Assembly (NCBI GenBank): GCA_964016885.1 | Contig: OZ024745.1 | Coordinates: 43,338,001 to 43,402,000, forward strand | Source of the DNA: Eledone cirrhosa | Taxonomy: Eukaryota | Direction: 5' to 3' | Length of the DNA: 64,000 nucleotides | Shown: positions 1-64,000 of the stretch, piece by piece | How the letters are laid out: each line of letters opens with the position of its first letter | Numbering within the stretch: the first letter of the stretch is position 1 | Made by a program: the position numbers and the translations under genes | Notes under the pieces: model-generated | Databases searched by the model: none | The model's input: the letters and a program-made list of their open reading frames with translations, nothing else | What the model was told of the DNA's origin: nothing

Positions 1-2
1 AT

Positions 3-383
3 TGTGGAACCTGCACTCACCTCATTGAAGGCAACACGTATACATTTAAATCAGGACAAAATTTTACTGTAAAAAATCACTTCACTTGCTCATCAAAAAA
101 TCTAATTTATGCCATTAAATGTAAAGGATGCAATGAAGATTATATAGGACAAACTAAACTCACACTCAGAAACAGAATGACAGTTCATCGCCAACAATTA
201 CGAGATCCAACCACGAGACAGATACCACTAAGTGCACATCTAGACATTTGCGCAAGTAATAAGACACCCAAATTCCAAGTCTTCCCATTTTACCTTTGCG
301 CTAACAATACAACAGAACAAATGCGAATAAATAAGGAAAATATGTTTATTCAAAAATATAGACCAACATTAAATAAGGTTTAA
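3..383 (+). mobile_element. Penelope-like retroelement, C-terminal GIY-YIG endonuclease (ORF enters from left edge)
   Basis: Frame 3 is open from position 3: CGTCTHLIEGNTYTFKSGQNFTVKNHFTCSSKNLIYAIKCKGCNEDYIGQTKLTLRNRMTVHRQQ...KENMFIQKYRPTLNKV*. The LIY-x-CxxC-x-YIGQT-x-R-x-H pattern and terminal E..FI..Y.P.LN are typical of PLE GIY-YIG domains. An HHR fold lies about 1 kb downstream. Confidence 0.9.
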
Positions 384-544
384 TATACATTATGTCAACA
401 CCACAATATGACATACACACACACACATAACACCTTCTACTTTAGAAAATAAAAACCCGAACTAAATAAACCTTAACATACGTTTGCACTGGCAATACAA
501 CAGCAAACACGAAAAAGTCAGGAAAATATGTTCATTCAAAAATA

Positions 545-930
545 TTCCTACTAAAGGAATCACTTTCCTACACACACACATACACACACACACACAATAT
601 ATATATATATATATATATATTCTCTTCATCTTAACATGCTAACCATACTCCCACACACATAACACCCATACACACACATAACAACCCCCACACCTACAAC
701 TCCCTCCCCATTTCTACTAATAGAACCACTTTCCTACACACACATATATATATACACACACACAAAATATATATTCTCTCCATCTTAACATACTCGCACA
801 CACACACATAACACCCATATACACACACACACACAACTCCCTCCCCCATATCTACTAATAGAATCATCTTCCAATACACACATACACACACACACACACG
901 CATATACACACACACAAGCACACAAATAAA
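545..930. repeat. Degenerate CA-rich tandem repeats in the PLE 3' region
   Basis: Recurring blocks (ctaatagaaccactttcctacacacac, atattctct..catcttaacat, acataacacccata) interleaved with (CA)n. Confidence 0.6.
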
Positions 931-1411
931 CACATATCTTCAGTCTCAATAGAAAATCTGAACTCTGACAGCTGGCCATATTCACTGAACCAGAACATTT
1001 CTCCCAATCCCTTTTCCCTTGACCACTATCTCTCCATTGTCATAACATTCACTATAAAGACTACAGAATAGTTTTCCAAATAAGGGCGCAAAAATGTAAT
1101 GAAAACTTGTTCACGTGACAGCCAAATTTCATTTATAACCAACCAAAAAAAAGCCTTCGTGAGCCTCATTTTTTCAAGTAAAAAGAAATTCAAACACTCA
1201 TATATGAAAAAACAACCAGTGACAACCCCCCCCTCTTATTTGAAGAACTATTGTAACGCGAACTGGCGCGAAATTTATTATAATTATTGACAAACCAATC
1301 AAATTACTTCTCGAAAAACCTGGCTTTCGAGCCACTTTTTCCATATAAAACAAGTAACATTTAGAGACCAACCAGATGTGAGAAAAACCACAGACCCTCC
1401 ATCTCAACTCA

Positions 1412-1449
1412 CCTTTTGAAAAGCAGAAGAACTGCGAAACCGGTAAAGG
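1412..1449 (+). ncRNA. Minimal type I hammerhead ribozyme, U3-A8 core variant
   Basis: CCTT|TTGAAAA|GCAG-AAGAA-CTGC|GAA|ACCGGT|A|AAGG: stem I CCTT/AAGG, 4-bp stem II, palindromic stem III, GUA cleavage triplet. AATAAA at 1455-1460. Confidence 0.75.
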
Positions 1450-1580
1450 AACCAAATAAATATATATATTTTAAAAAAAAATAAGACTTCAGTTGCATTT
1501 TCGATTTCATCTCTTTTTCTTTATACTTCCACTCGTGTAGGACACCTCGGTTATTTTTCATTTTGTAAAAAAAACCTCAC

Positions 1581-2981
<1,401 letters not shown>

Positions 2982-3089
2982 TTCTCAACCTGTTAGTTCT
3001 TTCGTTACTTTGGTATTGTGTGTCAGATTTTGCCTACCACGATGTTCAATTTGTCAAGCTATTTAAACGTATGTTATTACTCTAAGGAC

Positions 3090-3270
3090 GGTGGATTGGC
3101 AGTATCAGTAGAGGGTCGGACGCCATGCTTTGCAGCATAGTTACGTCCCTTTACGATCTGTGTTCAAATCCCGCCGAGGTTGACTTTGTCTTTCATCCTT
3201 ACGGGGTCGATAAAATAAAGTACCAGTAATGCACTGGGTAATTGCTGGCCTTGTGCCTAAAGTAGAAACA
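3090..3270 (+). mobile_element. tRNA-derived SINE family A (Meta-like central domain)
   Basis: A-box-like TGGCAGTATCAGT, B-box-like GTTCAAATCC, central CTTTCATCCTTACGGGGTCGATAAAATAAAGTACCAG, tail GTAGAAACA. 17-bp target-site duplication (TSD) GTTATTACTCTAAGGAC at 3073-3089 and 3271-3287. Confidence 0.9.
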
Positions 3271-3378
3271 GTTATTACTCTAAGGACCTACCTTGTCGAG
3301 TGCTTTGCTAACTCATTCATATAGTAGGTCGAATTTGCTTGCACACCGCCAAAGATTCGATTTTACTAAGCCTCCAAT

Positions 3379-3410
<32 letters not shown>

Positions 3411-3443
3411 TTTATTAAAATAACAGATTAAAGTTTAAGCAAA

Positions 3444-3499
<56 letters not shown>

Positions 3500-4705
3500 T
3501 ATATATATATAGAGAGAGAGATAATGCTGCGGTGTTTCTCTATTTCTGGTTTCAGAAGGTGGATTTAGGTGAAGAAACGGCTTTTAAAGCTATCTTATAT
3601 ACAGGATTTATTTGCTTCCGTACTATTGATCCCAGAATGATAAAAAGCAAAGTCTACATCGGTGGCATTTGAACTCAGCACATAACGTAACTAAATAGAG
3701 TAAGGAAAAAATGAGAATGAAACAAAGGCGGTTTTGATTCATAACTTTGGCTACTTGAATTTTGGATAAATTGAGCCAGATCAGAACTTATCTTACTTAT
3801 GTTGATTCATATATTTAACTACTTGAATTTTGGATAAATTGAGTCAGATCAGAACTTATCTTACCTGTAAAGGAAACCATACTGTTCATTATCATCGCCA
3901 AGAGGTTTACTGAGCTTGTAACCAAAGTTTTCCCTGAAAAATAAAATAAATAGAAATGTGTAATTCTGTTATTATTGGTCAGATATTGTAGAATCAATTT
4001 GAAAATAAGCCAACTATCAACTCCAATCCAAAGTATATTCTGATCCCTGTCAACCCTACTTGAAGAACTATATCTAGGATGAGTGAATGAGGGAGCCTCT
4101 GTGCAGTTGCTTCACCTGCTAAAACTAGCATCTAAATTTCCTCTAATTATACTTTATCCTCTTAAAATAGAAAGAACACAATACAATATAGTATTTGATA
4201 TAAAAATGAAACAAAAAACAAACAAAATAAAACAAAAAAAATTGATAGTTACGGCTAGATGCCTTTGATTATAGGACTGTTCGATTAAGGTTATTTTGGG
4301 GTTAAACTCTAATGACTATATCAAAGATTGATTTAATGATTCTGGCACCAAAGCCAACAACTATCTGATAAAATGGACCAGAGGGAAGTTTTGTTTGTTG
4401 TTCAACCTGACAGGAATACTAACCAAATTTCACTAAATCAATTCCTATCATCGTAGAAAGTAAGGGCACATTGGATAATATAATATTCAATATTCTACAC
4501 CCAAGAAGAAGGAATGGTCATGATTGAAGATCGGATAACCTTAATGTAATAGTTGTACATCCGTCAATGGCCTGTTAGATAAGAATGTTATTGTTAATAA
4601 TATGAAGGCATGTACGTTATGATTATGCTTAACAAGCATATATAAATCTCGCTATGAGGGTATTAAGCTGTGATCAAGTCACAACTATTTCAGTAGCCGT
4701 GTGAG

Positions 4706-4757
4706 AACGCCAAACACTAGTGTTTCAGGATTTATTTTATCCACCATCAGTGACGTT
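4706..4757 (-). ncRNA. Type I hammerhead ribozyme fold, A9G variant
   Basis: Minus strand: AACGTCA|CTGATGG|T-GGAT-AAAATAA-ATCC-T|GAA|ACACTAGTGT|T|TGGCGTT. 7-bp stem I (one G-U), 4-bp stem II, perfect 10-nt palindromic stem III. Confidence 0.7.
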
Positions 4758-7260
4758 TACCCACCTGGCACAGATATTAAAATAAGCTATAGCTTATATA
4801 GTTTTTGCGTATAAGACATCTACGGGAGTTCATTTGATATAGTGTAGCATTAACATAGCATGATTCATAACAGGGGTGTATATAAAGGCATTTGAGATAT
4901 GTTTATGTATATGTTTATTATACATAAATATACCGTATATGCCGCCATATACACATTTATTGTGAATCACGCTATGCTAGTGCTACAGCTGGGAAAGGTT
5001 AATAGCTTGAGTCTAGACAGGTATTATATGCACATTCAAGAAAAAAACCTCCACTGTCAAACGAAGACCAAATTGATCAATATTGAAAAATCTCATATCA
5101 ATCAATCTAATTCTAATTCTAAATTCTGATAAGATTGAGCAAACGTTTTATTATTTCAGTTGATTCAATACTAAAATACTCCCGATAGTATACACCTTTC
5201 TTGAAGAGAGTTAATCATTAAAGCTAATGGCTTTTCTCTTCATTATGGGTGTATGGTTCGCTATATTAATTATTTTAGCTCCCATTAAACTATGTTTTTT
5301 ATTCATTCATGGGAACATTTATTCAGCCATTGTTTTAAGTATAAATGAATGTTTTTCATTCAAATCTTTATTATTCTTCCAAATAATCCGGGATCTGTTA
5401 AGTACGAATGAGACCATTATACTTCCCCGAAGAGACTTAACAATAGCGAAACATGTCCGGCATTGTAAATGACCAGACACACGTCCCATTGTATACAACT
5501 ATTCAATTATTATTATTATTATAATTTTTTTTTTTTTTATTAATTTGGCTATCGGAATTGTTTCCTTTGCATTTCTTGACAAAAATAATAAAAATAATCA
5601 TTATCAAGTGTAATTTTAATTGAGTAAAACTATTTTTTGCTCACTACATTATATACTACACATTCGATTATAAAATTCATTAATTCTATTGTATTGAGTT
5701 TTGTAGGGTTAATTTTCTTACATTAATCACACTGAGAATTAAGATATTTTAATTACATTACCATAAGACAACAACAACAAGAAGTTTAAGGCGAGTATGA
5801 ATTGAAACGAAGAAATGTATGATTGTTGGATTGTATAAATGTGATTGGTTTAATATGTGTTGCTGTGGGAACGTAGTTATTGCTTGGTTGAGTTGTTAGA
5901 AGTTAATTTGGATAAATTAGGTTATACACTAGTACAGTTGCTTAGTTCGTTATTAGTCCTCGTCAAAATCTCATTTATACCCCCGCAATTTTAATATTGG
6001 CGTAAAGTGAACACAAAGTGAACAGAGGAAAAATGAAAACATTTTTTCTGTCAAAGAAAATTATTTATTCAATCTAAAATTTGAAAAGACGTTCAAATAT
6101 TCGAATGATTTGAGTTACCAGAAAAATTATCAGAAGTCAACTCATTAATCTAATGAACTACAAGTGGTTTGTGTTATAGAAATATAATTATGACGAGTTG
6201 TAATAAGCAAAGTTTGTACACTACACGATGTCAGTGTGGAGATATATGATGTAACTGGACAGAAATAAATTTGTGGTATTTATCGAAAAACCTGTAGACA
6301 TGAAAGAGAGAGACAGGCTAAAGATGTGAATGCATAGAATGCGAGAGAGTAAAACATATATAGAGCCATGACGGCTGTCTGTTTCGCTGGCCAAGAATGG
6401 TCAGACGAAATTAGCAGTCGCTAGGTGAACATCGTTGTACTGGAACAAGAACTAAGAGAGTGCCGCTGTCTGCTTCACTCTTTTTATACAATAAAGGCGA
6501 CGCTATGGAATATTAGATATGATACGAAAAGATGCCGAAAAGTAGGCGGTGAATTGGTAGAGCCATTAAATTCCGCCATACTTTCCTGGCTCACTGCACT
6601 CAGGGTTCAAATCTCGCCGAGATCAACTTTGCTTTTCATCCTTTCGAGGTCGATAAAGTACTCGTCTAGTACTTGAGTTGATTCTTCCCCTTATTTTTAT
6701 TACCTTATTTATTTATTTATGTTTATTATGGGAAAAAAATAAAAGTTTCCCCAACTTCAAAACCCACTAGAGCACAATCGCGCCACAAATTGAAGGAGAT
6801 TAACTAAAATATTACTTACTATAAGTACCTTTGCACAAAGTACTCCTTTTACAAGCCGCCGTGAAAAGGATGAAAGTTTTTATTTATTATAATCCTTCTC
6901 GATGGCCTCACTAGCCTAATTAGCGCATTCTCAATAATGAACTTCATTCCATTCCTAAGAATTTTTTCTTTTCTTTGTAAATAGTTTATCATACTTTTTA
7001 TGCACCATTTTTATATTTTAATTGTATACACGGTTAGTGAAATAAATGTACAAAAGACTCTTGCATTGAGCGTGTCCTTATATGAGTTGCATTGAATAAA
7101 TATTCATTCAACTTTTGGATTTGTAAGATAGAGTCAATTGCTTAAATATTCATGATCATAGGTATCTAATCAAGGGTAACAACTTATCTTGACCTTTCAC
7201 TGCCGGTGGTCAGAATTGTTTATTCTAGTGCAAAGCTATTTACAGCTATAATTTAAACCT

Positions 7261-7430
7261 GTGGATTGGCAGTATCGGTAGAGGGTCGGACGCCAGCATA
7301 GTTACGTCCCTTTACGATCTGAGTTCAAATCCTGCCGAGGTTGACTTTGCCTTTCATCCTTACGGGGTCGATAAAATAAAGTACCAGTAATGTACTGGGT
7401 AATTGCTGGCCTTGTGCCAAAAGTAGAAAC
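7261..7430 (+). mobile_element. SINE family A copy
   Basis: Near-identical to 3090-3270 with a short internal deletion. Confidence 0.88.
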
Positions 7431-7446
7431 AATTATTTATATAATG

Positions 7447-7634
7447 AGGGCGGTGGATTGGCAGTATCGGTAGAGGGTCGGACGCCATGCTTTGACGCAT
7501 AGAGTTACGGCCCTTGCCATTCTGAGTTCAAATCCCGCCGAGGTTAACTTTGCCTTTCATCCTTACGGGGTCGATAAAATAAAGTAACAGTAATACACTG
7601 GAATAATTGCTGGCCTTGTGCCAAAAGTAGAAAC
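7447..7634 (+). mobile_element. SINE family A copy inserted at the tail of the preceding copy
   Basis: Full head (AGGGCGGTGGATTGGCAG). TSD AATTATTTATATAATG at 7431-7446 and 7635-7650. Confidence 0.88.
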
Positions 7635-8099
7635 AATTATTTATATAATGTCTACTTTGCCTCTCATTCTTTTGGGGCTCGACAAATAAAGTAACAGTCA
7701 AGTACTGAGGTTAATGTAATCGACTTTCTCCTTCCCTCAAATTGCTGGCCTTGAGCTTAAGTTTGAACCCATTATTTACATATACATGATGTTGCTGTTG
7801 TTTAACCCCAGGTCAGCCCTGCGTTGAGGTCGTGATCATCCGGCTTTTTTTTTTTTATTAATAGTTATTTATATTTTTGTTACATTGTATCCAAGTCTAC
7901 ATTATTCTGGATATACGCCGTTTATTTTTAAGACAGAAGGTGGGATTTGTATGAGATTTGACTGTTATTTCTAGCGGGCCGAACGACCACATCGAGACTT
8001 CTTATGGCATTATCAATATAATTGTTTCGAAACATAGACACAAGGAGGAATGGAAAGGCGATTATATTGACCCCTAATACTTTCTAAAAAACTGTCTCG

Positions 8100-8362
8100 A
8101 GCTCGGAGGGTCACCAGACCAGTGTTTATCTCGGTTTCCGTGGCATGAAGCGATTGAGAATACAAGACTGTTCCCTGGACAGGACGCCAATCCATCGCAA
8201 GGTTAAACCCCCAGCTATTGCTGGTACTCATTTTCAGCTGAGTATGCTGGAGTATCATGAAATGAAGTGTTTTGCTCAAGAAAACAGCACATAACCCAAT
8301 TCAGGAATCGAACTCACAATATTATGACCGTGTGCCCAACATCCTTACCACTAGGCCACGCA
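8100..8362 (-). mobile_element. tRNA-derived CORE-type SINE with a different 3' half
   Basis: Minus strand: GCGTGGCCTAGTGGTAAGG...GAGTTCGATTCC head, CTTGAGCAAAACACTTCATTTCA CORE-like block, then GCGATGGATTGGCGTCCTGTCCAGGG. A related copy is at about 38311-38560 (+). Confidence 0.7.
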
Positions 8363-8639
8363 TTGCCAGCGGCTCATTAGCATAGTGGTTATTGACCTCA
8401 TCCGGTATCCGAGAGATACGGGGTTCGATTCCTCGCAGAATCCTCTATCATTTTTCCCGTTTCCAAGAGTACATTACCGTGACTTTATTTTATCAACCCT
8501 GGAAGGATGAGAGGCAAAGTTGACATTGGTGGGATGGGAAATCAGAACGTAAAGAGACGTAACTAAATGCTACAAAGCATTTTGCCGGACGTTTTACCGA
8601 TTCCGCCAATCCACTGCTCTATTATCAATGTAAATAATA

Positions 8640-8815
8640 GTTTCTGATTTAGGCACAATGGAAAACATTTTAGGGTAAGGGAAAGTCAATTAAATCGACT
8701 CCAGTGCATCACTGGTACTTTATTTCATCGACACTGTGAGGATAAAAGGCAAGGATAACCTCGGCGGGATCTGAACTCAGAACGTAACGGCCGTAACCTT
8801 ATAGCGTACAGCATA
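8640..8815 (-). mobile_element. Older SINE family A relative
   Basis: ACTGGTACTTTATTTCATCGAC...GGCGGGATCTGAACTCAG. Similar copies at about 10376-10565, 43946-44130 and 50040-50226 (all -). Confidence 0.75.
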
Positions 8816-9090
8816 CCGTGTAGAATTCACCGCTATTTTTTCGGACCCAGAAGGATGAAAGGTGATCCTTATGGGATTTGAACTTAAAAGGTATTGGCTT
8901 ATAACTAAATGCAACAAGGCATTTAGTCTGGCGCTTCACTGGTTCTGTCTCACTGACCCCAAATCTGCCATATTAACTTTTTGTCCTACACCCTGATGAT
9001 TTCGACTGCTTTTTTTCTTAGATGTAAAATTCTTTAATTTCATTGTACCATATAATACAACTCCACATATACATTACAATGACACAAATT

Positions 9091-9820
9091 GTAAACAACC
9101 GGTTGACTTAAGAAGCATTGGTAACATTTGAAACTTGAAATGTAGTTGTCCCAACGTAAATAACATAATAGTTGGGCAAATTAGGTAAAGCACTCCTGGA
9201 GAAGGAAAAAAGAGTTTGAAGGGTTCGATTCCTCGCATATATCTGTCCCCAAGGTTACTTTATTTTTAATGTTATTTATAATGATCGACTATTATTATAG
9301 TTATTTACGTTGAGACAGCTGCATTTCAATTTTCAAATTTACCTAATGCTTCTTAAGTCGAACGGTTATTTAAACCTATAGCTACAGGGTTAACATTTTC
9401 TAATTCTAAATAGACGGAACTACTGACTAGCGGCAAATTAGCGTAGTGGTTATTGAACTTGCCCGGTATCTGAGAGATACGGGATTCGATTCCTCGCAGG
9501 CACCTCTGTCATTTTTTTCCCGTCCCCAAGAGTACTTTACATGATTTTCTCGACTATTATTTATAATGATTACCTATTTTCATAGTTATTTGCGTTGAAA
9601 TGACTACATTTCTAATTTCTCCAATGCTTTTTATGTCAACTGATTGTTTACACTTCTAGCTACAAGCTTAAACTCTTTTAAAAAGACGGAATCCGCAGCC
9701 AGAGAGATACGGGGTTCGATTCTCCGCAGGCGCCACTCTCCACCTTTTCGGCTTCCAGGGGTATTTTATTGGATTTTCTCGATTATTTATTTATAAATCA
9801 TCTGCGTTGGTACAACATTT
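9091..9820 (+). repeat. Tandem units (about 240-260 bp) with a tRNA-like head, plus an inverted partial copy
   Basis: GGG(A/T)TTCGATTCCTCGCA-type motif recurs at about 9222, 9481 and 9712 (also 8421). Head TAGCGTAGTGGTTA at about 9439. 9091-9165 is the approximate reverse complement of 9300-9375. Confidence 0.65.
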
Positions 9821-9909
9821 CAAATTATACAAATTACAACGATATCACTCTTTACAACTCCAATATGCTGATGTCAACCACATTCTGACAGAATGACACC
9901 AGAAACATA

Positions 9910-9988
9910 CAGGGTGTTCCCCATATATATATATATTCTTCAACAGCATTCTAATCAAAGTGTGTATATATTCTTTTGGAACACCCTG
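9910..9988. mobile_element. Tiny Tc1/mariner-type MITE
   Basis: TA-CAGGGTGTTCC ... GGAACACCCTG-TA: 11-bp perfect terminal inverted repeats (TIRs) flanked by TA. Confidence 0.7.
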
Positions 9989-12661
9989 TATATCTGCGAG
10001 ATAGAATAACTGAAAATCTCCAAGATGGAAAATTTATCTATAAAATAATTATCAAAATTCCGACGGGAGTAAAATAAGGGATAAAAACAAAACAAATAAA
10101 CAACAACAACTCCGAATGGGTTCTTGGTACTAATTCCAGTCGTAATTTGAATTAAGCATGAAATGAAGTTTCCATCTCCTAGGAATACGAAACAATTTCA
10201 ATTTTCTATTAAGACTTCTACCGACGTATGACAGACAGAAAGGTCCAGACAAATGTTTCTTACACTTCCTTCTGTTTTTCCCCTTTACCAGCTTCTCATC
10301 ATCATGCCACCCAATATATAATTAGAGAAATGTAGTCTTGCTTACAACACAATTTATTGCATAATATTAATTACTAATTTAGGCACAAGGCAAGCAAATT
10401 TTTGGGAAGAACAAAGTTGATTAAATCAACTTCAGTACGTTACTGGTACTTTATTTTATCGACCCCGAAAGATATTAGGCAGCTAATCTCGGTGGGATTT
10501 GAACTCAAAATGTAAGGAACGAGAACAAATACCGCGGAATTTTATCTGACGCTCTACCGGTTCTGCATAATAGCATCCTTAAAACCTGTATCCAAGCACC
10601 TACCTCAGCGTCTAACTTCAACCAAATCAAAGTAACCCACTATATATCCATATAGAGGCTTTCCAAATCCTATGAAAAGTTAAGCTATCACTGGCAGTAA
10701 TTTGATTCATGGAATATCCAAGATATCTAAATAAGTGGCAGTAATCATCTACTTAAGCATGCACCTACACAATCTCCACACAATCGAAGCACAACGCAAT
10801 GTCATCGAATGGTTTACATCCAGTCGTGTTACACCAGTACTGGAGAAGAACATTGTGAACAAAACGTGGAGAATCTCACCCATCTTCAGTGATTGAGTAG
10901 ATATTATCTATCGCATCACATACTACATGCCTCTCAATCTATGGTTATCCCTCATACTTAATATAGTAAAAAAAAATAAATAAAAAAAAACTGCATTCGA
11001 CCATTAGCGTTCCTCTTCTGGGACAAGAAATACTTCACCTCTGACCAGCTATTAAATTTCTACAAAGTTCAAGTAAGACACATAAGGGAATACTGCTCTA
11101 ATATATTGGACGTCTTTGCTCTCTCTCTCTCTCATACACACACATGCCTCTGTCTTCTATCTTTGCACACGGCACTGGACAGAATTGCTTCTATATCATC
11201 CACTCTCATCTCGGGAACAATTTTGAATAGTTCGTAATTTGAACTCGGGAATTTTATATTCTCCGAGTGAAAAGATCCTTCTATGGATGTCCAGAAGGAC
11301 TATCCATTTATTTTTGAGACTCGAAACCGTACGGTAAAGGTAACTATAGCAGGTAGAGTGAATTTTTAAAAATTTATTTTAAAACTTTTTCTTATTTGCT
11401 AAACCTTGATTATATATATATATATATATATATACTTGACTACATCCAAAAGAAAGACATTCTTTAAATATTTGAACATAAAGGAAAGTAATATGGTGCC
11501 GTATGTGAAAGTGGGCGAATGAGAATGAAAAATGAATATTTTGACAAAGTAAAAACAAAACAAGTTATTAAAACTCATCCCAATAGCCAAAATACCAGCC
11601 GAGGCATTAAAATATTTGTAGTTCCAGTCATAACACAAGTCTCTGTAGTATTAGTATGGAACGCAACAGATCCATACAGCGACGAAATCTACTAAAAAGA
11701 GCAGCACATAATTTACCCCTTCCTCTTTTTTTCTTCCTTTGTATAATAATGCTTGTTCTTTCCCCCCTTTTCCTCTCATTTATAGCATTTATAGTTCTTT
11801 CCAATACTACTTTCTTTTTCTGTTTGACTAAATATTAAATTCTTTATTATTTTAAAGTAATTTTATGCTAGGAATATATTTGACCATTTTGAAATAAAAT
11901 AATTTTCAATTTATAGCAAATTGATTATCACAGTAACAACAAAACTTTTTTTTCGAACTTTCATTTCGAACTTCTAAAACCTAAAGCAGGAATAAAACTG
12001 GACATACTTATGATATATAAGTCAACCATTGGGGACAACCACAATGACATACCTTTACATGGCCAACACCTCTGCTAACCAAATGCACCATATATGAATA
12101 AATAAAACACTAACTCCAACACTAACTCTGACTATGATGAACAGATTCAGCGAGAATGGGACAATAGAAATAAGAATATAAGAACAGACTATTATCACTA
12201 GATATATTAGAAGTTCCCAAAATTCATATAAAATAGATGGCAACTATCACTAGAGTTAATACACCACATTGTATCAAGATGGTCTACACTAACTCTGACA
12301 AAGCATGTTTCATAAGGAAGTAGAAGTCAAATACGTACATAGGTCGTTTAAATTGACTGCACCCTCTCAATTGAAAAAATTGTGATCTTGGGACAATATC
12401 AGAATAGACTACTAACGGTCTCGGCGACGAATGTTGCTGAAATTAACGTGTGACTCAGCGTATGACACGGCTCACCCTTTGAATTACAGGTACAGTTCAC
12501 CTGACGGGCTTCTAAATATATTCCATCTGCCCAATATCACTCACAAGGTTTGGGTCAACAAGAGGCCACGGTAAATGACATTTGTCCAAGATGTCAGGCT
12601 GCGTCCATTGGGTAATGTTAGAAACCAATGCTAATAACAGTCGTTGTTACTCTTAGTGTTA

Positions 12662-12843
12662 AGGATGATGGTGATGAAGATGATGATCATGATTGTGGTG
12701 ATGATGGTGATGATGATGATTGTGCTGTTGATGGTGATGATGATGATGATTGTTGTAAAGCTGGTGATGATGATGATTGCGGTGGTGGTGGTGGTGATAA
12801 GGATGATTGTTGAGGTGATGATAATGATAATAACGATGATGAT
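12662..12843. repeat. Degenerate (GAT/GGT)n microsatellite
   Basis: Direct reading; accounts for the Asp/Met/His-rich ORFs. Confidence 0.9.
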
Positions 12844-12984
12844 CAAAGACAATAACAAATAAATACCTAGTTCGTGGTTTCACTTTACTCATGAGAGTTT
12901 CGACATCCTCATCAGTCATTCCTTGGATATCTTGTAAGAAAACGATATCGTAGCGTGCAACAATCTGCGAAAAATATAGATAGA

Positions 12985-16078
<3,094 letters not shown>

Positions 16079-16278
16079 NNNNNNNNNNNNNNNNNNNNNN
16101 NNNNNNNNNNNNNNNNNNNNNNNNNNNNNNNNNNNNNNNNNNNNNNNNNNNNNNNNNNNNNNNNNNNNNNNNNNNNNNNNNNNNNNNNNNNNNNNNNNNN
16201 NNNNNNNNNNNNNNNNNNNNNNNNNNNNNNNNNNNNNNNNNNNNNNNNNNNNNNNNNNNNNNNNNNNNNNNNNNNNNN
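16079..16278. other. Assembly gap (200 N)
   Basis: Run of exactly 200 N, probably a fixed-size scaffold join. Confidence 0.98.
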
Positions 16279-16292
16279 TGTATTAATATGGA

Positions 16293-30539: not shown

Positions 30540-31929
30540 AGCAATTGATAAAAATGGCTGCAAACAGGTTTAGGTTAACTGATTTCTCTTTGATTGATGG
30601 TATCTAGTGTAATAAGTTACTTGAGAACTGTTCATTGAATATATGTATACTTAAAAATAGCCTGGATTACTTAAATGTAACCTGCTATTACTTGCTCAAG
30701 ATGAACACCTAAATTACATATGGAAACAAGATTCTTTACTTGTTTATCCTACTGCTCAGAGAAAACAAATATTGATACTTTAGACGGTTGAATTCTTTTC
30801 CTTTTTTTTTATGATAAAATACAAAAATTATATTCAACAAATTTCAATTAAACAATATAATGTTTGCAATAAAAAAAAACTGAAAAAAAACAAAATAATG
30901 AAAGTAAAAGGAAGGAGGAGGAAGTGGCAAACTCTACACCTCAGACTAGGCAGCTGCACCCTATGGACAAAATGGGGAAGTCAGTGCTGTGGAGAATAGC
31001 CAGCACCTCCACCTCACAACACTCTTTCATTAGGTGAGATGCGCTCCTCCCAATTTTGTAAAGGAAAATGGCAGTTCAGGGACTGAAGACACCAGAGGTC
31101 ACAATGGCGACTGGCACATAAAAGGAAACGGTTATTTATGTTCCAGTATTTGGCTATCTTCTGCTCCTCTGCAACCTGGGTATCAGTACTTGGGTTTGTG
31201 GCAAAAGTGACATGATTAGAAGCCGCAGGACAAGGTATCCCAGACTGAATTCTATTGCTACCTCTGTTTGTGACTTGAAATTTGGTCATAATATAAAATA
31301 TGGCAATATGCTAGTAATTCTGTTATTGTTTTTTTTTATATTTTATATAATTTCAAATCTGGCTTGGTGCTGCTATTTAAATTAGTTGCATGGAAATGGT
31401 AGAATAATAGATGGTTGGTTGTGTTCACTCCTTAATTAGATAGCATTTATTTCCTCTCTACCAATTACATTAACAACACCTATTATTATCTACTAACAGC
31501 TGCTGTCACATAGGTTATTTTATAAAACAGTTTAGTCTCACTTGATGAACCTAGTTTTGTTGATATATATTTTGTGGCTTAGAAGCTTTTTTGTTTTTTT
31601 TTAATTTGATGCTTAATACTTAACATCCCGAAATGATTTAGCAGACAATATCTAAAAATGGGTTTGTTAATTCAAATGTACAGGACATTTAAAGTTAAAG
31701 TTGTATCAGAGCTGTGCTGTTTGAGTAGTTAACATAAACAGTGCTTGTATATGGTCAATCATGTAAACCCAATTATATTACTAAATTTTATCAATCTTTT
31801 ATATTCTCGTTTGTTATCCATTATCTACTGATAGAGGCGGGTATTAATCCTTTTTTCAAATATTACCAACAGGATTACAATTATTGATTTTATTGACCTT
31901 AATTTATGGTGGGTTGGGAGGAGGGGGCA

Positions 31930-32290
31930 AGGAAACATGAGTGAAGAATGTGGAGCAGCAGAGAAGACTGGGAAGAATGAGAATGGTTTGGTGGAGTGTC
32001 ATTCAGAGAGAGAGCGAGGGAGATAAAAAATAACAGTGTATGATGGAAATATAGCCAGCGATGAATGTTATAAAAAGAATTGAAATGGTTGGGTCATGTG
32101 CTGAGGTAAGATGAAAGTGACTAGGTGTGAGGAGTGATGGAAATGAATGTGGAAGGACATACATGAAATAGAAGATCAAGAAAGACATGGAGGAGGAAAT
32201 GAATCCAGGAGTTGATGAGGGAGGATGCAGGCAATAGAGTAAAATGGAGAAGCTTGTAATTGGACTTGCAAAGCTAATCCTTGCTTTAGC
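31930..32290 (+). mobile_element. Decayed RTE LINE 3' fragment
   Basis: TTGAAATGGTTGGGTCATGTGCTGAGG = LKWLGHVLR and AGATCAAGAAAGACATGG = RSRKTW, with stops and frameshifts. A related decayed copy is at about 44310-44520 (-). Confidence 0.6.
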
Positions 32291-32661
32291 AGTGAAAATA
32301 GACTTTAAATGCTTATGGTTGCTATATTTCATTGACCTTGGACAATGAATTTGACATTTGTATGATTTGAACTTAGAAGTGTGATATTAAATATCCATGT
32401 CATTTCAACTTAAAAGTGTCATGTAACAAAAATCAATAACCTAAAATATCAAATTCAGCCTTCTACCTTTGTGACATCTTAACTTACTATTGTTTTTATT
32501 GTTAATGCAGGTTTTTTTTAAAGGCAGTGGATTGGCAGAATCATTAGAATGCCAGACAAATTGCTTTGCAGCATTTAATTACAGTTCAAATCTTGCTGAA
32601 GTCGATTTTGCCTTTCATCCTGTCAGAGATCAATAAAATAAAAATGATTGATGATGTCTAT

Positions 32662-32928
32662 CCTATCACTAGTCAAATAATTGATGCTGTGTTGCTATCA
32701 CTAGTCAAATGATTGATCATGTGTTGCTATCAGTAGTCAAATAATTGATGTTGTGTTGCTGTCCCTAGTCAAATAATTGCTGTTGTGTTGCTGCCCCTAG
32801 TTAAATAATTGCTGTTGTGTTGCTGTCCCTAGTCAAATAATTGCTGTTGTGTTGCTGCCCCTAGTCAAATAATTGCTGTTGTGTTGCTGCCCCTAGTCAA
32901 ATAATTGCTGTTGTGTTGCTTTCCCTAG
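32662..32928. repeat. 32-bp minisatellite, about 8 copies
   Basis: Unit CTAGTCAAATAATTGCTGTTGTGTTGCTGCCC starting at 32669, 32701, 32733, 32765 and onward. Confidence 0.92.
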
Positions 32929-33060
32929 CTGAATTGTTGGAGGTGTGTATCTAATATTTACCACTCTAATATCCCTGGCGAAGAAATTTCACTGTTGCTG
33001 ATTCAACCAATTGTAAACTCTTTAAAATTATATTATTGCTCTTCTCTGTCTAGGTTATAA

Positions 33061-33243
33061 TTGTTTCTACTTTTGGCGCAAGGCCAGCAATTACCCAGTA
33101 CATTACTGGTACTTTATTTTATCAACCCCGTAAGGATGAAAGGCAAAGTTAACCTCGGCGCGATTTGAACTCAGAATGGCAAGGGGCGTAACTCTGTACG
33201 TCAAAGCATAGTGTCCGACCCTCTACCGATACTGCCAATCCAC
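33061..33243 (-). mobile_element. SINE family A copy
   Basis: Reverse complement of the family A consensus. Confidence 0.88.
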
Positions 33244-34296
33244 TAGGTCATGTTTTCTAATAGAGGCACAAAGGCAGCATTTTATTTTATTTTTAGTGGG
33301 AAAGCAGTGTCACCAATTATATTGACCCAGTAATTGACTGGTACTTTATTTTGATTGGCTCTGGAAGAATGAATGGCAATGTTGACCATGACAAGGAAAT
33401 ACTGCAATGAATTTCATCTGACACACTAACAATTCTGTCAACCCAACACCCATGTCTTGACCATAATAGAATCCCTTTTACCTTTAATTCGTATACTTGT
33501 AAATGCTGCATGAATGAAACAAACATGTCAAAAGAGTAAAATCAACATTATGGGTGGTTCCCATTTTACCTTTAGAAAGCAGATACTGAAAAAGTAGCTA
33601 TTTCCATTACTTTATTGACTTTTTACTTAGACCCCCCCCCCCAGCTTTTCATTACATTTGTATATGTGTGTTTAGATATGTATAGGTTTGAAGATATGTA
33701 TAGGTTTGAGAGTATAAACACAAGTGTCAAGTTATATGTATGTCTGTGAGAACGTTTCTTTTTGTATTGAGCTTATTTACCTACCAGCCTATACCTACGT
33801 AACTACACATCTACCTATCTACTTACCAACCAATTCACCTGCCTATCAACCGACCTAACAATCCAGCCACCAATCTACCTGCCTACCAATTCACCCACCT
33901 ACCCACCCACATACCCACTCACCTCTCTAACTACCCACCTACGTACCTACCTACCAATCTACTCATCTACAAACCTACCTGATGATAAGTGCCCCAGTTG
34001 CTTCAAACAACAGAACTGACTGCGTACTCATAAAATTAATGTTCAAGTAGCTGAGCATTCCATGCACATGAGCACCCTTAATGTATTTCTCAGGAAGATT
34101 CAGCATGACACAATATGTGACAAGGTTGGCCCCTGGCCCCTTGAAATATACCGGTATATCTCATTTTTTCCAGCTGAGTTGGAAATGAGTGAAATAAAAC
34201 TTAAGAAAACAACATGCCATCTGATCTAGGAATTAAACACACAACTTTATGGTCACAAACTGAATGCCCTAACCACTAAGCCATGTGCCTTCCACA

Positions 34297-34389
<93 letters not shown>

Positions 34390-34803
34390 CAAGTCTCGAA
34401 TAATTGTCCCCTCCCCGCTTATTAATTTTTCAGATTTTTTCCAACCCCCCTGCTTATTAGATTTTGCTCATCTATCTCTGGCGAAATTTCATTTTAAGTG
34501 GTAGGGACCTGAGAATATATATAAGAGCTCAGGATTCCTTTTCCTTTGAGCATATAATTTACAGGGAATAACGAGGGTCTATGGCTCCGTTAATTTATTG
34601 TGATATATATATATATATATATATATTCCAGATCCATGCTAGCGTGGAAAATGGATGTTAAACGATGATGATGACGATGATGATGATATTTCACATATAT
34701 ATATATATACATTTCACATATATATATTTCACACATATATATATATTTCACATATATATATATCACATATATTTCACATTTCACATATATATATATATAT
34801 ATT

Positions 34804-35530
34804 GCACACTTTATTTCACATTGCTCCAGTTTACTCAGCTGTAGAAATGAGATGATAGGACTGGGGTCCCTATCATTCCACTGCAAAGTGGTCGTGGAGG
34901 TGCCACAGCAAAAAAGCACCCAGCCCACACTATAAAGTGGATGTGTAGGCACCACGGAAAAAAAGCACCTAGCACTCACTGTAAATGAGGTTGGTGTTAG
35001 GAAGGGCATCCAGCTGTAGAAATCAAGCCAGAATCAGTTCCCGTATGAACAAGACAAGGTCAGCCGACTGGACACTGCCCACAACAGGACAACTTGTCTA
35101 ACCCATGCTAGCGTGGAAGAACGGACCTAAAATGGTGATGATGATGATGGCAGTTTTTGTGGTCAGCTAGCTATGTTTCAGTGTTGGTGTTTAAATTAAT
35201 ATCACTGTAAATAAGGTTGGTGTTAGGAAGGGCATCCAGCCAACTGGACACTGCGCACAACAGGACAACCTCTCTAACCCATGCTAGCATGGAAGAACGG
35301 ACGTAAAACGGTGATGATGATGATGGCAGTTTTTGTGGTCAGCTAGCTATGTATCAGTTGGTGTTTAAATTAATATCACTGTAAATGAGGTTGGTGTTAG
35401 GAAGGGCATCCAGCTGTAGAAACCAAGCCCAAATCAGTTCCTGTATGAGCAAGGCATGGTCAGCTGACCATACACTGCCCACAACAGGACAACCCGTCTA
35501 ACCCATGCTAGCATGGAAGAACGGATGATC
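34804..35530 (+). mobile_element. CORE-type SINE family B with two tandem re-duplications of its 3' half
   Basis: CACTGTAAAT(G/A)AGGTTGGTGTTAGGAAGGGCATCCAGC...AACCCATGCTAGC(G/A)TGGAAGAACGGA occurs three times, separated by the same flank GGCAGTTTTTGTGGTCAGCTAGC. Confidence 0.82.
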
Positions 35531-37694
35531 TTTATGACTATGTGTAACTGTGCAAGAATGTGTGTATAAATATATTTGTGTATCTCCCTATATGTGTGCC
35601 ATATATTTTTTAGGAATTCTACTTTACAGTGAATATATATGTATTAAATATTCATAACTTGAAATATCCAATAAAATAGATGACACATATATGCAGAAAT
35701 ACAAAAGATATTTTTACTCATTTTTGCACAAACATACATAGTCATTCAGACATTTATTTAAACACTCACATTGATACATACCTCACTTCCCATAGTTATA
35801 TATATGTATATATATGTATATATATGTATATATATATATATATATGCATACACACTCTGACATATATTTATTCATCCATACATACTCACAGGAAAAATAC
35901 AACATATTCTGATATGACACTTGTATTTACACATACACATATGCAAACATATCTACACAAACAAAACATACTCTTAAACATGCATATATATCCACACATA
36001 TACACATACAAAACATACGTGTAAACATGTGTTTACACATTGAAGCTTACATTTGGATTTGTACATGTTCAAATACCAATGCACACACACACACTCACAC
36101 ACACATGCATGTATGTCACACACACACCATCAGATATGTATACATACAGCCATGCATCAGATTTATTTGGCTCAGTGCTTCTTACATTGTATTTTTATCT
36201 GGCATTCACTGGTCTGTGATAGCAGCCAAGGAAGAACTGACAAAGCTGATCAGAGATCAAGTTTACTAGTTGTTGCTTTCCTTTATTATTGAGTTAATTA
36301 TTTCTTTACAAATGCTGCTGTTCAACTGTGAAGCATAATACAGAAGCTGGCAGCGTTTATCTGAGATTTCATTGTTATTACTTTATAGTGCAGTCCACTC
36401 TTTGTGTTGCTACAACCTTCCATCTGCTACTGTAGTTAATATTGATACAGAAAGAAAAAAAAAATGTTTGAGTACTCTTCAGTCGTGTCAAAGACATGAC
36501 AACTTACCTAGTGCTGGTGCCACGATAAAATACACCCAGTGTACTCAGTAGAGTACGGAAACATATGTAAACGAGAACTGCTCAATCCCATCTGAGAGGA
36601 CAGTAGTACTGATTAAGTATTAACTTGGACTGAAGCAATCCATCCAACCCTTGCTAGCAGGGAAAATGGACATTAAATGATGATTATGAGGATGATATTT
36701 TGAAAAGAAAAAAATATCAAACAAAGAAGCTAAAAACAAAACAAATATATCTAAGAGAAGCCAAAGCACAAGAAAATGGAGGAAGAAAGGTGAAACAATT
36801 GGTGAATCTTGTATGAAAAGATTTTGTTTCACTATCATTTTCTATAAAATCACTAAACTAATTGGTATTTAATTAGCTACATGAAATACTCATGTATAGA
36901 CACATGTGCACATATATATGTGCATACAAACACATGCACACACACACATATATGATCATCATCATTGTTACCTCCATTTTTCTATACTAACATGTATAGG
37001 TAGTGCAGTGTCATGATAAAATGCTCCCAGTACACACTGTAAATTGGTTGGTGCTAGAAAGGGCATCCAGCCATAGAAAACATTCTCCTGGTACTTGCTG
37101 TAAGGTGGTTGGCATTAGAAAGGGCATCCAGCTATAGAAACCATGCTAAACCAAAACGTATGAGCTGGACCAGTCAGATCTTAGCACATGACAGCCTTTA
37201 ACCTATGTAAACTTGGAAAATAGATGTTAAACTGTGAGGATAATAATGGTGATGATTAAAGTAAGAAATAAGAATATAAATTAATATTTAATGACATTCT
37301 AAAGAATTTAAGAATATACTTTGTATGAACAAATAGAAATATTTTTCATGCAAAATTCGGACTTTTAGAGGGCCTAAAGGCTGTAAGTACCTGTACACCT
37401 GGACTAGAATGAAGAAGGCCATGTTATGGGGACACGGATAAATGGGATATTGTAACATTCATATCTTTCCAAAGGGTATTAGTGGCAAAAGTGAACCTGT
37501 GTCAACTAAAGTTGTGTCAAGTCTTCTATGAAATATTGATATCTTGCACAGCTCTAGTCCAAGTATTTCAATAGAGTTGAAACATTCAGCAAAGTAGTTT
37601 GATAATGTATTTTACTGAACACATTGGTGCAGAATTAAAACCTATCTGTAACCTTGGTCTATGCAACTTATTCAACTTCCTTGCTTTATCTAAC

Positions 37695-37842
37695 TTCAAG
37701 ATAAGGTAGAAATTTTGGTGTTGTAGGTATTGTTGTTGTTTTTGTTTAGTTTGTTCTTTTTTAGAAGTCTCATATCATGATAAAAACTAGGCCTATATTC
37801 TAAGATTTAAACATGTATATTGTTTCTAAGTACAAAGTTTAC
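37695..37842 (-). repeat. Right arm of the perfect 148-bp inverted duplication
   Basis: Reverse complement of 30392-30539. Confidence 0.92.
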
Positions 37843-40837
37843 AATATATTTTTTTTTCTTTGTTTATAAGTACTAATTATATTTTAAGCATTTACTGAAT
37901 TTTGAAATCTTTAATTTATTTTTTACATAAAATTGTGATCATAGATGAGAAGTTCTTGAGGAATGTTATAAATTTAGTATGCATCTGATTGTTTTGTCCA
38001 ACTCATGTCAGCATGGAAAAGTGGATATAAAAATGATGATCAATCACTTTAGAATCTGATAAGATTCTGGCTTACTTTGAAAAGGTTCATTCATTTATTA
38101 ACTTTGAATCCATTTCATGTCATAATCAATATTGATTTCTTTCAGAGAGGTACAAGGATAAATTTTGTGGGAAAATAGTGCTGTAGATTAACTCTATCTC
38201 AATCTATGTATTGATAGATATTTTCTGAATGTGTTGAATGATGAATGGTGCATTTGACACTTGCATGATTTGAATTCTGAACAGTAAAGTAACAAGCCTA
38301 TCATTGTGAAGGCATGTGGCCTTGTGTTTAGGGCGTTGGGTTCACTATTGTTATGATTGTGAGTTTGATTCCCAGATTGAGTAGTGTGTTGTATACTTGA
38401 GCTAGATACATTTCACATGGCTTCAGTCTACTCAGCTGAAAAAAGATTAGTACCAGCAACAGCTGAAACTTAACCTTACAATGGACTGGTGCCCCATTCA
38501 GGGGAAAATTTTGTACTCTCAATTGCTTAATATCAATAAAACCATGATAAACTCAGGCTTGTGAAGCAATTCTCCGAGTCACAGGTAACTAGCTCATAAA
38601 AAACTGATGATTATCTTTGGATTTGATAGCTTTTGCAGATGAAAGATCATCAGTGCTTTACTGTATTCATGGAAATATCATGTATCTCTCAATATTACCA
38701 TCCATTTGTAAATCGGTGTCATGATGATGTATAATTTGATATTAGTGGGAGCACTGTATAAATAATTGTTGTGCAATCTCCTAGAACTGTATTTAAATCT
38801 TCTAATATTCCCTACAAATTTATCTATGATAGTGTATGTATCATATCAAGAAGCGGGAGACTTTTTTCATTTGCTCAACCTTTTCATTATCATATTTTCA
38901 ATGAAAAATACAGCTTACGCTTTTCAATTAATTTCGAAAATAATCGATAATTTTAAATATATATAATATATCTATATATATATAATATATCTAAGATCCT
39001 CATTATTAAGCTGGTGTTTGGATCATTCTTCATAAAGGCCCTTACATAAAATTATGATAGAAGGTTTATAATCACTTTAAAACAAACATCTTTGTGTCAT
39101 AGAACTGGGAACAGTTGCAGGTAATTTGGTAACAAAAGGCTTAAAACTAAAGAAGCCAAATATAATTATGTCTTGTGAAATTAATAGATTAAAAAATAAA
39201 ATACATATTCAAATATGACCTATTGAATTTCCAACTTCTTATTGAATGGGTTTGCTGTCTTAAATTTTTATATCTTTGTGATTGATGAAATTAGTACTTA
39301 GTAGCTAACAAATTCCTAAGGAATTGTTATAACAGAAGTAAAGGAATGCTTTATGAGTTCAAAAAGAAAGCTTGATATAAGGTCATTTTAATATACAATC
39401 TTGCCTGCCATTAGAAATTAGCAATATGTTATATCTATATAGTGATTATTTTTCAGTCGATGAATATATTTAACAATGTCAGCATTGATTACCATATAGA
39501 ATTTCTCATCTTTAGAATTTAAATAATGCATAATTTAGCTCCACATAACACTCTACATGATGGTACCTGATTCTCAATGAATTAAAATATGTGACATATA
39601 TTTAAACTTGAAATCTACCAGAACATTAGCTAGTATTTTCTGTTACAGATACAATTATCTGTTGTAGCTTGACTTATAACAGGCTTTAATTTATTCACTA
39701 TTGCTACATTATTAAAAATCATGATAGAAAAATAAGTACATATTTATTAGTAGCAACTCACAATAGTTTCTATCAACATATCTTTTTATATGATATAGCT
39801 TCCTCAGAATAATATAATGCTCTCTACCTCTACACTTCTATACTACAGGTATTTTGAATATAATGTTCCTTTCAAATACTGAACAGATAACATTTAGCTA
39901 AACAGACTGAGACAAATATATTCACCTCCATAATGTCTAAATTCTTGCACACTCTTTACATCACTTCTTTAGACAAAAGCTAAACCATCTTTAGAGATTT
40001 CCAATTTTCTTATCAGTACCTTTATATGTAGACATATGATTTCACTTTTGAAAAATTGCAATGTTTAATCCTTGAGATCTTGTTCAGCAGATTCTTTTTA
40101 AAAGGATGAAGAAATATTTGCTTAATGGATCTATTTAAACATATCATTTATTCTGTTCACTGACCATAATGTCATTCTAACCAGATGAGTGTAATTGTAG
40201 TTAATGAATCAATAATTTAATTAACATTCACTTTCCCTTTTATCAACCGATATACTTTTATTGTTTTGTGTTCTTCAAATTCAACAGTGAAAGTAATGTA
40301 CTAACACTTGACATATTGCTTGTCTTATTTTCATATGATACACTGACCCATGTGTAAACACCTTCAGTAGCTTCATTGATAGTAATTGGTCAGCTTTAAC
40401 CTTTTTACTACCGTATTTAATCATCACAACCATTGTCATCGTTGTCATCATTGTCATCATCATCGTCATCGTTTAAAATATTCCTTCTTTGCTAGCAAGG
40501 TATTTTTAATGAGATATTTTGCTTTTAATGAATTAATGAAGAATTTGGGAAGTATTTACTAAACTTATGATTGCCTTAAGATGATATCTGCAACATAACA
40601 AAATGTTCTTATATAAAAATATGCTGGAAGGTGTTAATTTAAAGTAGGAACTCTTTAAAATCGGTTTTGTCTCATAGAGCCAGAGGTGGTTCGGGGTAGA
40701 TTGCTATTAAAATATATGATCTGACTAATATTTTTACACCAAACGTTGATTGGAAATGCCTCGTTATATGAATAGATTGATTTTCGAAATTCTGAGGTAT
40801 TCTTCATCATGCATTCATTATTTTATTCTTGTATAAA

Positions 40838-41010
40838 GGCAGTATCGGTAGAGGGTCGGATGCCATGCTTTCCAGCATAGTTACGTCCCTTTACGATCTG
40901 ACTTCAAATCCCGCCGAGGTTGACTTTGCCTTTCATCCTTACGGAGTCGATAAAATAAAGTACCAGTAATGCACTGGGTAATTGCTGGCCTTGTGCCTAA
41001 AGTAGAAACA
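40838..41010 (+). mobile_element. SINE family A copy
   Basis: TSD ATTATTTTATTCTTGTAT at 40817-40834 and 41011-41028. Confidence 0.9.
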
Positions 41011-43098
41011 ATTATTTTATTCTTGTATTTAAAATACCATTTTCTTCATCTATCTAAGAAAGAATAGCTCTTTGTCTACAATAGCTTGAAGGATATTCAG
41101 GAAATGTTGGCCTTAGGTGAAGTGTGAAAGTAAGGATGAGCTGAAACTTCCTAGAAACATTTCTTGAACAAATATTATGATGTTTATAGTTTGTTTAACA
41201 AATGTTAGTTTTGCAATTCAGGAATAGTTAATTGAACCAGCTATCCAAAAAATTCTCATTTACAATTGGGTCTAACAATATAAAGACCTGGGGAATAATT
41301 TCATCATTGGAATTTCTAGTAACATATAGCATGGTACAATGTTAGGACACTATCAAGTGCTACTGGTAACACGTAACCCAGTGCAACCTGTCGCATGGTT
41401 GGGTCATTGGTGACATAAGCAGCAACCCTACCAAGCTTGCTCAGTGAGGAGGGTGATTTTTGGACATCCTGCAGATGAACTCAGTAGTGTGAAGAAAAAT
41501 ACCAGATAGACAGAGTTCGTTAACCTTGTTTGGCAGTCTGTCTAGGAGTATGATCACTGATTTGAAAATTAGGGTAGATGAGATTCTTTAGACACCTTGG
41601 TGACAACCTCCCATGTGGCCTACCTTTATCCTTGTGATGAAGGTGGATGAGCTGTCTAATGGTTGGATGAGGATTCAGGACCCACTGATGTCACTTTTTT
41701 CCCAATCAGATTTATAGATATACAACATCATTTAAATTAACATTGATGCTATTGTCAATGGTCCCCTACCCTCAGCAATGAGGGTGGGAAGAGACCAGAC
41801 CATAGCTTGGTACAAGCTATTTTCATGTTTCTTATGTTTCTTTGAATGAATGCAATTTATAATTAAGGTTATAATTGTATTTCTTGACTCTTCTATAAAG
41901 ACTTAACATTTATTCTGATAGTTTTATGATTGACTTGTTATTTTTAAACACAATGAATACCCACACCAGATTTTAAGCCTTCTTTCGTTATTGACGTAAA
42001 AAGTATCAGCTTGAACAATTAATTCAGGTATATCAGACTGATTTGTAGGTTACTTGAACTTCTAATTTATCACTCTAGCAACCACACATATTAGATTTCT
42101 TTCTCACAAATCCTCAAGAAGAAAGATAAACTACACAGGTAGCCATTGGCTAACTTTACAGTTAATTTAGAGACAGCTGGGAAATGTTTTATTTTTTTTA
42201 ATCTTTTGTAATCATATATTTGTTGTAGACTGCCTGAAATGATAAAACCTGTTCTATAATATTCTCACATTTGGAACATATTTCATCTTGTCTATATTTT
42301 CTTCCCCTACATCTACCATAAGTTATTAAAACTTATAAATCTATTGTAAACTATTAATATCTATTATAAATTGTTTTCTGATTTCATATTATGTTTAGGT
42401 AGAAAACCTATTTTCTTGAATGTTTGTTAGTCTATTTTATATTTTTTATTTCCAGGTTCCTACATACAGATGTGTAGTATATAATACTAAACAGATAAAT
42501 TTTAGCTAACAAGTCTGAAACAAATGTCATATTTGTTTTACCAGTCCACTTCCATAATTACTAAAATCTTGCCCACTCTTTACATTGCTACTATGTTTTT
42601 GGTCACTTCTACTGGGTTTCTTTCACAAATCCAGCATGAGAAGTATGTAGCCTTTGATTCAGGAATCCACCATTCTAAAGATCTTCCTTTCCTTATATGT
42701 CTTCCTGCGATACACTAAGCCTTTTCCTTTCAAATCTTTTATTAACTGTATCATTCTCCCACTGCCCCCATATCTTTATTTTGAAAAAGGGCAGATACAT
42801 ATATAAATGGATACATATATAAATTATTGCACCTTAAAAACCAAGTGCTAATATATAACTCAGTGAGGCAAGTTATGATCTAGTGAGCTACATCCATGAT
42901 TTGGGTTCGGTTCCTGGTTGAAAATATTTCACTTCAGTCATGTCTTTCATACACATATGTCAAAAATTAACATTTGTCCTCATGTCATTATGTTATCCCT
43001 GATATAAAAACAAAATATTATTATTTCAAAATATTTTTTAGTTTTAATAATTTTTTTTTTTTTCCTTTTTTTTTTTTCCTTTTTTTTTTTTCTTCTAG

Positions 43099-43169
43099 AC
43101 TTGTTGATGACAGATGTGTTGTACAACCAGATGCTGGAGATATTGCAAATCCACCCAAGAAATTCAGAG
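43099..43169 (+). CDS. ITPR: Inositol 1,4,5-trisphosphate receptor, internal 71-nt coding exon (N-terminal suppressor domain)
   Basis: Long polypyrimidine tract + TTCTAG acceptor, and donor AG|GTCAGA. Translates (G)[23 protein letters not shown](D), matching the conserved IP3R motif [25 protein letters not shown]. The 71-nt length and phases agree with my recollection of the second coding exon of vertebrate ITPR1. Confidence 0.93.
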
Positions 43170-43562
43170 GTCAGATAACACATTTCCTTTTAATATATAT
43201 ATATATATACATATGTGTGTGTGTGTTGATGTTATTGTGGTCTGTTCTGATTTTGCAGTCCATTCTTCGGCTATAATATTCACAGAAGATAAGTGTTGTC
43301 AAAAGTTTGTGTCAGCTAGAGTTTACAAATTATATGACCTTTAAATATTGTCCCTTATGCTTCAATAAGTGATGAGTTCAGATGATATTCCTGTTATCAC
43401 ATTTAAACTGCCCTATCCTCTCCAAATACTTCAGCTTTTCTCTGTCAGCAGGTAACTATCCCAACACATAACACTCTGCTATATCCACAAGAAGGGCAGC
43501 CATTCAGACCGTATTAACTGTTTGCTTGTCATATTAACAAACACTATCTCAAAGGTGATTAA

Positions 43563-43781
43563 CCCTTTAGCATTTAACACAGCCATATCCAGCCAGAATT
43601 CTTTCACCTCTTTCTGTTCGAACCGCCTGTAACTGGCCACTCATACTAATGTTAAGGTATTGTTCTCAACATAAATAATATCGAAATCTCATGGCTTCGA
43701 TATTATGTGAGATAATTGTGTGGTAAAACTTTTACCATGAACATATAATAGTAAATATAGAGTAATGTACATGCTAAAGGA
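43563..43781. mobile_element. piggyBac-like MITE
   Basis: TTAA-CCCTTTAGCAT ... ATGCTAAAGGA-TTAA. A second copy is at 48913-49541. Confidence 0.75.
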
Positions 43782-46700
43782 TTAAGGCCAGCATTGGTAG
43801 TATGGTAGTTGTAGAGCTGGTGTTATTAGAAATTTACATTATGCTACACATGAATTAACTTCATATTCTAGTGAACTCCTGTGAAAGAAATATTCCTGAC
43901 CTGAATATCAACTAAACTGGTTACTGACTGCAAAACAATAATGATTTCTATTATAGGTACAAGGCCAGCTATTTAGGGAGAGGGGAAAGTCAATTAAATC
44001 AACTCCAGTGCATTACTGGTACTTTATTTTATCGACCCCGTAAGGATGAAAGACAAAGCTAACCTCAGCAGGATTTGAACGCAGAACGTAAAGGGCCATA
44101 GCTCTATGCCACTAAGCATATTGTCCGATGCTAACGATCTTCCTTTAGCAATTCTGCACCAATCCTCTGCCCATATAAAGTTAACTTTGGTGAGATTTGA
44201 ACTCAGAACACAAACAGCCGTAACTAAATACCACAAGTCATTTTATCCAATGTTCTCACAATTAGCAAGAAGTATTTTAAAGCCATTTTTATTCTGAAAG
44301 GAGAGGTTAGCCTAGTGGGACCCCATGACAAGTGTCTTCATTTTATCTTGATTTTCCTTTTTTTCTTCTTTCATTTTTAGCCATATATTTCTTGGTCTTC
44401 CCATTCTTCTACTTCCTTTCACATTTATTTCCATTACTTCTATCACCTAGTCACTTTCATCCATTTCATTCAATTTCTCTCTATAAAATTCATCACTGGT
44501 TCTATTCCTATAATTGTCTGTAATTCTTTGTCTTTACAATTCTTTATAATTTATATATATATATCTATCTATATATATCGACAGTCAATCGACTTTCATC
44601 AAATTGGACCAAAGAAACAATGTTTCCATTGGTCTTTCCAATTGCTAAAACTATCTATCTGTCACAACTCCAGGTAGACGGAGCAACAGGACATAACGCA
44701 TCACCCAGTCCGGGAATCAACCTCACAACCTCACAATTGCAAATCCAATTCTCTGGCCACTCAGCCACCTGCCTTCAATATGTGTGTGTGTGTGTGTGCA
44801 TATATATGTATGTGTATATATGTATATATATGTATCATCATCATCGTTTAACATTTATTTTCCATGCTAGCATGGATTAGACAAGCTGTCCCATTGTGAG
44901 ACAAGCCAGGTCGGATGAACATGTTTTGCTCACACAGAACTGATTTGGGCCTGGTTTCTACAGCTGGATATTCTTCCTAACAGCAACTACATTTCCAGTG
45001 TGTACTGGGATCCTTTTTGTCCTGATACCTACATGGTGTCTTTACAGTGTGGGCTGAGTATATATGTATATATGTGTATGTATATGTATATATGTGTGTG
45101 TGTGTATATATATATATAATATAAAAACTATGTAATGTGACAGCTGTGACCTGATGACATCTGTCATCTCCATGCCAATAACTGGAGCAGGCTGATTGTT
45201 TGGTTGAGAGGGTTGGGATATGGTTTTGATGGATATGTTTGATAGGGTTGATTGTTGGATTGTGGTTTACATTTGCTTGGGTTCGCGGCTAGTATTTGTC
45301 TGGTTTAGATTTGATTATGATCTAGTTGAGGCATAATTGGTCATCATCATTGTCATTTAACATCTGTTTTTCCTGCTAGCAAAGGCTAGATGAGTTTTCA
45401 CAGACTGAGCCAGTACTCAAGCAGAGCTACTGATCTTCCATACTGGTCAGAGGCCCATCTCAAGCTTTCATACAGCCTCTCACTCTACTGAATATATTTT
45501 ATCATAGTATTAGCCCTAGAGAGGTTGTCATGTCTTTGACTCAACTGAAGAGTCCTCCCAACCCTTTAAGCTTTCTATGGTTGGATGATTCCTATTATCA
45601 ACCCCTTTTTTAAAGCAAGGTACTGATCTTTGTATATTGGACCAATGGGTCTCAGGACTTGGTTTATGTTGTACATAAACAAATGTCACTGCTAACTGAG
45701 TGAAACGTGAAGCAAAGATAGTGAGACAAACACACACAGTCACACACACACGTTTATGGATTTAACAATTTAGCCAGTGTAGCCTTAGAATCTCTCCTTA
45801 ACAAATCTTATGATTAATCAAAGCGCCTGAATGATTTGAAATGTTGGATCCAAACACTGAAATTGATATAAACAATAATTTGAGAGACTCAGTGTTAACT
45901 TCTCTAAAGTGGTTGATGTCCCTCCCCCCTTTTTTTTATATACCTAAGAGTATTTTACCCTATTTTCTGAAGCTATTATTATTTGTAAAAAATTTTGCAT
46001 TTGGATTCCAACATTTCAAATTTCTGTCTTAACATTAAACAGTTTGTCTGTAGAATCTAGATTTCTCAGATCCATTCTATTTGTTTCCTAAAAGATAAAC
46101 AACAGATGTTTCCTCCTGGGTTATGATGATTTCTACAAACTCCAGTATTAATCTTGTTAAAAAATGATAATCTATCTCATCTACCAGCCATCATATAATA
46201 AATTTACTTGATCATATTGCCTGTTATTTTTTTTAAGCTTCCTAAGTTGTTAGATTTGTCCATTGTATGCAATGGGTGATTTTTTTTTCTCCTTTTTTTT
46301 ACATAAATTTCAATTTGTCTGTCAGTTTACTATCCAACTGTCAAAATATTTTCATTATAATATACTTATTTATCCAAAATAATTCATTTTCAATATCTGA
46401 TATGAATGTAATATATATATAAAAAATTTAAAACGAAGTGTTAATAGTATTCTAAATATTAAATATTGCCTTTGCTCACAGTGAATATTAACATGTATTT
46501 CAATATAAGGTTGTTTGACAACTTATAAAATTCCAATGCTCTCTCTCACACACTCTCTCCCCTCTTTCTTAAATATAAAATAAAATAAAAACAAGTTTTC
46601 TTTTTACATAAATGCTCTTTTGAGGAATGGCTGGAGAAAACTAGAATTCATGTAATCATTTTATCAATGTCTCTGTCATAAGAATAGATAGGCTTCTAGT

Positions 46701-48912
46701 TATTATCATTTTACTCTAAACCTCTCTTTCTTGGTACTACAAGAAAGCAGCATGATTGTCAAAGGGGGCTTTGTATTATTTCATTATAAAATTATCTTTT
46801 GATATAGTATAAAAGAAAACCAGTCCTGAGTTTCTGAAGTCTGGTTTATACATGTCAAGAATGTAGTATATTTTGCTCTGCATATCCTCCCTACTGAGAT
46901 TATGAAGAAAACTTTATATACGAGTTAGCAAGTATGCCTCTGTGTTGTTTCTTGGCTTGCCTGAAATAGTAGCCAAATCTCCTTCAAATTACACCCTGCT
47001 GCCTTAAAAACATAAATGACATATTAGATTTTGTAGTTCTAATTAACCCTTAAAAGACAGAATGGTCACAACTAGAATATCTTGGATCATAGGTTTGTTC
47101 AATCAAAGCTGACTTAGGGAGATACAACAATTTAATAGTCTTTTATTGATTTTAGCCATTGGACTGTGGTCATGCTGGAGCACCACCTTCAAAGGCATTA
47201 ATTGATCAAATCAATCCCAGTGCTTATTTCAGTCTGCCATATATCTTTATCAGTCTATAATTAAGTCGATAAGTTACATGTTTGACACAAGATTGGTTTT
47301 AACCACTGTTGTGTCAAACACATCGACATAGCCATGGACACAAACATGTACATAAACACCCAGTATCCACAAAATAGCCCTGACAAGATATTTATCAACC
47401 CAGTGCTGTTGTAGAAGAAACTGCACCAAGGTGTCACACTATGGGATACATGGTTTTGAAGCAGATCTCTTAAGCCCACAGCCATGTCTGTGCTAAGACA
47501 AATAGAATATAGATAAAAATGATAATCCTATGAGGATATTTATGAATTGAATATTCAACAGAATGAATAAGAAATTTCTTTTTGTATGACTGAATAATAG
47601 ACAGCAAATTGGCAAAATCATTAGAATGTCACATAGAATGCTTTGCAGTATTCATTCCAGCTCTTTGCACACTGAGTTCAAATACCACTGGGGTCAACTT
47701 TGCCTTTCATTCTTTTGAGTTTGATAAAAAAAAAAGTACCTCTTTCTCACTTCCTCTCTACCACTAGAAGAAATTGTCTGTGCTCAGACCTGGAGAGGGA
47801 TGACTTCTGCCAGGTCTTTAAATGCCCAAGAAATGCAGTATGTTGCTACAGCACCCCTACAACTCCAACAGAAGTTACAGGTTCATACATATATACATAC
47901 ATGACTGAACAAAGATCTAGTTGAAGTAGAGGAATAAAGAGAACATGTGGAATATAGTGTCAAGTTGGCATTAAGAGATATGTTGTAAGTAGCTGCAGAT
48001 CCTATAATGTTAGTCCTTAGTCATTCTTGATCAAGTACACATATGATCAGAGGCATTTCAGCCATGACCTTCTCATCTTCACAATTATAGTTTGTCTTGT
48101 GGGATTTGAGAGAGATTTGGCTACTATTTCTAGCAGTTCAAGCAACCATACAGAGGCTACCTCATTAGTTTGAGACCTTATAATGTTAATAATAAAAGTG
48201 GGTTATGTGGTCAATTATTCCTTTTTGTGGTTTTAATCAGTGGTCATGGCTGTATTAGCCATTATGCAAAATAAGTAGATGCTTAAAGCACCAAGGGAAG
48301 AGAGACATCATTTTATTTAAATTAAATTTATTTGACCCCACTGCCACCAACTTTTTTTTATATTCTTTACATAAGAGAGACACCATAATCTTTTAAGTTC
48401 TTAGGGCCTCAAAATGACTTAATCTGCCCCTTAATGTGACCATGCTAGTCCAGTAGACTGAAATACAATCTACTAACCCTACTAAAATAAAGTATACGTA
48501 CCAACAATTTCTTTGATTTTTTTTTTTTTTTTTTTTTTTTACCAAATCTCTAATTTTAATTGCTATTCTGAAATTTCAAAAAGAAAAAAAAACAATAATA
48601 AATAAATCTTTAAAACATGGAATATGCCTTAATCTAAAGATCTGGAATTTAAAACTGTCAGTCTGTTGTTGTAAACTAGCTGAGCTATTCTTAGTTTGTA
48701 GGAAGAAAGTTGCTATTAATTCAGTATTATGGGGATGTACTATGATACAATTTAATAAAATATCATGTAACATTATTGTGGTAGAAGGAAGAATCTGTAC
48801 AGCAATAGACTATATTTGTGGTATTTATTTCCATCCCTTTATTTTCAGAGTTCAAATTCTGCTCAGATTGATTTTGTATTTCATCCTTCTAAGGTCAATA
48901 AAAAAGTCTTAA

Positions 48913-49541
48913 CACTTTAGCATTTAAACTGACCATATCTGGCCAGAATTCTCTCATCTCTTTCTGTTCAAACCAGCTGTAATTGGCCACTCATATTGAC
49001 ATTAAAGTATTGTTCTCCATATAAATATAAACATCTCATATATTCAATATTATGTGAAAATACAATAATAAATATAGAGTAATCATCATCATCATCACCA
49101 TTTTTACATCCGTTCTTCCACACTAGCATGGGTTAGATGGGTTGTCCTGTTGTGGACAGTGTCCAGTCGGGTGACCTTGTCTTGCTCATACGGGAACTGA
49201 TTCTGGCTTGATTTCTACAGCTGGATGCCCTTCTTAACACCAACCTCATTTACAGTGAGTGCTGGGTGCTTCTTTTTCGTGGCGCCTACACGTCCACTTT
49301 ACAGTGCGGGCTGTGTGCTTTTTTGCTGTGGCACCTCCACGACCACTTTGCAGTGGAATGATAGGGACCCCAGTCCTATCATCTCATTTCTACAGCTGAG
49401 TAAACTGGAGCAATGTGAAATAAAGTGTCTTGCTCAAGGAAACAACACATCACCCAGTCCGAGAATTGAACTCACAACCTTTCGCTTGCAAGCCCAATGC
49501 TCTAACCACTAAGCCTTCACAGTAATGTAAATAGTAAAGGG
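48913..49541. mobile_element. piggyBac-like MITE interrupted by a SINE
   Basis: TTAA-CACTTTAGCAT ... AAAGGG-TTAA; internal sequence is homologous to 43563-43781. Confidence 0.72.
49084..49520 (-). mobile_element. Full-length CORE-type SINE family B
   Basis: tRNA head (GGCTTAGTGGTTAGAGC...GAGTTCAATTCTCG), CORE-like block, RTE-like tail and (ATG)n. AGTAAT is duplicated at 49078-49083 and 49521-49526. Confidence 0.88.
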
Positions 49542-52058
49542 TTAATCAAAGTACTGAAATTAATATAATCACTATATATCCTTACATTGTTTCATAAAAG
49601 CAATAGAAGCAGTGAATAGGATAGAAGATTTAGCTATCATTAAACATGAAATATTTGATATTTGTGATAAACTGTTAAGTTATTTTTATAGCTATTTAAA
49701 TTGCCAGATGCTACTGATATTGAAAGTTAATGCATGTTGAAGGCCTTGCAGCTTGACTTAAAGGGTGGGACTAGTAACATTGCAGTATCAGGAATTCAAA
49801 ATATTTATAAATAGTTTGAAAAATGTACTTTTTTCTAGATAGAATTAGGAGATTCTGTCTAAAGTGTAGGGGTAGTGTGGTGTATGTATAAACCATAGGA
49901 TAGCATATGGCAGTGCTATATACACATTGAAGACAAAAGGCAAGACTAAAGAAAGGAATATAGCTCATCTACTGTATCATTAATTTGACTAGATTCCAGG
50001 TTAAACTTATAGAATATTGATCTTTGCATATTAATATTGGTTTCTGATTTAGGCACAAGGCCAACAATCTTGGGAAAGGTGAAAGTTGATTAAATTGACT
50101 CCGGTGCATTACTGGTACTTTATTTTATTGACCCCTGTAAGGATGAAATGCAAAGCTAACCCCGTCATGATCTGAACTCAGATCGTAAAGGGCCGTAACT
50201 CTATGCCATAAAGCATGTTGTCTGACAAGGGAAAAAGAACTCAGGCTTTGAACTCTATTAAGTACATTTTGTTCAGTACACTACTTCCTTTGATAGCTTC
50301 ACTGCTATCACTTAATATGTAATATGAATTTTTAAAATAGACTAAGTGGAATACAGGGTTCTTACTTTGCCCCAACTCAGCCCTGACTGAGCAGACATAT
50401 ATAACTCAGAGCTGGATAGTCCAACAACTGGGTACACTTCAGTGTTCCTCATATATATCTATCATATATGTGTCTGTGTGTGATATGTCTACAATTTATC
50501 CTTATGTATATGTGTGTCTGTTTAACTTATGATGTATATGTGGTTTGTGTGTATGATATGCATGCATGGGTCAGACGGGTTGTCTGCATTGAGGGACAAG
50601 TCTGGCCAGAATTGGCCATGCCATACCTTGCTCCAAAGGGATTGTAAATTTGGCCAGAGTTTTTACAGCTGGATGCCTTTTCTAACACCAACCACATTTA
50701 CAGTGTATACATTAAAACAGTGGGTGAGAGCATGGATCACCATTTGGATATTGCAGATTCTATGTTTTGTTACTCTCCTTCACATAGGCTGTAGTTAGAA
50801 TGCTGATTGTAAATAAAAACAATTTTTGTTGAAGCCATCAATTAAAAGTAAGATACACCTTTCAATCAGACAATGAAACTATTAGTTTGTGTAAGATGTA
50901 AGATCTGAAAGTAATGTCATCGTGGGTTAGAATTCATGTTGCAAGCTGGAAAGAGAAATGTGTGGTTTGGTGATGTTATGGATGAATCTTTCAAGGAGTT
51001 TTAAGCGTGTGAATTGAATGTTGATGTGTGATGTTGTCTTTGTTAAATTTTAGAATTGTTCGAGTTTTGCCCAGTTTTCAAATTCTGTGGATTTGATATA
51101 TGTAGTTGAAGATATTACTAAATACAAATTCATGTTTGTGATTTTTCTCAAACCCTGAATTTTTAAAGTTTCGGAATTTTTCTGTTGCTCTCCTGTGATG
51201 GAAAGAAAGTATCCTAGTCATTGTCTAGTTGAATGATGAGTGACATTACATGTGAACTGAGAATACAAAGGTCCAAAGGAGATAATGTAGGGTATCGTGT
51301 ACGATGCTTTAAGAATTCTGTCAATCCATTGCCTTGAATTGGTACTTTATTTATTGACTGTGAAAGACAGAAAAGCAACATTGATCTTAGCAGGATTTGA
51401 ATCCAGAGCACACAAAGCTGAAACAACTACCAGAGAGCACTTTAATTTGATGCTCTAACAACTCTGCTAGTTTACTGCTTTAACATTCATTTGGTAAAAC
51501 AATTATGACAACAAATTTACAAAATTCAAACCGTTAATGTTAACAGATTATAAATAACAAAAACAAATAAGAAATGATATTTTTATGTCTTATGTGTGTC
51601 TGTGGAGAATTTTTATCAAACAAATGTAATAAAGTGAAATCTTAAATACTAAATATTTATTCAACATTTTAGATGTTTGACAAATATCAAACTTATCTTT
51701 GTATGTAATGCATTTATTTCAAATATGCAATGTTTCTAATAACGTAGAAAGGATTTATTTATAATGTCAGTTGTTTTCTGTCATCAAATTATGTTAGAAC
51801 ACATAGCTTCATATAGCTAGTATTTCTCACAATAAAACTCCAATAAGTATTCATTTTAGCTTAACATGTCAAGCCTGTCAAACATGTCAATTATTTCGGA
51901 TGTTGAAAATTGTATTTTTATTTTCTGGTCAATTTCATTATTCTTACATGAAAGATCATATGATAATACATTAATATATACTGCCATACCTATCATCTTG
52001 ATTTCCATTAAAGTCTGTTAGTTTCACTATTCTTCGAAATTGCATTTATTTTGATTAA

Positions 52059-52446
52059 CCCTTTTGTGATCATATTTTAGAAGGTTTCTCTTTAAATCAA
52101 AATCTTCTAATATAATTTTATATAAAAACCATATATTAATTTACTATCTTAGTAATGAAATAATTGATTATTTTAGTAAATTCCTCAAAATTCATCATTA
52201 ATCAAATAAAATAAAATAAAGTTTATTTTAATAAAAATCATTATCACCATCATTTCTATTTAATTAATGAAGAATTTTGAGGAATTTTTTAAAATAATAA
52301 ATTATTTAATCCCTAAGATAGTAACGTAACATATGCTTCTTATATATAAAATCATATTATATTTTAATTTAAAGAGGAACCCTCTAAAATGGGTGGTTTT
52401 GTTACATAGAACAAGAGTTGATTTTGGCTGTATTGGTATCAAAAGT
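52059..52446. mobile_element. TTAA-flanked piggyBac-like MITE, second family, with internal inversion
   Basis: TTAA-CCCTTTTGTGATCATATTT ... GGTATCAAAAGTTTAA. About 52080-52205 is inverted relative to 52260-52385. Related to 53746-54025 and 56416-56863. Confidence 0.6.
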
Positions 52447-52891
52447 TTAAGAGGAATTTTATTAGTTTATGAAAGAAGTTTCCTCATAAACCTCAATTAG
52501 TGAAAATCTTTACATTTTTAATTAGTCATATTCAACTTCTTGGTAATATTTCTGTTGTAATTCTTTAACACACACACACATGATGTATACATGCATGTTT
52601 GTAAGCCATACATATATGTAATGCATGCATGTATATAATGTAAGTTAATGTAATATTTAATGCTAAATGATAATGGTGATGATGAAGATGCATAATATAG
52701 CACTTCTAAGTAAATATTTGACTGCATCTTTTTCTTGACAATACTTTCCTCAGATTAGAGATGATTAAATACTAATATCTCAGTGATTATCTCTACAAGA
52801 TAACTATATCTACTTCCTTACATTCTGAAATAGTTTCTTAAATATTCAATTTGCAGTCTTTAAATTGGGGCTGTGGGACAAACAGTATATA

Positions 52892-53409
52892 CCGTATTTG
52901 GCAGCTTATATGATGCATCTCATGGGCTTAAATGATGCACCTCAATTTAGGCAGGCTTGTAAAAAAAATAAAAATAAATAAATGGGTTTAAACTACAAAT
53001 GTCAGGTGAAGGGTATAAATTTTGTACATCGTATTTTATAATTCTACATTGTAATTCTAGTTGTAATATTTTAGCACATTTTTAAAACATAAGGCTGTGT
53101 GAAAATAAATTTTTGATGTCGCTATACATGCATGGTTAAGCATCATCACTTAATTTTCTTCCTGACTTGTGTTATTTTATATGAAGTACCATTAAGTACT
53201 TCTGTTATACATTGTTACCTTAGAAAAAAGTTGCCATTGTTAGTGTAGGAGCAATCGCCACCTTGTTTACATTTGCGGAAATCTTTGGTTTAATTTAAGG
53301 ACCACTGCAGCACTAAAACTCCACTAGTCAGAAACCCTTATAAAATGCAAGGCGATTTTTATGGGACATATTTTTGAAAACAATGCATCTTATAAGCCAT
53401 CAGACATGG
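52892..53409. mobile_element. Tc1/mariner (pogo/Tc2-like) non-autonomous element
   Basis: TA-CCGTATTTGGCAGCTTATA...GATGCAT ... ATGCATCTTATAAGCCATCAGACATGG-TA: imperfect TIRs with TA flanks. Confidence 0.6.
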
Positions 53410-53745
53410 TATATGTATTCATTTCAACAATGGTATATACAACATATATCTACTGATAACAGATGGTTCTGAATGACTGAAGATTTTATATGGCTTGTGC
53501 TTCCCTTTGGTGTTTATTCAATTTTGTTGAAGATTCTAATCAATTTGATAACCTACTTTTGGAATTATAATCTGAAAAAATAATGTAAAAAGAAACACAT
53601 GCATAATGCAAATTTAAAACAACCAACTTTTTGTCAATATTTAAGAAAATCTTTGCTTCCATGTAAAAGCTATTTAGTCTATTTTCAAACTATTTTAATT
53701 TTTGATAAAGCAAATAAAAAGAAGTATTTCCTTATTCAAACTTAA

Positions 53746-54025
53746 CCCTTTCATGATCATATTTCGAATAAAATATACTGTATATGCATTTTCAGTTAAT
53801 TTTGAGTGATGTAGTAAAATAATTAATATTTTCATTACTAAGTTTGTTTTTGGAATATACCTTAACAAAAGATTCTTACATAAAAATGTGATGGTTTTAA
53901 TTTGAATATAAATATTCTAAAACAAGACCTAATAAAATGCACCCAGTTTACTCTTTAAAGTGATATTGCTAAAATCATGACAATAATCACCCAGTTCACA
54001 ACTGGGTGATTTAGTATCAAAAGGG
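53746..54025. mobile_element. piggyBac-like MITE, second family
   Basis: TTAA-CCCTTTCATGATC ... TATCAAAAGGG-TTAA. Confidence 0.7.
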
Positions 54026-54169
54026 TTAAAGTGGCTATATTTCTTCTTTGACTATTGTGTAATTATTAATGGGATATGAAAGTTTAAGGAGAGGGGAAAA
54101 AGAAAAACGGAAATTATGATATTCATTACTGGAGAAAACCTTGTAAGTTACATCTATTAGTATATTAAT

Positions 54170-54356
54170 TGTTTCTACTTATGGCACAAGGCCAGCAATT
54201 AACCAGTGCATTACTGGTACTTTATTTCATCGACCCCGTAAGGATGAAAGGCAAAGTTAACCTCGGCAAGATTTGAACTCAGAATGGCAAGGATCGTAAC
54301 TCTATACCTCAAAGCATGGCGTCCGACCCTCTACCGACACTGCCAATCCACCGCCC
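54170..54356 (-). mobile_element. SINE family A copy
   Basis: TSD TTAGTATATTAAT at 54157-54169 and 54357-54369. Confidence 0.9.
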
Positions 54357-55370
54357 TTAGTATATTAATGTTATGTAGTGTGACATGTGAAGGCACATGG
54401 TTTCAGCTCACAATTGCAAGGTTGTGAGATCATGCAGCATATTGTATCCTTGAGCAAGCTGCTTTAGTTTATGTTGCTCCAGTTTGCTCAGTAAGCAAAA
54501 ACAAATGAGTCGTACTTATAATATAAGGGGAAGCCAGCTCTGTCACACATTATGTCACTCTGAATCTCCCAGAGAATGGCATTAAGAGTACACGAGTCTG
54601 TGCTCAGTTATTTACTTGTCAGTTTGATGAGCAGGCACTTCTGTCGATTGAATCAACTGAAACACTCATTGTCAGAAATGACAGAAGTCCAACAACATAA
54701 TTAAAATGAAGTAGCTAAACCAAGTCATGAGCACTTCTCACTAACAATTTAGCTTTGGAAACCCTACCTACCCTGATGTAACTATAATAATATATTTTGC
54801 ATAATATATTATAATGTAATTCTTTCTAACATTGTCACAATGCCATCAATTTTGGAGGATAAGAAAGTCGTTTAAATTGACCCCTGTACTGGTTCTTATT
54901 TTACCGACTTTAAAGGATGAAAGACTAAGTTTAAGTTGACCTTGGTGGAATTTGAATTCAGGACGTAAAGAGCTGGCACAAATACTGTTAAGCATTTGTC
55001 CAATGCTCTAACAACTCTACAATCCACCGCCCTAAATATATTATAATATAATAATATATTGTTTAGCTTCATGAGAATAACAACCCTTCCCTGCACCAAA
55101 TTCTATTGTCACAATATGATATGCTTTCACTTTGCCAGTCTATATGTTTTAATTTTATTTTTACTCTTAGTGAAATGATAATTAAAATACATATTATGGT
55201 TTCATGTAGTTCAGAAAATAGTTAACATTTCAGTTGACATATTGGTTATATATCTTAGTTTTTTTCTATTATAGTTGTTGTTGGTAACAGGAGCATTTGT
55301 CACAATACTCATTCCATGTCCTCTTCTGCCTGTTTTACCACTACTATTATAGCAGATTCTGTTATGTCCA

Positions 55371-55545
55371 AGGGCATTGAATTGGCAGTATCGGTAGAGG
55401 GTCGGATGCCATGCTTTCCAGCATAGTTACATCTGAGTTCAAATCCCGTCGAGGTTAACTTTTCCTTTCATCCTTACAGGGTCGATAAAATAAAGTACCA
55501 GTAATGTACTGGGTAATTGCTGGTCTTGTGCCAAAAGTAGAAACA
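55371..55545 (+). mobile_element. SINE family A copy
   Basis: ACTATTATAGCAGATTCT is duplicated at 55343-55360 and 55546-55563. Confidence 0.87.
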
Positions 55546-56415
55546 ACTATTATAGCAGATTCTTGAATTTAGTCTGTTAGTTCCATTACTAATACTCTAT
55601 ATATCTGTGTGTTTCTCTTACATATGATATTTGGCACAAGTGTGTGTGTGTGTGTGTTTGTGTGTGAGAGAGAGAGAGAGAAACAGAGAGAAAGCAAGAG
55701 GGATATGGAGATCATTATTTCTTTCTCTCTTGCTATTTGTTTTGTCACAATATATACCAATTCACTTTCTCTATTTGTCTGTTCTCTCTCTCAGCTGTCT
55801 TCCTTTCTCTCTCTCTTTCTTTCTTTCTTTCTCAGTTTTTCTTTGTCTATATCTGTTTGTCTGTTTCTCTATCTGTATCACACCTTTTCTACTCTCCTCC
55901 ACCTCTCTCACTAAATATTTCATGCAGTTCTTCATTTGGGATGCTGATCTCTGAAACTTTCTTCCATTCCCATGACTTCATATATTACATTAACTTCCAT
56001 TATTTTAAATCTCATACAAGCATCCCCATCCTCTGACTGAAAAGCAGGCTATCAGTGCGTGTGCATGTGCATGCGTGCGTGCATACAAAATTCATCCTTC
56101 TTGGACATAACAAAGAAGCAGTAGTAGGAGCATTTTCATCATTATTATTGTTGTTGTTATCATTGTCATCATTACTGCTACAGTTGCAGAGCTCATGGTA
56201 AATCTGTTGTCATTAATAATTTATTCCAGAATACTATTACAACCACTTATTTTATCAATCACAGAAAGTTGATCAATAAAGACGACATGTATTTGTATGG
56301 ACACTATCATTTGATTAGCTTTCAAACAATTTCATATTACTGCAAGGGTTAGCAATTGGGACATCTGATGTTACTACATGAGAATGTATAGATTTATTTT
56401 TTCAGACAATATTAT

Positions 56416-56863
56416 CCCTTTCATGACCATATTTTTAATGACATACAGTGCATTTCAATTCATTAATGAAGAATTTGAAAGGATTTACTAGAATTATTAG
56501 TTATTTCATTATATATTGGTGACTTAATAAAATGTTCTTATATAAAATTATATTGGAAGATTGAACAGGCAAGATTTGGCAGCAGGAGACCCGGAGGCAT
56601 ATCACAAACAAAAGGACTTGATAATATCTATAACCTCAAATTGTCTTGCCTGGGGATCCAGCCAGATGATTTGTTGAAAATTGCTTCTGAGAGAAGCCTC
56701 TGGAAGACATATCTGAGGATTCTGCCTCTATGAACCTCTTAGAAATAAGTGGGTGGAAGAATAAGTTGTGCTTTTGTTGTTGTTATTGCTGTGATTTTAA
56801 TATATATATATAGGAAGCCTTTAAAATGAGTGGCTTTGTTTAGGTGGGTTGGTATCAAAAGGG
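56416..56863. mobile_element. piggyBac-like MITE, second family, containing a LINE fragment
   Basis: CCCTTTCATGACCATATTT ... GGTATCAAAAGGG-TTAA. Confidence 0.65.
56575..56733 (+). mobile_element. Rex3/Expander-type RTE C-terminal fragment
   Basis: Translates FGSRRPGGISQTKGLDNIYNLKLSCLGIQPDDLLKIASERSLWKTYLRILPL*, resembling the Rex3/Expander end GRRPRGRPRTRW.D.I..L....LGI.PEEL..VA.ER.VW...L.LLPP. Confidence 0.6.
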
Positions 56864-58888
56864 TTAAATTGTTGCTTTAGTAGTAACATTACCATGGATG
56901 TTGAATTAGAGAATACCGAAGAGAATAAGTTAAACTTCAATATAATTTGATAAAAAGGTTTATATGAAATAGTTTCAAAGGGTATGTAGGATCTGTGAAA
57001 TATATGGAACTTATGTAGATGTCTATTAGTATCACAACCTGAATATATGTATGCCTCTGTAAATTAACTCTTTCAGCAACAAAATTACAGAAGTTAGTTT
57101 TTAACCTGTTGAGAGTTATGATGATGATAAGTAGTCAGCATTAGGTATTCTTTGATGATACCTGTAGTAATTCTTTTCAATATGTTGTCTATATTCACTA
57201 AAGTCATTCTTGTTTTACAAAGGAAATCTGAAATAAAAATATGGATTCAGATTGCAAACTTTACTTCTCAGATAGTCTCAGTATTTTTATAAATGATTAA
57301 AAACAATGTTATCCAACAATTTGTATCTTTCTGTCAATAGATTTAAGTGTCAATCACTTTTCTGTAGTGCCTTCTAAATGTAATTCTGTATCTAATTTAA
57401 TATTTCTAATGGTAGAGTTAGTTCATTTGCTGATATATTGTCTCTTATCCATATAATCCTTATGTTTATTTTATTTGTTAATTTGAGGACCAAAGTGATT
57501 TTTTTTTTGTATACCTTCATGTTTGAGGTGGTGAATCGGCAGAGCTATTAGAGAATATCCTTCCCAGTTCAAATCCTTCCCAGTTCAACTTTACATTTCA
57601 TCCTCTCAGGGTTAATAAAATGAAATATCAGTTCAAGATAGTGGATTGGCAGAATTGTTTGTCAGACAAGATGTCTTGCAGTATTTATTCCAGTTCTTTG
57701 TATTCTGAGTTTTCTGGGTTCAAATCCTGCTATGGTCTACGTGGGTGGTAGATTTAATCCTTCATCCAGTTTAATAACACCAACTGGTCTTTTGGTGCCT
57801 TTAGTGGAGTCCACTCTATTGCAAGCATTCAGGTCAGATCTCCCATTTGAAGATGCCCTTTTATCTTCCTTCCACCAGTTGCCGAGGCTCTGAAAATAAT
57901 TATGGAGACTGTCTTTCCTTCCTTGGCTAAACAATAATAAAAAGAAAGGTATAGAGATAGTTGGAGGTGCTTAATAAAATTAATGGTTACATGAAAAAAT
58001 ATAAGAGTATTCCAGAAGAATATAGTTATGGACAAATTGGATTAAGCAAAGATTTTAGAAATGAGGTGATAGATGAGGATGTAGTGTCATAAAATTGAAA
58101 GAGCATTAAAAGAAACTGGACATGTATATCTATAGTAGGCCAGTATATGATAATTAAGATAAAGCTGTCTGCAATACAACCTTAGAACCTTCTGTATGGA
58201 ATAATTTAACATTAACATCTCTTTTCCTACCAGGTGTGCATTCTTATAATTCCACAATTTAAAATGTAGACTAGAAATGTGACTTTTCTCTCCTTCAAAC
58301 AAAAACCTGACAAACAAACATAATTTAGTGTGTAAAGAAATGTATATCTCCAGGACTTGAGAAGAACATTTGGAATTCATTTTAAATCTGAGGTAGAATT
58401 TAAAAGTCCAAGTGAGCACACATGATATCATTAGTTGAACAAATAAAAAAAAATTATTATAAACAACAGTCTAGAATGAGAATTTAATTAAGAGTTGGCT
58501 TATCCTAATATTAGTCCTCTTTTCATTATTTAATTTGAATGTCTAGATGTTTGTTTTTTCCTACTCTAACATATTATGTCCTTTGTTTTGCATTGTGTTT
58601 CTATTAATAATGTATTAAACTGATTCTCTACAGAATTGCTTTGTTTACTCACTCTTATTGATATTTCTCATAATTGTAGTCTCTGGAAAATGTCACTTTA
58701 TGCTGATCGGTTTTAGTTAACTACTATCATTCTATACTGCTCTTTAAATGGTGGCTGATAAACTTTGATTTAGCAATCGGTATCAAACTAAACATTACTC
58801 ATTCCTCCTACCACTTTCAGTATTGGACACTTGTAACCTTTATAGATGTAATTTAAACTATGGTTTGCCCATTCATTTGTTATATGAT

Positions 58889-58995
58889 ACAATCAAATGT
58901 AATAAACTAGCTTTTGTTTCTTCATTTCTTTTTATTTGTCACAATCAAATGTAATAAACTAGCTTTTGTTTCTTCATTTCTTTTTATTTGTCACA
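58889..58995. repeat. Perfect 52-bp tandem duplication
   Basis: ACAATCAAATGTAATAAACTAGCTTTTGTTTCTTCATTTC...TTTGTC starts at 58889 and again at 58941. Confidence 0.9.
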
Positions 58996-59507
58996 TTGCT
59001 GTGTTCCTCTCATGGGGTCTAACTGTATGTGGTTGACATTTTAGTCTGTTTCAAAGATTTACCATTCTCTTAACCTCTGCATTGTGTAACTAACTATTTT
59101 CTTCTGTGGCAGGTGAGAAACTCTTTAATCTGGGGAATACATATAATATTTTATTACATGGATCATGTTTGTCTTGCATGTCATAAAGAGTTAAATGTTT
59201 TAGGTTGTAGTGGGGAGCTACACAGGAAAGGTATAATTGACATGTAAAGGTGAAAAGGCTAAATAACTCAGGTATCACACTACCTGATCTATAGATATGT
59301 ATTTCATTGTCTCAAAGTAAAACAATGCTACATTGTTTTTATTCCCTTAGCTATGCCCCAGGATTTAGCAGCTATATCAAACCATCAACAACATTAAATG
59401 ATGATGATAGTAGTGATGTTGATCATGACGAGGATGATGATAACAAATGTTCCATTTTTTTTAAAGATTATATTGCATATTCTTTGTGATATTTTTCAAA
59501 TTAATAA

Positions 59508-59690
59508 TTGTTTCTACTTTTGGCACAAGGCCAGCAATTATCCCAGTGCATTACTGGTACTTTATTTTATCGACCTTGTAAGGATGAAAGGCAAAGTTAA
59601 CCTCGGCAGGATTTGAACTTTGACCGTAAACGGACGTAACTCTATGCTGGAAAGCATGGTGTCCAACCCTCTACTGATACTGCCAATCCA
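59508..59690 (-). mobile_element. SINE family A copy
   Basis: Reverse complement of the family A consensus. Confidence 0.87.
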
Positions 59691-60620
59691 GTGAATACAT
59701 TCTATTCAATTTTTCAATTTAATACCAGACAATAATTCCATATAAGTAATAAATGTCATACCTAACTCAATTCCACTGCAAAAACTCTTATATTCACTTT
59801 TCATTTATTTTATCATAACCAACTGTTTTATCAACAATGTGGATAGGTGTTGCTGACCACTGTCTGTGGAAATGCTTTTGCAGTCTTGTTCGTGGGGCAT
59901 AGCCCCAACACCGCCATGCCCTAGGCCCAGAGCCTATCACCCTCCCTCTTCCCTCAATTCTTCTGTAGCCCTAGAGCCCTTGCCTTTCCATTCCTTTTCC
60001 GTTTTATATATTTGTAGTGTTTTCTTAATTATTTTATAGCCATTCATTCATGTAGTTACTCATTAAGAAGTAAAAGAGGTAATAAGCAAAGTATGGACAT
60101 ACAAATATGAAATTAATACTATTGAATGTTTAGTGGGGTGTTGTAAATCAAAACAGAAGAGATGGGCAAGTAGACTAGTTGCCATGGGTTTTGAGATGGG
60201 GTGCCAGTTCTCTTCAAATTTTACTTCTTTTATTCTCTTCTGTTACTTGTAGCTAAATCATATATACCACATGTACATGTAATCCATACATTAATCATAT
60301 ATATTTAGTACTGATTACAAAAATATTTAATGCATAGTTTGAAACTGAGATCTCTATTTCACGTCTGGTCTGGACAAATTATGAGCTGTGCATGGACTTG
60401 GGTGTTTTAAAGATATAAGAAAGAATCTGTTACTCTTTCTATAGTATCTAATCTATGTAGATAGATTCATGGAATTAGAGGTTTAGAGATGAGTTTGTTA
60501 GAATTTATCGTCCCAAACATAAATGTTACAATGAAGAAATTATTTTCACTATGCTCTTATTTCCTAATGTGTGAAAGTGAATATATTTATAAGAGCTGCA
60601 TGACATTATTTATTGGTAGT

Positions 60621-60799
60621 GGATTGGCAGTATCGGTAGAGGTCGGATGCCATGCTTTGACACATTGAGTTACAGCCCTTTCCAATCTGAGTTCAAATCC
60701 CGCCGACGTTAACTTTGCCTTTCATCCTTACAGGGTCGATAAAATAAAGTACCAGTAATGCACTGGGTAATTGCTGGCCTTGTGCCAAAAGTAGAAACA
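60621..60799 (+). mobile_element. SINE family A copy
   Basis: TSD ATTATTTATTGGTAGT at 60605-60620 and 60800-60815. Confidence 0.9.
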
Positions 60800-61828
60800 A
60801 TTATTTATTGGTAGTACAAATTGTATTATTCATTTAGGGTCTAATTGATATAACATTTTGGTTTGTAGTGTCAATTTCAGCCCTTCAAAGGTAGTATCTG
60901 TGTAACAGTTAACCTAAATTTAACCTAAAAAAATATTTGGAACTCTTCAGCTATATTTTCTGTCTGTGATACCTATCACTCTAACCACCTATTACTCTAG
61001 CCTACTCTCATTTAAATTCTTCTACTTCACTCACTTTTCCTGTTTGCTACTCTAATCAAATGTGACAGATAAAAAGTTTATCCTTCCACCTTCATTTTCT
61101 TCTACTGTCACTGTCTGTCTGCTCTTTTACACCCTTCTACTTTAATACTATCTCCTTATTGTGAAATCAAATAAATACTCATAGCTAATATATGTCAATG
61201 GTTTATGGCTAACTGAATTCACCATATTGGTACTTGTATTGATTATAGAGGAATGAAAGTCAAAGTCAACCATCACAGAACTTGAAATATTTAAAAAATA
61301 GTGTATCAAACTAGGCACTGCATTGGGAAATAGTCTGTCACCTTAATTTATGATTATAAGTAGGTGGAAAATTGGTAGAGCTGTTAGAATGTTGGATAGA
61401 ATGCTTTGCAGTATTTGTTCCAGCTCTCTACATTCTGAGTTCAAATCTTGCCTAGGTCAACTTTGCCTTTCATCTTTTTGAGGTTAATAAAAATATGCAC
61501 CAATCCAGTACTTGGGTTGATTCTTCTTCTATATTTCTTTCTCATTTCCTCTTCACCACTCTCTGCCTTTCTCTGAAAAATAAAATGACTATGTTCAGAC
61601 CTGGTTAAAGATGTGTTCCACTAGGTTTAAAATGCCCAACATGTGCCACTACAACTCTATCAGTAGTTATGGGTCCATACATAAAATGATTATGAATGTG
61701 ATAAGGTAAGACCTAACTGAAATTCTAGCCATATGAGTTAGAAAAGCAATAGAGAGAGAATTTCCAAGAAACAAGCGTGTGTGTTTTTAGTATTAAAATA
61801 ATTCAAATAATTTTCTTTATTAAATATA

Positions 61829-62126
61829 GGCACATGGCTTAGTGGTTAGAGCATTGGCCTTGCAATCGAAAGGTTGTGAGTTCAATTCTCAGACTGGGTG
61901 ATGTGTTGTTTCCTTGAGCAAGGCACTTTATTTCACATTGCTCCAGTTTACTCAGCTGTAGAAATGCAAAGTGGTTGTGGAGGTGCCACGGCAAAAAAGC
62001 ACCCAGCACTCACTGCAAATGAGGTTGGTGTTAGGAAGGGCATCCAGTTGTAGAAATCAAGCCAGAATCAGTTCCCGTCCCACCCTTGCAAGCAGGGAAA
62101 AGTGGACGTAAAATGAAATGATGATG
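61829..62126 (+). mobile_element. Full-head CORE-type SINE family B with RTE-derived tail
   Basis: tRNA head, CORE-like block, and tail CCCGTCCCACCCTTGCAAGCAGGGAAAAGTGGACGTAAAATGAAATGATG. Confidence 0.9.
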
Positions 62127-63937
62127 AATGATGAATTGCAGTTGTCATTTGACAAGTTTAGCAAACTAAATTATGTCTATTTGGTTGTCTTACTTGGAAT
62201 GGAAGTGCAAATAAAAAGAAATAAAATTATTAAAAATATAAACGTTACTTAGACAAAGAGATTACAGTTTTCTTTTATAATATATGAGAATGTGTCTTGC
62301 TTGGAATGAAAGTACACGTAAAATGCCTAAATTGTAAAGAAATATAATTTTTATTTAGGTAAACTGTGAGGAAATTTTACTTTGACTTTTGTAATATGTG
62401 AGAATGTGTAGGTGTGTATTTATAAGTATTTATAAGTATTTATAAGTTTAGAAGGTGTTAGTTATTGGTAGATAAATTGCTCTGAAAGGTTTTGACACTT
62501 TAGTAATGCTCTAGTAAAATAATGACCCATTAACACTTAATTTTAAGCATATCCTGGGTGATATTAAATCAAAAGGTGGCTTCTTTAAGAGGCTTAGTAC
62601 TAATGGGTTTATTCAGTCTAGGAATGTCTTAAAAAAAATTGACATTAAAAGAACTTAGGTGAATCTAAGAACATTTTTATCAATAGGTATGACTATTTTA
62701 GTGTTTTTTAGTTTTTTTAGTTTTGTTGAAACCTGGAAACATATTAATTTTTACAGGTAACAATGCTCTAATAAAATTGAGATGGATTGCAAAAAAAAAA
62801 AGAAGTCTAAGCATTTTGAATCTAGTCATTTTTTTTTCAAAACACTGTATTCCTGTATTTTGTAAGAAGCAACTAAAAGGGATGGTGTCAGGAAGGGTAT
62901 CTGGCTTTATAACACTGCCTCAAAAGGTCCCATCCAACCCATGCCTTCATGAAAAAGTTGACATAAAAACGACGATGATGATTTACTTCTATATTCTTTT
63001 ATCTAGATGTACATATTTTAACAATATTATGAAAACCAATGTAAATAATGTAATTGAGTGTAGAGTGTGGTATTTTTTTTACATATCTTTGGTAATAAAT
63101 ACTGTAATGGAATGATACTGGTATTATGTGTTTCCTCATCAGCAGACCATGGAGGGATTAAGCTCCTATTATGAATCACACTATGTTAGTGCTACTTCCA
63201 ATTACTGTAAGCTATTGAAACTCTACAAGTTTAACACCTACCAATAGGATCCTTTCTCTAGCAGTGTGAAACAGTTTGGATGTTATCGGAAAATGTTTAG
63301 TATTTGTATCTACAACAAAGTGATCTCTTCTCTCAGTAATCCACAAAGCACAAATAACATGTAGCTGTGGTCATTCTTATTATGTACAGCAATTATTTTG
63401 TTGTATCATGAGTTAAAGGTGGTCTCCAGTTTGATTCTGATACCAGCCAAAAAGAACATTATGGATCTTGCCACAAATCCTTGGCATCTCTTATGTTAGG
63501 TGTGGGTAGAGTCAAGGAATGTATTTTTATATTTAGTACCTGGAGATTTTTCTCCATACCTGGATTAAACACAACTCTGTTTGCTTCCACAAAAATCAAA
63601 GAATTGTTAGATTTACCTGTTTACTCTTAGTTACCAAGGCAAGGTGGATAATGTAGTACAGTGCCTGTATAACCAGGTTTAAATCTTGTGTTTATTAGTC
63701 CAGCATATAAACTTCCCTGCCACTAAAAATGGATTTTAGCCAAAATGTTCTGAGTATGTGTGTTACATATTAGACTAAGTATTTTATTAACCTGAATATT
63801 TTCAAGATATTAATTATATACAGCTTGTCGGCATTTCACTTTTTTTCAATTTTTGAAGTTTGATATTTATATTTGCACTGACATTGAGAGATAAGTTCTC
63901 CCCCCCCCCTCTCTCTCTCTCCCGCTCTCTCTCTGTA

Positions 63938-64000
63938 TCATCATCATCATCATCATCATCAACGTTTAACGTCCGTGTTCCACGCTTGCATGGGTTTGGA
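63938..64000 (-). mobile_element. RTE/SINE 3' tail running off the window edge
   Basis: Identical to the tail at about 19075-19133. Confidence 0.75.

What the first reader, a model, noticed from the sequence alone, without database searches (positions are those of the whole stretch)
1412..1460. PLE-linked hammerhead with compensatory U3-A8 core
Seen: the core reads UUGAAAA rather than CUGANGA, with all three stems intact, about 1 kb after the GIY-YIG stop and just before AATAAA and the (TA)n junction. Known: C3-G8 is a Watson-Crick pair in the active hammerhead and U3-A8 is a tolerated swap. Inference: a double compensatory change points to selection on function rather than decay.
Basis: partly seen in the sequence, partly recalled or inferred. 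Interest (0 to 1): 0.72.

Follow-up and report, generated by a model that had tools for sequence, protein, structure and literature searches.

The report
Penelope hammerhead with inherited U3-A8 core
A hammerhead-ribozyme motif with an already published U-A core swap sits in over 15,000 copies of a jumping gene; it likely cuts its RNA only weakly, and a thriving sister family carries a further core change predicted to cripple cutting, so these families could test whether such elements need to cut at all.

Summary
The motif is real: a type I minimal hammerhead (1412-1449) in the pseudo-LTR of a young Neptune-type Penelope-like element (PLE). U3-A8 is the family state: 6,561 of 6,587 copies, none C3-G8; the wider family has 15,664 matches. 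The variant is published for Schistosoma PLEs (PMC4209133), and this scan has noted it in other genomes and elsewhere in this one. A protein tree nests it among C3-G8 relatives, so it is derived and old. A sister family at 56% protein identity shares it, with one compensatory pair each in stems I and II. That supports selection on the fold. Selection on cleavage is weaker. The sister family (4,164 matches) also has A13C in 99 of 100 listed. U3 can pair with A17 and trap the cut site. 86 of 100 unselected copies span the scissile bond, but 3 begin exactly at it. Corrections: stem III forms only in a dimer, and AATAAA and the short TA run are internal; the element runs on to 1525 or about 1590. 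Cleavage was not tested.

The parts
3..383 (+). 3' end of PLE ORF2: end of the linker zinc-finger motif and the GIY-YIG endonuclease with CCHH residues. The copy continues upstream of the window (L031), is 5'-truncated, lacks ORF1 and has one in-frame stop in the RT.
384..1370 (+). about 1 kb 3' untranslated stretch with CA/TA microsatellites and an internal duplication
1371..1384 (+). pile-up of copy 5' ends, likely the transcription start of the pseudo-LTR (inferred; initiator-like CCAGATG at 1372-1378, motif name recalled)
   Evidence: 50 of 100 unselected copies start in 1365-1384, peak 1373-1377; family D ends sit at a similar distance from U3
1412..1415 (+). hammerhead stem I, 5' strand (CCUU)
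1416..1422 (+). core box UUGAAAA: U3 (1416) and A8 (1421) replace C3-G8
1423..1435 (+). stem II (GCAG/CUGC, loop AAGAA), closed by G10.1-C11.1
1436..1438 (+). G12-A13-A14 core box (A13 is C in sister family D)
1439..1444 (+). palindromic stem III (ACCGGU), predicted to pair only between two RNAs
1445..1449 (+). A17 (1445), predicted cut between 1445 and 1446, stem I 3' strand (AAGG); A17 can pair with U3
1450..1525 (+). rest of the pseudo-LTR, with the internal AATAAA (1455-1460) and short TA run; first common 3' end at about 1525
1526..1590 (+). optional 'tail' of about 65 nt; second common 3' end; in full-length copies it runs into ORF1
1591..2900 (.). (TA)n-based microsatellite, the insertion target

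Best explanation
This is a type I minimal hammerhead motif in the pseudo-LTR of an abundant Neptune-type Penelope-like retrotransposon, whose U3-A8 core likely arose once from C3-G8 in an old ancestor and which is predicted to cut only weakly, as a dimer. Shown: the motif, its fixation, the element's anatomy, the derived position on the tree, covariation of stems I and II with a sister family, and that most insertions span the scissile bond. Inferred: transcription starts about 40 nt upstream of U3; two RNAs pair through ACCGGU to complete stem III; U3-A8 stands in for C3-G8 in the active fold but competes with a U3-A17 pair that extends stem I over the cut site, so only a minority of RNAs is cut after 1445; reverse transcription starts at 1525 or about 1590 and mostly copies uncut RNA back to the start site; the few copies beginning at 1446 would come from cut RNA. 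Selection keeps the fold and some capacity to cut, but efficient cutting is likely not needed for spreading. This window's copy is a dead, truncated one.
For: Fixation: 6,561 of 6,587 U3-A8, 0 C3-G8 in subfamily A; in the wider family (15,664) only 2 of the 100 listed near-matches to a C3-G8 pattern are exact, both old damaged copies. Polarity: family E in the same genome (48% identity) has CUGAAGA; 29 of the 31 metagenome loci with a credible motif (80 scanned) are C3-G8; families A, C and D form one clade (100/99) among C3-G8 rows. Fold: A versus D change one stem I pair (C-G/U-A) and one stem II pair (G-C/U-A) on both sides. Dimer: ACCGGU pairs between molecules in the cofold (-20.3 kcal/mol). 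Trap: P(U3-A17) = 0.56 in the monomer; the matching C3-G17 trap is described in PMC3884650. Ends: 86 of 100 copies start at or before 1445; 3 start at 1446, the most of any single position in 1385-1469 (Poisson P 0.002 on the mean rate, 0.013 on the downstream rate); 22 of 60 inspected copies with a non-A at 1445 begin at 1446. PMC11167929 reports uncut RNA as the main insertion substrate for another PLE.
Against: No cleavage assay and no RNA data. PMC9901934 states that in its type III construct only the G3-C8 swap rescued this pair and all other single and double core mutants were low. The 1446 excess is small, was not compared with neighbouring positions by the same method, and some cases may start at 1447 next to an A in the flank; 2 of the 3 unselected cases are also in the selected set. 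The covariation rests on one pair per stem between two lineages (2 pairs changed on both sides; 256 of 500 shuffles reach that count). In subfamilies B and C the fourth stem I pair is a mismatch, and in C stem II has only 3 pairs with a G-U closure. Family D has A13C and a stem I that barely forms (P 0.03). The core state of the six protein-only rows in the clade is unknown, so two separate origins in A and D are not excluded.
Confidence: 0.6

Rival explanations
1. The motif no longer cuts in this clade. It is kept as a structural RNA element (dimerisation through the palindrome, protein binding) or because it overlaps internal promoter or splice signals; U3-A8 was an early step of catalytic decay and A13C a later one.
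For: Family D spread to at least 4,164 copies with A13C in 99 of 100 listed, with no alternative at 2% or more in an independent run, while keeping stem II and the palindrome. All 31 outgroup motifs have A13. 86 of 100 family A-C copies span the cut site. The motif lies about 40-75 nt behind the inferred start site, and a 7-nt motif upstream of stem I is shared by A and D. PMC11167929: hammerhead mutants do not affect insertion in vitro.
Against: G5, A6, A9, G12, A14, A15.1-U16.1 and H17 are unchanged between A and D. A small excess of copies starts exactly at the predicted cut. The youngest subfamily has the best-paired stems (median mismatch to class majority: A 1.4%, B 3.5%, C 6.2%; pairs). 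U3-A8 is cited as active in vitro (PMC3088659).
Confidence: 0.25
2. It is a fully active ribozyme in vivo, helped by the element's protein; cut RNA serves another step (release from read-through transcripts, circularisation), and insertions are simply made from the uncut pool. The first reader's reading holds in full.
For: Compensated 3-8 pair kept over about 0.8 substitutions per site between A and D; a second, independent U3-A8 origin next to a C3-G8 sister (L438 and L455 versus L447); PMC11167929 reports that a PLE hammerhead cleaves only when protein is added.
Against: U3-A17 trap; A13C in an equally successful sister family; only about 1% (selected estimate) to 3% (3 of 100) of copies start at the cut site.
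Confidence: 0.12
3. U3-A8 is neutral drift by AT-biased mutation in one master copy, and the resemblance to a working hammerhead is only inherited.
For: Both changes are GC-to-AT transitions; fixation across copies follows from descent alone.
Against: Two families with 56% protein identity, whose nucleotide match in the window is confined to 1329-1447, keep the core and change stem pairs on both sides; none of the 31 outgroup motifs kept as credible has an unpaired 3-8 combination (where scoring favoured paired cores).
Confidence: 0.03

Closest known systems
Minimal type I hammerheads (min-HHR) of metazoan Penelope-like elements, including the U3-A8 variant of Schistosoma mansoni Cercyon elements (Cervera and De la Pena 2014, PMC4209133; parts 1-2 of 4 read)
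   Same: Type I, short helix I, palindromic helix III predicted to need a dimer, G10.1-C11.1, position in the pseudo-LTR, inverted pairs 100-700 bp apart, U3-A8 core (about 1,300 hits reported there).
   Different: [quoted passage not shown]
Natural U3-A8 hammerheads (Perreault et al. 2011, PMC3088659; passages and section 8 read)
   Same: Same covariation of the 3-8 pair, cited there as active in vitro.
   Different: Here it is combined with A17, which can pair with U3, in a minimal dimer-type motif without an evident tertiary loop.
Neptune clade PLEs (Craig et al. 2021, PMC8557442; passages read)
   Same: C-terminal GIY-YIG with CCHH, CX4CxxC linker, ORF1 separated by a frameshift, (TA)n targets, tandem and inverted pseudo-LTRs, optional tail, 3' hammerhead.
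   Different: Tail is about 65 nt rather than 30-40; not placed on a tree with reference Neptune or Nematis elements.
Poseidon element PAc of the green anole (PMC11167929; passages read)
   Same: Two reverse-transcription start points bracketing a tail; uncut RNA as the main insertion template.
   Different: PAc has C3-G8 and its ORF starts inside the hammerhead; here the ORF1 start codon lies about 170 nt downstream of the cut site.

Membership tests
Type I minimal hammerhead of PLEs | Core boxes with a Watson-Crick 3-8 pair, G12-A13-A14, A15.1-U16.1 and H17 | tested here: met
   U3-A8, GAA, A-U, A17 in the window; fixed in 6,561 of 6,587 copies
Type I minimal hammerhead of PLEs | Helices I and II can form; G10.1-C11.1 closes helix II | tested here: met
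   4 bp each; one pair per helix changed on both sides between families A and D; weaker in subfamilies B and C
Type I minimal hammerhead of PLEs | Palindromic positions 15.1-16.1 that allow a dimeric helix III | tested here: met
   ACCGGU pairs between molecules in the cofold; self-duplex -8.3 kcal/mol
Type I minimal hammerhead of PLEs | Location in the pseudo-LTR of a PLE, on the coding strand | tested here: met
   Present at both ends of full-length copies L307 and L308
Type I minimal hammerhead of PLEs | Site-specific self-cleavage after H17 | not testable with these tools
   Only an indirect trace: 3 of 100 unselected and 22 of 60 selected copies begin at 1446
Neptune-clade PLE | Single RT followed by a C-terminal GIY-YIG endonuclease with CCHH motif | tested here: met
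Neptune-clade PLE | CX2-5CxxC zinc-finger-like linker before the endonuclease (shared with Nematis) | tested here: met
   CGRSNCGTC in ORF2
Neptune-clade PLE | ORF1 joined to RT-EN by a frameshift | tested here: met
   Overlapping frames in L308; the same U-run slippery site in families A, D and E; pseudoknot and coiled coil not tested
Neptune-clade PLE | (TA)n targets, tandem or inverted pseudo-LTRs, optional tail | tested here: met
Neptune-clade PLE | RT groups with reference Neptune elements | not tested
   No named reference elements were in the trees; filed as Neptune-type by anatomy only

The most novel reading that the evidence does not exclude
In this clade of PLEs the hammerhead has been dialled down step by step (C3-G8 to U3-A8 with a U3-A17 trap, then A13C) into a mostly or wholly non-cutting RNA fold that is still selected, while the elements stay highly mobile. 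Three co-resident, recently active families (E: C3-G8/A13; A: U3-A8/A13; D: U3-A8/C13) then form a natural series showing that PLE hammerheads are kept for something other than cleavage, or that C13 is an unreported active core.
Probability: 0.3. Interest if true: 0.65.

Novelty: new member of a known kind. Interest (0 to 1): 0.4.

Why it matters
The U3-A8 core is known, so the finding as posed is ordinary. What remains useful is the setting. The role of hammerheads in endonuclease-bearing PLEs is described as unclear (PMC8557442), and one in vitro study finds cleavage dispensable for insertion (PMC11167929). One genome here holds three abundant related families with a canonical core, a U3-A8 core and a U3-A8 plus A13C core, which allows a direct comparison of cleavage rate with transposition success. 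Standard C3-G8 descriptors and Rfam miss about 20,000 such motifs in this genome.

Tried and rejected
Rfam found no hammerhead at E up to 10. A private double mutant was rejected. A C3-G8 ancestral subfamily in this genome was not found: 2 exact among the 100 listed of 116, about 0.2 expected from the singles, both old copies, one with a U3-A8 inverted partner, and no C3-G8 copy with another mismatch. An apparent stem I covariation in the old subfamily (A-U for C-G), seen in a few copies, failed: most of the 100 listed of 566 keep AAGG opposite ACUU. An intron from the GT at 1443 to the AG at 1538-1539 was considered; that AG is not shared by family D, there are no RNA data, and it is left open. 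Sequencing runs: no RNA holder listed; contig lay-ups showed no pile of ends at the cut site but also missed the 1373-1377 pile-up, so they are uninformative. Incidental copies added no independent starts at 1446; none of the 4 family D copies lacking the motif (45 examined) starts at its cut site, too few to test. Six descriptor hits in metagenome loci were dropped as chance (inside an ORF, opposite strand or long weak stems: L397+1795, L419+3156, L430-, L456, L462-, L470-). Literature: no report of A13C or of cephalopod PLE hammerhead cores turned up; the library lacks most subscription papers. Five papers were not held (PMC5785218, PMC1986816, PMC4008931, PMC4447102, PMC2271363), so rates for U3-A8 and A13 mutants were not seen; figures and supplements of PMC4209133 were not seen and may show A13 variants. 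A by-sequence look-up of earlier findings was empty.

Full report
Observation. Window 1412-1449 reads as a type I minimal hammerhead on the + strand: stem I CCUU/AAGG, core UUGAAAA (U3 = 1416, A8 = 1421), stem II GCAG/CUGC, GAA, the palindrome ACCGGU, and A17 at 1445. A strict descriptor finds it once in the window and never in 60 Markov-1 resamples of the 54 kb non-simple part. Rfam does not detect it, and the monomer fold is no more stable than shuffles (z -0.94). Stem III does not form in one molecule; in a cofold of two copies ACCGGU pairs between them (-20.3 kcal/mol). AATAAA (1455-1460) and the short TA run are internal: of 30 copies, 16 end near 1525, 12 near 1590 and 2 continue into ORF1.

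The element. The frame ending at 383 is a GIY-YIG endonuclease. Upstream of the window the copy is 5'-truncated, has one stop in the RT, and is preceded by an inverted pseudo-LTR with a second copy of the motif on the other strand. Full-length copies have the motif at both ends, an ORF1 of about 400 aa, an overlapping RT-EN frame with a U-run slippery site shared with two other families, and a CX4CxxC linker. With (TA)n targets and an optional tail this is Neptune-type anatomy as described in PMC8557442 (passages); it was not tested against reference RTs. The closest named proteins are from Octopus bimaculoides (75%) and Argonauta hians (65%), so the host is likely an octopod.

Fixation. With positions 3, 7 and 8 free there are 6,587 matches. 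16 are not U3 (9 C, 4 G, 3 A; all A8) and 10 are U3 but not A8 (3 G), which leaves 6,561 U3-A8 and no C3-G8. A looser pattern gives 15,664, covering subfamilies A (this copy), B and C, with median mismatch to the class majority of 1.4%, 3.5% and 6.2% in distinct fetched copies. A C3-G8 pattern with one mismatch gives 116; of the 100 listed, 2 are exact, 63 C3-A8 and 35 U3-G8 by my count, and none is C3-G8 with another change. There is no C3-G8 subfamily. Fixation among copies reflects descent from master elements and does not by itself show selection.

Polarity and covariation. A sister family D (56% identity over 480 aa) has the same U3-A8 core and palindrome, with U-A for G-C in stem II and U-A for C-G in stem I. 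On six representative rows 87% of cells pair against 22-59% for slid registers, but the two double-sided changes are one event each between two lineages. Family E (48%) has CUGAAGA. Of 80 metagenome loci, 31 give a credible motif: 29 C3-G8 and 2 U3-A8, all A13 (six hits dropped as chance). A tree of 28 rows (18 of those 31 loci, chosen to fit the time limit and leaving out duplicates and most distant rows; A, C, D, E; six proteins of unknown core) needs two changes: the A/C/D clade (100/99) among 13 C3-G8 rows, and a distant pair beside a C3-G8 sister. U3-A8 is therefore derived, old and recurrent. One origin for A and D is the simplest reading but is not shown, because the cores of the proteins between them are unknown.

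Signs that cleavage is weak. First, family D has 4,164 matches, and 99 of the 100 listed carry C at position 13; an independent run shows no alternative at 2% or more at positions 3, 8 or 13. That A13 is nearly invariant and that its mutants are strongly impaired is recalled knowledge; PMC9901934 (passages) reports low activity for CUGA-region mutants other than the G3-C8 swap, and I found no text on A13C. Second, U3 can pair with A17 and extend stem I over the cut site (P 0.56 in the monomer, -6.4 against -4.7 kcal/mol; also in the dimer fold). This mirrors the C3-G17 trap in PMC3884650 (passages), where G17 variants cut 8- to 100-fold slower; the transfer to U3-A17 is my inference. Third, among the first 100 copies picked only by a downstream 22-mer (16,942 in all; the script counted 101, one twice), 27 extend upstream of 1365, 50 start at 1365-1384, 9 at 1385-1445, 3 at 1446 and 11 at 1447-1469. 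So 86 span the scissile bond, as expected if uncut RNA is the template (PMC11167929, passages). The peak at 1373-1377 likely marks the transcription start; family D ends lie at a similar distance from U3.

Signs that some cleavage occurs. 1446 has more starts than any other single position in 1385-1469 (P 0.002 on the mean rate, 0.013 on the downstream rate). Of 205 copies with a non-A at 1445, 60 were inspected: 22 begin at 1446, 2 are duplications from 1446, 2 deletions, 2 local insertions and 32 point or small-indel variants (the four non-start classes sorted by eye). That is about 75 copies (50-103), roughly 0.8% of about 9,400, against 0.15% per position upstream and 0.48% downstream. The excess is modest, neighbouring positions were not counted by the same method, and A-rich flanks blur 1446 with 1447. 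The youngest subfamily also has the best-paired stems.

Comparison with what is known. PMC4209133 (parts 1-2 of 4 read) reports U3-A8 in Schistosoma PLE minimal hammerheads, about 1,300 hits, and low dimer activity for this class. PMC3088659 (passages, section 8) reports natural U3-A8 and cites in vitro activity. PMC6765202 (passages) reviews the dimer model. The preprint 10.64898/2026.07.22.740005 (part 1 of 5), PMC2920678, PMC11014351 and PMC12192606 (term searches only) added nothing on this point. Earlier notes of this scan describe U3-A8 PLE hammerheads in other genomes and in this one; they are unchecked AI notes and are not counted as support.

Verdict. A real and fixed, but already known, core variant in a new element family: interest 0.4, new member of a known kind. 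Best reading (0.6): a weak, dimer-dependent ribozyme whose fold is selected. The boldest open reading (0.3) is a step-wise loss of catalysis with the fold retained, for which families E, A and D give a ready test.

Noticed in passing
G000 family D, e.g. L187:1498-1535, L305, L309, L310: Sister PLE family with a U3-A8 plus A13C hammerhead core in at least 4,164 copies and two loop-II subfamilies; I found no report of such a core.
   Followed up: partly
L306, L311 (G000 family E): Third abundant Neptune-type family with long open RT-EN frames and a canonical CUGAAGA hammerhead whose stem II is 3 bp behind a U-U mismatch.
   Followed up: partly
L031:6615-7115, just upstream of the window: Inverted pair of ends of another repeat family with a canonical CUGAAGA hammerhead and a long stem II; at least five more canonical hammerhead families occur in fetched loci.
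   Followed up: no
window 1443-1539: Donor-like GTAAAG overlapping the GUA cleavage triplet and a pyrimidine tract ending in TAG at 1539; family D has a branch-point-like TACTAAC at a similar place but not the same AG. A possible 5' UTR intron.
   Followed up: partly
window 1541-1547 with the stretch before ORF1 in L001/L007; family D in L192: TCGTGT and ACACGA flank the tail in both families and could pair (8 bp in D), a candidate hairpin at the second reverse-transcription start.
   Followed up: no
window 1401-1407: ATCTCAA upstream of stem I is shared by families A-D about 30 nt behind the inferred start; it could be a promoter element or a partner of loop II.
   Followed up: no
L438, L455 versus L447 (metagenome contigs): Independent U3-A8 origin in a distant PLE lineage, with U17 or C17 rather than A17 and a C3-G8 sister sharing stem I.
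   Followed up: partly
window 19368-20375 (+): 336-codon open stretch that looks like the 3' part of a LINE (RTE-like) reverse transcriptase frame; likeness judged by eye.
   Followed up: no
window 1591-2900, 12900-14000, 20800-23000, 27600-30200: Long compound (TA)n satellites with a short AGTCTTC/AGTCTTT spacer unit in the first.
   Followed up: no
L088-L094 (G000:C1 348.86-348.95 Mb): About 9.6 kb tandem array that carries an inverted pair of this family's ends in each unit.
   Followed up: no
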